From: a virus
Lineage: Duplodnaviria; Caudoviricetes
Strand: one strand, 5' to 3'
IMG/VR virus record: IMGVR_UViG_3300031420_000495
Coordinates: 160,001 to 224,000 of that record
Length of the DNA: 64,000 bases
Shown: positions 1-64,000 of the stretch, one piece after another
Position numbering within the stretch: the stretch's first letter is position 1
How the letters are laid out: each line of letters opens with the position of its first letter
Position numbers and translations under genes: made by a program
Notes under the pieces: model-generated
Seen by the model: only the letters and a program-made list of their open reading frames with translations
Told to the model about the DNA's origin: nothing
The model's database searches: none

Positions 1-308
<308 letters not shown>

Positions 309-312
<4 letters not shown>

Positions 313-1151
313 TTTAATCCTTCGTAAGCGCTCAAGCACATGGCGTCGAGGTCGTGTGTGAGCGAGATGTGTTTATATTGTTCCGGGCAGATGATTGACG
401 CGACATCGCCCGGACGACGTGGAATGATTGTAACAGGGAAATCTTGGCCCGTCACTTTTTTCATCGCGTCGAGAACTTCCTTGACAGAATAACCCGTGCC
501 AGAGCCGAGACATTCGTAAGGCGTATTTGCTGGACCGGCTCCGATTGCGTTCACGATCGAAGTTGCCAGGTCGCGTGCATCGATGTAGTCGCGCACACAT
601 GTTCCGTCAGGAGTTTCCCAATCGTCACCAAACACTGGCACATCGATTGCAAGTCCTTTCGCTGCTCTTGCTGCGCGGCAAATCAGGTGCCGCGAGTGAG
701 TCTCGCCAGAAACTTCTGGGCGTCGACCAGCGACATTGTAGAAGCGGAAGATCGTGTAGCCATCATCGAGTTGGAACTTGATTTCTTCTTCGCACGACCG
801 TTTTGATTGTGCGAAGGCAGTGATCGGATTGAATGCTTCGCCAGTGGATGCAAAGATGAAGTGGGCGTTCTTGCGATGACGCAACATGCGTTTCGTTGCC
901 TCAACATTATCTTGACCACTGACGTATGCACCGAGGTGGATGATGACGTCATAATCTTCTCGCAGGAACTCGAGTGCACCTTGCGACAGAATGTTTCCGT
1001 CGTATGCGGTGTTTGCTTTGTTGATGACCCAGTTGTGCGATGTGCCGAGAAACTTGTCGATGAAACACAAGTCGGTATAACCACGATCCAGCAACTCGAA
1101 TACCACATGAGACCCAATATAACCGGCAGCGCCGGTCAAAAGGATTTTCAT
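309..1151 (-). CDS. galE: UDP-glucose 4-epimerase-like extended SDR
   Basis: MKILLTGAAGYIGSH, FRFYNVAG, DGTCVRDYID, RRPGD motifs; catalytic YxxxK appears as FAQSK. Confidence 0.85.
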
Positions 1152-1615
1152 GTTGGTTCCCAGTCGAGGAGTGGTTGGTCGCCTTTCACATAGAGAGGGT
1201 GACGTGGGGAACCGTTCTTCGTGGTGCCTAAACATTTTAGTTTTGTTCCGTTTGCTTTGAGAACTTCAGCGGCATGTTGCACGCGGTCAGCACGAGCATT
1301 CGTGCCCCATGCGCAGACGACTTCAGGACACTTGGACGCGATCTTCGCAAGCCACATGTCGTTTTCAGGACCGACTGGATCGGTACACTTCCAGAGTTCT
1401 TCTGGCTTGGTTGCGCGCAATGCGTACAGGTTGACGACGACGATGCCGCCATACCCGAACTTCTCTGCAAAGCTGAGGCAACGGCGGATTGTTGGATCAT
1501 CGATCTTGTCATCAGCCGTGCTTGGGTTGAGCATGATGAATGGCAACTGGTTCAGTTCACCACGCAACAAGAAGTAGCGGTATGCACCGCAATCGCTGAT
1601 GACGGCAGATTTCAT
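1148..1615 (-). CDS. DUF1643-family protein
   Basis: YRYFL..FIMLNPSTAD..DPTIRRC..PRHPLY. Confidence 0.85.
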   Translation of the reverse strand: MKSAVISDCGAYRYFLLRGELNQLPFIMLNPSTADDKIDDPTIRRCLSFAEKFGYGGIVVVNLYALRATKPEELWKCTDPVGPENDMWLAKIASKCPEVVCAWGTNARADRVQHAAEVLKANGTKLKCLGTTKNGSPRHPLYVKGDQPLLDWEPT

Positions 1616-1827
1616 GGTTGGATTGAGTACCATGCGGTACAGTCAAGTTTCAGAAGATTTATCTTATCACGTAATTCTTCATCGTCATGGACATACAAGA
1701 ACTTGTCGCGAAGTAACTTGTGATCTGGATCAACGTGATGATAGATAAACGTCAAATACCCAAGATGCTGACAGAGCAGCAACTTGAGTTTTGCATCATC
1801 AGGCGAACTGATGGCAACGACTTTCAT
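1612..1827 (-). CDS. hypothetical protein
   Basis: ORF with 4-nt overlaps in operon. Confidence 0.6.
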   Translation of the reverse strand: MKVVAISSPDDAKLKLLLCQHLGYLTFIYHHVDPDHKLLRDKFLYVHDDEELRDKINLLKLDCTAWYSIQP

Positions 1828-2240
1828 TCCACGAGTTTGTCGTTGAAGTAGATTTCGACGTCGAACTTGTCGCCGGAGTCATCGTAGAACACCAGGTCGA
1901 AGCCCTGCAGTGCAGCTGCAACACCGTCGCATGTGATGTCGCCTTCGTAGAAGTCGTCGGCCCAACCTTCGGCAAGCTTATAGGCATCTTCGATGCCCTG
2001 TGCTTCGTATACAGGCGCGATGGTTTCTGTGGCTTCATCGAAGTCTGCGCCGAACTTGGTCATCGTGATGATCGCGAGAATATCGTTCTTCAGCAGCTCG
2101 AGATGTTCTGGGCTGTCGTCGTATTGATGTTCTTTTGAAGTATAGCCATCAGCATCGCCGTGCATATAGTGTGCAGCCAGTACGTACTGATTGCGGATCA
2201 GCGCAGGGTCGTGCTTGAATTTGAATTGAATGTCAATCAT
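1824..2240 (-). CDS. hypothetical protein (paralogue of 2233-2673)
   Basis: ORF; shared YMHGD motif. Confidence 0.7.
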   Translation of the reverse strand: MIDIQFKFKHDPALIRNQYVLAAHYMHGDADGYTSKEHQYDDSPEHLELLKNDILAIITMTKFGADFDEATETIAPVYEAQGIEDAYKLAEGWADDFYEGDITCDGVAAALQGFDLVFYDDSGDKFDVEIYFNDKLVE

Positions 2241-2673
2241 TGATTGGTTTCCCGTTTACTTTCACGTTCATGCTGTACTTGACACCCATTTCGTCGTACA
2301 GAAACACGTTGACATCTCGCAATGTCGCTGCGTATTCGTAACTGTTGTCGGTGTCATCATCAACCACGAACTCTTCGATGAATGCTTCGACGTCGTCTTC
2401 GACCCAGTGAAAGTTGTTGTGCTCCGCGAAAAACTCGCGGACCCGTTCTTTCGCGTCTTCAGTCGTTATTCCGAACCGACCTGCTGGCAACGTCTTCATG
2501 AAGGCAAGGCCTTCAAGATCGAAGTTCAGGCTGGCGATGTCGTCGCGCAAATACGAACTGGTAACGACCGAACTTCCGTTCATGTCGCCATGCATGTACT
2601 GGGCTTCGAGTTGATACATGTTCTTGTATTCCGGAACTGCGATTCGACTTCCGTGTCTGATTTCGACTGTCAT
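2233..2673 (-). CDS. hypothetical protein (paralogue of 1824-2240)
   Basis: ORF; shared YMHGD motif. Confidence 0.7.
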   Translation of the reverse strand: MTVEIRHGSRIAVPEYKNMYQLEAQYMHGDMNGSSVVTSSYLRDDIASLNFDLEGLAFMKTLPAGRFGITTEDAKERVREFFAEHNNFHWVEDDVEAFIEEFVVDDDTDNSYEYAATLRDVNVFLYDEMGVKYSMNVKVNGKPIND

Positions 2674-3257
2674 GCCAGTGCCTCTTTCAGGATGTCGGCC
2701 GCATCGCGGAACTGGCCGGTAGTCGGATCGGTTACGCAGATGATGCGCTTATCACGGATGATCGACTTGTTGAACGCGGCGATGAAGCGATCTTGTTCAG
2801 CTTCGCGCTTCGTGTCGTCGAAGCTGTCACCATCCGAAACGAAGTGCTGCGATGACGCGAAGTCTTCTGTCAGCAGAATCAGACGAACCATGCTGGTCTC
2901 GTCAATGCCGAAACGCTTTTCCAGATCGAAGACATAGTTGCCATCGTACTTGCGGTACAGCGGTGCGTATACGGCTTCACCCAAGTGCCAGCGATCGAAG
3001 ATGATGCGTGCACCGGATTGGGAAAGCTTCATCGAGTTACGGAAGCACGCTTGCTGATAGTGGAAGAGTTCGGGGTAACAGTTGTCTCGATCGTGGGCAA
3101 TGTCGTCCGGCATGATCGAGTACTTGTATTTCTCAAGACGTTGTGGTTTGCCGAAGTGGATGACCTGGAAAAAACCCAGCTCGCGCTGGATTCCTTCCAC
3201 AAGAGTAGACTTGCCTAACCGGTCAAGTCCTTCAATTGCGTAGACGAACTTGCTCAT
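2670..3257 (-). CDS. thymidylate/dNMP kinase-like P-loop protein
   Basis: AIEGLDRLGKST P-loop, IIFDRWHLGEAVY. Confidence 0.8.
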   Translation of the reverse strand: MSKFVYAIEGLDRLGKSTLVEGIQRELGFFQVIHFGKPQRLEKYKYSIMPDDIAHDRDNCYPELFHYQQACFRNSMKLSQSGARIIFDRWHLGEAVYAPLYRKYDGNYVFDLEKRFGIDETSMVRLILLTEDFASSQHFVSDGDSFDDTKREAEQDRFIAAFNKSIIRDKRIICVTDPTTGQFRDAADILKEALA

Positions 3258-3544
3258 ACTTCGATGCAGATGTCCGAGTTGTGATACTCGGCCACTGGAT
3301 TGCCACGGTTGTCTTCGATGGTGATGCTGAAGTCGACGGCTTCGGATGCTTCTTGAATGAAGCTATCGCCGAACAAGTCGTCCATGACGCCAACGAGTTC
3401 GAATGCGGCGTCCTTGTATGTACCATCGCCGAGACGGGTGTTGTACAACATGGCGCCGATGTATTGCAGTTGCTCGAGCGTCATCTTGACGAGGAAGTCA
3501 CCTTGGCCAACTGGCATGTCTTCTGGGCGGGAGATAATTTTCAT
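3254..3544 (-). CDS. hypothetical protein
   Basis: ORF in operon. Confidence 0.6.
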   Translation of the reverse strand: MKIISRPEDMPVGQGDFLVKMTLEQLQYIGAMLYNTRLGDGTYKDAAFELVGVMDDLFGDSFIQEASEAVDFSITIEDNRGNPVAEYHNSDICIEV

Positions 3545-4677
3545 GAGGTAAATCCGATCGGTCGTTTGCGACGGAAAGTGTCGCTTGGTTGTTGAGAAAA
3601 TATTTCAGCGAGGCTGATCAAAGTTTTGTTTGGGGGTATTGAACCGGCACCTGCCTCGTCGATAACTGCTTGCGCTTCGTCGACGGTCAGAGGGCGAAAT
3701 TGTACCACATCGAAGCAACGCCCCGGGCGCATCAAAGCCGCGTCGATGTCGTTGATGTTCGGAAGGTTGGTCGAGAAGATGAGCTTCTTGTCGGCCGCCG
3801 AGATGAGACCATCCGAAACGTTGAGGAACTTGTGCATCATCGTGTTGCCTTCCTCGCGCGATTGGAGGAACGCGTCAGCGTCTTCCATCACGAGGAAGCG
3901 CGTGTCATCGTCGATGAAACCGGCGAACAGCCCGTCATCGTTCATGACCTTTTCGTCGTATGCGACTTTTGCATCGCCACCGCTGCGGTGGATGATGTTC
4001 TTGATGAAGGTGGTTTTGCCGAGACCTGGTGGTCCGATGAGAATCAGAACGCTGGCGTCCGAGTTCAGATAGTTGTCGATGTAGTCATCGAGGTCGCCCT
4101 TGATCCATGGGTACGCAGCACGGATTGCTTTGCGGTAGTTCAGCGGAACGCTGATGCTGTGCCCGTTGCTGGAGTACACCCACTCGATCAGGTTCTCAGC
4201 ACGGGAGAACTGGGCATCGAGTTTCGCGATCCACGCCTTGACCCATTTCGGATCGCCGACGTGTTCGACTTCCATCTTGCCGCGACCTGCGGTCATCTTA
4301 ATGATGCCGTCTTCGCATTGGATGAGAACGCGATTTGCGCTCAGGAAAGTGAAGCTGTGATTGGTATTGTCCATCACCCATTCAGCGAGTGCGAACGATG
4401 CGGGCACGAGCCAAGTCACGTCGACTTGAACAGTGCTGATGCCTGCGAGGTGGCGAGTGCGAATGAGGTCCGCGAAAATCCAGTCTTCGGTACCATATAC
4501 ACCGAGCATCACTTCATTGCGTTGGAGACCTTCTTCGCCGGCCATCAGGTGGGTGTCATCCATAGTCGATGGGCTTTGATGCGGGTACGATTGCGGCATG
4601 CGTGATTTCCTTACTGTTTTACGGGCGAGTCTTATTTCTCGACGATATGAGTCGGTGGACAGTGGTGTCGTTGACAT
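3541..4677 (-). CDS. AAA+ ATPase (start may be ~4563)
   Basis: GPPGLGKT, LVMEDAD, STN..DAALMRPGRCFD. Confidence 0.9.
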   Translation of the reverse strand: MSTTPLSTDSYRREIRLARKTVRKSRMPQSYPHQSPSTMDDTHLMAGEEGLQRNEVMLGVYGTEDWIFADLIRTRHLAGISTVQVDVTWLVPASFALAEWVMDNTNHSFTFLSANRVLIQCEDGIIKMTAGRGKMEVEHVGDPKWVKAWIAKLDAQFSRAENLIEWVYSSNGHSISVPLNYRKAIRAAYPWIKGDLDDYIDNYLNSDASVLILIGPPGLGKTTFIKNIIHRSGGDAKVAYDEKVMNDDGLFAGFIDDDTRFLVMEDADAFLQSREEGNTMMHKFLNVSDGLISAADKKLIFSTNLPNINDIDAALMRPGRCFDVVQFRPLTVDEAQAVIDEAGAGSIPPNKTLISLAEIFSQQPSDTFRRKRPIGFTS

Positions 4678-4752
4678 AGTGTTCTGTGTGATTCGATAGA
4701 GGCATTATAGCTTAAATTCATACCACTATCGAATCGAACTTCGCGTTGAAGG

Positions 4753-6498
4753 TTATTCGCTCAACTGGGATGAAAACGAAATTGCGAATTCATCTTTCCA
4801 TTCATTGTCTTTCGACGTGAATGACCGTTGCGCGGCCGTGTCCAGAATGTACGTTACTGCGTGGTCTTCTTTCGAACGCACAGAACGTCCAGCACCCTGC
4901 ACAACTTTCTGCAGAGCCATCAAGCCGTAAATGTCCGGATAGCTGTCGAGAATAACCTTGATGCGCTTGTCTCCAAGCGAAGCGAAAGGCATCTTCACAA
5001 CGATCTGATAACGGCTCAGATCACCCGGCAAGTCGACGCCTTCAAATCCCGACGGTGTCAGAAGCACAGCTGGTCCGCCGGTATACGATTTGAATCGCTC
5101 CAACCAATCAGCCAACTTCTCCCCGCGGCAGTGTTCGAACACCTTGTATCCGCCTTTCATCAGGCGGAGTGTTTCAGCAATCGATTCTACCACAGCAAAC
5201 GACGGGCACAAGATAATACCACGATCGCCGAGTTTCGTGTGGTGATCGACGATTTGGTACGTCGTCGCGCACAGCTTCTTGATGGTATCAGGATTCTGCA
5301 TGGTGCTGTAGTTCAACGCCTGCGGCTTGAAGAAGATAACCTTCTTGTTCTCCTTCGGGAACTGCGGAGCCAGACGAATGTGCTTCGTGGTTCCCGGCAA
5401 AGCCATCGTGCGCTTCGCGTACAGCTCGCTGATCGTTGCGGACATCAGCAGGTTGTGGTCGGCATTGTCCAGCGCTTCGAACATTTCTCCAATGAAGATC
5501 GGCTTGACGCTGACTTCATTTTCGTTCTGTCCTTTCTTAGGGTCCTTCGGCTTGTATTCAAACACCGATGGATATTCGAAGAGGAACAGGTCGTCGATCT
5601 TGCAACCGAGACTGTGATACTTCTTGGAAAGTTTCGACAGCTTCAGGAACTTGGCTTGCGAACGAACATTCCGCTCTGCATCTTTCTTTGCTGCTTCCGA
5701 AATCTGCATGTACGTTGCCAACAGAATTCGCAGATACTTTTGATGATTGGCTTCATTGATCCGGCCGTCAATCAAGTGGTCGCGAACGGTCTTCAGGTTT
5801 TTGAAGACGTCTGTGTTTCCGAGTGACAACTCAGCCGACACTTCTTCGGCCATTGTCTTCAATCTTTTCTCTGAGAAATAGATTGCGTTGTGTTCGGTAA
5901 ACAGATCATTCAGCAAGTGCGCTTCGTCGAATACGCAGACGGCACGCTTCGGCATCGGAGCTTGCGAATACATTCGGTCAACGAAGTAGTATGCATAGTT
6001 GGTAATCAACTGACGCGTCTTCGGTTTCATCGACCGTGCATGCTGGAACTCGCAGCCATTGCAGTGAGTCTGGATCATGTCGTCCATGCCAGACTTCTGG
6101 AAAATCCGCAGTGCACAGTGTTCTGCCGACTGCGGTTCTTCAGCTGTCGAAAGAGCGGAACACTCGTAGTTGTTCGCGCCCTTGATGACATTGAAGTTTT
6201 CGGTTGGATTCGATTCGTCAATGAACGAATCGGAATACTGATCCAGCAACGCGTTCGTTGCCGTCAGAATAAAGCTGGCTCCAGGATACTCTGTTGGATA
6301 TTTGATCGTCTGCACGACATCGGCCACGACTGCACCGATGATCGATTTACCAGTTCCGGTCGGAGCGGACAGGACCACGTTGCGATAGCCTTCGTCCAGG
6401 AAAGCCACCAACACTTGGTTGATGTGCTCGACCTGGCTATCACGCGGTTCATATCCGATTCGCTTGTACGACTCAAGGATTTGTTTTTCGTATCGCAT
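4753..6498 (-). CDS. DinG-like SF2 helicase
   Basis: APTGTGKS, VFDEAH, EGVDLPGD, QGAGRSVRS. Confidence 0.9.
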   Translation of the reverse strand: MRYEKQILESYKRIGYEPRDSQVEHINQVLVAFLDEGYRNVVLSAPTGTGKSIIGAVVADVVQTIKYPTEYPGASFILTATNALLDQYSDSFIDESNPTENFNVIKGANNYECSALSTAEEPQSAEHCALRIFQKSGMDDMIQTHCNGCEFQHARSMKPKTRQLITNYAYYFVDRMYSQAPMPKRAVCVFDEAHLLNDLFTEHNAIYFSEKRLKTMAEEVSAELSLGNTDVFKNLKTVRDHLIDGRINEANHQKYLRILLATYMQISEAAKKDAERNVRSQAKFLKLSKLSKKYHSLGCKIDDLFLFEYPSVFEYKPKDPKKGQNENEVSVKPIFIGEMFEALDNADHNLLMSATISELYAKRTMALPGTTKHIRLAPQFPKENKKVIFFKPQALNYSTMQNPDTIKKLCATTYQIVDHHTKLGDRGIILCPSFAVVESIAETLRLMKGGYKVFEHCRGEKLADWLERFKSYTGGPAVLLTPSGFEGVDLPGDLSRYQIVVKMPFASLGDKRIKVILDSYPDIYGLMALQKVVQGAGRSVRSKEDHAVTYILDTAAQRSFTSKDNEWKDEFAISFSSQLSE

Positions 6499-6500
6499 TA

Positions 6501-7478
6501 TTATTCGTTATCAGGTACGGCAAACAGCTTGTGCATCGCGTCCTCGTCCTTCATGAACAGGGCCTTGATGAGAGTTTGCCAGTACGGAGTCAGTTCGTTG
6601 AACTCGAAGAAATCAAAGTTGAAATCTTCAGCGAAGTTCGCTTCGCGGAGTTCTTGTTCGACACAGAGGAGATGCTGACGGATTTCATCGTCGAAACGAT
6701 CCATCGGAATCATTGTCAGGTCGAAAGCATTCTCGGCCGCCATGATGTTGTTGGCCATCTCGAAGTGACGGTCATACACGTGCATCGATCCAGCATTGTG
6801 GAAGTAATGGCCGAGTTGCAGTTCCGGATAGGTTTCACGGAGCTGAAGCATCAGGCATTCTTGCAGCATTGTAAACTGGAAGACGTCATTCGTGAAACCG
6901 AGAATGATGTCGTTCGATCGCATGTTGGTAATCATGTGCAGCTTGTCTTCGCGAATGAAGAACTGCAGCGTGAGTGTGCAGGCAACGTCTTTGTTTCCGT
7001 CGTGGCGATCGCTCGGCACGTGGATATTCATGATTGCCTGACGGGAATCTCGATCCTTCTTCAGGAGTTCGATTGTCTCGGCCCACTGGTCGATTGGTTC
7101 ACCAGCTTCGTTTTTCGTGAATGCAGGTAGGCCCGAGAATCCGAAGAGACGCGTTCCATAGTTCGAATTGATTGTACCAGCTTCGTAGTTCTTGTGTGAA
7201 CCAGAATTCGTGATGTTCGCCCAGAACTTCGAGTATGGCAGGATTCCTTCAGGTTTCGATGAAGCGCTCAGGTACCAGATGAATTCGCCCAGCAAATATC
7301 GGGTGTTAACATTCCGTTCTGGGAATGTGATGACACGGTTCCGCGGATCGATCAGCGTGATGTTGTAGTTCAGCAACTCACGGGTTTCAGTGCCACGAGG
7401 TTTCGCAACCATGCCGTGGGTCATCAAATGTGCCAGGCATGTGCGAAAATCGTTATTCAGGTGTCCAGTTTGATCCAT
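6501..7478 (-). CDS. thymidylate-synthase-family enzyme, dCMP hydroxymethylase-like
   Basis: DVACTLTLQFFIR and MRSNDIILGFTNDVFQF; Asp where ThyA has Asn. Confidence 0.8.
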   Translation of the reverse strand: MDQTGHLNNDFRTCLAHLMTHGMVAKPRGTETRELLNYNITLIDPRNRVITFPERNVNTRYLLGEFIWYLSASSKPEGILPYSKFWANITNSGSHKNYEAGTINSNYGTRLFGFSGLPAFTKNEAGEPIDQWAETIELLKKDRDSRQAIMNIHVPSDRHDGNKDVACTLTLQFFIREDKLHMITNMRSNDIILGFTNDVFQFTMLQECLMLQLRETYPELQLGHYFHNAGSMHVYDRHFEMANNIMAAENAFDLTMIPMDRFDDEIRQHLLCVEQELREANFAEDFNFDFFEFNELTPYWQTLIKALFMKDEDAMHKLFAVPDNE

Positions 7479-7577
7479 GTTGTCTCCGTTGCAATGTATC
7501 TCAAAGGAAACATTGTAACATGTCTACGCTTCTGTTCCAGACAATAAATAGAACGTAACGTTTAACCAGGACAACAA

Positions 7578-9497
7578 ATGCTCAAAAATCTTACCGGCGG
7601 AGCCATCATCAATTACGGCTCCACGCTCCCATCAGCAAGCACTTCATTTGACGGTGCCCTGTTCTACAAGACCGGCGCGGACCAAGGTCTTTACGTATTT
7701 GGTTTCATCCAGGACGCAAATCCGGATGCCATCGGCGACCAGTCAGCACAGGGCTGGAGTATTGTTCAATCGCCGGGATTGTACGTAGACATTGCCGGCG
7801 ACACGATGACCGGAGACCTCAGGCTCGCAACCGACGGCTTGACGATCTTCTCCAACAATTTCAGTGCCACAACGTTGACGTCACCAATGACGTTCGCCAC
7901 GAACGATCAATTCAAATGGACTACGTCTGGTGTCAATGCTAAAGATTTGATGCGTCTCACGAACGCATCCGCGCTGACGCTGAATGTCAATTCCAACTGG
8001 GAAACTGTTTGGCATAGTGGAAATGACGGTGTTGGTTCCGGTCTGGATGCCGACAAACTGGACGGTCAGGATTCTACATATTTCCGCAATGCATCAAACA
8101 TCAACACTGGCACACTCGATGTTTCGCGTCTTCCATTTACCCCTGTTCAACAGGGCGGTGGAACAGGCCAACTCTCGAATAAGGTTTACATCGGCTGGGC
8201 AAACGGCGGTCAACTGTACCTGCAGATTGATTCGACAAACTTCGCCAACGTATGGCCGATCAGCATCACCGGTAATGCTGCGACCGCAAATTACGCAACA
8301 TCGACTGGTGCTTCAACCAATTCGACAAATGCGGTTTCATCCCAATACGTTCGTCAAGACGGTTCCGCAAACGGAATCAACATGGCGTTCAATACGTCAT
8401 CTGCTGGCAACGGTATGCCTGCACGTGTTTGGGGTACAAACGATACGACCAACTTCGCGACTTGGAATGCATACAACCCAGCAACGTTTGCAGTCGCAAG
8501 TGCCACGATTGCTTCGAAAGCATCGACTCTTATTCTCGGTGGTGGAACCGGTGCAGGCTCAACATTCAACTGGTCTGGACAATCTGGTCAACCAACATGG
8601 GTATGGGGCGGTAATGACGGAACAAATATGTATGTTTACAATCCGTCGAATTTCTCTGTTGCCAGCGCAGCGAGCCTTGCGAACTTCACGGTCGGTGGTC
8701 GTTCAGGAACTGACTTCAATGCTTATCGTACCAGCGGTATGTACGCGGCAGATGGTTCTCCGGCAAATGCGCCTAATGCGTACGGATCGCTGATTGTAGC
8801 TTCGAACTCTGACGTTGGTTTGCAGATTGGCGGCGGTTATAATTCTGACAACCTCTTCTTCCGCGGATGGTGGAGTTCTGGTGCTAGCTTTGGGCCATGG
8901 CGCACAGTCATTCACAATGGCAATATTGGTTCTCAGTCTGTCAGCTACGCAAACTCTGCAGGTTCGGCAGGAACAGCCGGCACAGCAAATGCGCTGATTG
9001 CAAATCCAACTCTGTCTGGAACTGTAACGGCAGGTCGATACATTGGTGGTGGCGGATCAGCAGCCGCGCCCGCATTTACACTTGCAGAATCCGCAAACGA
9101 TACTGGTCTATATTCTGGTGGCGATGGTTATCTCAACTTTGCAACCAACGGTGGTTATGCTGGTCAGATTCAGCCTGGTGGTCATCTGGTTATGGCTGGC
9201 AACGTTACAGCATATTCCGACGTTCGTTTGAAGGAAAACATCGAACTGATTCCGCAGGCTCTGCAGAAAGTTCAACAGCTGCGCGGTGTTACATTCGATC
9301 GCATCGATACGAAAGAACGCGGTACAGGTGTTATCGCGCAGGAAGTTCAAGAAATTCTACCAGAAGCAGTCGTTGAATCCGAAGGCAAGTTGTCAGTTGC
9401 CTACGGTAACATGGTTGGCTTGCTGATTGAATCGATCAAGGAGCTGAATGCAAAAGTTGAATCTTTGCAAAGCGAAATTGCTGAATTGAAGAAGTAA
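7578..9497 (+). CDS. tail fibre with C-terminal S74 intramolecular chaperone
   Basis: G/S/T/N-rich; YSDVRLKENI then C-terminal coiled coil; TAAATA upstream. Confidence 0.85.
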   Translation: MLKNLTGGAIINYGSTLPSASTSFDGALFYKTGADQGLYVFGFIQDANPDAIGDQSAQGWSIVQSPGLYVDIAGDTMTGDLRLATDGLTIFSNNFSATTLTSPMTFATNDQFKWTTSGVNAKDLMRLTNASALTLNVNSNWETVWHSGNDGVGSGLDADKLDGQDSTYFRNASNINTGTLDVSRLPFTPVQQGGGTGQLSNKVYIGWANGGQLYLQIDSTNFANVWPISITGNAATANYATSTGASTNSTNAVSSQYVRQDGSANGINMAFNTSSAGNGMPARVWGTNDTTNFATWNAYNPATFAVASATIASKASTLILGGGTGAGSTFNWSGQSGQPTWVWGGNDGTNMYVYNPSNFSVASAASLANFTVGGRSGTDFNAYRTSGMYAADGSPANAPNAYGSLIVASNSDVGLQIGGGYNSDNLFFRGWWSSGASFGPWRTVIHNGNIGSQSVSYANSAGSAGTAGTANALIANPTLSGTVTAGRYIGGGGSAAAPAFTLAESANDTGLYSGGDGYLNFATNGGYAGQIQPGGHLVMAGNVTAYSDVRLKENIELIPQALQKVQQLRGVTFDRIDTKERGTGVIAQEVQEILPEAVVESEGKLSVAYGNMVGLLIESIKELNAKVESLQSEIAELKK

Positions 9498-9498
9498 A

Positions 9499-9527
9499 GA
9501 AAAAGGGACCTCACGGTCCCTTTTTTC
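9499..9527. terminator. bidirectional intrinsic terminator
   Basis: AAAAAGGGACC-TCAC-GGTCCCTTTTTT between convergent genes; same hairpin as at 23872. Confidence 0.85.
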
Positions 9528-10017
9528 TACGCCATGCGACGTAATGAACTAATGCTGCCGCGATGATCGGGAAGATGCACAAGCCATCCATGTATCCGGC
9601 ACCGCCAACTCCGAAGTAGTATGTGCTTGGACTTGCCAACCCAAGTGGTATCAGCTCCAATGCTTTCGTCATATCGACGCCCCACTCCGTCAAGAAGACA
9701 AGTGTGTATGCGGCGCCCGGCGTGATCTTCAATCCGTAGTACAGATAGAAAATCAGATACAGGAAGAACGCATCGATCATGTGCAGCGAGATGTAGTCAT
9801 CGTCGATGACCCACCACGCCAGTGTATGTGTCGCAAGCACCATGACCATCCAATGCCAGATCAATTCTTCTTGCGGCGGATTCCGTCTGGCTTCGGTGCA
9901 GAACCAGTAGATGACGAACAGCCACGGAACCGTGACCGAGTAGATGGCATACGGTTCGCTCAGATAGTGGAGAATGTTGTTCATTTCTTTTGCGGCAAAG
10001 CCGGTGCAGGTTGCCAA
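9511..10017 (-). CDS. multi-pass membrane protein
   Basis: Several hydrophobic segments. Confidence 0.6.
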   Translation of the reverse strand: MATCTGFAAKEMNNILHYLSEPYAIYSVTVPWLFVIYWFCTEARRNPPQEELIWHWMVMVLATHTLAWWVIDDDYISLHMIDAFFLYLIFYLYYGLKITPGAAYTLVFLTEWGVDMTKALELIPLGLASPSTYYFGVGGAGYMDGLCIFPIIAAALVHYVAWRRKKGP

Positions 10018-10205
10018 TGGGTTGGATCAGCACCGGACCAAACGGTTGGCACAATCTTTCCCTCGTATTCTTCGAAGTTCAGCTCCGACATCCTCACATG
10101 TGGATAACGGCTATCCATGTCACAGATCAACACAGATTCGCTGAAGTAACGATCGCCCCACGGTTCTGGCAGACGATCTTTCACACTGATCCAGTTATCT
10201 TTCAT
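9981..10205 (-). CDS. DUF551-like protein
   Basis: WISVKDRLPE...PTHWQPAP. Confidence 0.8.
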   Translation of the reverse strand: MKDNWISVKDRLPEPWGDRYFSESVLICDMDSRYPHVRMSELNFEEYEGKIVPTVWSGADPTHWQPAPALPQKK

Positions 10206-10495
10206 TTTGCTGCGGCGATCGCCGATTCGATGGAGGTGTGTGCTTCGAAGAACTTGGCGAGACGTTCGAAACGTTCGCCATGCTTTTCACCCGGCAGTGC
10301 TTTGTTGATGAACTTGAACAGGCTTTCACCGTTGCCGACGCTCTTGGCGCCGATGGGAGCTGCGAGGCTGAACGAGTCCGAATAACGGTTCACGGCCGTT
10401 TTCAGAACGTGGCCACAGAGAAACTTGACGGTCAGCGAGATGCGATCGTGGGTGATCGAAACTTTCGCGGTCGTTTTGGTCAGTGCTTTTGCCAT
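10202..10495 (-). CDS. hypothetical protein
   Basis: ORF after promoter. Confidence 0.65.
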   Translation of the reverse strand: MAKALTKTTAKVSITHDRISLTVKFLCGHVLKTAVNRYSDSFSLAAPIGAKSVGNGESLFKFINKALPGEKHGERFERLAKFFEAHTSIESAIAAAK

Positions 10496-10529
10496 TTTGT
10501 TGCTCCGTAGTGTTGTTCGTCGATGAGTT

Positions 10530-10560
10530 CATTATACATGAAACCCAATACGGAACACAG
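10530..10560 (-). promoter_or_regulatory. promoter CTGTGTT-N17-TATAATG
   Basis: Same motif at 13532, 53731, 55772. Confidence 0.7.
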
Positions 10561-10566
10561 CACTTT

Positions 10567-11130
10567 TTACACGCGGACCAACTTTTTACCGGTCTGCCAG
10601 ATGCACGGTCCGATGATGAGCCCACGATCGACGACGCCGGACATGACGATGTCTTCGAATGTGCCGCTGGCAATTTCGAGTTCGAAACCACGCGGATCAA
10701 GAATACGCCACAGCTTGTTGCCGCGATAGCGTGCAACCATGTGCTGGATGCGGAAACCTTCAAGGACTACGTTGTCGATGATGATTGGTTGATACGGAGC
10801 AAGTTCTTCTTTGATAATCAGCTCAAAGCCGTCCTTCACTTTGTAGGCTTCATCGCGGGTCATACCGTCGCGTGGTTCCCAAGTACCGCTGATGATATAG
10901 TACTGGCCATCGATGATCTTGTGACCGCGCCCGCCGTATTCAGCTTGATAAGCCCAGTTGTCCTGGGTCTTCATTTGCTTCTCGAACGCTTTGTTCTTTG
11001 GAAGATATGGAATCGCGAAGCCGAGTGGAGGTGCTTCGGTTTTGGTGTGGGTTCCGTCATCGTGATACTCGATGTCAAACTCTTGTTTGCGAGTGATGCG
11101 GAGTTGTGCTGGAGGTTTTGGAGTGCTCAT
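10567..11130 (-). CDS. hypothetical protein
   Basis: ORF. Confidence 0.7.
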   Translation of the reverse strand: MSTPKPPAQLRITRKQEFDIEYHDDGTHTKTEAPPLGFAIPYLPKNKAFEKQMKTQDNWAYQAEYGGRGHKIIDGQYYIISGTWEPRDGMTRDEAYKVKDGFELIIKEELAPYQPIIIDNVVLEGFRIQHMVARYRGNKLWRILDPRGFELEIASGTFEDIVMSGVVDRGLIIGPCIWQTGKKLVRV

Positions 11131-11261
11131 AAATTTTTCTTGTTCTTTCAAGTTCGTCTAAAGTATGTTGAAACAAATCAACAAAACGTGTATCGGCATC
11201 GTGGGCAAGATTACGCCCACGCTCCGCAATTCTTCTTAAAATTTCAAACTGCTCGTCGAGT

Positions 11262-11552
11262 TCAGAAACGGTCGTCGATCCAGTAATTCCTGAGGAAACT
11301 TTCCCAGTCATCGATGTCACCCAGTTCGTCCATTGACTTTGCAGCCCGGACTTTTGCGACTTCTTCTTCATCGCCAGATGTGTCGTCCATCCAGTCCAGC
11401 ATGTGTTTCTGAACAGCTTTGAAGAAAGCTGTTTTGTTGGTGTAGACTTCGGTCATGCCGTGCCAGTCACCGACGTCCAGCGTTTCATTCCCACCGGCTG
11501 CCATGATGAGCCCGCACTTTACGCTCGAGCCTGCTACTTCGTCTAACTTCAT
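11262..11552 (-). CDS. hypothetical protein with MKLDE N-terminus
   Basis: ORF. Confidence 0.6.
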   Translation of the reverse strand: MKLDEVAGSSVKCGLIMAAGGNETLDVGDWHGMTEVYTNKTAFFKAVQKHMLDWMDDTSGDEEEVAKVRAAKSMDELGDIDDWESFLRNYWIDDRF

Positions 11553-11681
11553 TGGGATTCCTTTATGAGGGTTTGGATTTCTTCGATCAGGCCGTCTTCA
11601 CCCTTGTGATGATATTCGTCCCGATGCTCTTTCAAATCGTAAAGAGCGCGCTTGAGCAGGTCAAGCATTTGTTGTTCTTTT

Positions 11682-12593
11682 TCAGTCATCTGTATCTCGA
11701 TATTGTTCCAGCTCTGGTGGAACTTCAATGCCCTGCTCTTTCAAGTCGGCCATTGTGTTTTTGAATATGATGGCTGCGTCTTTCCGTTTCTTGATCCTAT
11801 TTATGATCTGCTCGACGGACATGATGTCCTTCGCTTTCACGCCAGGACCAAACATCAACGCAGCGGCTTTGTTGGGATCGCGGATTGGGTCTGGTCGCGG
11901 ATCGAACTTGTGATCCAACCCCATGCGATCGAGTTCAGCTTGAACTTCTTGAGGTGTTGCTTTGGTGAGAGACTTCGTCCGGCCTTTGCCGTCCTTCCGC
12001 ATCTTGCGGACTTTGAAGAGACGTTCAAGACCAACGTCGGCTTTGAACGAGCGACGAACGCGGATAACCGGTTCGCCATCTTCACCGTCGACTTCGAGGT
12101 CTTTGCCTTCTTCCCACACTTGCTTCATCATGTTGACGAGCAGCAATGAGCGCACAGCACCTTTGTATTTCGAACCCGGTGCAGAGTGAAACGCCCACTT
12201 CGCCCATTCAGTCGATGGGACAAGCATCAAGTCGACTTGGACTTTGTTTCCGCCTTCTACCGGAACCGCAAATGAGAAGACGCCTTTGCCGGCGCGGTGG
12301 ATTTCGTCTGTACCTGTGGCTTTGAGCATGCGTTGAACGATTGCTTCTTCGTTGTATTTCGAAGCGTCAACAGCAATGTCAATATCCCCGCTATCGGTCT
12401 TCTGACCGGCGAGGGTATGTGGTGTGGAACCAAGTAGGTTCGTTTTCAAATCATCAATGGGAATGCCGGCGTGCTTCGCCACGAAGGCGAGCGCCGATTT
12501 GATGTCGTTTGCGTTAGCCCGTGTCGTCCCCATATCCTTGGTGGATTTGCCAGACGACTTACGGGCTTCGCAGAGTAATTCTGCTACTTTCAT
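11682..12593 (-). CDS. nucleotidyltransferase (Pol beta superfamily)
   Basis: LLGST..DSGDIDIAVD and VQVDLM; starts MKVAELLCE. Confidence 0.75.
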   Translation of the reverse strand: MKVAELLCEARKSSGKSTKDMGTTRANANDIKSALAFVAKHAGIPIDDLKTNLLGSTPHTLAGQKTDSGDIDIAVDASKYNEEAIVQRMLKATGTDEIHRAGKGVFSFAVPVEGGNKVQVDLMLVPSTEWAKWAFHSAPGSKYKGAVRSLLLVNMMKQVWEEGKDLEVDGEDGEPVIRVRRSFKADVGLERLFKVRKMRKDGKGRTKSLTKATPQEVQAELDRMGLDHKFDPRPDPIRDPNKAAALMFGPGVKAKDIMSVEQIINRIKKRKDAAIIFKNTMADLKEQGIEVPPELEQYRDTDD

Positions 12594-12820
12594 TGTTCCC
12601 CTAGATGCTCCTCGATTGCGTACCGGACGTTGAACGAATCTTCGTCTGCACAACCATCGTGGCGTTCGAACGCCTTGACCAGATCGAGGATCATCTTCAT
12701 CGCGTTCGGATTCAGATCATCGAGCGGTTCGCCGTCCATGATTTGTTCAAGTTGTTCTTGAACCGACCAGCCAAGTGCGGAATACATCTTGGCCAGCTTC
12801 AGAAATGCTTCGAAATCCAT
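12590..12820 (-). CDS. hypothetical protein
   Basis: ORF in operon. Confidence 0.6.
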   Translation of the reverse strand: MDFEAFLKLAKMYSALGWSVQEQLEQIMDGEPLDDLNPNAMKMILDLVKAFERHDGCADEDSFNVRYAIEEHLGEQ

Positions 12821-13044
12821 TATCCCATTTCCAGTTCGCGAGTGACCAGCTCGCATTCGACTTGAAGGACCAGGTCGTCGATGTCGGCAAAGCCGTCGAC
12901 TTCGTAACCGAGCACGGCAGAACCCGCCATGGCCGTCAGCCGCTGAATGTCGAATCCTTCATAGGTATTGTTGACGATGTTCTGTGCTGCCACTGCTTCG
13001 AGGAAAGCTTGGGCAAAATCTTCCAGTTCTTGCAGGCGGCTCAT
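12820..13044 (-). CDS. hypothetical protein
   Basis: MSRLQELEDF start, overlaps neighbours. Confidence 0.55.
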   Translation of the reverse strand: MSRLQELEDFAQAFLEAVAAQNIVNNTYEGFDIQRLTAMAGSAVLGYEVDGFADIDDLVLQVECELVTRELEMG

Positions 13045-13250
13045 GCGGTCGTGATCCCTTGAAATTCGACGTTGTTGTACATCCACAGCAGGACTTCCTG
13101 CGCGTTTTCGATCTGATAGCCACGCTGGGCACATGCGCCCAGACAGTAGTCGAGCGTGGCATTGACCAGCAGCTCTTCGCCATTGTAGATCGAAGCGTAC
13201 ACGATGCCCGGATGACGGACGCTCAATTTTGGTTTGACAGTTACCAGCAT
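13041..13250 (-). CDS. hypothetical protein
   Basis: ORF. Confidence 0.55.
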   Translation of the reverse strand: MLVTVKPKLSVRHPGIVYASIYNGEELLVNATLDYCLGACAQRGYQIENAQEVLLWMYNNVEFQGITTA

Positions 13251-13252
13251 GA

Positions 13253-13501
13253 TTAAAACCCCAGTCCAAGTTCTTCAGCGATGCGCACGTTCACCCAATC
13301 GATTGGGTCGCCATCCTTTGCGGTGGCGGTGCCGTACGGAATTTCGCCGGTGTTGCAGTAGTGATTAAAAAGAATTTCGTAAACTTCGTCTTCGACTTCG
13401 CAACCGAGTTCCAGCAGAGTCACGGTCTGATTGGCTTGTTCGACGGTCAGGCCGAATTCAGTCACGAGGCGGGTGATGATCTGTGCGGTAGTGTTGGTCA
13501 T
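13253..13501 (-). CDS. hypothetical protein
   Basis: ORF after promoter. Confidence 0.6.
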   Translation of the reverse strand: MTNTTAQIITRLVTEFGLTVEQANQTVTLLELGCEVEDEVYEILFNHYCNTGEIPYGTATAKDGDPIDWVNVRIAEELGLGF

Positions 13502-13531
13502 TTTGTTTGCTCTGTTCGTTTGGTATGGAAG

Positions 13532-13570
13532 CATTATACCCAGCCATCCGAAAATAGCACAGCCTTATTT
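13532..13570 (-). promoter_or_regulatory. promoter AAATAA..CTGTGCT-N17-TATAATG
   Basis: Motif read directly. Confidence 0.7.
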
Positions 13571-13630
13571 ACGAAAGAGGGGCGCTTCCAATAAATACTC
13601 ATACGAATTTACCTAACTGGAGCACGCACA

Positions 13631-16600
13631 ATGCTTATTGACGGCCTTAACCTTGCCGAGGGCAGTACCCTCACCAATGCAATCATCGCTAGTGGAACTG
13701 AGTTTCCGCCAGCAACTCAAGGTGAACTCTTCTTCCGAAGCGACCTCGGAATGCTTCACGTCTTCAATGGTCAAACATGGCTTGGCATCGGCAATAGCTC
13801 TGCAATGCTCGACGATCATCCTGGTTCATATTACCTCGATCTTGGCAACGCAACAGGAATTTTGTCAGTTGCACAGGGCGGTACTGGCGTTGCTACTCTC
13901 GCAATGCTTCGCACCAACCTTGGACTGGATAACGTTCAGCCACTCGACGGCGACCTGACTGCAATCGCAGGTATTCAAACCAGTGCAGGTTTGCTGCGTA
14001 AGACTGCGGAAAATACTTGGGAACTTGACACAGCTACGTATCTGACTGACAACCAACCGATTACGGTGACGGGTGACGTTACTGGTGCAGGTGCAACCGC
14101 CATCAATACCACGCTGGCAAATGTCGGTGCAGCTGGAACGTATCGTTCGGTAACGACTGATGTAAAGGGCCGCGTAATCTCTGGCTCGAATCCAACCACG
14201 CTCGAAGGGTACGGCATCACTGACGCACAGCCGCTCGATGGCGATCTGACTTCAATCGCAGGTCTGACTGGTAGTTCTGGTCTGCCACGCAAAGTCGGTG
14301 CAAACTCCTGGGTTCTGGACACAGCATCCTACATCACTGGCAATCAAACAATCACCATTACTGGTGACGTGACCGGCTCCGGAACAACCGCGATTCCGCT
14401 GACTCTTGCTTCTGTGGGCGCACCTGGTACATACAAGTCGATTACAACCGACTCCAAAGGTCGTGTCACTGCTGGTACAAATCCAACAACACTCGCTGGT
14501 TTTGGCATCACTGATGCCCTGAAGAAAACTGACGACACGTTCACTGGCACATTGACGATGGTGGGTGACATCGTACCTGCGACAAACGTCACATACAATC
14601 TCGGTTCGCCGACGAAGATGTGGCGAGACATTTATGTCGGCCCAGGTTCGATTTACATGAACGGCAAAAAGATTCTGGAAGAAGTTGCTTCGACCGTTAT
14701 CTTCTCGTCCGATGACAATCAGAACGTTCGTATCGAAACGACTGGTACTGGTAATCTCGAACTGCAATCCGCAGTTGGTGGTGCGATCCAGATCAAGGGT
14801 ACTTTGTCGATTGCTTCTGGCAAACGCATCGTCGACTCCGCGGGTATTCAAGTTGAATTCGCAGACGACATCGCCATGAACGGCAACAAGGTTACTGGCC
14901 TTGCAGCTCCGACCGTTACGACTGACGCAGCAAACAAAGCATACGTTGACAATGCAACTCTTGCTGATACGACACTCGTTCGCACGACTGGCAATCAAAG
15001 TATTGCAGGCCAAAAGACCTTCACTGGTGACGTCATCCTCGCAGGCAATCTGACAATCTCTGGTACGACGACAACCGTCAATTCCCAGACTGTTCTGCTT
15101 GCTGACAACATTCTCGAACTGAACTCTGACTTCACCGCTGGTACGCCATCGGAAAATGCTGGTATTCAAATTCGTCGTGGCGACCTTGGCATTGCTCAGT
15201 TCCTGTGGGACGAAGCAAACGACCGCTTTACGATGATGACTGGTGCAAACGCACCTCTGCCGCTTTACACTGGGGCATCGATCACGGCTGGTTCGTTCGT
15301 TGGCCCACTGACTGGTAATGCGTCGACAGCAACTAAGCTTGCGACAGCACGCACAATCAACGGTGCATCTTTCGATGGTACGGCAAACATCAGCTACACA
15401 ACTGACGCAGTTGTGGAAGGTGCAACCAATCTGTACTTCACGAACACACGTGCTGCTGCAGCTGCTCCGGTTCAGTCGGTCTTTGGTCGCACTGGTGCTA
15501 TTGCGCTGACAAGTGCAGATGTGACTGGCGCATTGGCTTATACGCCTGCAAATAAAGCTGGTGACACGTTCACTGGTAATATCACTGCTCCGACTTTTAT
15601 CGGCGCGTTGACTGGCAACGCATCGACTGCTACGACTTTGCAAACAGCACGCACAATCAACGGTGTTTCATTCAACGGATCAGCAAACATTTCCTTCACA
15701 ACATCAGCAGTTGCTGAAGGTACAAATCTGTATCACACCACAGCTCGCGCAGCTGCCGCTGCACCTGTGCAATCCGTATTTGGACGTACAGGCGCGGTCA
15801 CAATGGCAAGTGCTGATGTGACGACTGCTCTTGGCTTTACACCAGCAAACATTGCTTCTCCGACTTTCACTGGCACGGTGACTGCACCGACGTTTGTGGG
15901 TGCACTTAGCGGTAATGCATCAACCGCAACCAAACTGGCAACTGCTCGCACGATCAATGGCGTGTCTTTTGACGGTTCAGCGAACATCACCTTGCCTGCG
16001 GCAACAAGCGCTGAAGTAATTTCGTCGCTTGGATACGCGCCTACACGTCAGGGTGGATTTACTTCGGGTGCACAACAATCCGTAAGTGCTATCACAACTC
16101 TTCGAAATGTAGCCAATCCTTCTATCGACGTTGGCTATGCAACTGGTGTTCGTTTCCGTTTTGGTTCGCAGAACGATGCCGATACAACCAACGGCTACGC
16201 AGACATCATCGACCTGTCGACCTATGTTGATTCCACAGGCGGTGGTGTCAACGCGTTGTATTTCAACAAGTCAAGCCAATTGATGACCCACAAGTTTGCA
16301 CCGGCCGGTGCAACTACATGGGTAGCTAAGACAGTTGCGTACACCGACAGTAATATCACTGGTAATGCTGCATCGGCTACCAAGCTGGCAACAGCTCGCA
16401 CGATCAACGGTGTTGCATTCGACGGTACAGCGAATATTACAGTTGCTGATGCTACGAAACTTCCGTTGACAGGCGGTACGCTCACAGGCTCGTTGACCAT
16501 GGCAAATGGTCGAGACATCATTCTTGCTGCAACTACCGGTGGCACAGATATGGGCGACATCGTTTTCCAAAATGGTGATGGCACAGAAAAGCACCGTCTG

Positions 16601-18256
16601 TACGACGGCACAACAGGTCTGTACTATCGCCTAAACGGTGGTACATCATATTTGCTCGTTCACGCAGGTAACGTCGGAACGTACAATGCTGGTTCAGCAA
16701 CGAAACTTGCAACCGCGCGTAACATCAATGGTGTTCCGTTCGACGGTTCTGCCGACATCACGATCACAGCTAGTGCGTCGACTGTACCATGGACAGGCGT
16801 CACAGGCAAGCCAACTCGCACAACGTGGAATGCTGACACTACTGCGAATGATTTCGTTGCGGGTCAACTGACATGGCGTTACTACGGCAACAGCCATACC
16901 ATCTTTGACGCAGGCGCCGGCGTTTCACCAACTGGCGCGACAATCGATAAAAACAATCCGCAGTACGCTTGGGCAACGCAATATCCTACACTGATGGGTT
17001 GGAATGGTACAGCAACCTACGGTGTCCGCGTTGACACTTCGCGTTATGCAGAAAATACCACGTGGGGTGGTGTTGCTAACAAGCCAACAACAGTTGCTGG
17101 CTATGGTATCACTGACGCAGTTGGTAGTGGCGGAACATTTGCTGCTGCGAACGTTGATACGATCGTCAACAGCGGTTACTACAATCAGCAGAACAGTGGC
17201 GACAGTCACACGGTAATTGTTCACAATGCGCAAGGCTCGACAGGTACTGTTCAACAGCGATTCCACTATATGGGTGGTTATGAATTCCGCAACCGCACGG
17301 ATAATGCTAACTGGTCTGCTTGGAAAACAGTTGTAACGAACTTGAACGTTGCGGGCTATGTGGCGGGTAACCCTGCAGCTTCTGCTCCAAAACTGACTGG
17401 CCCCGCATACACCAACGGTACTGACGGATGGTTCCGTAACACTGGGCAAACTGGTTGGTTCAATGATAGCTACTCAACTGGTTTGTATCCTGTTGGCGCG
17501 CAAGCTATTGGTACATACAACAATTCGCGTTTGCTGAGTAACCAGGGAACACCGGCATTGCCGTCGTTCTCCTTCGGTAACGACGCAGATACGGGTATCT
17601 ACTCGCCAAGCGATGGTATTCTTGGATTCAGTGTTAATGCGGTGCAGCGAGCGACGCTCACAGGCGATTTTTCCCTGACAGGCGGTGGTTTCTTCTCGAA
17701 CGGTCTCAGCTCTTTCAAGAACAATAAGGGTAGTGGCGTATATTCGGGTAACACCGCAAACTTTACCTACTTCTATTCGGATGACTCTGGCGCGGCAGGT
17801 TTCTCGTTCCACCGTGGTGGTGCGTATGCTGTCAACATGGCTCTTGATCCAGACAACGTCATCCGTATTGGCGGTTGGTCTGCTTCTGCAAACCGATTCG
17901 CGTTTGATATGGGTGGTAACTTCACTGCTGCTGGTGACGTTGCTGCGTTCTCTGACGAACGTCGTAAAACCAACTGGCGCGGCATCGACGATGACTTCGT
18001 TCAACGTTGGGCAACCGTCAAGCACGGTGTGTACGAACGTATCGACGAAGGCAATCGCGACCAACTCGGTCTCGGTGCTCAGTCGGTCCAGGCGATCCTG
18101 CCGAACGCAGTCCATGAGGACTCGGAAGGTTATCTGTCTCTGAACTACGGTGCTGCGGCTGGTGTTGCTACCGTTAAGCTGGCTCAGAAAGTTGTTGATC
18201 TTGAAGCTAAGATCGCGATGCTTGAAGCGAAACTCGAAGCACTCATGGGGAAATAA
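13631..18256 (+). CDS. long tail fibre with internal repeats and S74 chaperone
   Basis: 5x AT(K/T)L.TAR.ING..F.G repeats, duplicated N-terminal block, FSDERRKTNW; TAAATA upstream. Confidence 0.9.
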   Translation: MLIDGLNLAEGSTLTNAIIASGTEFPPATQGELFFRSDLGMLHVFNGQTWLGIGNSSAMLDDHPGSYYLDLGNATGILSVAQGGTGVATLAMLRTNLGLDNVQPLDGDLTAIAGIQTSAGLLRKTAENTWELDTATYLTDNQPITVTGDVTGAGATAINTTLANVGAAGTYRSVTTDVKGRVISGSNPTTLEGYGITDAQPLDGDLTSIAGLTGSSGLPRKVGANSWVLDTASYITGNQTITITGDVTGSGTTAIPLTLASVGAPGTYKSITTDSKGRVTAGTNPTTLAGFGITDALKKTDDTFTGTLTMVGDIVPATNVTYNLGSPTKMWRDIYVGPGSIYMNGKKILEEVASTVIFSSDDNQNVRIETTGTGNLELQSAVGGAIQIKGTLSIASGKRIVDSAGIQVEFADDIAMNGNKVTGLAAPTVTTDAANKAYVDNATLADTTLVRTTGNQSIAGQKTFTGDVILAGNLTISGTTTTVNSQTVLLADNILELNSDFTAGTPSENAGIQIRRGDLGIAQFLWDEANDRFTMMTGANAPLPLYTGASITAGSFVGPLTGNASTATKLATARTINGASFDGTANISYTTDAVVEGATNLYFTNTRAAAAAPVQSVFGRTGAIALTSADVTGALAYTPANKAGDTFTGNITAPTFIGALTGNASTATTLQTARTINGVSFNGSANISFTTSAVAEGTNLYHTTARAAAAAPVQSVFGRTGAVTMASADVTTALGFTPANIASPTFTGTVTAPTFVGALSGNASTATKLATARTINGVSFDGSANITLPAATSAEVISSLGYAPTRQGGFTSGAQQSVSAITTLRNVANPSIDVGYATGVRFRFGSQNDADTTNGYADIIDLSTYVDSTGGGVNALYFNKSSQLMTHKFAPAGATTWVAKTVAYTDSNITGNAASATKLATARTINGVAFDGTANITVADATKLPLTGGTLTGSLTMANGRDIILAATTGGTDMGDIVFQNGDGTEKHRLYDGTTGLYYRLNGGTSYLLVHAGNVGTYNAGSATKLATARNINGVPFDGSADITITASASTVPWTGVTGKPTRTTWNADTTANDFVAGQLTWRYYGNSHTIFDAGAGVSPTGATIDKNNPQYAWATQYPTLMGWNGTATYGVRVDTSRYAENTTWGGVANKPTTVAGYGITDAVGSGGTFAAANVDTIVNSGYYNQQNSGDSHTVIVHNAQGSTGTVQQRFHYMGGYEFRNRTDNANWSAWKTVVTNLNVAGYVAGNPAASAPKLTGPAYTNGTDGWFRNTGQTGWFNDSYSTGLYPVGAQAIGTYNNSRLLSNQGTPALPSFSFGNDADTGIYSPSDGILGFSVNAVQRATLTGDFSLTGGGFFSNGLSSFKNNKGSGVYSGNTANFTYFYSDDSGAAGFSFHRGGAYAVNMALDPDNVIRIGGWSASANRFAFDMGGNFTAAGDVAAFSDERRKTNWRGIDDDFVQRWATVKHGVYERIDEGNRDQLGLGAQSVQAILPNAVHEDSEGYLSLNYGAAAGVATVKLAQKVVDLEAKIAMLEAKLEALMGK

Positions 18257-18257
18257 C

Positions 18258-18893
18258 ATGGCACTTCAATCGAGCGGCACAATTTACGTGTCGCAGATCA
18301 ACCCGTACATCGGGCTGTCTGCGACAGCGAATATCTGGTTCAGCCACCAGGCGATGAGAAATCTCGCAGGCGTTTCGAGCGGTCTTATCAAGATGTCGAA
18401 CTTCTATGGTAAGCCAGTGAGCACAGGCGGATCAACCGGCGACACCGGTGGCGGTGGCGGACAATGCGTCGCTGTATCTTCGTTCTTGCCAGATGGAAAA
18501 CTTGCTGGTGAAATTCAGGTTGGCGACACGATGATGCTTGCTGACGAGACAACTCTCGATCCAAGCACTGGCGTAGTTACAATGTCTGTTCCGAGTGTTC
18601 AACCAGGCTATCGTTTCCGTACATCATCGGGCGCAAGTCTTGTGTGCTCGGATTCTGCACCGATTCCAACAAAGAATAACGGATACAAAACGCCGATCGA
18701 TCTTCTCGGCCAATTGGTTCCTGTTCGTCATGATGCATACGACGGATACATTTTTGCTTGGGAACTCGTTGAGTCCGTCGAAAGCGTAGGCGACATCGAA
18801 GTTCAGATGATAACCGTAGGCGACAAGTGCTTCTGGGCTGGCGAGCAACCTGGCGCATTTATTCTTCACCACAATCTGAAACAAATCGCTTGA
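18258..18893 (+). CDS. tail-tip/adhesin-like protein with C-terminal Hint domain
   Basis: MALQSSGTIYVSQIN module, Gly linker, C...HHN domain (18465-18875). Confidence 0.7.
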   Translation: MALQSSGTIYVSQINPYIGLSATANIWFSHQAMRNLAGVSSGLIKMSNFYGKPVSTGGSTGDTGGGGGQCVAVSSFLPDGKLAGEIQVGDTMMLADETTLDPSTGVVTMSVPSVQPGYRFRTSSGASLVCSDSAPIPTKNNGYKTPIDLLGQLVPVRHDAYDGYIFAWELVESVESVGDIEVQMITVGDKCFWAGEQPGAFILHHNLKQIA

Positions 18894-18937
18894 AGCAGCA
18901 CTTGACGTAAATAGCAGGTCACCTTTAGGAATAGACT

Positions 18938-21900
18938 ATGCTTATTGACCGTCCACAAGTAGTAGAAGGTAGTTCCATTCAGAACGCAACAGTTCCGAGT
19001 GGACCTACCTTTCCAACATTGCCGAATGCTGGCGAACTCTTTTATCTCACCACCGCGTCTGGTTCAAATCCAGTTGGCCTGTATTCGTACTCTGGCGGAG
19101 GATGGGAAGCATCTGCAAAGAATGCAACACTCGTTGCGCACATGGCCGATGACGATCGCCACCTCACGGCAGCGCAAAACACATTGATCGATGCTATCAC
19201 GGTCACAGCAGCGGACATCAACTCGATTCCAAGCGTCACGACTCGCGTTACGACTACCGAAACGAATCTCGCAAATCACATCGCGGATTTGACCAAACAC
19301 TTGACTCCAGCGCAGAACACGTTCTTGGATGCGCTGAATCTTCCGACACTGACTGCAGCCCACGTGAACTTCGTGACGGGCGTAACGTCGAATATTCAAA
19401 GTCAGCTTGACGCAATCAAGGCGGTTGACTCTCAGCAATCATCTGACATCAGCAATCTGCAATCGACCCAGGCATCTGGACAATCGTCGTTGCAATCCCA
19501 GTTGAATGCCCACGTCGCCGACGACACACGTCACTTGACTGCTGCACAGAATACTTTGCTTGACGGCATTACCGTTGACTTCACGCAGATCAATCGTCTC
19601 ACTGGGCTTACTTCGTATCTCGATACGTTTACAACTGGCCAAACACTTGTCACACGTTTGACTGGGCTCGATGCGACCAAGCTGAACATTGACGGCACGA
19701 AATCGATGACTGGTGACCTGAATATGGGTTCCAGGAGAATCACGAATCTTGCAACACCAACTGTAGCAAGCGATGCCGCAACCAAAGATTACGTTGACAG
19801 CTTTGTTCAGGGTCTGCACTGGGTAGGTTCTGTCTGGGTCGCAACGACTCAGAACATCGCGCTTTCTGGTTTGCAAACAATTGACAGCATTGCACTCGCT
19901 GCAGGCGATCGTGTGCTTGTCAAGAACCAAACGACTGCTTCGCAAAACGGTATCTGGGTTGTGGCTGCAGGTGCATGGACTCGTGCAAACGACTTCAACT
20001 CAGCGATCGAAATCAACAACTCAGCTGTGTTCGTTCTGCAAGGTGCAACACAGGGCAAATCAACTTGGGTTCAGCTCAGCACTGTTACGACTGTCGCAAC
20101 TGATCCGATCACTTGGTCCGCATTCTCTGGTCCAGTCATCAACAGCGCTGGTGCAGGTATCTCGCTCGGAACTGGTGGACAGGTTTCTGTTGTCGAAGGT
20201 GCAGGTCTGACATTCAGCGGAAACGCTATTGTTGCTGACGTGCATCCGTCCGGTGGTCTGATGACGACCCTGGATAACGCAACAGCTTCGACCGATGCAG
20301 CAGCCGAACTTGCACTGACAAACGTCGGTACGCCAGGAACATATCGTTCGGTAACAACCGATGCGAAAGGCCGTGTCACGTCCGGATCAAATCCAACGGT
20401 ATCGATCGCGCAAGGCGGTACTGGTGCAATAACTGGTCCAGCAGCTTTGACTTCACTCGGCGCTTTGCCAATTGCTGGCGGAACAATGACGGGTCCGTTG
20501 CAGGTCAAGAGCAACACACTCCTTGGTTCTAACTCAGTTGGAACATTTAACGGTTCCGGCTCAGCGTTGACAGTTGTGCACGTCGGATCAGGTACCGAGT
20601 ACGGTATCACGATCGCGCCGACGACGTCGACGTCAATCACGAATACAATCAATTTCCTCAGCTCTGCGTCGACACCGTCTGCACCTGTAGCAGTTGGTGC
20701 TATTCAATTGCTCGTCAACAATTCTGGTCTGAATTTGTCTGGCCCATGGTCTGTCAACGGTAGTTCGATTTATTCTACGGCCGGCGGTGAAATGACTGGC
20801 CAGCCAATCGTTCGCGCGTCAGACAGCGGAATGATTCTGCAGTCGCGTAATACTTCCCCAACGACTATACCATATCAGTTTTACATTCAGCACAATCTGG
20901 GCAATGTCGTCATCGGCAACGAACGTGGCGGCGTTCAGCTGAACGGTAATGCATCGACGGCAAGCTCTGTGCCATGGTCCGGTATCACAGCGCGTCCAAC
21001 ACGGACGAACTGGGCAGATAATGCCGGCAATGACATTATCGCTGGACAGTTGACATGGCGTAACTACAATAACAATCACACGGTCTTTGATGCGTCATCT
21101 GGCGTTAGTCCAACTGGAGCTACAATCGACAGGATCAATCCGTCTGTCGGCTGGACTGAGACGTACCCAACTCTCATGGGTTGGAATGGTCAGCAAACGT
21201 ATGGTGTGCGTGTTGACACATGCCGCGTTTCAGATATTACGAATCAGACAACTATTGGTCGCGTCGGTACTCTTGGCCCTGGTTATGGTTCATACGGTTC
21301 GATCAACGTAGCTGGCAATACAAACGGCTGGGCAGGTATTTCGTTTTCAGACTATAACGCAACGTTCATGGTCAATGGCTCACAGTCAGGTGTTTATCGA
21401 AACAACAATTCGTGGGATTGGAAGTTCGATTCAAACGGCGTGCTTTCGACTGGTACAGTACCAGGCACAAGCGTAACGGGCACGGTTGCTAGTGCAACAC
21501 TCGCTGCAAAAGCATCTACACTTGTGTTGGGCGGCGGCACAGGGAATGGCGCGGTATTCAATTGGTCCGGACAAGGTGGACAACCTACCTGGTTGTGGGG
21601 CGGTAGCGATGGCGTCAATATGTACGTTTACAATCCGTCAAACTTCTCTGTTGCAAGCGCAGGTTCGGCCGGTTCGGCAGCAAGACTTACTGGTCCAGCA
21701 AACGTCAATGGTACTGACGGATGGTTCCGTTCAACAGGTGCAGCTGGCTGGTATAACTCGGATTATGCGGTTGGTATCTACTCGTCAGAAGCTGGTAACG
21801 TTCGCACGTACAATAACTCCCGTTTCATTAGCAATCAAGGTAGTGCAACGCTTCCAGCGTTTTCATTTACAAATGATACTGACACAGGTTTTTATTCTGA

Positions 21901-22648
21901 AAGTGATGGATACCTAAACATCACAGTGAACGGCACATATCGCGGTCGTTTCGACAGTGCTGGTAATCTTGGTGTGAACGGCAACTTTTACGGCGGTGGC
22001 GCTGGACTGACTGGTACAGCTGGCAGCTTGACATCGGGTAACACCAACTCTATTGCTGGTGCTATCGGAACTGGTTACACTTGGTCTGGCATTCAAGTCT
22101 TTAAGACGAATAAGGGAAGTGGCGTATATTCGGGCAACACAAACTCGTTCACTCAGTTCTACTCGGACGACTCAGGTGCAGCAGGTTTCTCGTTCCACCG
22201 AGGTGGCGCGTATGCAGTCAACATGGCTCTTGATCCAGACAATATCATTCGCATCGGTGGATGGTCCGCATCAGGCGGTCGCTTCGCATTCGACATGGGT
22301 GGTAACTTCACAGCAGCGGGTGACGTCACTGCTTTCTCTGACGAACGTCTGAAAACGAACTGGCGCGACATCACAACCAGTTTCGTTGATAAGTGGGCAA
22401 ACGTGAAACACGGTGTGTTCGAACGTATAGATACAGGAAACACTCAGATCGGTCTCTCGGCCCAGGCAGTTCAAGCAGTCGTGCCTGAGGCAGTTGCAGA
22501 AGACAAAGATGGAATGCTGTCTGTAAACTACGGTGCTGTATCGGCAGTCGCAACGGTGAAGCTTGCCGAAGAAGTAATCGAGCTTCGTAAACAACTTCAA
22601 ATGCAGGGCGAGCTGATCAAGCTGCTCATGGAAAAACAAGGACTCTAA
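18938..22648 (+). CDS. tail fibre with S74 chaperone
   Basis: DAATKDYVD, modules shared with the other fibres, FSDERLKTNW; TAAATA upstream. Confidence 0.9.
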   Translation: MLIDRPQVVEGSSIQNATVPSGPTFPTLPNAGELFYLTTASGSNPVGLYSYSGGGWEASAKNATLVAHMADDDRHLTAAQNTLIDAITVTAADINSIPSVTTRVTTTETNLANHIADLTKHLTPAQNTFLDALNLPTLTAAHVNFVTGVTSNIQSQLDAIKAVDSQQSSDISNLQSTQASGQSSLQSQLNAHVADDTRHLTAAQNTLLDGITVDFTQINRLTGLTSYLDTFTTGQTLVTRLTGLDATKLNIDGTKSMTGDLNMGSRRITNLATPTVASDAATKDYVDSFVQGLHWVGSVWVATTQNIALSGLQTIDSIALAAGDRVLVKNQTTASQNGIWVVAAGAWTRANDFNSAIEINNSAVFVLQGATQGKSTWVQLSTVTTVATDPITWSAFSGPVINSAGAGISLGTGGQVSVVEGAGLTFSGNAIVADVHPSGGLMTTLDNATASTDAAAELALTNVGTPGTYRSVTTDAKGRVTSGSNPTVSIAQGGTGAITGPAALTSLGALPIAGGTMTGPLQVKSNTLLGSNSVGTFNGSGSALTVVHVGSGTEYGITIAPTTSTSITNTINFLSSASTPSAPVAVGAIQLLVNNSGLNLSGPWSVNGSSIYSTAGGEMTGQPIVRASDSGMILQSRNTSPTTIPYQFYIQHNLGNVVIGNERGGVQLNGNASTASSVPWSGITARPTRTNWADNAGNDIIAGQLTWRNYNNNHTVFDASSGVSPTGATIDRINPSVGWTETYPTLMGWNGQQTYGVRVDTCRVSDITNQTTIGRVGTLGPGYGSYGSINVAGNTNGWAGISFSDYNATFMVNGSQSGVYRNNNSWDWKFDSNGVLSTGTVPGTSVTGTVASATLAAKASTLVLGGGTGNGAVFNWSGQGGQPTWLWGGSDGVNMYVYNPSNFSVASAGSAGSAARLTGPANVNGTDGWFRSTGAAGWYNSDYAVGIYSSEAGNVRTYNNSRFISNQGSATLPAFSFTNDTDTGFYSESDGYLNITVNGTYRGRFDSAGNLGVNGNFYGGGAGLTGTAGSLTSGNTNSIAGAIGTGYTWSGIQVFKTNKGSGVYSGNTNSFTQFYSDDSGAAGFSFHRGGAYAVNMALDPDNIIRIGGWSASGGRFAFDMGGNFTAAGDVTAFSDERLKTNWRDITTSFVDKWANVKHGVFERIDTGNTQIGLSAQAVQAVVPEAVAEDKDGMLSVNYGAVSAVATVKLAEEVIELRKQLQMQGELIKLLMEKQGL

Positions 22649-23314
22649 ATGAACACAATCAAGAACATTACCGTTACGCCTGATGAAACCGGTAATCTTT
22701 CCGTACTCAAATATACTGCGTCATTTACGGATGACAACGGGAAAGAGTTTACAAGGGATATGCGATTCTCAACTATTCTGCCTCCGCCAACAGGTGACGA
22801 GTATTCGCCTCAGGAACTTCAGACAGCTGCAATGAATCATGCAAACTCGAACGGTGTTTTTGACCAGTTGAGGTCCGAAGCTATCATATCAATGACACCG
22901 GTCTTCGATCCTGCATCGGTGCCTACGCCGCCACCGATGCCAGAAGATCAACGTCGCGCCAACATGATTTACAATGTGGACATGCGCGTTGCCGAAGTCA
23001 CCGGAACATTTACTCGATTCCAGATGGAATATGAGTCTCGTGAAAAAGCGGCGATGGCATACCGTGATGCTGGTTATAACGGTGACCCGACATTGTGGAT
23101 CACAGCTTTTGCAGACGCGGCTGGCATGGACTACCGTTCGGCAACTGATCTGATTCTCCAACAAGCATCCGTTCTTCGCGATGCTGTCATGCAGCTCGGT
23201 GCAGCGCGTATGAACAAGTACAAGATTCAGTCAGCGCCTGACATCGAAACAGCTCTGGCAGAATACAACTCGATCATGGCCGAAATCGAAAGAATCGCTT
23301 CGACGTTGCCATAA
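22649..23314 (+). CDS. tail fibre assembly-like protein
   Basis: Position and helical C-terminal domain. Confidence 0.55.
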   Translation: MNTIKNITVTPDETGNLSVLKYTASFTDDNGKEFTRDMRFSTILPPPTGDEYSPQELQTAAMNHANSNGVFDQLRSEAIISMTPVFDPASVPTPPPMPEDQRRANMIYNVDMRVAEVTGTFTRFQMEYESREKAAMAYRDAGYNGDPTLWITAFADAAGMDYRSATDLILQQASVLRDAVMQLGAARMNKYKIQSAPDIETALAEYNSIMAEIERIASTLP

Positions 23315-23335
23315 AGAAGCTTTCGCAGGGAAATA

Positions 23336-23869
23336 ATGACGACTCCAACTGGACAAATTAGAGCATCAGATGTGAACGCTGAATTGCAGAGAACCGGCAG
23401 TCAGCGTATCAATCTGAATGACACAGTAGTAAGAACGCTTGCTGGCGTCGGCGGAAGTGGAACTACGATTAGTCTTAGCACGCTTCGTGGTAAGAGTAGC
23501 TTTTCTGGATTCAGGGTGAACTTGGTTCTTACGCAAAACCCGATATATTACGCCTATGTTCGACCGGGATATATTGGCACCACAAGTGATTCGGCAGGTA
23601 CTGGGTCACTATCGCCAGACGCTATTGGAAATATCAGGCCTACCTATATTTCATCCACCATCAGTGATGGTGGATTTGGTTTTTATCTAATGGGCATTTT
23701 ACCACAAAACGTTTTTAATTCAGTGAACATTGATGGAAAATATACGCTGTATTCATCAAACTGCTCTTTTTATCAGTTGAACTCGCCTGGACAAGAACAG
23801 ACAACGTTTTACTGGCCAACTGCCATGCTGAACCTAGGACCAGGACAACACACACTGTTGTTTGCATAA
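23336..23869 (+). CDS. tail-tip/adhesin-like protein (no Hint)
   Basis: N-terminal module GQIRASDVNAEL..NLND..VRTLAG..ISLSTLRGKS shared with 49158-50639. Confidence 0.65.
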   Translation: MTTPTGQIRASDVNAELQRTGSQRINLNDTVVRTLAGVGGSGTTISLSTLRGKSSFSGFRVNLVLTQNPIYYAYVRPGYIGTTSDSAGTGSLSPDAIGNIRPTYISSTISDGGFGFYLMGILPQNVFNSVNIDGKYTLYSSNCSFYQLNSPGQEQTTFYWPTAMLNLGPGQHTLLFA

Positions 23870-23871
23870 TG

Positions 23872-23896
23872 AAAAAGGGACCTCACGGTCCCTTTT
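23872..23896. terminator. bidirectional intrinsic terminator
   Basis: AAAAAGGGACC-TCAC-GGTCCCTTTT. Confidence 0.85.
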
Positions 23897-23930
23897 CTTA
23901 TTTGTCAGCTAATGCTATTATTTCTGCGTT
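23893..23930. repeat. 38-bp exact direct repeat, copy 1
   Basis: TTTTCTTATTTGTCAGCTAATGCTATTATTTCTGCGTT, identical at 36406-36443. Confidence 0.9.
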
Positions 23931-24205
23931 TGCTTGATACCTGCCGGATTCAGTGTGTAATCGCTGAATGTGTAGCAGTCGTCGATGAGACGCACGAGTT
24001 GGCGAGCCTGTTCTTCCGTGAGGAAGTTCGGGTCTTCAACTTCAACTGAGCCATCGAGCGCACCGTAGTATTCCATGTCGACCAAGCGGACACGGTTGTC
24101 TCCGTCATTTACGACGAGCCATTTTTCTCCCGGCGAACCCTCAATAGTGGAACCAGCCCCAAAATTCTTGAGGCTGATGTCCGAGGGCTTTGAATTCCTG
24201 AACAT
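23918..24205 (-). CDS. hypothetical protein
   Basis: ORF. Confidence 0.6.
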   Translation of the reverse strand: MFRNSKPSDISLKNFGAGSTIEGSPGEKWLVVNDGDNRVRLVDMEYYGALDGSVEVEDPNFLTEEQARQLVRLIDDCYTFSDYTLNPAGIKQTQK

Positions 24206-24217
24206 CAGTTCTCCTTT

Positions 24218-25720
24218 TTAGCAGTCGATTTCTACCGCGTAACCCCACAGGTAGTCGATATGATCGGTGACCAGATCAGCATCGGCCAGGTCCAGCGTAC
24301 GGCCCTTGTATGGAATGTACTCGAGTTTCAACGTACGATCGCCTTCGAGGTCGGCGGATTTCACGACGATCTGCGGCACATAGTTGATACGTTCCATGCT
24401 GCGAGCCAGCGCATTGCGAATGTTGCGATAGCCGACTTCATCGTGGATTTCGCTCACGATCGCAGTGATGTGGCCGTCGTCATCGTCGCCTTCGTCAGGT
24501 TGACCTTGATCGTACGAGATGGTGAACAACCGCAGATCACGGATGACCTTCGGCGAAAGCCACTGCGCGATGAAGCTGTCGTCGCGGTATTCGAACGCGG
24601 CTTCTTTTACAGCATCTTGCCACTTGCGGCCCATCAGATGCGGGAACCATTCACGATCTTCGTCGGTCGGATTCTCGCACATGCGCTTGACGTCCATCAG
24701 GATCGCGAATCCGAGTGCGTACGGATTCGGTCCGCTGTACCAGCGATCACGATACACCGGCTGGTAGATCACCGCACTGTGGCTTTCCAGGAAGAACAGG
24801 AAAGCGTCCGGCGAGATGAAACCCTTTTCTTCCAGGCGGGTCATGATGTAGTAGTGGCAGAACGATGCGAAGCCTTCGTTCAGGTTCTTCGTCTGGCCCT
24901 GCGGGTAGAAGTACTGGTTGACCTTGTAGACGATGCGGATGATTTCGCGTTTCCACTGCGGCAAGTTCGGCGAATACTTCATGATGAAGTACAGCAGGTT
25001 TTCTTCTTCCTCGACCGAGTCCTCGGCATCATGCTCGCTCAGGTCGACCTCGCGGAACGACGTCTTCTTGAGGATGATGTCCAGCTCTTTTTGCTTCTGG
25101 TCTTCGTCGGCCAGCAACTTGATGAGGCGTGCTTCTTCGCCCATGCGCGGTTGGTGCTTGCGCTTGAACTTGTCGACACCGTGTGGTGCCAGCGCGTGCG
25201 CAGCATCGAGAACCATCTCGACTTCTTCCTCGCCGTAACGTTCTTCGCACTGGCGAATGTAGTCGCGTGCGAAGATCATGTAGTCGATGATCGAGCCGGC
25301 GTTGGTCCACTGCTTGAAGCATTCGTTGTTCTTGAACACTGCATTGTGACCGATTGCCGCGTGTGCCATCACCATGGTTTGCATGACCATGTTGTTGTCT
25401 TCCATCAGGTAGCTGATACACGGATTCGTGTTGATCACGATTTCGTATGCCAGACCCTGACGGCCGGACTGATACGCTCGGTGGGACTTCAAGAAGTCTT
25501 TACCGAACGACCAGTGATTGTAGTGGATCGGCAGACCCACGGACGAGTATGCGTCGAGCATTTGCTCAGCCGAAATGATTTCGATCGAGTTCGGATAGAT
25601 GTCGACACCCGGCTTCAGGTGCAACTCCTCCTCGGCGATGATTTCGATTTCTTTCCAAATCCTCTCGATGAGGTTTTGGTTCCAGTCCGTATGGCTGGTG
25701 ATGTACAATGGCTCGCTCAT
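24218..25720 (-). CDS. spoVR: SpoVR/YcgB family protein
   Basis: GLPIHYNHWSFGK, AYEIVINTNP, TKNLNEGFASFCH, NPYALG. Confidence 0.95.
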   Translation of the reverse strand: MSEPLYITSHTDWNQNLIERIWKEIEIIAEEELHLKPGVDIYPNSIEIISAEQMLDAYSSVGLPIHYNHWSFGKDFLKSHRAYQSGRQGLAYEIVINTNPCISYLMEDNNMVMQTMVMAHAAIGHNAVFKNNECFKQWTNAGSIIDYMIFARDYIRQCEERYGEEEVEMVLDAAHALAPHGVDKFKRKHQPRMGEEARLIKLLADEDQKQKELDIILKKTSFREVDLSEHDAEDSVEEEENLLYFIMKYSPNLPQWKREIIRIVYKVNQYFYPQGQTKNLNEGFASFCHYYIMTRLEEKGFISPDAFLFFLESHSAVIYQPVYRDRWYSGPNPYALGFAILMDVKRMCENPTDEDREWFPHLMGRKWQDAVKEAAFEYRDDSFIAQWLSPKVIRDLRLFTISYDQGQPDEGDDDDGHITAIVSEIHDEVGYRNIRNALARSMERINYVPQIVVKSADLEGDRTLKLEYIPYKGRTLDLADADLVTDHIDYLWGYAVEIDC

Positions 25721-27099
25721 TTCACTTTGCTCCCGCGTTTGCGATAAATCGTTTTGAATGCGTCGAACACTGCATGCTCGTCGGCGATCTTAATCATCGC
25801 CAGCTTCTTGTTGTTCGATGCGATGCTTTGCATCACAGACCACAACGTTTGGCTGCTGCCGAATCCGGCGCCGAATGATTGACCGACTTGCACGTAAACT
25901 GCGTGACGGAGCTTGGACAGCAAACCCGACTCGACGATTTCTTTGACGATGGCAGGATTGTCAGTGTCCCAGTTGTCGCCGTCGCCAGCATACGACACAT
26001 AGATGTTCGTCTGACTTGCGTCATAACGTTCTTTGATGATCGTGTGCAGCAGTGCCCAGGCTGGAGATACAATTGTACCACCAGACTTGCGCGTTGTGAA
26101 GAATTCTTCTTCAGTCAGCTCTTCGGCTTCGTCGGTGTGCGCGATGAAGATCAGGTCAGTTTGCGGGTACTTCTTGACGATGAACGCGTATTGCAGGGTG
26201 AAGAACTTGCGGGCCATACGTTTCTTTTCTTCGTCCATCGAACCCGAGATGTCCATCAGCATGCACAGCACCGCGTCGGATGCTTTGACTTGAACCTTCT
26301 CGGTTTTGCGGTAACGCAGGTCGACTTCTTCGTACAGGCCGATGCCGTCGATCTTTTTCTTCAGTTCAGCGATACGAGTCGAAACAGTTTGCACGCGCTT
26401 CGCCCACAGATCAGTGCTGCCCATCGCGCTTGCATCGAAGTCGTCGGCCATCAGGTATTTCAGCTCGTCTTCGAGTTCCATCAGTTCATCGCGCGAATCT
26501 TTCGTCAGCGCGAGGCGACGTGCCAGCGAATGCTTGAACGACTTGACAACGGCGAGCTGGCCTGGGTTACCAACCTTCTGGAAACCGGCACGCTTCATGA
26601 CGTGCTCAGGCAAATCCTTCTCGTGCGTTTCTTTCAGATCCGGCAGTTCGCAGTCTTCGAAGAAGACGTCGTAGAATTCCGAACGGCTGATGTTGATGAT
26701 GAAATCATCTTCACCGCTTTCGCCGGGTCCATTGCCGCGTCCGCCCTTACCGCTGCCCGAGCCAGTCGACATTGGGAACTCGTCGCCCTTCAACCAAACG
26801 TCGTTACCGATGAGCACGATTTCGTGTTCACCGGAATTGTGATCGTAGTGGAATGTGGGTTCGTTCAGAGCTTGACGCGCGACTTTGACGGGATTGGTTT
26901 GCGAGTTGGCGCCATGGCTCGATCCAGCTTTGTGGACGCCACCAGCATCGATGTCTTCCGGCTTCGCGTTGCGAATCGAATCGCGAATACGCTTCAGCAG
27001 TTTCTGTCGATTGTTTGACGATTTGCCGCGACCAGTTTTGCGGCGGTCCACGAAAATGAAGTTCGTGGTAACTGGTGCTTTTTGGCTTTCATCACTCAT
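25717..27099 (-). CDS. yeaH: YeaH/YhbH (DUF444, vWA) protein
   Basis: KSSNNRQKLL, LMDISGSMDE, SGGTIVS, YAGDGDNW. Confidence 0.95.
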   Translation of the reverse strand: MSDESQKAPVTTNFIFVDRRKTGRGKSSNNRQKLLKRIRDSIRNAKPEDIDAGGVHKAGSSHGANSQTNPVKVARQALNEPTFHYDHNSGEHEIVLIGNDVWLKGDEFPMSTGSGSGKGGRGNGPGESGEDDFIINISRSEFYDVFFEDCELPDLKETHEKDLPEHVMKRAGFQKVGNPGQLAVVKSFKHSLARRLALTKDSRDELMELEDELKYLMADDFDASAMGSTDLWAKRVQTVSTRIAELKKKIDGIGLYEEVDLRYRKTEKVQVKASDAVLCMLMDISGSMDEEKKRMARKFFTLQYAFIVKKYPQTDLIFIAHTDEAEELTEEEFFTTRKSGGTIVSPAWALLHTIIKERYDASQTNIYVSYAGDGDNWDTDNPAIVKEIVESGLLSKLRHAVYVQVGQSFGAGFGSSQTLWSVMQSIASNNKKLAMIKIADEHAVFDAFKTIYRKRGSKVK

Positions 27100-27316
27100 T
27101 GCATTTCTCCTTTTTCCGGAACAGCCGTTCAGCTGCAACAGAAGCTGTTGTAGGGAAATTGAATGGCGAATCATCAGACCATTCAATTTCCCGACTTTCA
27201 TGATCTACGACCGTAACAGACTGAGAAAGGCTGAATTTGATTTCATCAACCAAATCAGCCTCACTCAAACCGTCATGGTCCACCACGATCATAGTGATGC
27301 GGTGGACCCTGGCCAT
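27092..27316 (-). CDS. hypothetical protein inside prkA operon
   Basis: ORF filling the gap with overlaps. Confidence 0.55.
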   Translation of the reverse strand: MARVHRITMIVVDHDGLSEADLVDEIKFSLSQSVTVVDHESREIEWSDDSPFNFPTTASVAAERLFRKKEKCNE

Positions 27317-29280
27317 TACGCGCTCTTACGGTTGGCGGTGAACCAGCTCACCAGGATTTGCACCTGATGTTCGGTGTAGCCCTTGTCGATCATGCGCTGC
27401 ACGAAACCTTGATGTTTCTCTTCGGTTTCCTTGTCTTGCTTCGGACCGAACGCGATGACCGGCAGAATCTGTTCCGTAGCCGAGAACATGCGTTTCTCGA
27501 TCACGGTCTTGATCTTTTCGTACTGGTCCCAGCGCGGGCTGTTGCCTTCGTTCTTCGCTTTGTAGCGCAGCACGTAGTGCACGATTTCGTTACGGAAGTC
27601 CTTCGCGTTGGTGATCGCGGCGGCCTTCTCGATTTCTTCCAGCTTGCTGTTGAGCGCTTCGCGGTTCATCAGCGTGTGGGTTTCCGGATCGCGGCACTGC
27701 TCGTCGTTGATCCATGCTTCAGCGAACAGCACGTAGCGTTCGAACATGTTCTGGCCGAAGGAGCTGTACGACTCGAGGTAAGCCGTGCGCAGTTCTTTTT
27801 CCAGGAACTCGAAGTATTTCGGTTGCAGGAAGGACTTGATGAAGTCCATGTATTTCTGCTCGCGTTCTTCCGGCAGACCTTCCTTGCGCACCGATTCCTC
27901 GATGACGTACATCAGGTCGATCGGGTTGGCCTGGAATTCTTCCGGACGCAGGTCGAAGACCGACGACAGAATCTTGAAGGCGAAGCGAGTCGACATACCG
28001 GTCATGCCTTCGTCGATACCAGCGTTGTCGCGGTATTCTTCGTACGGCTTCGCATTCGGCATGCGGTCCTTCACGTTCTCGCCGTTGTACACGGCCAGCT
28101 TCGCGTACAGCGTGCTGTTTTCCGGTTCCTTCAGGCGGGTCAGGATCATGAATTGCGAGAGCATCTTCAGGGTGCCCGGTGCGATTGGTGCATCGCGCAG
28201 GTTCGAGCCCTTCAGCATCTTCTCGTAAATCTTGATTTCTTCGTCGACACGCAGGCAGTACGGCACATCAACGATGAACACGCGGTCCAGGAATGCTTCG
28301 TTGGTCTTGTTGTTGCGGAACGCGAACCATTCGCTTTCGTTCGAGTGCGCCACGATCACGCCCATGTACGGCATTGCCGGAATTGCTTCCGTACCGTTGT
28401 AGTTGTGTTCTTGCGTCGCCATCAGCAGCGGGTTCAGGGTCTTGATGTTCGCCTTGAACATTTCGGCGAAGTCCATCATACCTTGGTTGGTACGGTTCAG
28501 GCCGCCGCTGTACGAGTACGCGTACGGGTGATTCTGCGGATACTGTTCCAGCTTGCGCAGGTCAGTCTTGCCGATCAGCACCGAGACGTCTTGGTTGTTC
28601 TCGTCGCCCGGTTCGACTTTCATGACGCCGATCTGGCGATCTTTGTTCGGATACAGCTTGACCACGCTGAAGCGCGTGATGTCGCCTTCGAATTCCTGCA
28701 GCTTCTGCAGTGCCCAACCCGACAGCACGGTCTGGTTCAGGTAGTTGGCAGGGATGCCTGCGTCGGCGATGACTTCGGCGTGGGTCTCGTCGTTCTTGTC
28801 GAACAGAGCCAGCGGCGATTCGAAGACCGGCGAGGTTGCCAATTCCGGATTCTTCTCGTTCGCATCATGCAGAACGTAGATCGGGAACTTTTCCATCAGT
28901 GCCTTCAGGCGTTCGACGATGGACGACTTACCGCCACCGACCGGGCCTTTCAGGTACAGGATTTGTTTGCTTTCTTCCAGGCCGGCCGAAGCGTGGCGGA
29001 AGTAAGCGGCCAGACGCTCGATTGCGTCTTCGGCGCCGTAGAAGTCCTTGAAGGCTTCGTACACGCGGATTTTCTTGTTGCTGTGGATACGCGACAGACG
29101 GGAGTCTTCGCTCGTATCGACGACCTTTGGTTGGCCGATTGCAGCAACCATGCGTTCCGCTGCGGTCGCGTAGGCCATCTTGTCTTTCTTGCACAGATCG
29201 AGATACTGATCCAGCGTCATGACTTCTGGTTTGGCGAACTTCGCTGCGTAAGACGAAGAGAGTGCGGAAAGATTGCTCAT
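27316..29280 (-). CDS. prkA: PrkA/YeaG AAA+ serine kinase
   Basis: KQILYLKGPVGGGKSS, NQDVSVLIGK, GMTGMSTRF; TAAATA upstream. Confidence 0.95.
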   Translation of the reverse strand: MSNLSALSSSYAAKFAKPEVMTLDQYLDLCKKDKMAYATAAERMVAAIGQPKVVDTSEDSRLSRIHSNKKIRVYEAFKDFYGAEDAIERLAAYFRHASAGLEESKQILYLKGPVGGGKSSIVERLKALMEKFPIYVLHDANEKNPELATSPVFESPLALFDKNDETHAEVIADAGIPANYLNQTVLSGWALQKLQEFEGDITRFSVVKLYPNKDRQIGVMKVEPGDENNQDVSVLIGKTDLRKLEQYPQNHPYAYSYSGGLNRTNQGMMDFAEMFKANIKTLNPLLMATQEHNYNGTEAIPAMPYMGVIVAHSNESEWFAFRNNKTNEAFLDRVFIVDVPYCLRVDEEIKIYEKMLKGSNLRDAPIAPGTLKMLSQFMILTRLKEPENSTLYAKLAVYNGENVKDRMPNAKPYEEYRDNAGIDEGMTGMSTRFAFKILSSVFDLRPEEFQANPIDLMYVIEESVRKEGLPEEREQKYMDFIKSFLQPKYFEFLEKELRTAYLESYSSFGQNMFERYVLFAEAWINDEQCRDPETHTLMNREALNSKLEEIEKAAAITNAKDFRNEIVHYVLRYKAKNEGNSPRWDQYEKIKTVIEKRMFSATEQILPVIAFGPKQDKETEEKHQGFVQRMIDKGYTEHQVQILVSWFTANRKSA

Positions 29281-29346
29281 GTTATCACCTATAGTTTGGG
29301 TGTTGACTTTTGGAACGCGTTAAGTATTTAGCAGGTTCCGGGATTG

Positions 29347-29763
29347 TTAAACTACTTCACCTTCCGATACGTGGTCAAGATGGTTCATTCTACCATGAAC
29401 TACGGCTCCGGTTTCGATGATTAGTTCGCGATACAGAATTTTTTCAGCCAAGAGCGTTGCGCCGGCTTTTACTGCGAGGGTGCCTTCAACGCGGATCGTT
29501 TTGCAGACGACTTTGCCGGTGATGATGACATTTTGAACTTCGATGTTGAGCTGCTTGTCGATCGGTTCCAGCAGTTGGCCGCCGACGTGGAGGGTTGTCT
29601 TTGCAGAAACTTTACCGTCTACTTGTTCGCCTTGCACGGAAGACAGGTACGCACTTCCCTCGATCAGGGTCGTGGAGTTTGCAGCGATCAGCAGCTCACC
29701 GTGGATAACGGTGCCTTTGCCGATCAGTGAGTCGAAACCGCGGGAGCGAAAAAGTTTGGTCAT
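29347..29763 (-). CDS. bactofilin (polymer-forming cytoskeletal protein)
   Basis: SLIGKGTVIHGEL...VIITGKV...LIIETGAVVHG beta-helix repeats. Confidence 0.8.
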   Translation of the reverse strand: MTKLFRSRGFDSLIGKGTVIHGELLIAANSTTLIEGSAYLSSVQGEQVDGKVSAKTTLHVGGQLLEPIDKQLNIEVQNVIITGKVVCKTIRVEGTLAVKAGATLLAEKILYRELIIETGAVVHGRMNHLDHVSEGEVV

Positions 29764-30317
29764 GTAAAAGTTCTCTTCAAAGTTAAAAAGGTGTAGGAAA
29801 TTCCAGAGTCCGTTTGCGGAGCACTGATGTATTCAAGACTCCATTCTATCCCTATTTTCAACTGATTTAGAACAAATATTTTCCAGTTGACGAGGTCGTG
29901 CTGTAGAGTAACATCTGCGCCCGAGTTCGTATCGACAAGTGTCAAGTAGATACGATCGACAAGTTGCAGGTCAATTGCTTGATCGTAAATGCTTGCACCG
30001 CCGATGATCCAGAGTTCGCCGTCGCAACTGTCCATGAAACTGAGAACCATGTTCTCGAAGTTGTTCACTGGGCAGATGTCTTCGTGATAACCGTTCAGAT
30101 CGCTGGTCACAACGATATTGAAACGATTGGGTAAGCCTTGTGGACGTTTGAACGATTCAAACGTTTTGCGGCCCATGATGACGTCGTGTCCGGTCGTCAA
30201 CTCTTTGAACCGCTGCATGTCGCCGGGTAATTTCCACGGCAGACGTCCATCCGACCAGCCGATCGCGTTCCCACGATCGACGGCCAGAATCATATTGACT
30301 GTATTCTTTGCGCTCAT
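29760..30317 (-). CDS. folA: dihydrofolate reductase
   Basis: NAIG..GRLPWKLPGDMQRFKELT..IMGRKTFES..WIIGGASIY. Confidence 0.95.
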   Translation of the reverse strand: MSAKNTVNMILAVDRGNAIGWSDGRLPWKLPGDMQRFKELTTGHDVIMGRKTFESFKRPQGLPNRFNIVVTSDLNGYHEDICPVNNFENMVLSFMDSCDGELWIIGGASIYDQAIDLQLVDRIYLTLVDTNSGADVTLQHDLVNWKIFVLNQLKIGIEWSLEYISAPQTDSGISYTFLTLKRTFT

Positions 30318-30458
30318 TGTTTTCGAAGTTGGTCGCGTCGGTCCAGCCATTGATGAAGTTCGTCGTTGAACTTCTTCACTTCTGCTTCTGTGCAGTCTTG
30401 ACAATCTTCGCAGTCGTAAAGGTTTGCACAGAGCCGACGGATATTACGCTCGCATTCT

Positions 30459-31136
30459 TCAAGCGCTCGCTGGTTGTTCAGATTCATCATCGTCCTTGTT
30501 CATCATGTGCCTGATGAGCGTCAACTGATTGTTGATTTCGAGCTTCGCATTTTCGAAGATCGCTTCTTGGTCCGGAAAGCGGCGGCGAGCTTCTTTGATG
30601 CGCGGCATGAATTCTTCTTCCGTTTCTTTGACGTAGCGCTCGAGGCGCGCTGGCTTGAATACGCCGAACATCGTCGAGACGTTGTCGCAACGGTCTTTCG
30701 TTTTCACCGGTGCAGTGTCTTCGTCTTCGAAGATGGCATCGAGGCTGTACTCGGGATTTTTCTGTCCCAGTATTTCTTTCGACAGCTTCTTCAGCTTCAT
30801 GGCGATCTTCGCACCCCACTTCTGCTCGACTTCTTCGAGAGAAACCATTTTGCCGGTTTCTTTGTTCGGGTCTTCGACCGCGTCATGCAGGAACGTGAGG
30901 ATGTACACGATCACTGGATTGCGGATGTGTCGATGCATGGTCCGCAGTCGCATGAAGATGCCGAGCTGGTGAATGAACTCAGGGTCACCGCCATTGCGTT
31001 TCCCGTTGTGATGCTCGAGCCCGTACTCGAAGGCAGCTAGCACCTTGAAGTATTCTGGGTCTTGTTCAGCCATGCCGAGCAACCAGTAGCGGGTCGCAAT
31101 CACAAGCTTTTCGAACTTGTTAAGTTTGGTTTCCAT
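30459..31136 (-). CDS. HD-domain small alarmone ((p)ppGpp) hydrolase
   Basis: H.GKRNGGDPEFIH, FLHDAVED, VKTKDRCDN. Confidence 0.8.
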   Translation of the reverse strand: METKLNKFEKLVIATRYWLLGMAEQDPEYFKVLAAFEYGLEHHNGKRNGGDPEFIHQLGIFMRLRTMHRHIRNPVIVYILTFLHDAVEDPNKETGKMVSLEEVEQKWGAKIAMKLKKLSKEILGQKNPEYSLDAIFEDEDTAPVKTKDRCDNVSTMFGVFKPARLERYVKETEEEFMPRIKEARRRFPDQEAIFENAKLEINNQLTLIRHMMNKDDDESEQPASA

Positions 31137-31213
31137 GAGTTCCATTGTACACCTTTGTGGAGTGTTCTACAATTTATTTTACATTGATGATGTAAAAAGT
31201 TGTCTAGTCAACT

Positions 31214-32215
31214 TCACGTGATGATGAAGTCGTCGATGATAACGTCGAGATAATCTCGCGCTGCTTGCCTTGCGTCTTCACGAGTCCGCCACGAAGTCGG
31301 ATCGAGTTTGGCCAGCGACGGAATGGCATACTCGAACGGCGCTTCGGAATCCGGGTTGTGATGGATTTCCACTTCGTACCCGCGGTACGAGAAGGTTCGT
31401 ACACCATCAAACTTCTGGTTATACTTCTTCTCCTTGAAGAGGAAACTTACCGGGTCCTTCAGTGTCGCGAGGTTGATGTCGTGCGACACGATTTCCGAAC
31501 GTTGCACCGGACCTTTCGGACGATGCTTCTCGGGAATCTTCGCCAACTCAGCTTCGGACAGCTCACGGTCGACCAGCAGACGACGTGCAAACGTTCCGCG
31601 CTTGAAGAAGTACGGGTACGCCTCGAAGTTGACGCCTTTGTCCAGCATCATTTGACGAAGCTGCAGACCGTTCTTTCCGTTCAGCTGCTTCTGCGAATAC
31701 AGAGCTTGCGCGCCCATCGACACCGCGTTCTTCGTCGCGTCTTGTTGACGCCACAACAGAACGTGATATGCTTCTTGCAAGTTCGGCACGACGTATGCAC
31801 GTGCATCGAAGCACGGCAACAGATGAGCCTTCTGTGGCAGGTAGCCGGCGAGGTTCTTGTTGAACACGGCCGTGGCATACGATGCCGTCAGCGTCTCGAT
31901 CTTCTGGAAGCGGCCGTCGAAAACGAGTTCCGACTTGCTGTCTGGTTCGCTGGTGAAGATCAGCGTGATTTCGTCCGACTGCGTGTAGCCGATGTCGCAA
32001 TGGAAACGCTCGACCAACGCCGACATCGTAAGGATCATCAGCTCCGACAGGTCCACGTCGTATGGGCGTTTCAGACCTTTCGTGAACGTGTGGAAGTTAT
32101 TGCCATCCAAACGCACGATGAGAGGTTGGCCTTTGAAAGCCCTGCGTGAAGTTGAAGGCGCTTCGTACGCCTTCATGCGATCGCCGATTTGTGTCTTGTC
32201 AGTGCGGTCCGTCAT
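31214..32215 (-). CDS. thg1: tRNA(His) guanylyltransferase Thg1-like protein
   Basis: RMKAYE, VRLDGNNFHTFT, YTQSDEITL, CFDAR, WRQQDATKN. Confidence 0.92.
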   Translation of the reverse strand: MTDRTDKTQIGDRMKAYEAPSTSRRAFKGQPLIVRLDGNNFHTFTKGLKRPYDVDLSELMILTMSALVERFHCDIGYTQSDEITLIFTSEPDSKSELVFDGRFQKIETLTASYATAVFNKNLAGYLPQKAHLLPCFDARAYVVPNLQEAYHVLLWRQQDATKNAVSMGAQALYSQKQLNGKNGLQLRQMMLDKGVNFEAYPYFFKRGTFARRLLVDRELSEAELAKIPEKHRPKGPVQRSEIVSHDINLATLKDPVSFLFKEKKYNQKFDGVRTFSYRGYEVEIHHNPDSEAPFEYAIPSLAKLDPTSWRTREDARQAARDYLDVIIDDFIIT

Positions 32216-32477
32216 AGTCAGTTTCCGTTGGTGGGTTGCGACGCTCGCTGTTGCGAGCGTCGTTACAGTCGCTGATGTATTGCTCCAGCGTAGTGATGCG
32301 CAGAATGAATGCGGCAATCACGAATTCGGTGAGGGCAGTATGCCATTGACGATTCAGCAAGGCCATGACCATGTTGAAAAGCGTCATACCCATGATGATC
32401 CTCCAAATCCAAAGCATTGTTTGGTCTTGGTGATATGTGCTCAGATAACGGTTGAGCGACCTGCGCACTTTTGTCAT
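32199..32477 (-). CDS. membrane hypothetical protein
   Basis: Two hydrophobic segments. Confidence 0.55.
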   Translation of the reverse strand: MTKVRRSLNRYLSTYHQDQTMLWIWRIIMGMTLFNMVMALLNRQWHTALTEFVIAAFILRITTLEQYISDCNDARNSERRNPPTETDYDGPH

Positions 32478-32668
32478 GATTTCTTTTCGTTGATTTTTGC
32501 AACTTGTTCGTCATGACGATTGACCATGCCGCGCAGCAGGTCAGCCGCGTCGTACATGCCAAACTTCACAGCGATCCGTTCGAGGTCGCGCAGCTGGTCC
32601 ATCGTGCCGTCTTGACGTTGTGCAAAGGCCGGCAGACCCTTCAGTGCTTTTGAGATTTTATCGTCCAT
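32474..32668 (-). CDS. hypothetical protein
   Basis: ORF with RBS. Confidence 0.65.
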   Translation of the reverse strand: MDDKISKALKGLPAFAQRQDGTMDQLRDLERIAVKFGMYDAADLLRGMVNRHDEQVAKINEKKS

Positions 32669-32770
32669 GTGTTTCTCCTACATAAATGGCCAGGGATCGA
32701 ATTCTCGAAGCGACCATCAGTTCTTCAATGAGTCGATTATATCACGTTTTGTAACTTCGTGTAAACAACT

Positions 32771-33376
32771 TCATTCAATTACGTGTACATTAAACCACCG
32801 CTCATTGTGAAGCATGCGATCGTATTTTCCACGATGCTTGCAGAAGTACGATGCAAAGTCTCGACCCTGCGATTCGAATTCTTCTTCTACCAGTTTGACC
32901 TGATCGACGCGGCCGCGGAATTGGATATTCACTTCGACGTCGTATTGGCTGTATGTCCCATCGTAGTATTTGATGTTTGGCGTTTCGAATACATCGCAGA
33001 TTTCCAATGACAAGAACTTGGAATTCATGTATGGCGTGGCATTGTAAAGTTTGTCAACAATGTGCTTGCCAATATATTCGAGATGCCTAGCATCGTCTTC
33101 GTTGTTGTAAAACTCCAACGTTCCTTCTTGGCCTTCTGGCCAAGCATGAAAACCGAACGTCACATCGATGACTCCGTAACCCATCATTTCGAGAATGATT
33201 TCTTGGATGTCATCGTCTTCGCCGATTTCCTCGATGTACTTCGTTCCGTTCTTGAGATGCACTTCGAGTTGATCGTGTGCAATCTCGCGAACGAGTTGTA
33301 TTGGGTCAGTAGGCTTTGACGAGCTGACAACCAGCAAGCCGCGCGACTTGCGAATGACAATTGGATCGTCGATCAT
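32771..33376 (-). CDS. hypothetical protein
   Basis: ORF. Confidence 0.65.
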   Translation of the reverse strand: MIDDPIVIRKSRGLLVVSSSKPTDPIQLVREIAHDQLEVHLKNGTKYIEEIGEDDDIQEIILEMMGYGVIDVTFGFHAWPEGQEGTLEFYNNEDDARHLEYIGKHIVDKLYNATPYMNSKFLSLEICDVFETPNIKYYDGTYSQYDVEVNIQFRGRVDQVKLVEEEFESQGRDFASYFCKHRGKYDRMLHNERWFNVHVIE

Positions 33377-33435
33377 TGTTGTTTCTCCATGAAAAAAGGA
33401 GACCGAAGTCTCCTTTATATTCTACCCCGAAGGGA

Positions 33436-35058
33436 TTAGAAGTTCGCGATGATCTGCGGTGCGGCCGAGTCGAAACCGGCGATGTCCAGCATACCGCCGT
33501 CTTTCGGATCAGCGATCGTGAACTGCGTGACCGACGTACCGATCACAACCGACTTCGCATTCTTGTTCACGTTCGCGCGGTACTTTGCGAGAGCCTGAAC
33601 AGGCGACTGACGACCCGAGTTGGTTTCGTTGTCGGTGATGATGACGAACTTGTCGACTTTGTACTTGTGCGCCGCAGCGTACTCGTAGGTCTTCGCGCAG
33701 TCGGTGCTGCCGCCGTTCCAGTTCGCTTTTTCCATCACGTTCAGCACTGCGTCGAGACGCATGCTTGGCGAGATTTTCAGTTCCACGAGGTCTTGCTTGA
33801 AACCAACCACGTGGCTGTTCGGCTGATTGCGAATCACGCCCATTGCCATACATGCCGCAACTTCCGCTGCGTTCAGGTTTGGCGAGCCGTTCACGTTCGA
33901 ACCCCACATCGAGCCGGAGATGTCGACACCTACGAGGTAGTTGTCGTCAGTCTTTTCGGCTGCGGCGAATGCAGCGTAGAACGCGTCATCCAGTGCGGTA
34001 ATGATGCGCTGATCCGGAGTCCAGACCAACGAACCACGCTCACCATGGCCGGCCTTGTACTGCTTCATTGCCTGCAGGATCGTGATTGGGTGCACGCGAC
34101 CACGACGAATTGCTTCGACGTCGGTCAGCTTTGCGACAGCCAGCTTCGAGCCTTCGGACAGCGGGCCGAATACACCGTGTGCGGACAGCGAACCCAGTTT
34201 ACGGATCAGGGCTGTCATACCCATGTTGCGGACCAGAGCCAGCAACACGTCTTTGTCTTTCAGGAACTGGGTCGGCACCATTTCCCAGGTCAGCAGGTCG
34301 GAACCTTCGATCAGACGCAGAACGTCTTTCTTGTCGGTTGCGCGCTTCAGGTACTCGAAGTCAACGAGGACTTGCGGTACTTCTGCGCCTTCTGGCAGCT
34401 CACCTTTTACGGAGTAGCGGAACAGGTTGGACTGCTGGTCGGACGATGGCTTCACGTGCGCGAGACGCAGAACGTCGCGGTGTGCCCAGCCGTTACGCTG
34501 TTGGTACTTCAGCATCTGCACTGCCAGCTTGTCGATCGTCTTGCCGGTGTACCATGCGGCAACACCACGCTTTGCTGCAGCGTTCCACTTGCCCAGCGCG
34601 TCCAACATCGACACGAACAGGAACAGGTGGGTACCGGTACGGCAGACCTTTGGCAGGGCTTCGTACGCAGCAGCGACGGTTTCGGCATTGCCGAAGACAG
34701 CAGCCAGCGCGAGCGCCACGACTGCTGGATCGTTCTTCGGAGCGCGGCCGGCGAGCGAGTATTCGACGATGCGGTTGACCACGCGCAGACCGTCTTCTTT
34801 GATGCAACGCTTGATCACATCGAAGGACATCTTCGTGGTTTCTTTCGCGCCGACGTAGTAGCCAGCGGATTCCGAACCGATCATGAGGAATCGGTCAAAC
34901 ACGCCGAAATGATCGAGCGTGAACGTGAAGGCACCGCTGTTGTTCCGCTTCATCTCTGCTTCACGGCCTGGGACCGGAGCTTGCAGTGGTGGAGTGGAAG
35001 TCTTCGCCATGTTGGTCGAAGATGCGTTTGCGAGGTCGGTGTAGATGGATGACGACAT
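33436..35058 (-). CDS. rsr: Ro60/Rsr TROVE-domain RNA-binding protein
   Basis: NNSGAFTF, RFLMIGSE.GYYV, KYQQRNGWAHRDVLRLAH, vWA DISGSM, GGSTDC, ITDNET. Confidence 0.93.
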   Translation of the reverse strand: MSSSIYTDLANASSTNMAKTSTPPLQAPVPGREAEMKRNNSGAFTFTLDHFGVFDRFLMIGSESAGYYVGAKETTKMSFDVIKRCIKEDGLRVVNRIVEYSLAGRAPKNDPAVVALALAAVFGNAETVAAAYEALPKVCRTGTHLFLFVSMLDALGKWNAAAKRGVAAWYTGKTIDKLAVQMLKYQQRNGWAHRDVLRLAHVKPSSDQQSNLFRYSVKGELPEGAEVPQVLVDFEYLKRATDKKDVLRLIEGSDLLTWEMVPTQFLKDKDVLLALVRNMGMTALIRKLGSLSAHGVFGPLSEGSKLAVAKLTDVEAIRRGRVHPITILQAMKQYKAGHGERGSLVWTPDQRIITALDDAFYAAFAAAEKTDDNYLVGVDISGSMWGSNVNGSPNLNAAEVAACMAMGVIRNQPNSHVVGFKQDLVELKISPSMRLDAVLNVMEKANWNGGSTDCAKTYEYAAAHKYKVDKFVIITDNETNSGRQSPVQALAKYRANVNKNAKSVVIGTSVTQFTIADPKDGGMLDIAGFDSAAPQIIANF

Positions 35059-35115
35059 GTGTATTTCCTTCACGATAATTTATACGGCTGCACGCGCAGC
35101 AAAGAGCAACAACTC

Positions 35116-35401
35116 ACTGAGAAACAAAATTGCAATCGAGAATTTCAGCGTGTCAAAGTTTGATCTGCCTCCAATTACGGTCAGCAGCAGTGAACGCCTA
35201 CTCCGCATGAATAGCATGCAGTAACTATCAGAGTTTCTATCTCTGCAATATCAAGTTTCAGGCACTTGCAAATTGCCGTATACCGCATACGGCGACGTCT
35301 GTTACTTCTGGCTTGTCTTTCTAACTCGCGTTAAAAGAACAGAGAGCTTTTAGTTTTCAGTTTACGATTAAAGGATAATCGATACGCGGCGGTTTCTCAG
35401 T
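35116..35401 (-). ncRNA. long (286 nt) Y-RNA-like RNA candidate
   Basis: Ends pair (ACUGAGAAAC/GUUUCUCAGU), bulged C, upper stem AUCGA/UCGAU followed by UUAUCC; next to rsr. Confidence 0.55.
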
Positions 35402-35423
35402 TTGTTGAAGTTATGACCTAGTG

Positions 35424-35508
35424 AAAAGAGCGACAAAGATACAGGAACGGATTTCAATTGGGCGTCCGAAGACAATAATGGAGATAACCGTAAACCTTTC
35501 GGTCGCTT
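35424..35508 (-). ncRNA. Y RNA candidate
   Basis: AGCGAC-C-GAAAGGUUUACGG-UUAUCUC...CCGU...CUUUGUCGCU-CUUUU; next to rsr. Confidence 0.75.
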
Positions 35509-35772
35509 AGTTCATTGTGGGCTTTATGATATTGCCCACTCGATTCGCTACAGTTTCTGCTGCAGCATCAATCTATATATGCATTATACAACGTGTTTTT
35601 GAACTTTTGGAACTTTATTTTTGTTCAACCGGTTTGACTGGTTCGAACAGATGGCCATCGCCATCAGGTGCAGAACATGGACCGGTGCGCGAGACACTAT
35701 CACACCAAATACATTTCCACACCAGCTTTGCGCGTTCGTCATCAGTCAGTGCAGACATTCAACGACGATCGC

Positions 35773-36351
35773 TCATTTCGCAGTTTCCTTTGCGTACAAG
35801 ATATTCTCGACACAAGCGAAGATCATACCAGGAATTTCGGGGATTTGTGCGATTCCGTTGACAATATTTGCGGGACCGTAGTACGTCATCTCGTCCGGCG
35901 TGTCGTGCTTAGGCTGCTGCACGATGATGAACTGGTAGATGTCTTTGTCACGGTACGAACCGATGACGGGTCCGGTGTCGACGACTTTCACGACTTCGAT
36001 GCCAGCTGCTTTCAAAGTCTCCATTATTTCTTCGGTCGGAATTTCTTCGCCGGCAGCTTGACGTTCGGCAATTTTCGCAACAGCTTCCAGCCGAGCGCGA
36101 TCGTATTCTTCCGCTTTGTTGATGCGATCTGCTTCAGCAATCTCTTCCGGCGGAATCGTGGACGCCAGAATGTTGACGGTGACGAACAGGCATATCGCGT
36201 AGCTGATGAACCCGAATGGAATCAGCAGCAACCATGCGAGCGGAACCAGATACGTACCTGCCCACCATCCAGCTGCGAACATGATTACCCACCATGCAAT
36301 CTTGCAGCGACGAAGAGCCTTCTTCAGACGCTTGTCCATTTTCTCAGTCAT
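35773..36351 (-). CDS. membrane hypothetical protein
   Basis: N-terminal TM segments. Confidence 0.65.
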   Translation of the reverse strand: MTEKMDKRLKKALRRCKIAWWVIMFAAGWWAGTYLVPLAWLLLIPFGFISYAICLFVTVNILASTIPPEEIAEADRINKAEEYDRARLEAVAKIAERQAAGEEIPTEEIMETLKAAGIEVVKVVDTGPVIGSYRDKDIYQFIIVQQPKHDTPDEMTYYGPANIVNGIAQIPEIPGMIFACVENILYAKETAK

Positions 36352-36384
36352 GTTCTTCTCCCAAATAGAATTCATTGTACCATG

Positions 36385-36409
36385 AAAAAAGGACCCGAAG
36401 GTCCTTTTT
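36385..36409 (-). terminator. intrinsic terminator
   Basis: AAAAAAGGACC-CGAA-GGTCCTTTTT. Confidence 0.8.
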
Positions 36410-36443
36410 CTTATTTGTCAGCTAATGCTATTATTTCTGCGTT
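36406..36443. repeat. 38-bp exact direct repeat, copy 2
   Basis: Identical to 23893-23930. Confidence 0.9.
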
Positions 36444-37380
36444 ATGCTAACTTCTCGATGAGCATGTCTGCGTACAGTTCAACATAGCCACCGTTAGTCG
36501 GAGCGTGAAGTGTCGTCGTATATGGATATGTCGGCGAGCCAGCCACGGTATATTTGAAATCGATTCCAACAACTGCCCCTCCAGCTGGAACCGTAAATTC
36601 TCCGCGTGCATGATACGTCGGTGCACCTGTAGCTGGCGACCCATTCGATTTAGCCGAAACACTGTAGGCAAGTGCTTTTCCACTCGTGGAGTCAAATACC
36701 CGCATACCGGTAGAAGCGGGTACCAATGCACCGCTTGCGACGCTAACACGATAAGTTCCTTGAGGAAGTGTGACTGCGTTGTTGGTTAATGCAGCACCCT
36801 CAATTGTGTTTCCAACCACGGTCTGAAGTTCTTGCCTTACGTCTACTGGTCCCGTAGGTGCTGAAGCCAACGTAAAGCTTTGACCTGAAACTCCAACAGC
36901 ACGCAAGTCTTGTACATGGATGTACGGCAACGCGGCCGATGCACTCGAACCGCTACCGGTCGAAACCCCGCTGATGGCGAAGTCATCCAGGAACAGAACA
37001 CGGGCGAAGCCGCGTTGGAAACTGTTGAACTGGATCGTGATGGTGTTCTCGTCGTTGACCGTGATTGCATCTGGGAAAATGACGCTGTTGTTTTCGTCGA
37101 ACGCCTGGACGATGACATCTTCAGAACCCAGGTTGTGATTCAGTACCCAGGTCGTCGATGCTTCGGTCACTTCCAATACCGCTTTGCGATTACCAGTCAG
37201 TGTGATACCGGTCAGCTGCCCGTTGGACAACGCCAACACTTGACCTTCGCCAAGTGTGATCGCATCGAACTGACGTGGACCTGCACCGCGACGGATGATG
37301 ATCGTTTCTTGTGCTGGGTCTTTATCCAGGTAGCCACGTTTTGGTAATTCTACCTGGACGAAATCTTCAAATGCGCTCAT
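36442..37380 (-). CDS. putative virion structural protein
   Basis: Beta-rich, WVLNHNLG..VQAFD motif; follows the TAAATA-driven gene. Confidence 0.55.
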   Translation of the reverse strand: MSAFEDFVQVELPKRGYLDKDPAQETIIIRRGAGPRQFDAITLGEGQVLALSNGQLTGITLTGNRKAVLEVTEASTTWVLNHNLGSEDVIVQAFDENNSVIFPDAITVNDENTITIQFNSFQRGFARVLFLDDFAISGVSTGSGSSASAALPYIHVQDLRAVGVSGQSFTLASAPTGPVDVRQELQTVVGNTIEGAALTNNAVTLPQGTYRVSVASGALVPASTGMRVFDSTSGKALAYSVSAKSNGSPATGAPTYHARGEFTVPAGGAVVGIDFKYTVAGSPTYPYTTTLHAPTNGGYVELYADMLIEKLA

Positions 37381-39035
37381 TATGCGACCTCCTCAATTTC
37401 AACTTGCAAGGTGCCGGTCGTATTCGATCCTGCAAACTCTTTGTCAGTCAGGAACAGATATGCTCCGTTCGGGTTGTATGTGCCGTCAGCATCTGTGATC
37501 GTGAAACCAGCAAAGAACTGACTTGTGTCAGTGCGACTTGTCAGTGTGGACGAACCTGCGTACTTCGCGGTAACTTTCGTGAAGTCGCTGATCGGAGTTC
37601 CGATCGCTGCAACTTGAGAGAACGGTGCGAAGGTGAGGGTGCGACGCGCGAAACCACCAACAACGTATGCCGAGCCGGACGTAATGACATTGCCGGTAAC
37701 GTTTGCCAAGTTCTGGAGAACCAGCGTGTTGAATGTTTGTGGACCATCAACATCGGCGTCAGTGATACGCAGCACGCGGCTGTAAACACCTGCTGCGTTT
37801 GTCCATGCTCCTTGCCATGTTCCGCTCGATGCTACCAGTGTTGGTGGTGCATTCAGAATCTGGTTTGGTGTGATGCGAACAGTGTAGTCTGTTCCGCCTG
37901 GTGTCGAAGTCAAACGAGTTGGCGAACCGACGATTGTGATCGTTGCTGTTGGAGCGGTATCTGCGATCGCGACAGAAGCGGTTGCAACGGTTGATGCAGC
38001 GTTCGATGCCTTGGTTGCAGTGATTGTGTAGTTGGCAACTCCATTTACATAGCCGCCACCGATACGTGTGACCGTCTTCGTAGTTGCCATTGTGTTCGGA
38101 GCTGTAACAGCCAAGTCACCGGAAGTCGTGTAGACTGCAGTGTCTGCGTTTGTAATCGTTGCCGATACAGTTGCCGATTCTGTGCCTTTCAGCGCGGACT
38201 GAGTTGCTGGATACGTAATTGTGCGCGCACCAATTGTTGGGAACGTCTGATTCAGTACGATCGTGTTTGTCGATACTGTGTTTGCGCCGAATGTGCCGAG
38301 TGCATTGCGAGCACGAACTGTAACACTTTGCGCTCCGGAGTTTGTCGCGTGGACAGTGAACGTGCCGGTGAAAGTTTTGAATCCGTTGCCAGCCGAATCC
38401 GGTCCACCGAGTGCGAGCGACGTAACACTCTTCGATGCACCGCCAGCCACGACTTCAACGTATGTTGCAGCATTGGCAACTGTACCAGAAATGGTAACCA
38501 GATCGTTGTTCTTCGCTTCTGTCTGTGTTCCAGGCAAAGCACCGATAGTTGCAGTAGTGACAGCAGGTCCAACTTCAGCGACATAGATCAATGCTTGTGC
38601 AACTGCGCCAGTGCTTGATTTAGCGGTGACAACAGTGTTGACAGCAATGCCAGTCAGATCAACGGTTCCGCTGAAAAGACGTTTGTCGTATTGGTCTTCG
38701 GTAAGCGTGACGACGCGATCACCACCAGCTTGTGGAGGTACGGTCGTGACGGTAACGGTCGGGGAGTAGAAAGCGGAACCGCCTTCTGCCATGATGGTGA
38801 CGCGAACTGATTGCGTGTCGGAAGTTGCTGCGGTTACAACTCGATTGGCTGGAACAGTGTTTGGCTCATATTGCTTGTTGCCAACAATACCACCTGATGT
38901 TGGAGTAATGTCCGTGATGAACACGCCTCCCGTTGCTGCTTGGCTTGCCACAATCTGCTGATCCACATAATGCTTCGTTGCAATCTCTTGCGGAAGTAAT
39001 GGATCAGTTGTGACAGAGCTTTGATAAATCTTCAT
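37380..39035 (-). CDS. putative virion structural protein (Ig-like, T/A/G-rich)
   Basis: IATKHYVD fibre motif; TAAATA upstream. Confidence 0.65.
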   Translation of the reverse strand: MKIYQSSVTTDPLLPQEIATKHYVDQQIVASQAATGGVFITDITPTSGGIVGNKQYEPNTVPANRVVTAATSDTQSVRVTIMAEGGSAFYSPTVTVTTVPPQAGGDRVVTLTEDQYDKRLFSGTVDLTGIAVNTVVTAKSSTGAVAQALIYVAEVGPAVTTATIGALPGTQTEAKNNDLVTISGTVANAATYVEVVAGGASKSVTSLALGGPDSAGNGFKTFTGTFTVHATNSGAQSVTVRARNALGTFGANTVSTNTIVLNQTFPTIGARTITYPATQSALKGTESATVSATITNADTAVYTTSGDLAVTAPNTMATTKTVTRIGGGYVNGVANYTITATKASNAASTVATASVAIADTAPTATITIVGSPTRLTSTPGGTDYTVRITPNQILNAPPTLVASSGTWQGAWTNAAGVYSRVLRITDADVDGPQTFNTLVLQNLANVTGNVITSGSAYVVGGFARRTLTFAPFSQVAAIGTPISDFTKVTAKYAGSSTLTSRTDTSQFFAGFTITDADGTYNPNGAYLFLTDKEFAGSNTTGTLQVEIEEVA

Positions 39036-39107
39036 TGTGCTAGCTCCAATTTGATATGAGTACTTTCAAGAACTCACTATTTATGGAACTAGCACAAACA
39101 ACTTCAA

Positions 39108-39572
39108 TTACTTCTTGTGCTGTGAAACGAAGTGCGCCATGGAACGAGCCATCGTTTTGACCAGGGTCTTGTGCGGATCGCCTGGGATGATACGCGGCAA
39201 GGTCGAACCACGCAGACCACCACCGTATCCAGAACGGTCATTGATCTTGCCAGTTGCGAGGAAGTTGAACTTCTGTTTTCCGTTCGAGAAGACAAATGTG
39301 CCGTTGCGAATTGCAGCAGCGGAAGAAATGTCCTTGAAGCCGAGGTCAGTCAGCGCTTTGTATTCGCCAGTTGCTTTGATGTCGGCGCGTGCTGCTTTGA
39401 CAACATCGCTGGTGATTGGGTTCTTCATTCGCTTATTCATCTCAGCGATCCAGTCGTCAACACTGCCGACCAGCTTGCCGGTCTTTTCGCCGGCTGCAGA
39501 CTTGCGAGCAAGTGGTTGCGCGGCCGGTGCGTGATAACCTTTTGCTTCGCCAAGTAGTTCATGTACTTTCAT
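39108..39572 (-). CDS. hypothetical, MKVHELLGE N-terminus
   Basis: ORF with TAAATA upstream. Confidence 0.7.
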   Translation of the reverse strand: MKVHELLGEAKGYHAPAAQPLARKSAAGEKTGKLVGSVDDWIAEMNKRMKNPITSDVVKAARADIKATGEYKALTDLGFKDISSAAAIRNGTFVFSNGKQKFNFLATGKINDRSGYGGGLRGSTLPRIIPGDPHKTLVKTMARSMAHFVSQHKK

Positions 39573-39660
39573 TTGTTTCTCCGATGAGGGTTAATTCGTG
39601 CATGTATTTATGAAAAAGCCACCGCAAGCGGTGGCTTATAACTTCTCAGCTGTTTTCTAT

Positions 39661-40248
39661 CTACGCAGCTGCACGTAAGTCTTCCCATACACGGGAGTGT
39701 TCAGGCAAGAACGCCTTCAGGTATTCCATCTGGCAAGCTAACACGTTCCTGTTTTCTAGGATCAATGCTTCAGCGCGGTTCGGAGTGTACGGAACGTACA
39801 GCAACTTCATTCCGCATTCTTCCAGCAATTGGCAGTCCTTCTTGTGGTTGCAGCGTTCGCACGCGGTAACAACGTTTGTCCAGATGTCCTTACCACCTTT
39901 GGACGTCGGGATGACGTGGTCGCGGGTCAACTTCAAGTCCGAGAACGATTTTCCGCAGTATGCACACATGTGACGGTCACGACGGAACAGTTCGCGGTTC
40001 GTCAGCGATGGTGCCTTGTGCAGACGTTTCGCTGAAGCGTAACCCTTCACCGCAATGATCGGTGCTGTTTGAATTGTCGAGATACGTCCAGTCGCACGGT
40101 TTTCTCCGCCACGGAAGACGACGTCGCCTTCACCTTCGCCAAGCTGGTACGCGACCAGGTTCTTTGCGTGGTAGGTGATAGCGTCTTCGTACGAAATCCA
40201 CTTGTTCGGTTGACCCTGCGAGTCTAGTGATAATATTCTGCTACTCAT
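39661..40248 (-). CDS. HNH endonuclease
   Basis: CAYCG..TRDHVIPTSKGGKDIWTNVVTACERCNHKK. Confidence 0.92.
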   Translation of the reverse strand: MSSRILSLDSQGQPNKWISYEDAITYHAKNLVAYQLGEGEGDVVFRGGENRATGRISTIQTAPIIAVKGYASAKRLHKAPSLTNRELFRRDRHMCAYCGKSFSDLKLTRDHVIPTSKGGKDIWTNVVTACERCNHKKDCQLLEECGMKLLYVPYTPNRAEALILENRNVLACQMEYLKAFLPEHSRVWEDLRAAA

Positions 40249-40281
40249 GATTCTCTTTCCTTAAATGTTAACCTCTCATAT

Positions 40282-40746
40282 TTACGACACCGCCTCGTTA
40301 AGTATTTGTTCCTCCAACAGCTCGATATACTTTACGTGATCCTTCCTTCCGTCGACCCTGAACTCCTGGAGCGTCATCCAGAGAATATACTCTGTTTCAT
40401 CGCACCATTTACCGAAATCATATTTGTCGATGATTTCGCAAGAGAACAGCGTCAGGTCATACGCACCGGAGTGCAATACAACTCGTTCATCCGCGAGGTC
40501 CCTGATCGTGCCCTTACGAATGTTGCGGCGTTTTAGGCCGAGTTCTTCCTCGCCTTCTCGAAGCGCTGCATCGAGTGTACCTTCCATTGGTTCGATCTTA
40601 CCCTTCGAAATCATTGGCCTTGGGCCGCCGAACTTCGGATCAGAGCTTACCATAACAAGGTAACGTAATGTTGATCCATCGCGCATGTACGGAATTATTC
40701 CTGCGCGCGCCCGTTTTTCATAACCTGTTTCATCTGAATTGTGCAT
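40282..40746 (-). CDS. NUDIX hydrolase
   Basis: KGKIEPMEGTLDAALREGEEELG. Confidence 0.88.
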   Translation of the reverse strand: MHNSDETGYEKRARAGIIPYMRDGSTLRYLVMVSSDPKFGGPRPMISKGKIEPMEGTLDAALREGEEELGLKRRNIRKGTIRDLADERVVLHSGAYDLTLFSCEIIDKYDFGKWCDETEYILWMTLQEFRVDGRKDHVKYIELLEEQILNEAVS

Positions 40747-40836
40747 AGTGTGACCCTTCTACAACCGCTCCGTAAACGAAAAAGGGGTTTTGTCCGACGA
40801 ACAAAACCCCTCCGCGAAAACAGATATGAGGTCGTT

Positions 40837-40980
40837 CTAATTTTGTCCAACTGTAAAAATGAAACGGAACACCGCAAGATCAACGATCAGGGAATTAGGA
40901 ATGTCTTCTTCCGGCATAGCGGAGACAAATTCAAATCCAGCTGAGAAGCCGGTGATCAGTGAAATCGATGCAAGTTTCAT
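40837..40980 (-). CDS. small hypothetical protein (47 aa)
   Basis: Manual ORF MKLASISLITG...; below track cutoff. Confidence 0.35.
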   Translation of the reverse strand: MKLASISLITGFSAGFEFVSAMPEEDIPNSLIVDLAVFRFIFTVGQN

Positions 40981-41059
40981 AAATGCTTTGTTGCTGTGAT
41001 ATAGTACATCCTACCACAAAAGAGACGTCAGTGGAAAATTATCTGACGTCGCTTCACAA

Positions 41060-41434
41060 TTACTTCTTAGGGGTTTTTGGTTTACGCTGCTGCGTGGATT
41101 TTGCAGGTGCCTTGCGCGCTGGCGTAGTCGACTGCTTTGCGGCTGGTTTCTTCGCAGCAGGCTTCTTTGCTGGTGCTGGCATCTTCGCAGGCTGGTGGAC
41201 AATCACGTCATCAGCAACGACCTTATCTGCTTTCACTTCAGCCACTTGGACTTCGCGAACGACTGGCGTTTCGACGACTGGTTCTACTACAGGCGCGGCA
41301 GGTGCAACAGGTGTGACGACGGCAGTTGGTTGCACCTCTTGAGTGCGGCCAGCTTTTTCGTCTGCGAGTTTTTCTTTTGCTGCATCAAGTTTGCTGCCGA
41401 AATTAGCAAACCATGCCTTGATTGATTCAAACAT
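41060..41434 (-). CDS. Pro/Val/Lys-rich low-complexity protein
   Basis: PAAKKPAAK tail; TAAATA upstream. Confidence 0.65.
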   Translation of the reverse strand: MFESIKAWFANFGSKLDAAKEKLADEKAGRTQEVQPTAVVTPVAPAAPVVEPVVETPVVREVQVAEVKADKVVADDVIVHQPAKMPAPAKKPAAKKPAAKQSTTPARKAPAKSTQQRKPKTPKK

Positions 41435-41490
41435 AACTTTCTCCTTTAGGTTCCACTAACAGTGGTGACCATCTATTTATCGAAGAATGG

Positions 41491-42204
41491 TTACTGGCCT
41501 GTCAGCTTTTTATTGGCCGGAACAACGTCCCGGAAGTAGATTTCAGTTGCGACTGCCAATATTGTAGATTTGAGTGCTATGACTTCGTCTGGCGTTGGTA
41601 CGCGGTTCAACGAGATAGTCAGAAATCCAGAAAACTGTCCGTAGTATGGTGGCAGACTTGCACGACAAACTGTTGGCATTCGCGATTCCATACCTGGAAA
41701 CAGAGACGCGTTTCCTTCGGAATACTTATTGCACGCGAATTCGCCGTTGATGACGCCAACCATGTTGCTGTTGTTCTTCTCTTCAGCTGTGAACAATGGA
41801 ATTCCAAACTTGCTTACAAACTGAGCATCCAAAGTTTTCTGAACGAAAGGATCGTCAGAGTACCAATAAATCGGAATTCGACGGTTGTTGCGAAGATCAG
41901 CGTTCAAAACAATAATGGTGCTGATCAAGTCATCACCATCAATCAACTGCTTGAGTCGGTCCTGAGAAGTTTGACTGACTGTGTACGGGACGATCGTCGA
42001 TGGTGTCTCAACGACAGGCGCTGATGTGATCGCTGCATAGATTGCCGTACGGTTTTGAAAAACCGTGAAGCCCGTCAAAACCACCATCGCAGCAAAAGTC
42101 CACACTGCTACCTTCTTCAGTGATATGACACTCAGTACTTTAGCAGTTAGTGAAATTACAGAATCTTGAAGCGACATATACGTTTTTCCGTTAGCAGACT
42201 GCAC
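41491..42204 (-). CDS. membrane-anchored protein, holin-T-like (paralogue 1)
   Basis: N-terminal TM, Cys pair, C-terminal EIYFRD. Confidence 0.5.
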   Translation of the reverse strand: MQSANGKTYMSLQDSVISLTAKVLSVISLKKVAVWTFAAMVVLTGFTVFQNRTAIYAAITSAPVVETPSTIVPYTVSQTSQDRLKQLIDGDDLISTIIVLNADLRNNRRIPIYWYSDDPFVQKTLDAQFVSKFGIPLFTAEEKNNSNMVGVINGEFACNKYSEGNASLFPGMESRMPTVCRASLPPYYGQFSGFLTISLNRVPTPDEVIALKSTILAVATEIYFRDVVPANKKLTGQ

Positions 42205-42230
42205 CAGCTTATATTTATGGCCGCCCGCCC

Positions 42231-43139
42231 TTATTTTGTTGCAGGTGGTGTGATCTTCTTAGCGACGTCATTCATATAAATTTCAACTGCGATGCGTGAC
42301 ACTTCGAGTCGAATGGTTTCCAGTTCTGTTGCGGAAACGTTGGCGGCGATGCCAACGGTAATGAAGCCAACAAATGTTCCGACGAACGGTGGTACGGCCA
42401 ACCGGCAAATGGTTGGAAATTCCGTTGCAAGCTCTGGCGCGAAACGATTGTAAATCGTGTCTTCGTATTTGTCGCACCGGAAATCGTTACTGAGAACAGC
42501 GATCATCTGTTCAGTGTTCTTCGCGTCGTAATCAAAAACGGGAAGTGGTAGCGCAAGTGCTTGCACAGCTAGTGGTGGGAGTTTGATGTTCGGGTTGTCG
42601 ATAAAGTAGTATCGAGCAACCCTACGATTCTTCTTTAGATCAACATCCGACAAGATGACCATCTGGACATTTGTCGCCTTTGCAAGGTTGATGAGTGATT
42701 GCTTGCTGCCCTCAGACAAAACCCAGTTTGTTGGGACTGCAGCTACGCTTGCAGTTTGTGCAGAGTCGTGTGATGTAAACTTTGCAACGATGTCATCGCG
42801 ATTTTCGTACAGCGCAAACAGAACGAGGCCGATTGCAGTCAACAATGCAACCAGCGCAACTGTTCGGAATGTGAGAGTGCCGATGATGCTTTCGATAAAG
42901 CTCAACGTTTTAACTGGGTCTTCACCTAGAGAAATGCCTGGCTTTGGAGGTGCAGGCGGAGGTGTAGGTGCTGGTGCAGGATCAGAGGGTGCCGGATCAA
43001 CAACAGGTGCTTCTTCCACTTCAGGTGGATGCGACGGAACATCGTCTTCAGAGACGACTGGCTGTTGTTTGGCTGGAGTCCTAGCCGGAGCCTTTGCTGG
43101 AGGCTTCCCAGCAGGTTTCTTACTAGGCGGTTGCTTCAT
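42231..43139 (-). CDS. membrane-anchored protein, holin-T-like (paralogue 2)
   Basis: Pro-rich N-terminus, TM, ICRLAVPP, EIYMND. Confidence 0.5.
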   Translation of the reverse strand: MKQPPSKKPAGKPPAKAPARTPAKQQPVVSEDDVPSHPPEVEEAPVVDPAPSDPAPAPTPPPAPPKPGISLGEDPVKTLSFIESIIGTLTFRTVALVALLTAIGLVLFALYENRDDIVAKFTSHDSAQTASVAAVPTNWVLSEGSKQSLINLAKATNVQMVILSDVDLKKNRRVARYYFIDNPNIKLPPLAVQALALPLPVFDYDAKNTEQMIAVLSNDFRCDKYEDTIYNRFAPELATEFPTICRLAVPPFVGTFVGFITVGIAANVSATELETIRLEVSRIAVEIYMNDVAKKITPPATK

Positions 43140-43193
43140 GGTGTCCTCTTCATGGTATCCATTATTTATTGGATACCATGAATTTTTGGACGC

Positions 43194-43421
43194 TTACTTG
43201 CGGCGCGGCTCTGGAGGTGGACGCACGCGGCTTGGCAAGGCGCTTGCACCGTTGCCGTTACGAATGAAGTCCAATCCTGCGCGACCTAATTTCTTGGCCG
43301 CGTCCAGATCAGCAAGTGCTTCAAGGAACGTTTCGCGTTCCTCAAGATGATCCACGGTTTGCGCTTCGCCAACACCGTTGACGAAGACACCATGGAATGG
43401 CGGATGGTCTTTCCACATCAT
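43194..43421 (-). CDS. hypothetical protein
   Basis: ORF after promoter. Confidence 0.5.
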   Translation of the reverse strand: MMWKDHPPFHGVFVNGVGEAQTVDHLEERETFLEALADLDAAKKLGRAGLDFIRNGNGASALPSRVRPPPEPRRK

Positions 43422-43457
43422 AATGGTCTCCTTGTGAGAGACCATTGTACCACGTTA

Positions 43458-44609
43458 TCAGTCTTCGTGGCCGAACTTCTTGGCGATTGCATCTTCGATT
43501 GCTTGATGCACGCGCTCGGCCGTTTCGTCCCACGAGTAGTGAGCCACCAGCTCTTTGCCGAGCACGACACGCTGCGCAGCTTGCGTCGGCTCTTCGATCA
43601 GGAAGTTCTCGATGTGACGGATGAACTCGTCGTAGTTGTTGCCGATCTGCACAACCGAACCGTACAGCTCGACGACATCGTGGATCGCGGTCGAGACGAT
43701 CGGCTTTTCTGCCGCCATGTATTCGAGCGTCTTGGTCGGCGAGATGAACTTCGTCGCGTCGTTCAGTGCGAACGGCATCGTGCAGACGTCCCAGCCTTGA
43801 ACGATCTGCGGCAGCAGGGTGTACGGCTGCGAGCCGAGATAGTGGATGTTGTCGCGCTGTGGCAGGCTTGCCGGATCGATCTTGACGACTGGGCCGACCA
43901 TGACGACATGCCAGCGCGGATTTGCGTCTGCGATCGCGGCAACCAGGTCGATGTCGAGACGTTCGTCGATCACGCCGAAGAAGCCGATGCGCGGATGCGG
44001 AATGTCGTGTTCGAGTTGATCTTCGACATGGGTCTCGGCTTCCAGCTGTGCGGCACGTTCTGGCGAGTAGTGGTTCGCGTCGACGCACGATGGCAGCGAC
44101 AGCGTGTCCGGACGAATCGCTTGTTTCGCACGTGCGAGCGATGGTCCGCCGGCGATGACGAGGTCTGCGGTTTGCAGCAGTTCACGTTCGCGATCTTTCA
44201 GTTCCTTCGGAGCATGCGCGAACATCGACAGCTCGTCCATGACGTCGAAGATGACGAAGTCGGGTTCGAAGTATTCCTTCAGCGGGAACGCTTGCGGAGT
44301 GTAGAACCAGATGCCGAAGCCGTCGTCGGTCAGCACGTCGTTCTCGAGCAGCCACTCGCGTACGAGTGGGCCGATCACTTTCATCTGCTGATCGTTGAAG
44401 CCCCAACCGTCTTCGACGGTATGCGGCACGACGACGGTGATGTTGTCGTGCTTTTCGGTCTTGTTTGCTTCGATGAAAACCGAACCAGTATTCAGTGGTT
44501 CTTCGACGAAGACGATGTTATAGTGTTGTGCCAGACGCGTCAGAAGATGCTGCGGACGCTGAAAGACGAAGTTCCAACGGAGGTGCGAGAATACGATAAG
44601 GGTTTTCAT
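43458..44609 (-). CDS. GT-B glycosyltransferase of the type often linked to Glf
   Basis: FSHLRWNFVFQRPQHL, IGFFGVIDER, ISPTKTLEYMAA. Confidence 0.88.
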   Translation of the reverse strand: MKTLIVFSHLRWNFVFQRPQHLLTRLAQHYNIVFVEEPLNTGSVFIEANKTEKHDNITVVVPHTVEDGWGFNDQQMKVIGPLVREWLLENDVLTDDGFGIWFYTPQAFPLKEYFEPDFVIFDVMDELSMFAHAPKELKDRERELLQTADLVIAGGPSLARAKQAIRPDTLSLPSCVDANHYSPERAAQLEAETHVEDQLEHDIPHPRIGFFGVIDERLDIDLVAAIADANPRWHVVMVGPVVKIDPASLPQRDNIHYLGSQPYTLLPQIVQGWDVCTMPFALNDATKFISPTKTLEYMAAEKPIVSTAIHDVVELYGSVVQIGNNYDEFIRHIENFLIEEPTQAAQRVVLGKELVAHYSWDETAERVHQAIEDAIAKKFGHED

Positions 44610-44757
44610 TGTAGTAATTTCTTCGTAGTAAGAAGCCGAATTAGCTTCTAATTGCAGTGATTATACACCGAATATATGAATATGCATAGTGCTAAATGGT
44701 GCCGTACATACAAGAATGGCTCCCGTAGGAGCCATTGGTATTCAAGCTATCGCTCGA

Positions 44758-45033
44758 TTACTTCGCTTCGGTAGAAGCTGGTGGTGTGACCGTGGTCGTC
44801 GAACCAGTCGATGCGGACGTGCCGGTATCTGCTGGTGGAGTTACGCCGGTCGATGCTGGTGGAGTAACAACAGTCGTGTCACCAGCTGCTGGAGCTGGAG
44901 TCGGTGCTGGAGCTGGAACCACTACTGGAGCAACTGGTACAACGGTCGTTGTCTGCGGAGGAACTTCTTCCTTCTTCGAGCAAGCGGCCAGAGTTGCTGC
45001 GGCCATCAGGCCTACTACCAGTGCGCGCATCAT
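44758..45033 (-). CDS. T/P/A-rich lipoprotein
   Basis: Lipobox LAAC. Confidence 0.75.
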   Translation of the reverse strand: MMRALVVGLMAAATLAACSKKEEVPPQTTTVVPVAPVVVPAPAPTPAPAAGDTTVVTPPASTGVTPPADTGTSASTGSTTTVTPPASTEAK

Positions 45034-45386
45034 TCACGCACCTTCTTTTTCGTTACAACGGTCGTGTCGGACGAAGTGTTCATCGACGACGAGGTCGAGG
45101 ATGCCGCTGGAGCTGGAGCAGCGTAGGTGGTCGACGAGGACTCAACTACAACTGTCTTGCTCGAGTGACGTGCTTCTGCCGAATCAGCCATGTGGCCGCC
45201 GACTGCAGCACCAACGCCTGCACCTACCAGGCCGCCAGCAATGTGAGCTGCCGCTCCACTACCGACTGGACCCAGAACTGCTGCACCGATCACTGCACCA
45301 GCGAGCTGGCCAGTCTGATGGTTCGTCGCGCAACCAGTTGCGAGCGCTGCTACTGCAGCAAGAGCTGCGAGTTTTGCTTTCATCAT
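45030..45386 (-). CDS. glycine-zipper lipoprotein
   Basis: LATGC lipobox, GQLAGAVIGAA..GGLVGAGVG. Confidence 0.8.
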   Translation of the reverse strand: MMKAKLAALAAVAALATGCATNHQTGQLAGAVIGAAVLGPVGSGAAAHIAGGLVGAGVGAAVGGHMADSAEARHSSKTVVVESSSTTYAAPAPAASSTSSSMNTSSDTTVVTKKKVRE

Positions 45387-45612
45387 ATAATTCTCCTTCA
45401 AGAATTGAGGGTTAGTTTCTACATGGGCAAAAGGGGTGTTTGCGCTTTTATTTATAGAAATATGGAGGGACAACACAAGAACTCCTTCTTGTATTATTGA
45501 CGATGCCATACACCGAGCAACGTTCTAACTCATGTTGCTAGTTTGCGTCGTGCCTTATTTACAGAGTCACGACCTCTGGAACAGATTTTACGAGTGATAT
45601 TCGCCTCGGAGT

Positions 45613-45795
45613 TCAGAAGCAACGTTGGTAGACAACACGCTTTTTCTTTAGAACCCATGCATCGTGGATGCACGAATTTTTATCGTATTTGGAAATTCCG
45701 AGGAATGTTTCACGGCCGTCTGGAGTAGTTCCGCAGCCACTGACGCTGAATGCCAAGACTAGAAAAAGCTTCCACATGATAACCTCGCGATACAA
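45613..45795 (-). CDS. small lipoprotein
   Basis: VSGC lipobox. Confidence 0.55.
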   Translation of the reverse strand: MYREVIMWKLFLVLAFSVSGCGTTPDGRETFLGISKYDKNSCIHDAWVLKKKRVVYQRCF

Positions 45796-45846
45796 TGAAC
45801 CATTGTACCACGAGAATTATCTTTGAACAAACTTTTTCGCGTTGAC

Positions 45847-45996
45847 TTAGAGCATGCCTCGACCGAAGATCAGATACAGAATGATCAACAGCACGATGAT
45901 GCCGACAGGGCTATAACCCCAGCTACGGGAATAGCCCCATGTTGGAAGAGCACCAATCAGCAGAAGAATCAGCAGGATGATGAGAATTGTAGACAT
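45847..45996 (-). CDS. DUF3309-like small membrane protein
   Basis: Manual: MSTILIILLILLLIGALPTWGYSRSWGYSPVGII...; TAAATA upstream. Confidence 0.8.
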   Translation of the reverse strand: MSTILIILLILLLIGALPTWGYSRSWGYSPVGIIVLLIILYLIFGRGML

Positions 45997-46058
45997 GGTT
46001 ATTTCCTTTTCAAGGTAGCAGCAAAAAGCTGCCGATAACCTATTTATCTAAAATCTCG

Positions 46059-46652
46059 TCAAACTTCTTGAGTTACATCATCGACGATGCGGATGCCTGC
46101 TGCCCACATCTTCATCGCTGCTTTGTCGATCGAGTCTTGCGCGATGCCACGGCATGCAGCGAGATTGACGATGACTTCGAAACCAGCATCGCGCAATTGC
46201 AATGCAGTGGTTGCGACGCAATAGTCGGTTGCGAGACCGCCAACGATAACGGTCTTGATGCCTTTCGACTTCAGGAATTCGATGACGCCAGTTGACCGCT
46301 TACGGGTTTCCCAGTCTTCGTTGTGGTAACATGCACCGTACGGGTGCAAATGTTTCTCGACACCTTTCCAGACGAAGTAGTCGTAGTCGTCTGGCTTCGG
46401 CAAACCATCGACTAGTTCGAAACCGAATGTGCCGACTTCGCAGTGCCGCGGCCAGATTTCGCCCACGAAGTCAGCTTGATCGGAGTGAGCGTCTTTACTG
46501 CCAACACGAATGCCGCACAGCTTCGCTTGTTCGTTCAGCGGGCCGACAACACGGTGTCCGCCTTTGACGGGCAGTTCGCGTGGACACAGCTCGGTGAAAC
46601 CGTTCTGCACGTCAACGTCGAAACTCGCCGTTGTTTCTTTATCGATTTTCAT
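46059..46652 (-). CDS. pncA: nicotinamidase/pyrazinamidase
   Basis: DVQNGF, KDAH, WPRHC, GLATDYCV. Confidence 0.9.
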   Translation of the reverse strand: MKIDKETTASFDVDVQNGFTELCPRELPVKGGHRVVGPLNEQAKLCGIRVGSKDAHSDQADFVGEIWPRHCEVGTFGFELVDGLPKPDDYDYFVWKGVEKHLHPYGACYHNEDWETRKRSTGVIEFLKSKGIKTVIVGGLATDYCVATTALQLRDAGFEVIVNLAACRGIAQDSIDKAAMKMWAAGIRIVDDVTQEV

Positions 46653-46846
46653 TCTGCTTCCAGTGACTTCTTGACGTCAGCAAGTGACGGCAGGACTTCG
46701 CCGAGATGCTTCTTGCTGATTTGATATTGCCATCCATCGCGGACGCGATAGATGGTGCCGGTCTTGCGATTGCGTTTGCCGTCATGCAGGAACACGTCGA
46801 CGACCAAACCGATTTTCGGAACTTGGCGTTCTTTGTAGGTAATCAT
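46649..46846 (-). CDS. hypothetical protein
   Basis: ORF. Confidence 0.6.
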   Translation of the reverse strand: MITYKERQVPKIGLVVDVFLHDGKRNRKTGTIYRVRDGWQYQISKKHLGEVLPSLADVKKSLEAE

Positions 46847-46889
46847 GTGCGTGTTCCTTGGTAGATTCGATGGAAGAATTATACCACGG

Positions 46890-47468
46890 TTATTGATCTT
46901 GTGGAGGATTGCCGCTAGTTTCTTTTGCCTTGTCGAAAAGCAACTTCAACTGTTTGCTGGAATTGATAAGTTCTGCACCAACAGACTTTGCGTCGTTGGC
47001 GTTCATCAGTAAGCTGATGATGTTCAGCATACCACCACTGACAACGGTTGACAGAAGGAATTGAATGCCGTTGTCACGCATCTGTGCAACAGTGAACAAA
47101 ACGAGACGCAACACCTTGAGCACGATGATGCGATTGAAATTCTTTCGAGAAACGTCGATACCTTGTAGCTTGATGCCGGCTTTTACCAACCACTTGTCTG
47201 CTTGGTCTTTGATTTTCTCAGGCATGCGATCATAGACACCGCGGAACTTTTCCAATTCCTGCAAGTACATTTGCCGAATGACTTTGTCATTCAGTTCGCC
47301 TTTATTGTTGGCGGCTGTCTTGAGATTGGTGAATGCAGTACCGATCTGATTGAATCCGCTTTTCAGCGTGTCAAAGATTCCCTCGTCGAGGTTTTCTCGA
47401 CCTTCCCAGACTTGATCGAGTTCTTCAAGTAGGGAAGGCTGAGGTGTTTTGAGTTCGTGTAGTTTCAT
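46890..47468 (-). CDS. hypothetical, MKLHEL N-terminus
   Basis: TAAATA upstream; several LxE sites early. Confidence 0.7.
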   Translation of the reverse strand: MKLHELKTPQPSLLEELDQVWEGRENLDEGIFDTLKSGFNQIGTAFTNLKTAANNKGELNDKVIRQMYLQELEKFRGVYDRMPEKIKDQADKWLVKAGIKLQGIDVSRKNFNRIIVLKVLRLVLFTVAQMRDNGIQFLLSTVVSGGMLNIISLLMNANDAKSVGAELINSSKQLKLLFDKAKETSGNPPQDQ

Positions 47469-47503
47469 TTGTAGCCGATCAACGTTGATCGGCTATTTAT
47501 GGC

Positions 47504-48163
47504 TTAGTCGTCATCGCCACCGAAGATACCCAACAGCTGCAGCAGGTTCTGGAAGATGTTGATGATGTCCAGATACAAGCTCAGTGTTGCACTGATGTAC
47601 GACGTTTCTCCACCATTCACGATCTGCTGCACGTCGTAAACGATGTACAGCGAGAAGATCACGATGGCCACGATCGAGAACAGAATCACGAGTGCCGGCA
47701 ACTTCAGGAAGATGTTCGCAATACCTGCGATAATCAACACGATCAGTGCGATGAATAGGTACTTGCCCATGCCCGAGAAATCTCGTTTCGTCACCGTGGC
47801 ATACGCGGCAAGAGAGACGAAGATCGCAGCCGTTCCGCCGAACGCCAACATAATCAGCTCGGCACCATTGGTAAACTGTAACGTTCGAACTAATAGCGGA
47901 CTTAGTGTTGCGCCCATCAATCCAGTGAAGAGCAGCAACACAGGAATACCTGCGGCCGAGTTTCGCAATGCTTGGATTGCGAAGATGAAGCCGAACATGA
48001 CGAGCAGAACCAGCAGCCAACCCCAACCAGAGATTGCAGGCAGACCGAATTTTACGCCGAGGTAGGCGCCGATAACAGTTGGCACCATCGTTGCGGCCAA
48101 CAGCAGATAGGTGTTACGCAGTACAGTATTACTCACTGCGCTTTTGCTCAGAGAAACGTCCAT
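47504..48163 (-). CDS. yccA: Bax inhibitor-1/YccA family membrane protein
   Basis: VLRNTYLLL...YISATLSLYLDIINIF. Confidence 0.92.
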   Translation of the reverse strand: MDVSLSKSAVSNTVLRNTYLLLAATMVPTVIGAYLGVKFGLPAISGWGWLLVLLVMFGFIFAIQALRNSAAGIPVLLLFTGLMGATLSPLLVRTLQFTNGAELIMLAFGGTAAIFVSLAAYATVTKRDFSGMGKYLFIALIVLIIAGIANIFLKLPALVILFSIVAIVIFSLYIVYDVQQIVNGGETSYISATLSLYLDIINIFQNLLQLLGIFGGDDD

Positions 48164-48181
48164 GATTTTCCTTGTGTGGAT

Positions 48182-48255
48182 TGGTACCCCTAGAAGGAAT
48201 CGAACCCTCCGTCAGCAGCTTAGAAGGCCGCTCGCCGAAATCCATCGGTAGGGGT
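48182..48255 (-). tRNA. tRNA-Arg(UCU), short D-arm
   Basis: GCGGC-CUUCUAA-GCUGC, UUCGAUU, CCA. Confidence 0.8.
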
Positions 48256-48431
48256 GTTGTAAGACCATCAACGATGGGACTACTTAATATCATCTTGCAA
48301 GAATGATCGCACCAGTTTGTCCGCGAGCCCGCCCCAACGTAAGTTACGTCAGCCTGCCGACTGGACGTGTGATTTTCTCGATGGAGGTTGCCCTCATCGG
48401 CATAGTGCTGCTCAGCCGATGGTCTTATTTA

Positions 48432-48671
48432 TCAGTAGTTGAAAGCTCGATGCTCGTTGAGCTGTTCTTCCTTGTCTTTCGAGAGGTTGTAAACCTCCAT
48501 GATCCGTTGCATCTCGCCAGGATTTGCAACGCGCTTGTGGGCTTCTTCTTGGTTCGCACAGAAGACTGGATAGTCGTCCCAATCGTATGTATCACATACG
48601 ACCACGAGATGGCTTGCACCCTGTGCAACACCGCGATCGAACCATTCAGCAATTTGCGATTTCGTTGTCAT
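48432..48671 (-). CDS. hypothetical protein
   Basis: MTTKSQIAEWF..VCDTYDWDDYPV. Confidence 0.65.
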   Translation of the reverse strand: MTTKSQIAEWFDRGVAQGASHLVVVCDTYDWDDYPVFCANQEEAHKRVANPGEMQRIMEVYNLSKDKEEQLNEHRAFNY

Positions 48672-48678
48672 GATTTCC

Positions 48679-49095
48679 TTAATCAGGTAGTCGATAAGAG
48701 TCCCAACCATACCACGCTTTCGTCGCAACGCGATTGCCTTTTCCAGGTCGACGGATTGCATATTGCGTTCTGCCGATGCTGCTGTCTTTGTCCGTAACAC
48801 GCTTGCGATAATCTCGCGCATCACGGATCGTCGTCCCTTTCAGTTGACCGTTACCACCACAGTAGTGAAACTTCATGCCGGCGCGAACAAGAACTTCCAG
48901 CTTTGCCCATTCACGCACATTGCGTTTTGGCGGAGCGCGAAAAGCAGTTCCGCAAAACAACATTTGCTTCTTGCATGTTGGGCACTTGTGATTGCCACCA
49001 GAATACTTAGTTTTGTGAAAGCACACGCGACAGTCGAAGCAAGCATATCGCGCAGAGCTTGTGTACTTCGCGTAAAGCCTTATGCCTGTATCCAT
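48679..49095 (-). CDS. Zn-ribbon hypothetical protein
   Basis: CFDC...CPTC. Confidence 0.6.
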   Translation of the reverse strand: MDTGIRLYAKYTSSARYACFDCRVCFHKTKYSGGNHKCPTCKKQMLFCGTAFRAPPKRNVREWAKLEVLVRAGMKFHYCGGNGQLKGTTIRDARDYRKRVTDKDSSIGRTQYAIRRPGKGNRVATKAWYGWDSYRLPD

Positions 49096-49157
49096 GGCAT
49101 CTCCTTAAAAATGATAGTCGCATTATACACTACGACTATCATTTCTCCGAGATATTT

Positions 49158-50639
49158 TTAGTTGGCGTAGTTATCCACGACTTCTTTCAGGTTGTGGTGA
49201 AGGATATATGATCCGGATTTTTCACCGGCCCAGAAGCACTTGTCTCCGACGGTGATGTGCTGAACCATGATGTCGCCCATGCCGTGAACCAGCGTAATGC
49301 GTTCCCACCCAATCGTGTGCGTTCCGTCTTCTGCATCATGACGAACTGGAACTTCCATGCCGAGCAATTCGCGCGGGTTCACGTAACCATATCGTGTTGG
49401 AATCGGTGCAGTTTCCGAACAGACCAGTGAAGCACCTGATTCAGTTACGAGACGGAAACCAGGTTGCAGTGTTGGCTTCGACATCGTGACAACGCCTTGA
49501 TTTTCTTCAAATGTTTCTGGATCAGCAAGCATCATGCTATTACCAACTTCAATTTGACCTGCCAACATTCCATCTGGCAGAATAGCATTCACGGATACGC
49601 AACCACCACCTCCACCTCCGCCTCCACCGCCAGCAGATGGCGCAACGTATTTCGCACCGGTAGTTAACGCATGTTGTTGAACTGTCGATGGATTTGGGTA
49701 ATCTCGCAGAAGCGTAAACTCGACTCGACCTTTTGCACCATTGCCACCAGTGAGACCACTGATTCGAGCTCTGTTATCTGCGTTGAACATGTTCGACGAA
49801 TCATTTGGCTTTGGTTGATAGCTTGTGTCACCAGTCAGTGTTCGTGTTCCCCAGTATCCGCCCGCTCCACCAGTACCTGTGCCTTGACGATACGTCGGTG
49901 AAGTCAAAAGAACAGCTGCTGTACTTGGGCCTGCAACAACGCCAGAGTTTGATGATCCAGCGTAACCGCCTGGCCAACCGTCTGCACCGTCACCGCCGCG
50001 AGTTACGGAATACTGGTTGTCGTTGATACCACCTGCACCTCCGCCTCCGCCACCACCTCCACCAGCGCCGACGAGCGTAGACGGAATACCGCCACGTGTC
50101 ACGCTGATTGAAGATACTTGACCAGCACTTCCTGAAGCGCCGGCATCACCCATGAAATAACCACCACTCGTGCCAAGTCCGGTCCAGTGCCCGAACCCGC
50201 CAACGCCACCATATCCGCCATCGCCAACAACAATTGTGAGAACTTCACCCGGTGAAATTGCAGCTGAGAACCAAACTTCTTCGCCCATACCCGCAGAGCC
50301 ACCACTGCCACCCGCAGCCGATGCGTTCCAGTTGTATTCACCAGCACCACCGCCTCCTCCGCCACCACCTTCACCGCCGATGACTGTTCCGGAAAATCCG
50401 CGTGGTCCATTAGGCACCGTGAAGTAATACGTTCCAGGTGAAGAGTAGAGATAGTATGTCTGCGCTGGCATGTTAGCTTTGCCACGCAAGAAGTCCATCG
50501 AGATAGTTGTTTGATCGCCAGTGACGCCAGCCAAGATGCGAACGTTTGGATCATTCAAGTTGAGGCCTGCTACGCTAACGCCAAGCTCGGCAGCAACTTG
50601 ATCCATGCCAATTGAATTTGGACTAACTGGTAATGTCAT
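49158..50639 (-). CDS. Gly-rich adhesin-like protein with C-terminal Hint domain
   Basis: Adhesin N-module, poly-Gly motifs, G9-C...HHN (49191-49601). Confidence 0.75.
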   Translation of the reverse strand: MTLPVSPNSIGMDQVAAELGVSVAGLNLNDPNVRILAGVTGDQTTISMDFLRGKANMPAQTYYLYSSPGTYYFTVPNGPRGFSGTVIGGEGGGGGGGGAGEYNWNASAAGGSGGSAGMGEEVWFSAAISPGEVLTIVVGDGGYGGVGGFGHWTGLGTSGGYFMGDAGASGSAGQVSSISVTRGGIPSTLVGAGGGGGGGGGAGGINDNQYSVTRGGDGADGWPGGYAGSSNSGVVAGPSTAAVLLTSPTYRQGTGTGGAGGYWGTRTLTGDTSYQPKPNDSSNMFNADNRARISGLTGGNGAKGRVEFTLLRDYPNPSTVQQHALTTGAKYVAPSAGGGGGGGGGGCVSVNAILPDGMLAGQIEVGNSMMLADPETFEENQGVVTMSKPTLQPGFRLVTESGASLVCSETAPIPTRYGYVNPRELLGMEVPVRHDAEDGTHTIGWERITLVHGMGDIMVQHITVGDKCFWAGEKSGSYILHHNLKEVVDNYAN

Positions 50640-50648
50640 AGTGTTTCC

Positions 50649-51377
50649 TTAAAGCAAGAAGTCGCTGATTTCGCGGTTGATGCGAATGTCAGCGTCATTG
50701 ACGATTGGGTCGAGAATGACTGGTTGATTTCCACGCATAGCCATGTTGCGTGTACCAAAGTCCAGACGATCATCATCAGTTAGCAGCGCACGGATTTTCG
50801 TCATGACTTCAACCAGGCTGTAGAGTTCTGGGCTGATATTTGGAAGGAATTGTTCAAGATCAACGGAAATGCGTTGCTGTTTCTGATGATCGCTCAGCAA
50901 CCATTTGAGAACACCACGCGGAGTCTTTGACGCGGTTGCCCAGCGGAAAACAGTTTCCATATCAGTGAAGTTGTTACGCTCACCACCAATTTGCTTGATG
51001 ACGTCTTCGTCTTTGAAGAAGTCGATCTGGTCATTACCGTGAAATGGCGTGAGAAGTTCCATCTTCACATAGTTGATGTTTTCAGCACCATCGCCGATCT
51101 TCAAGAACTTTGGAAGAACACGAACTTTTGACTTGAACTTTGGAAGCCATGGACTTGGGTTGTCAACACAGAAGTTTGCAAACTTTGCATACGCACTGTC
51201 TTGATACCAGAATTTGAATACGTCCGTGCCATTGGTAAGAGCGACCCCAAGTGCACCTTTACCAAGTGGACGCAGTTTTGTTTTACCAGCGGCGAACTCG
51301 GCCTTGATAAAATCAACTGCCTCTGCAGGTGTAAGTTGAGACAGGCGTTTTGCGCCTGACAGTTCATACAGTTTCAT
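50649..51377 (-). CDS. protein-kinase-like fold protein
   Basis: LGKGALGVA, VFK, DFGTRN, VILDP; starts MKLYEL. Confidence 0.6.
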   Translation of the reverse strand: MKLYELSGAKRLSQLTPAEAVDFIKAEFAAGKTKLRPLGKGALGVALTNGTDVFKFWYQDSAYAKFANFCVDNPSPWLPKFKSKVRVLPKFLKIGDGAENINYVKMELLTPFHGNDQIDFFKDEDVIKQIGGERNNFTDMETVFRWATASKTPRGVLKWLLSDHQKQQRISVDLEQFLPNISPELYSLVEVMTKIRALLTDDDRLDFGTRNMAMRGNQPVILDPIVNDADIRINREISDFLL

Positions 51378-51408
51378 AATACCTCATCATGTTATATTGA
51401 GGTATTTA

Positions 51409-51481
51409 TGGCACCACTGGAAGGAGTCGAACCTTCGCAACCAAGGATCGGAACCTCGGCGCCGAATCCGTCGGCAGTGGT
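51409..51481 (-). tRNA. tRNA-Arg(CCG), short D-arm
   Basis: CGAGG-UUCCGAU-CCUUG, UUCGACU, CCA. Confidence 0.75.
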
Positions 51482-51482
51482 A

Positions 51483-51788
51483 TTAGTCTTTCTTCTTTTT
51501 CTTCGCGTCTTCTTTGGCGTGTTGTTTCGCCAAGTCACGTTGGAGCATCGCCATTGCAGCGTGGATTGCTTCACCGTTTTTCAGATTCTTGCCAGCGCGA
51601 TTGATGTAGAACTGAAGCATGCGAATTGCGGAACCCAGACCTTTCGGGCTGACGCTTTTCTTTTTGTACTCGTTGTAAATCTCTTGAGCCGTGCCGGTGT
51701 GCGTTCCCTTCTTTGCAAAGGTTCGTGCTGGACCGTCAGTCACAGGTTGTGACCAATTCTTTTCACCAAGCAATTCTTCGACAAGCAT
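51483..51788 (-). CDS. basic hypothetical, MLVEELLGE N-terminus
   Basis: TAAATA upstream. Confidence 0.7.
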   Translation of the reverse strand: MLVEELLGEKNWSQPVTDGPARTFAKKGTHTGTAQEIYNEYKKKSVSPKGLGSAIRMLQFYINRAGKNLKNGEAIHAAMAMLQRDLAKQHAKEDAKKKKKD

Positions 51789-51811
51789 AATAATCTCCCA
51801 ATGTAGAGAGA

Positions 51812-52144
51812 TTATTTATTCACTTTGTTCACAAGTGTCTGCGCAGCTTTAGCAGATTCAGCAGTAACTTTTGCAGAACCTTCTGCAGACACAGCTGTCT
51901 CGCGAGTTGAGTCGGCAGCTTTTCGTGCCGACACCGCAGCTTGTTCTGCAGCATCAGCCGCTTTCTCTGCATCATCAATTGCAACTGCAGTATCCTTAGT
52001 CGCTGTTATTTTCTTGGCGATTGCTTCTGATTTTTGTGATGGCTTTTCTGATAACTTGCCGGCAAAGAATGCAATGAACACGGCCACAATAACAGCGGCA
52101 AGTGCAGTATAAATCGTGTATTGCTTTTTGGTAGTCTTGACCAT
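51812..52144 (-). CDS. membrane-anchored coiled-coil protein
   Basis: N-terminal TM; TAAATA upstream. Confidence 0.6.
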   Translation of the reverse strand: MVKTTKKQYTIYTALAAVIVAVFIAFFAGKLSEKPSQKSEAIAKKITATKDTAVAIDDAEKAADAAEQAAVSARKAADSTRETAVSAEGSAKVTAESAKAAQTLVNKVNK

Positions 52145-52163
52145 GTGGACCTCCTATGATCGA

Positions 52164-52697
52164 CTATTTATTCGCAGTACGCTTCAATAGTCTCTTGTGT
52201 TCTTCCTTCATCGCGAGATACGTCTTGTTGACGCGAGCACGGTCATACGCTTCTTTGAAGATTTGCGCGGACACGGCTTTGTCGGACGTGGCGTGGTCTT
52301 CTGCTTGCGGCAGAACTTCACGCGTGCCAGGTTTGTACTTGCGGCCGGACGGATGGTTGGCATAACGACGCGCGCGCGTCCAGCCCATCATCAGATACTT
52401 GCGAGCCATGTCTGCACCGACAAAGTCGCCAGCGTTCATGTAGTCGTGAAACATCTTCTCGATGATCTGCGACGACTTCAACGCGATTTCAGGCGTCTTG
52501 AATTTCCAGTGCGGAACGATTTCGCCTTTGTACGGTTCGGCCATGAGTACACCTTGCTCGCCCTTGCCGATCTGGTACAGTTCCGGATTCTTACGGAAGT
52601 CAATGCCTTCGTACCATTTCATGTACGGCACTGCTTCGATGAATTCAGCTCTGCGCGACGGATCGCGCGAGAGCTTCGCCAGCTCTTGATGATTCAT
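52164..52697 (-). CDS. DUF4385-family protein
   Basis: FRKNPELYQIGKGEQGVL..EPYK..MGWTRARRYANH. Confidence 0.85.
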   Translation of the reverse strand: MNHQELAKLSRDPSRRAEFIEAVPYMKWYEGIDFRKNPELYQIGKGEQGVLMAEPYKGEIVPHWKFKTPEIALKSSQIIEKMFHDYMNAGDFVGADMARKYLMMGWTRARRYANHPSGRKYKPGTREVLPQAEDHATSDKAVSAQIFKEAYDRARVNKTYLAMKEEHKRLLKRTANK

Positions 52698-52891
52698 TTA
52701 CGGATTTGCCATCGCGGTTTGTGATCTTGGCCAGTGACGCGGTTCCATTGCTGGTATGCGCCTTCAACAAGACGCTGAAGAAACGCGTCATTGTTGTTGT
52801 CGGCCAGTGCTTCGGTCTCGGCCAGCAGGCGCCAGTACGTTTCGATGAAGCCGCGTTGTTCGCCTTCAGGAATCGTTTCGAAGTTATGCAT
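52694..52891 (-). CDS. hypothetical protein
   Basis: ORF. Confidence 0.6.
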   Translation of the reverse strand: MHNFETIPEGEQRGFIETYWRLLAETEALADNNNDAFLQRLVEGAYQQWNRVTGQDHKPRWQIRK

Positions 52892-53088
52892 CAGCAGCTC
52901 CCGAAGCGGAACGATTGGAATGAGTCGTCGCTTTCGAAAAAGCCGAGTTCATCGAGTTTCGCTTTGTCTTCTTCGCTGACGTCTGCAGGATCGATGGCCA
53001 CTGTCAGCACGTCGTGCTCACAATGTGTCGGCGCATACGGATCACCGTACTTCAGGAAGATGGTCAGGGCTTCGATCAGGTCTTTCAT
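52891..53088 (-). CDS. hypothetical protein
   Basis: ORF. Confidence 0.65.
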   Translation of the reverse strand: MKDLIEALTIFLKYGDPYAPTHCEHDVLTVAIDPADVSEEDKAKLDELGFFESDDSFQSFRFGSC

Positions 53089-53222
53089 TTTTCACCAGTT
53101 GTGCGTGGATACGTTCGAGGAAATCCGCGCCGACAAGTACCATGTCAGTGCGGGGCTTATCAGGATCGGCGATGCACCAGAACTTTGCCATGCCGGCCTT
53201 TTCTGCTGCTTCGCGGAGTTGT

Positions 53223-53708
53223 TCAATAGTAACCATCTTCATCCTCCTCCGGATCGCCCCAACGATGTTCGTAGTCACGTTCGCTGAAGTCGTACATGTC
53301 GCGAGTGTTCGCGATCGGTTCGGGGTTGTCGAGGATGGATTGCACGACGATCGCCAGGATGTTCGTGACGACTTCGTCTGCACGATCTTCGTTGGACGGT
53401 GCCGGCTCGCCATGCGAGTATTCCTCGGCGTAGCTCAGGGCACCGAGCAGATTGGTTTGGACGTTGATGTCCGGCTGCACCGGCAGATCACGGAAGAACT
53501 TCTTGAGGAACACGACGGCGCCGGACCAGTTGTTGCAGCCCCAGCCGTTGTTGTACCAGTCGTAGTTGATCTTGGTCGCTGCGCGCAGCAGTTCGCCCTG
53601 CAGCGTCGGACAGTTGCCATCGAACGGCACAAGCTGGTTGAACAGGGCTTCGTTGGCTTCGGCCAGCGGGTGGGTGTTATCCCAGAAGTTTGGAATTTCC
53701 GTCATCAT
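53223..53708 (-). CDS. hypothetical protein
   Basis: ORF after promoter. Confidence 0.7.
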   Translation of the reverse strand: MMTEIPNFWDNTHPLAEANEALFNQLVPFDGNCPTLQGELLRAATKINYDWYNNGWGCNNWSGAVVFLKKFFRDLPVQPDINVQTNLLGALSYAEEYSHGEPAPSNEDRADEVVTNILAIVVQSILDNPEPIANTRDMYDFSERDYEHRWGDPEEDEDGYY

Positions 53709-53730
53709 GAACTCCGTTGTTTGAGGAGTT

Positions 53731-53761
53731 CATTATACCTTGGCTCAGGTCGATTGCACAG
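53731..53761 (-). promoter_or_regulatory. promoter CTGTGCA-N17-TATAATG
   Basis: Motif read directly. Confidence 0.7.
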
Positions 53762-54296
53762 CGTTATATGACCGGCAAACGTGATCGACGTGTTTCAGCA
53801 TCGATGGAATGCGGAACTTGCCGTGCATCGTTGCAATGCATTCACGTGCAGCTTGCGGATCACCACCAATGCTCGTGACGAACAACGGTTTCGTATCGCT
53901 GCGAACGACTTGGCATTCGTCAGGTGTGCCGGCGAAATACGTCTTCGCAACACCGATGACTGGAATTTGCGTTTCGTTGTAGAGGTGTGCGCCAAGTCCA
54001 TCGTGCTGATCTTCGCCAAGACGGACATAGCCATCGACGATGATGCAACCGAGCTTGACATTGACATGCTTCAAGATTTCCATGATGCATGGAAGCTCAC
54101 GCTTGTAGAAAGCGCCTGGCTCGTAATCTTGAACATCATGAATGACCGCAGTGATGACAGCGCATTCTTCGCTGTCCCAGTCTTGGAACAAGACGCCTGC
54201 CGCTACTGCGTAGCCGTCGCGATAGTCTACGTCGCAGACGAGAATCGCGTTGTCACTGATTTCTTGGGATGGAATTGTTTTCGGTGTGAACATCAT
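53745..54296 (-). CDS. nfi: endonuclease V-like protein
   Basis: DVDY, YEPGAFYKRELP, IIVDGY, IGVAKT. Confidence 0.85.
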   Translation of the reverse strand: MMFTPKTIPSQEISDNAILVCDVDYRDGYAVAAGVLFQDWDSEECAVITAVIHDVQDYEPGAFYKRELPCIMEILKHVNVKLGCIIVDGYVRLGEDQHDGLGAHLYNETQIPVIGVAKTYFAGTPDECQVVRSDTKPLFVTSIGGDPQAARECIATMHGKFRIPSMLKHVDHVCRSYNAVQST

Positions 54297-54415
54297 TCTG
54301 ATGTTTGATTGAGGACGATTAAAACTGCGATGCAGAGAATCAGCACCCAGAAGAAAGGGCTGTGCAGCAGATGACGGAGCATATCGTAAATGTCCATAAT
54401 ATCCTCAAGGGAAAG

Positions 54416-54491
54416 TGGTGCCCACGCTCAGCCTCGAACTGAGTCCTCATCCTTACGAGAGATGCGTACCACCAGCTAATACTTCGCGGGC
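54416..54491 (-). tRNA. tRNA-Thr(CGU)
   Basis: CAUCU-CUCGUAA-GGAUG, CCA. Confidence 0.85.
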
Positions 54492-54496
54492 ATTAT

Positions 54497-54685
54497 TTAT
54501 TTTTCAGTCATGTTATACTTGTATGACGTATAGTCGATAACTTTTCCGTTATCGCACGTCATACGAAGATGCATGCCAGTTACCTTTTCCAATTTGCCAT
54601 CGCAAACTTTTTGTGGAATCGGCTCTGTCTTCGGGCCGCAAGCCGTCAGCAGAGAAACTAAACCGAAAATGGCAATGATCTTCAT
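54497..54685 (-). CDS. small lipoprotein
   Basis: LTAC lipobox. Confidence 0.7.
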   Translation of the reverse strand: MKIIAIFGLVSLLTACGPKTEPIPQKVCDGKLEKVTGMHLRMTCDNGKVIDYTSYKYNMTEK

Positions 54686-54705
54686 ATAAACTTTCGTGAT
54701 TCAAA

Positions 54706-54786
54706 ACAAACAACTGAGGGGTTTCGGCTACCGCCCTGGTCTATAGTGCCAGGTGTTTCGCCTCCAGAAACGCCTTCAGTTGTTTG
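54706..54786 (-). ncRNA. structured hairpin RNA candidate
   Basis: CAAACAACUGA.../...UCAGUUGUUUG long stem. Confidence 0.3.
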
Positions 54787-54833
54787 CTCTAAAAGGGAAC
54801 CGCCGAAGCGGTTCCACAGATACAACTTACTTC

Positions 54834-55103
54834 TTAGCGGACGCTGCCACGACGGATCAGGTTCACGATGGCGAGCAGAATCACTGCGCCGAGGAACGAG
54901 GTCAGAAGCGACGCGATGCTGAAGTCGTCACCATTGATAGTACCGGTGCCGAACAGCGGAGACAGAAGCCAACCACCGAGGAACGCGCCGACGATACCAA
55001 CGACGACGTTCAGGATGATGCCTTGCTGTCCATCAGTACGCATCACCATGCTAGCGAGCCAGCCGATGATACCACCGATTACGAGCCAAAGAATGAATGT
55101 CAT
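54834..55103 (-). CDS. GlsB/YeaQ/YmgE stress membrane protein
   Basis: IIGGIIGWLAS..GIILNVVVGIVGAFLGG..GAVILL. Confidence 0.92.
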   Translation of the reverse strand: MTFILWLVIGGIIGWLASMVMRTDGQQGIILNVVVGIVGAFLGGWLLSPLFGTGTINGDDFSIASLLTSFLGAVILLAIVNLIRRGSVR

Positions 55104-55162
55104 TTCTTTCTCCTTAAGGTTGCGGGTACGTACCCACACCTATTTATTGTGGTGGGAATTCT

Positions 55163-55237
55163 TGGGGTGACTAGAGGGAATCGAACCCTCGTGAGGGGAT
55201 TCACAGTCCCCGACTTTACCACTAAGCTATAGCCACC
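55163..55237 (-). tRNA. tRNA-His(GUG) with encoded G-1
   Basis: GGGGA-CUGUGAA-UCCCC; C73; G at -1 (55237). Confidence 0.92.
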
Positions 55238-55245
55238 ATTGAAAC

Positions 55246-55437
55246 TTATTCGAAGCACATCACCGAAACCGTGCCTTCGTTCGGGCCGATGCCGACGAGA
55301 GTTGCTTCGCCATCTTCCGTCAGAACAGCAACCATGTGCGGCCCGTTCATCATGGCTTCTTCGGCATTGTAGATGACGATTTCATCGCCTTCCGTAATCA
55401 TGCCTTCGTAAGCCTGTTTGATAAATTCAAAATTCAT
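55246..55437 (-). CDS. hypothetical protein
   Basis: ORF. Confidence 0.55.
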   Translation of the reverse strand: MNFEFIKQAYEGMITEGDEIVIYNAEEAMMNGPHMVAVLTEDGEATLVGIGPNEGTVSVMCFE

Positions 55438-55446
55438 TATACCACC

Positions 55447-55740
55447 TTATTTCTTCGCGATCAGACGTTTGGCGTTGTTCAGGAAACCTTGTTCACCGCT
55501 CAGGTCGGTTTCGATGCGACCGTTGAACTGGATCACTGCAACCGGATTTTTCACACCAGCGCGGACGATGCCACCGAACCAGTCACGACCACCAAGGCCG
55601 TTTTCGTCGATGCAATCGCGAACCAGCTTCGATGCTTCTTCCAGCGAAGCGACGTCAACCCATTGCGCATTGCGCGGAGTCATCGTCATTTCGCCTTCGA
55701 AGAAAGCGATCAGGACTTGCAGGTTGGTAGCGTTCGACAT
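55447..55740 (-). CDS. hypothetical protein
   Basis: ORF after promoter. Confidence 0.65.
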   Translation of the reverse strand: MSNATNLQVLIAFFEGEMTMTPRNAQWVDVASLEEASKLVRDCIDENGLGGRDWFGGIVRAGVKNPVAVIQFNGRIETDLSGEQGFLNNAKRLIAKK

Positions 55741-55771
55741 TTTGTTTCTCCGTGTGTTTGGTCAGTGAAGT

Positions 55772-55810
55772 CATTATACCCAACACACAGAGAAATGCAC
55801 AGACTTATTT
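55772..55810 (-). promoter_or_regulatory. promoter AAATAA..CTGTGCA-N17-TATAATG
   Basis: Motif read directly. Confidence 0.7.
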
Positions 55811-56053
55811 TCCGTCTGCGCGACCGCCTTCACGGGCGAAGCGACCTTGCGGTGCTTGCTCCAGCGATGCAGCCGGATTCACCGGCTTGTAGTTGCCGGT
55901 TGCACGACGAGCAGCGCGGGCAGTACCACGCGGGGTTTTGGTTTTGGCGGTAGCGGTCATAATCATTTCCTTTTCAGGCTAAAGTTAGAACAAGCAAAGT
56001 GTCGTTCAGTGAGGCTATTATAGCAAACAGCCTCAGCTGTGTAACCCATTATT

Positions 56054-56935
56054 TCAGTGATTGCGCTCTTGGCCTTTGCGGCGGATCACCCACATATCGT
56101 CTGCGAGACGGTACGGAGAAGTGAACCAGTCTTGAGTCATTTTGAAGTAACCGTTGTTACCCCATTGTTTACCCCAAGAGTTACGAATCCAGACGTACGG
56201 TTCTGCCACGCGATCTTCGTAACCAACAGCAACAACTGCGTGACCACCGTTCATGCGGTCACGTGGGCCTGGCATGCGAAGGAAACCATTGAAACGCGGG
56301 CTGAGGAAAATCTCAGGGCAAGAGAAACCAAACGTGACTGGATAGCCAAGTGCCAGTGCTGCTTTCAGTTCGTTCAGATTGTTAACGCGCATGTACTCGA
56401 AACCCCACATACGATCGACCAGTGCTTTACCTTCAGCGAAGGCTTGAGCGGATGGTTTGACCGAGAAGCGGCTTTCGATGTACGGCCAGGTTTCTTCGTA
56501 CGCTGCTCCATAGGCCGCGAGACCCTTGATGACACTACGAATTGTCGCACCAGTATCTTGTGTCAAGTCTCTGTTGCCGTCCATTACACGCGCGTTGTAA
56601 TACGCGAACAGACGAGAGAACGGACGACGGGTGCCGATCGAAATTTCGAGTGCAGAAGTAGAAGAGTTACCCGTGCAGGAACCAATCTGACCTTGATTTT
56701 CGATTTTGTTGCGAAGACCAACGATGTTAACGAACTTCGGCAGAGCAGCAGTGTTGACTGCTCCGTTGAGCGCGCTGAACATGACGTCGCGATGGTCCGG
56801 CATATCCGGACGCCATTGATATTTGAGAATCCGATCCATGCCTTCTGGCACGACCATCGGCGTTTGTGGGGACGGATTGTCTGTTGGTGGGAGTTGCGAG
56901 TCGATCGCTTCTTCCAAGGTGTTGTTGTCACTCAT
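56054..56935 (-). CDS. papain-like (C1A) cysteine peptidase
   Basis: NQGQIGSCTG, GGHAVVAVGY, IRNSWG..WGNNGYF. Confidence 0.93.
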   Translation of the reverse strand: MSDNNTLEEAIDSQLPPTDNPSPQTPMVVPEGMDRILKYQWRPDMPDHRDVMFSALNGAVNTAALPKFVNIVGLRNKIENQGQIGSCTGNSSTSALEISIGTRRPFSRLFAYYNARVMDGNRDLTQDTGATIRSVIKGLAAYGAAYEETWPYIESRFSVKPSAQAFAEGKALVDRMWGFEYMRVNNLNELKAALALGYPVTFGFSCPEIFLSPRFNGFLRMPGPRDRMNGGHAVVAVGYEDRVAEPYVWIRNSWGKQWGNNGYFKMTQDWFTSPYRLADDMWVIRRKGQERNH

Positions 56936-56974
56936 GATATTCTCCTAAAGAGTTGTTGGTGTTACAACATCTAT

Positions 56975-57214
56975 TTAGGCAGAGCGTGCTACTTTGATGC
57001 TCCCAGACTTGGCCATGATGATACGTATGTCACCAACTTTCATGCCGGCGAAGTATTGTTTGATTTGAATTGGCGTGAGGTAATACATGCCGTTAGCTTT
57101 TGAGAACACATCGAAACCCAGCGTTTCGCCTTTTGTTCCACCATTGCTTCCGTCACGTAAAACTTCGAACTGCCAGTCACGCATGCTTTCGTCAGCAATT
57201 TCGGTGAGTAGCAT
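56975..57214 (-). CDS. hypothetical, MLLTEIADE N-terminus
   Basis: TAAATA upstream. Confidence 0.65.
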   Translation of the reverse strand: MLLTEIADESMRDWQFEVLRDGSNGGTKGETLGFDVFSKANGMYYLTPIQIKQYFAGMKVGDIRIIMAKSGSIKVARSA

Positions 57215-57254
57215 AATTTTCCCAGAATGTTTTTCTTATTTACAGGGAAGTGTT

Positions 57255-57327
57255 TGGCAAGGGTGGAGAGAATCGAACTCTCCGCAGCGCGGTTCAAAGC
57301 CGCGTGCAATCACCAGATCGCACCCCA
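57255..57327 (-). tRNA. tRNA-Gln(UUG), short D-arm
   Basis: CGCGG-CUUUGAA-CCGCG, CCA. Confidence 0.8.
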
Positions 57328-57333
57328 ACTGAT

Positions 57334-57403
57334 TGGCAAGTCAACACGGAATCGAACCGTGCCTAACGGGTTTGGAGCCCGTCGTCATCCCAGATGCTGA
57401 CCC
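57334..57403 (-). tRNA. tRNA-Trp(CCA), 70 nt, truncated D-arm
   Basis: ACGGG-CUCCAAA-CCCGU, CCA. Confidence 0.75.
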
Positions 57404-57408
57404 ATTGT

Positions 57409-57585
57409 TTATTCGTCGACGAGTTCGAACTCGCCTGCTTCTACCTTGTCCAGCATCAGGTTGATCTGTCGCGCGATGTCCTCAGCGCTGACATTCGGAT
57501 TGCTGCCCAACGTAAAGCCGATATTCTTTACTTCCAGCGAACCAGGTCCGAAAAGACGCTTGGTGGCTTTTTCCATTTCAGTCAT
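57409..57585 (-). CDS. hypothetical protein in tRNA array
   Basis: ORF. Confidence 0.55.
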   Translation of the reverse strand: MTEMEKATKRLFGPGSLEVKNIGFTLGSNPNVSAEDIARQINLMLDKVEAGEFELVDE

Positions 57586-57608
57586 ACAAAGTCCTTTCAA
57601 AGTTATAC

Positions 57609-57682
57609 TGGTGGAGAGGGATGTTTTCGAGACACCGACGCACCTGTCCCCCAGGCCGCTCTACCAACTGAGCTACCTCTCC
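57609..57682 (-). pseudogene. tRNA-like gene with aberrant G-rich anticodon loop
   Basis: Canonical D-arm and CCA but loop GGGG(G)A and T-loop CUCGAAA. Confidence 0.65.
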
Positions 57683-57687
57683 ATGTT

Positions 57688-57761
57688 TGGTGCCCAAGTG
57701 CGGAATCGGACCGCATTCTCTTCCGTACCAAGGAAGTGTACTGCCATTGTACTACGAGGGC
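57688..57761 (-). tRNA. tRNA-Thr(GGU)
   Basis: CUUCC-UUGGUAC-GGAAG. Confidence 0.85.
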
Positions 57762-57767
57762 GATGTT

Positions 57768-57895
57768 TGGTGCCGACGGCTGGATTCGAACCAAGCCCTA
57801 GTCTTTTCGTAGAAGATAACCGTTCACTGACGGTCACATTGCTGCGACAAAACTTGTAAACGACGTTTCTGTGCTGTCCACTACACTACGTCGGC
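57768..57895 (-). ncRNA. 128-nt tRNA-like RNA with large insertion in the anticodon arm
   Basis: GCCGACG/CGUCGGC acceptor, D-arm, UUCGAAU, CCA; ~55 extra nt. Confidence 0.7.
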
Positions 57896-57901
57896 ATTGT
57901 T

Positions 57902-57976
57902 TGGTCGTGACGGGCGGAATCGAACCGCCTTGATACACCTTATGAGGGTGGCGCATTGCCTTAATGCTACGTCACG
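57902..57976 (-). tRNA. tRNA-Met/Ile2(CAU)
   Basis: CUCAUAA loop. Confidence 0.85.
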
Positions 57977-57988
57977 GTAAAAGTACTT

Positions 57989-58062
57989 TGGGGTGACCGA
58001 CGGGAATCGAACCCGCGCTATCTCCGTCACAAGGAGAGTTGCTACCATTACAACACGGTCAC
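57989..58062 (-). tRNA. tRNA-His(GUG) without encoded G-1
   Basis: UCUCC-UUGUGAC-GGAGA; C73; U at -1. Confidence 0.88.
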
Positions 58063-58074
58063 ACTAAAATACTC

Positions 58075-58227
58075 TCAGTCTTTCTTCTGTTCAATCTTCT
58101 CGATTGCTTCAACGAGTTGATCGTAATACTTTGTCATCTTGGCATGTTGCACTGAATCAGAAAATTTTCCATAATTGCAGCACTCCATTTGAAATCGGTC
58201 CAGCAAGCGTTTGATGTTTTGGTCCAT
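58075..58227 (-). CDS. small hypothetical protein
   Basis: MDQNIKRLLDRF... Confidence 0.5.
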   Translation of the reverse strand: MDQNIKRLLDRFQMECCNYGKFSDSVQHAKMTKYYDQLVEAIEKIEQKKD

Positions 58228-58242
58228 GATGATCTTTGTAAA

Positions 58243-58329
58243 TGGTGGGCGCACAGAGAATCGAACTCTGTCTGGACTTTCGTCTCGGCGGGTTAAAAGC
58301 CCGCTTCCTACCCATTTGGAACTACGCCC
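58243..58329 (-). tRNA. tRNA-Lys(UUU), long variable arm
   Basis: GCGGG-CUUUUAA-CCCGC; 87 nt. Confidence 0.8.
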
Positions 58330-58336
58330 GTTAGGT

Positions 58337-58412
58337 TGGTGGGTGCGGTGGGAGTCGAACCCACAACCTAACGGGTAAAAGCCGTTTGCTCTGCCAGTTG
58401 AGCTACACACCC
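58337..58412 (-). tRNA. tRNA-Lys(UUU)
   Basis: Canonical cloverleaf. Confidence 0.92.
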
Positions 58413-58468
58413 ATAAGTTTGTCACATTTGTCACTAGACATGACAGTCACTCCTTATGGTTAATAATC

Positions 58469-58543
58469 TGGACCCACCTACAGGAATCGAACCTGTGTCT
58501 TCGCGTTCGTAGCGCAATGCAATATCCACTATACTAAGGTGAG
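58469..58543 (-). tRNA. tRNA-Arg(ACG)
   Basis: CUACGAA loop. Confidence 0.88.
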
Positions 58544-58549
58544 TATGTT

Positions 58550-58625
58550 TGGTGCCGCCTACTGGTTACGATCCAGTCCCTCTTGCTTTTCAGGCAAGCG
58601 CTTCCACCAGGTTAGCTTAAGCGGC
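58550..58625 (-). tRNA. tRNA-Phe(GAA)
   Basis: CUUGC-CUGAAAA-GCAAG. Confidence 0.88.
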
Positions 58626-58631
58626 AATGTT

Positions 58632-58705
58632 TGGCGACTCGTAGGGGAATCGGACCCCTTTCTTACCCTGGACAGGGGTAGGTAATACCAATATACGAAC
58701 GAGCC
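58632..58705 (-). tRNA. tRNA-Asp(GUC)
   Basis: UACCC-CUGUCCA-GGGUA. Confidence 0.88.
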
Positions 58706-58710
58706 ATCGG

Positions 58711-64000: not shown

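What the first reader, a model, noticed from the sequence alone, without database searches (positions are those of the whole stretch)
57768..57895. 128-nt CCA-ended tRNA body with a ~60-nt domain in place of the anticodon arm
Seen: acceptor, D- and T-arms are intact. The anticodon arm is replaced by a domain closed by GUC.UUU/AAA.GAC with hairpins, including ACCGU-CAGUGA-ACGG-UUAUC, echoing the Y RNA 'stem+UUAUC' motif. Inferred: an intron-containing tRNA, or a tRNA-mimic scaffold that could be aminoacylated.
Basis: partly seen in the sequence, partly recalled or inferred. Interest (0 to 1): 0.65.

Follow-up and report, generated by a model that had tools for sequence, protein, structure and literature searches.

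The report
Phage tRNA carrying a Y-RNA arm
This jumbo-phage gene is a complete arginine tRNA with an extra 52-base folded arm in its anticodon stem; the arm resembles the docking stem for the RNA-surveillance protein Ro60, which the phage also encodes, so it is probably a tRNA-shaped Y RNA, though removal of the arm as a new kind of intron is not excluded.

Summary
The element is real: minus strand, 128 nt, CCA-ended, inside a jumbo-phage tRNA array. The anticodon arm is interrupted, not replaced. Removing 52 nt after G27 leaves a 76-nt tRNA-Arg(ACG). More than 40 homologues in other viral and metagenome contigs carry the same arm in Arg, Lys, Asn, Asp, Tyr, Met, Ser, Val and Pro bodies, at positions 27/28 to about 33/34. 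The arm is two strongly covarying helices with an invariant bulged C and a following UUAUC, which are Y-RNA hallmarks. The same two strands close free Y-like RNAs, including two just upstream of this phage's Ro60/Rsr gene. All 6 near-complete carrier genomes encode Ro60. Anticodons drift relative to the tRNA body, and no splicing endonuclease was found. Best reading (about 0.65): an unspliced, tRNA-ordered circular permutation of YrlA that tethers Ro60 to a real tRNA body. Splicing by an unknown route stays open (about 0.2). Binding, expression and charging are untested. I did not find this form in the papers searched. This scan has noted the same design on other DNA; my reading was formed before I saw those notes.

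The parts
57768..57895 (-). Whole gene: tRNA-Arg(ACG) body with a 52-nt Y-RNA-like arm after G27; encoded CCA at 57770-57768, discriminator A73 at 57771
57869..57895 (-). 5' tRNA part: acceptor 5' strand (57895-57889), U8 A9, D arm (57886-57871) with G18 G19 A20 (A20 is an Arg identity element, established knowledge), A26, G27
   Evidence: sequence
57817..57868 (-). 52-nt inserted arm: AAAC linker, upper helix, pyrimidine-rich internal loop, lower helix closed by a GCAA tetraloop
   Evidence: model R1: 55.5 bits, E 7e-12; self-included in the model
57819..57864 (-). Upper helix, 9 bp: 57864-57856 paired with 57827-57819
   Evidence: 95% of cells paired, 5 of 9 pairs with compensatory changes
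57831..57849 (-). Lower helix with invariant bulged C (57832) between a C-G pair and a G-U pair; the putative Ro60/Rsr docking site
   Evidence: 94% paired, 3 of 6 pairs compensatory; bulged C invariant in 31 of 31; vertebrate Ro60 site described in PMC4726728
57815..57819 (-). UUAUC motif (YUAY of YrlA; UUAUC of vertebrate Y RNA and sbRNA), overlapping U28 C29 of the tRNA
   Evidence: invariant in alignment A1, but partly the search pattern
57801..57816 (-). Retained anticodon hairpin, positions 28-43; anticodon ACG at 57810-57808
57772..57800 (-). Variable loop, T arm (57796-57779) and acceptor 3' strand (57778-57772)
33436..35073 (-). Ro60/Rsr gene, 545 aa, TROVE plus vWA_Ro60; the probable protein partner, about 22.7 kb from the RNA
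35427..35510 (-). Free Y-like RNA upstream of rsr; 5' and 3' ends carry the same two strands (GACCGAAAG...GGUUAUC and UUUGUCGC)
   Evidence: not significant alone against shuffles (162/500)
35118..35400 (-). Second, longer (about 285 nt) free Y-like RNA directly upstream of rsr with the same terminal stem
   Evidence: 40/500
60494..60575 (-). Third free Y-like RNA with the same terminal stem, in a slot of the same tRNA array

Best explanation
The gene makes an unspliced, tRNA-shaped Y RNA. It is probably cut from the polycistronic tRNA transcript like its neighbours (inferred from its slot, 7-bp acceptor and encoded CCA). It keeps a complete tRNA-Arg body and carries, as a side arm in the 5' strand of the anticodon stem, the two-helix bulged-C stem that in Y RNAs docks Ro60. 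Topologically it is YrlA turned back into tRNA order: the Y RNA's 5' and 3' ends are joined by a hairpin loop, and the acceptor stem is open. SHOWN: anatomy, conservation, covarying fold, the same strands in free Y-like RNAs, Ro60 in the genome and in all near-complete carriers, anticodon drift. INFERRED: phage Rsr binds the arm. The tRNA body then tethers Rsr to tRNA-handling machinery. My favoured role is RNA surveillance or repair during infection, with the retained anticodon hairpin as a shape-conserved bait or substrate for host anticodon nucleases alongside the phage Rnl1 ligase; recruiting host PNPase, as other Ro60-Y RNPs do, is the alternative. It may be arginylated (A20, ACG, CCA), but is probably not a routine decoder. 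The confidence refers to 'unspliced Rsr-binding RNA'; the bait/repair role is weaker (about 0.3).
For: Covarying fold: 94.6% paired, 64 compensatory cells, 0/500 shuffles, far above slid controls; RNAalifold finds 14 of the same 15 pairs unprompted. Invariant bulged C plus UUAUC match the described Ro60 site and Y motifs. The same two strands close free RNAs: 21 of 28 have a matching 3' strand beyond shuffles, many in YrlA order. L028 is such a permuted twin, about 130 nt upstream of a TROVE ORF, with CGAA and a split anticodon stem (weak YrlA hit of 34.9 bits). The own genome has Ro60 with two such RNAs directly upstream. TROVE is in 6 of 6 carriers at least 90% complete, and in 2 of 6 such non-carriers. 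The nearest neighbour by tRNA body shares the anticodon in 8 of 26 arm-bearing copies vs 217 of 310 ordinary tRNAs at 75-95% identity. Odd A34 anticodons (AUG, AUU, ACU, AUC) occur.
Against: No binding or expression data. The strict YrlA motif GNCGAAN0-1G is not met (ACCGUC here). No YrlA Rfam hit on this RNA. It lies about 22.7 kb from rsr, not within 4 kb. ViennaRNA prefers another fold for this copy (-42.3 vs -30.5 kcal/mol), and only 6 of 31 homologues favour the upper helix on their own, so protein or tertiary contacts must be assumed. The Ro60 co-occurrence rests on few, related phages. Hidden loops stay mostly canonical (U33 and R37 in 27 of 32 vs 91% in ordinary tRNAs), as splicing would also predict.
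Confidence: 0.65

Rival explanations
1. The arm is an intron of a new class. It is excised by an unknown (possibly Rsr-assisted) nuclease and the halves are joined by the phage Rnl1 ligase, giving tRNA-Arg(ACG) plus a free mini Y RNA. The permuted forms would be processed by the same route, as intron-bearing and permuted tRNA genes are in red algae and archaea.
For: Excision restores a perfect 76-nt tRNA, and 27 of 31 homologues give ARAGORN-callable tRNAs. Loops are mostly canonical. Rnl1 is present in 5 of 5 carriers tested. Permuted twins keep split anticodon stems. Processing of YrlA into tRNA was raised as a possibility in 10.1101/312249. Unexplained introns are known in Lak phage tRNAs.
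Against: No EndA-type endonuclease in 5 carriers and no RtcB in 6. No bulge-helix-bulge seen at the junctions by eye, and the arm is far too short for group I. The best 3' junction shifts from -1 to +1 or more relative to the motif, and the site varies from 27/28 to about 33/34. Anticodons drift. This phage already has two other Arg(ACG) genes. No arm-less copy of this anticodon arm was found in viral contigs (exact pattern only).
Confidence: 0.2
2. A conserved docking arm for a protein other than Ro60; the Y-like letters are convergent or inherited without the binding.
For: The strict GNCGAANG motif is absent. The gene is far from rsr. Two near-complete Ro60 phages lack the arm.
Against: 6 of 6 near-complete carriers have Ro60. 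RNAs with the same stem lie directly upstream of rsr here and in L028.
Confidence: 0.1
3. A neutral, decaying product of recombination between a tRNA gene and a Y RNA gene in the array.
For: Some homologues lack CCA or have degenerate loops. The T stem here has a bulge.
Against: Strong compensatory change within the embedded arm. CCA is kept in 28 of 32 copies. It recurs in many tRNA bodies and genomes, up to 4 copies per genome.
Confidence: 0.05

Closest known systems
YrlA, tRNA-like Y RNA of bacteria and phages (Rfam RF02553; Chen et al. 2014, PMC4201824; Wang et al. 2018, 10.1101/312249, PDB 6CU1)
   Same: A Ro60-type stem joined at the anticodon-stem position of a tRNA-like fold; YUAY at that joint; Ro60 in the same genome; Y-like companions beside rsr.
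   Different: YrlA is permuted (T arm before D arm, acceptor closed by a loop, no free CCA, no anticodon loop). This RNA has normal tRNA order, a 7-bp open acceptor with encoded CCA, a retained anticodon loop and a hairpin-closed Y stem. The motif is ACCGYY instead of GNCGAANG, the gene is far from rsr, and RF02553 does not score it.
[quoted passage not shown]
   Same: Ends up with an open acceptor stem and CCA on a Ro60-bound tRNA-like body.
   Different: That RNA is two-piece and made by processing; here it is one continuous gene with an anticodon hairpin.
Vertebrate Y RNA and nematode sbRNA (PMC4726728)
   Same: Lower stem with a single bulged C, an upper stem, then UUAUC.
   Different: No tRNA body; the stem is formed by the RNA's own ends; a 3-nt opposite bulge rather than the 6-nt or longer pyrimidine-rich loop here; GUC-C-G (from memory) vs RAC-C-G here.
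Lak megaphage tRNA introns (10.1101/356790) and BHB introns or permuted tRNA genes of archaea and red algae
   Same: Extra sequence within the anticodon arm whose removal restores a tRNA; both interrupted and permuted gene forms exist.
   Different: No BHB, no EndA, variable junction, and a conserved Y-like structure. Lak intron sequences were not compared directly.
Thermus phage phiLo Ro60 with Yrl1/Yrl2 (PMC12135203)
   Same: Phage-encoded Ro60 plus Y-like RNAs; shown to bind host PNPase.
   Different: Those RNAs are simple stems beside the gene with CGAA; no tRNA body was reported.

Membership tests
YrlA (RF02553) | Scores at or above the Rfam gathering threshold (69 bits) | tested here: not met
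   No hit on 57768-57895 even at E up to 10; permuted relative L028 reaches only 34.9 bits
YrlA (RF02553) | Permuted order: T arm 5' of D arm, acceptor closed by a loop, no free CCA | tested here: not met
   Normal tRNA order with encoded CCA
YrlA (RF02553) | No anticodon loop | tested here: not met
   Arg(ACG) hairpin retained
YrlA (RF02553) | GNCGAAN0-1G motif | tested here: not met
   ACCGUC here; ACCGAAAG in the free RNA at 35504 and CGAA in some relatives
YrlA (RF02553) | Conserved YUAY where the Ro stem joins the tRNA-like part | tested here: met
   UUAUC in 31 of 31 (partly the search pattern, but also in the three homologues found without it)
YrlA (RF02553) | tRNA-like D and T arms | tested here: met
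YrlA (RF02553) | Within about 4 kb of a Ro60 gene, same strand | tested here: not met
   Same strand and genome but about 22.7 kb away
Y RNA in the broad sense | Stem with a single bulged C below an internal loop and upper stem | tested here: met
   vs description
Y RNA in the broad sense | Ro60/Rsr encoded in the same genome | tested here: met
   6 of 6 near-complete carriers
Y RNA in the broad sense | Bound by Ro60/Rsr | not testable with these tools
   needs EMSA or immunoprecipitation
BHB (EndA-spliced) tRNA intron | Bulge-helix-bulge at the junction and an EndA-type endonuclease | tested here: not met
   No PF01974 in 5 carriers, 4 near-complete; no BHB seen at the junctions by eye
Group I tRNA intron | Catalytic core of about 200 nt or more, U at the 5' splice site, terminal G | tested here: not met
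   52 nt, ends in A, no Rfam intron hit
Any excised tRNA intron | Removal restores a canonical tRNA | tested here: met
   76-nt tRNA-Arg(acg)
Any excised tRNA intron | Fixed cut sites relative to a recognition motif | tested here: inconclusive
   Best 3' junction varies from -1 to +1 or more; a fixed cut would leave single stem mismatches in some copies, which is tolerable
Any excised tRNA intron | Spliced product exists in vivo | not testable with these tools
   no RNA data

The most novel reading that the evidence does not exclude
The Y-like arm is a splice signal. Jumbo phages would run a third tRNA-splicing pathway (neither BHB/EndA nor group I/II), in which Ro60 or a partner marks the arm, an unknown nuclease removes it and Rnl1 joins the halves. 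That would release a mini Y RNA and switch on a tRNA, and would also convert permuted YrlA-like genes into tRNAs.
Probability: 0.18. Interest if true: 0.88.

Novelty: new variant of a known kind. Interest (0 to 1): 0.58.

Why it matters
What the tRNA-like domain of bacterial Y RNAs does, and how YrlA arose from tRNA, are stated open questions (PMC4201824; 10.1101/312249). Here the same Ro-type stem occurs in three wirings in one phage group: inside a complete CCA-ended tRNA, in permuted YrlA order with a split anticodon stem, and as a plain stem RNA. That looks like a living series between tRNA and YrlA, by insertion into the anticodon stem and then permutation, an alternative to the dimeric-tRNA model. 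It also offers a natural, potentially chargeable Y RNA on which Ro60 binding, aminoacylation, ribosome entry and nuclease baiting can be tested directly. Practically, these genes are missed by ARAGORN or would be mis-annotated as intron-bearing tRNAs.

Tried and rejected
Plus-strand fold: not significant (z -1.0); the gene is on the minus strand. An 18-nt exact pattern in viral contigs gave two chance hits in coding DNA. blastn against cultured phages found no full-length homologue. The Ralstonia phage RsoM2USA hit is a divergent permuted RNA that model R1 does not score. Exact search for an arm-less junction: none. A pairwise alignment of the permuted RNA to L028 was uninformative (score 57.5 vs shuffle max 53; slice off-register) and is not used. 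Model hits at window 30086 and 21482 are chance matches in coding DNA. Reviews PMC6047535 and PMC10870794 were not available, so prior description there cannot be excluded. The 2026 tRNA-mimic preprint covers other families. T4 rnaC/rnaD and T5 RNA I/II were considered from memory but not compared.

Full report
SETTING. The window is part of a 257-kb virus record, about 71% complete, so a jumbo phage. It holds 28 ARAGORN tRNAs, all on the minus strand. The finding lies on the minus strand, 57895->57768, in a tRNA-sized slot between tRNA-Met and tRNA-Thr. ARAGORN misses it and Rfam tRNA scores it 31.9 bits. The minus strand folds better than shuffles (z -2.5); the plus strand does not.

OBSERVATION. 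The acceptor stem (7 bp), D arm, T arm (one bulged U), A73 and CCA are as described. The anticodon arm, however, is not replaced. After the extra domain comes a 4-bp hairpin with the loop CU-ACG-AA, and G27 before the domain can pair with C43 after it. Removing 52 nt (57868-57817) leaves a 76-nt gene that ARAGORN calls tRNA-Arg(acg). Only 4 of 2000 shuffles of the downstream segment give as good an arm. The D loop has A20, an ArgRS identity element (established knowledge).

HOMOLOGUES. Loci fetched through a neighbouring protein gave three full-length homologues without using any motif (E 8e-11 to 1e-6). Pattern scans and a covariance model extended the set to over 40 distinct copies in viral and metagenome contigs, up to four per genome. 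In the 31 analysed, the arm is 50-57 nt and sits in Arg, Lys, Asn, Asp, Tyr, Met, Ser, Val, Pro and other bodies, at 27/28, 28/29, 29/30 or in the loop (32/33 to 33/34); 27 of 31 become ARAGORN-callable tRNAs on excision. No copy was found in cultured phages or among 120 pattern hits in prokaryote genomes (a capped scan).

STRUCTURE OF THE ARM. In the 31-sequence alignment a 9-bp upper helix and a 6-bp lower helix are 94.6% paired, with 64 compensatory cells; no shuffle reaches this and slid controls fall to 19-52%. RNAalifold recovers 14 of these 15 pairs. The lower helix ends in C-G, an invariant bulged C, then G-U; the upper helix is followed by UUAUC. Caveat: ViennaRNA prefers that hairpin in this copy (-42.3 vs -30.5 kcal/mol) and favours the upper helix in only 6 of 31 homologues. 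The same program also misfolds the spliced tRNA, so this is weak evidence, but the conserved fold may need protein or tertiary support.

LINK TO Y RNA AND Ro60. A bulged C in the lower stem is the vertebrate Ro60 site, and UUAUC is conserved in vertebrate Y RNAs and sbRNAs (PMC4726728). YUAY marks the same joint in YrlA (PMC4201824). The same two strands also occur with the ends opened: free RNAs begin with RACCG...YGGUUAUC and end with YCG...UUUGUY. In 21 of 28 such RNAs the 3' strand pairs in both helices beyond shuffles (the 5' strand was the search pattern, the 3' strand is independent). Many run T arm, closed acceptor, D arm, which is YrlA order. L028 is an exact permuted twin with a split anticodon stem, a CGAA motif and a TROVE ORF about 130 nt downstream, though it scores only 34.9 bits on RF02553. 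This phage encodes a 545-aa TROVE plus vWA_Ro60 protein at 33436-35073, with two free RNAs of this stem type directly upstream and a third in the tRNA array. Among records at least 90% complete, TROVE is in 6 of 6 carriers of the arm and 2 of 6 non-carriers. These are small numbers of related phages.

SPLICED OR NOT. For splicing: a complete tRNA is hidden; hidden loops keep U33 and R37 in 27 of 32 copies (ordinary tRNAs 374 of 411); Rnl1 is in 5 of 5 carriers. Against: no EndA or RtcB; no BHB seen; too short for a ribozyme; the best junction moves relative to the motif. The anticodon also drifts: the nearest neighbour by body has the same anticodon in 8 of 26 arm-bearing copies vs 217 of 310 ordinary tRNAs at 75-95% identity (pairs are not independent and the pools differ in size). 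A close relative of this arm has AUG in place of ACG (L274), and this phage has two further Arg(ACG) genes. The pattern, loop shape kept but identity drifting, fits a structural or bait role better than decoding.

MECHANISM. Most likely (0.65) the RNA matures like a tRNA, stays unspliced and binds phage Rsr through the bulged-C arm, so that Rsr is tethered to a real tRNA body. Shown: anatomy, conservation, fold, shared strands, co-occurrence, drift. Inferred: expression, binding, charging and purpose. For purpose I favour RNA surveillance or repair in infection, given Rnl1, Thg1 and the described RNA-repair role of phage TROVE proteins (PMC7824862). PNPase recruitment, as shown for Thermus phage Ro60-Yrl (PMC12135203), is the alternative. 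Rivals: new-type intron 0.2, arm for another protein 0.1, neutral chimera 0.05.

COMPARISON AND NOVELTY. It works like a YrlA-type Y RNA but is not a member of RF02553: order, CCA, anticodon loop, strict motif, distance to rsr and Rfam score all fail. [quoted passage not shown] I found no description of the tRNA-ordered form in the papers searched, but two reviews were unavailable. Lak phage tRNA introns are unexplained and were not compared. Earlier notes of this scan describe the same design on other DNA. They are unchecked AI notes, my reading was recorded before I saw them, and they are not counted as evidence.

VERDICT. Real, conserved and structured; a new variant of the Ro60/Y RNA system. 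Interest 0.58. The most novel open reading, a new tRNA-splicing route, has probability about 0.18 and would merit about 0.88.

Noticed in passing
L409:2417-2560 (Ralstonia phage RsoM2USA, MG752970.1, about 49850-49990, minus strand): Unannotated permuted tRNA-like RNA (anticodon hairpin with GUG, T arm, closed acceptor, D arm nearly identical to the window RNA's) about 5 kb from a TROVE gene in a cultured phage; a possible lab model for the permuted form.
   Followed up: partly
L028:3274-3407: Permuted twin of the finding with a split Ser(GCU)-like anticodon stem, directly upstream of a TROVE ORF.
   Followed up: partly
L006:44-159, L015:1230-1350, L004:3014-3143: A second set of 116-130-nt CCA-ended tRNA-shaped RNAs with a different insert (GAUCCUG..AGGAU..CAGCA; L004 has GGCCGAAG, a strict YrlA-type motif).
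   Followed up: no
window about 58709-58784, minus: tRNA-like gene missed by ARAGORN and Rfam: 6-bp anticodon stem with an 8-nt loop, atypical T loop, no CCA.
   Followed up: no
window 31214-32317, minus: Thg1 (tRNA-His guanylyltransferase) gene close to rsr; the array has two tRNA-His genes.
   Followed up: partly
window 35118-35400, minus: Unusually long (about 285 nt) Y-like RNA with a multi-hairpin interior, ending about 45 nt before the rsr start.
   Followed up: partly
L263, L275, L400:8640, L407:1591 and 1824: Loop-inserted variants where the arm is preceded by an extra GAAA-type hairpin and almost no anticodon loop remains.
   Followed up: no
G000:C1:128285-128887, minus (outside the window): T4 Rnl1-type RNA ligase.
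   Followed up: partly
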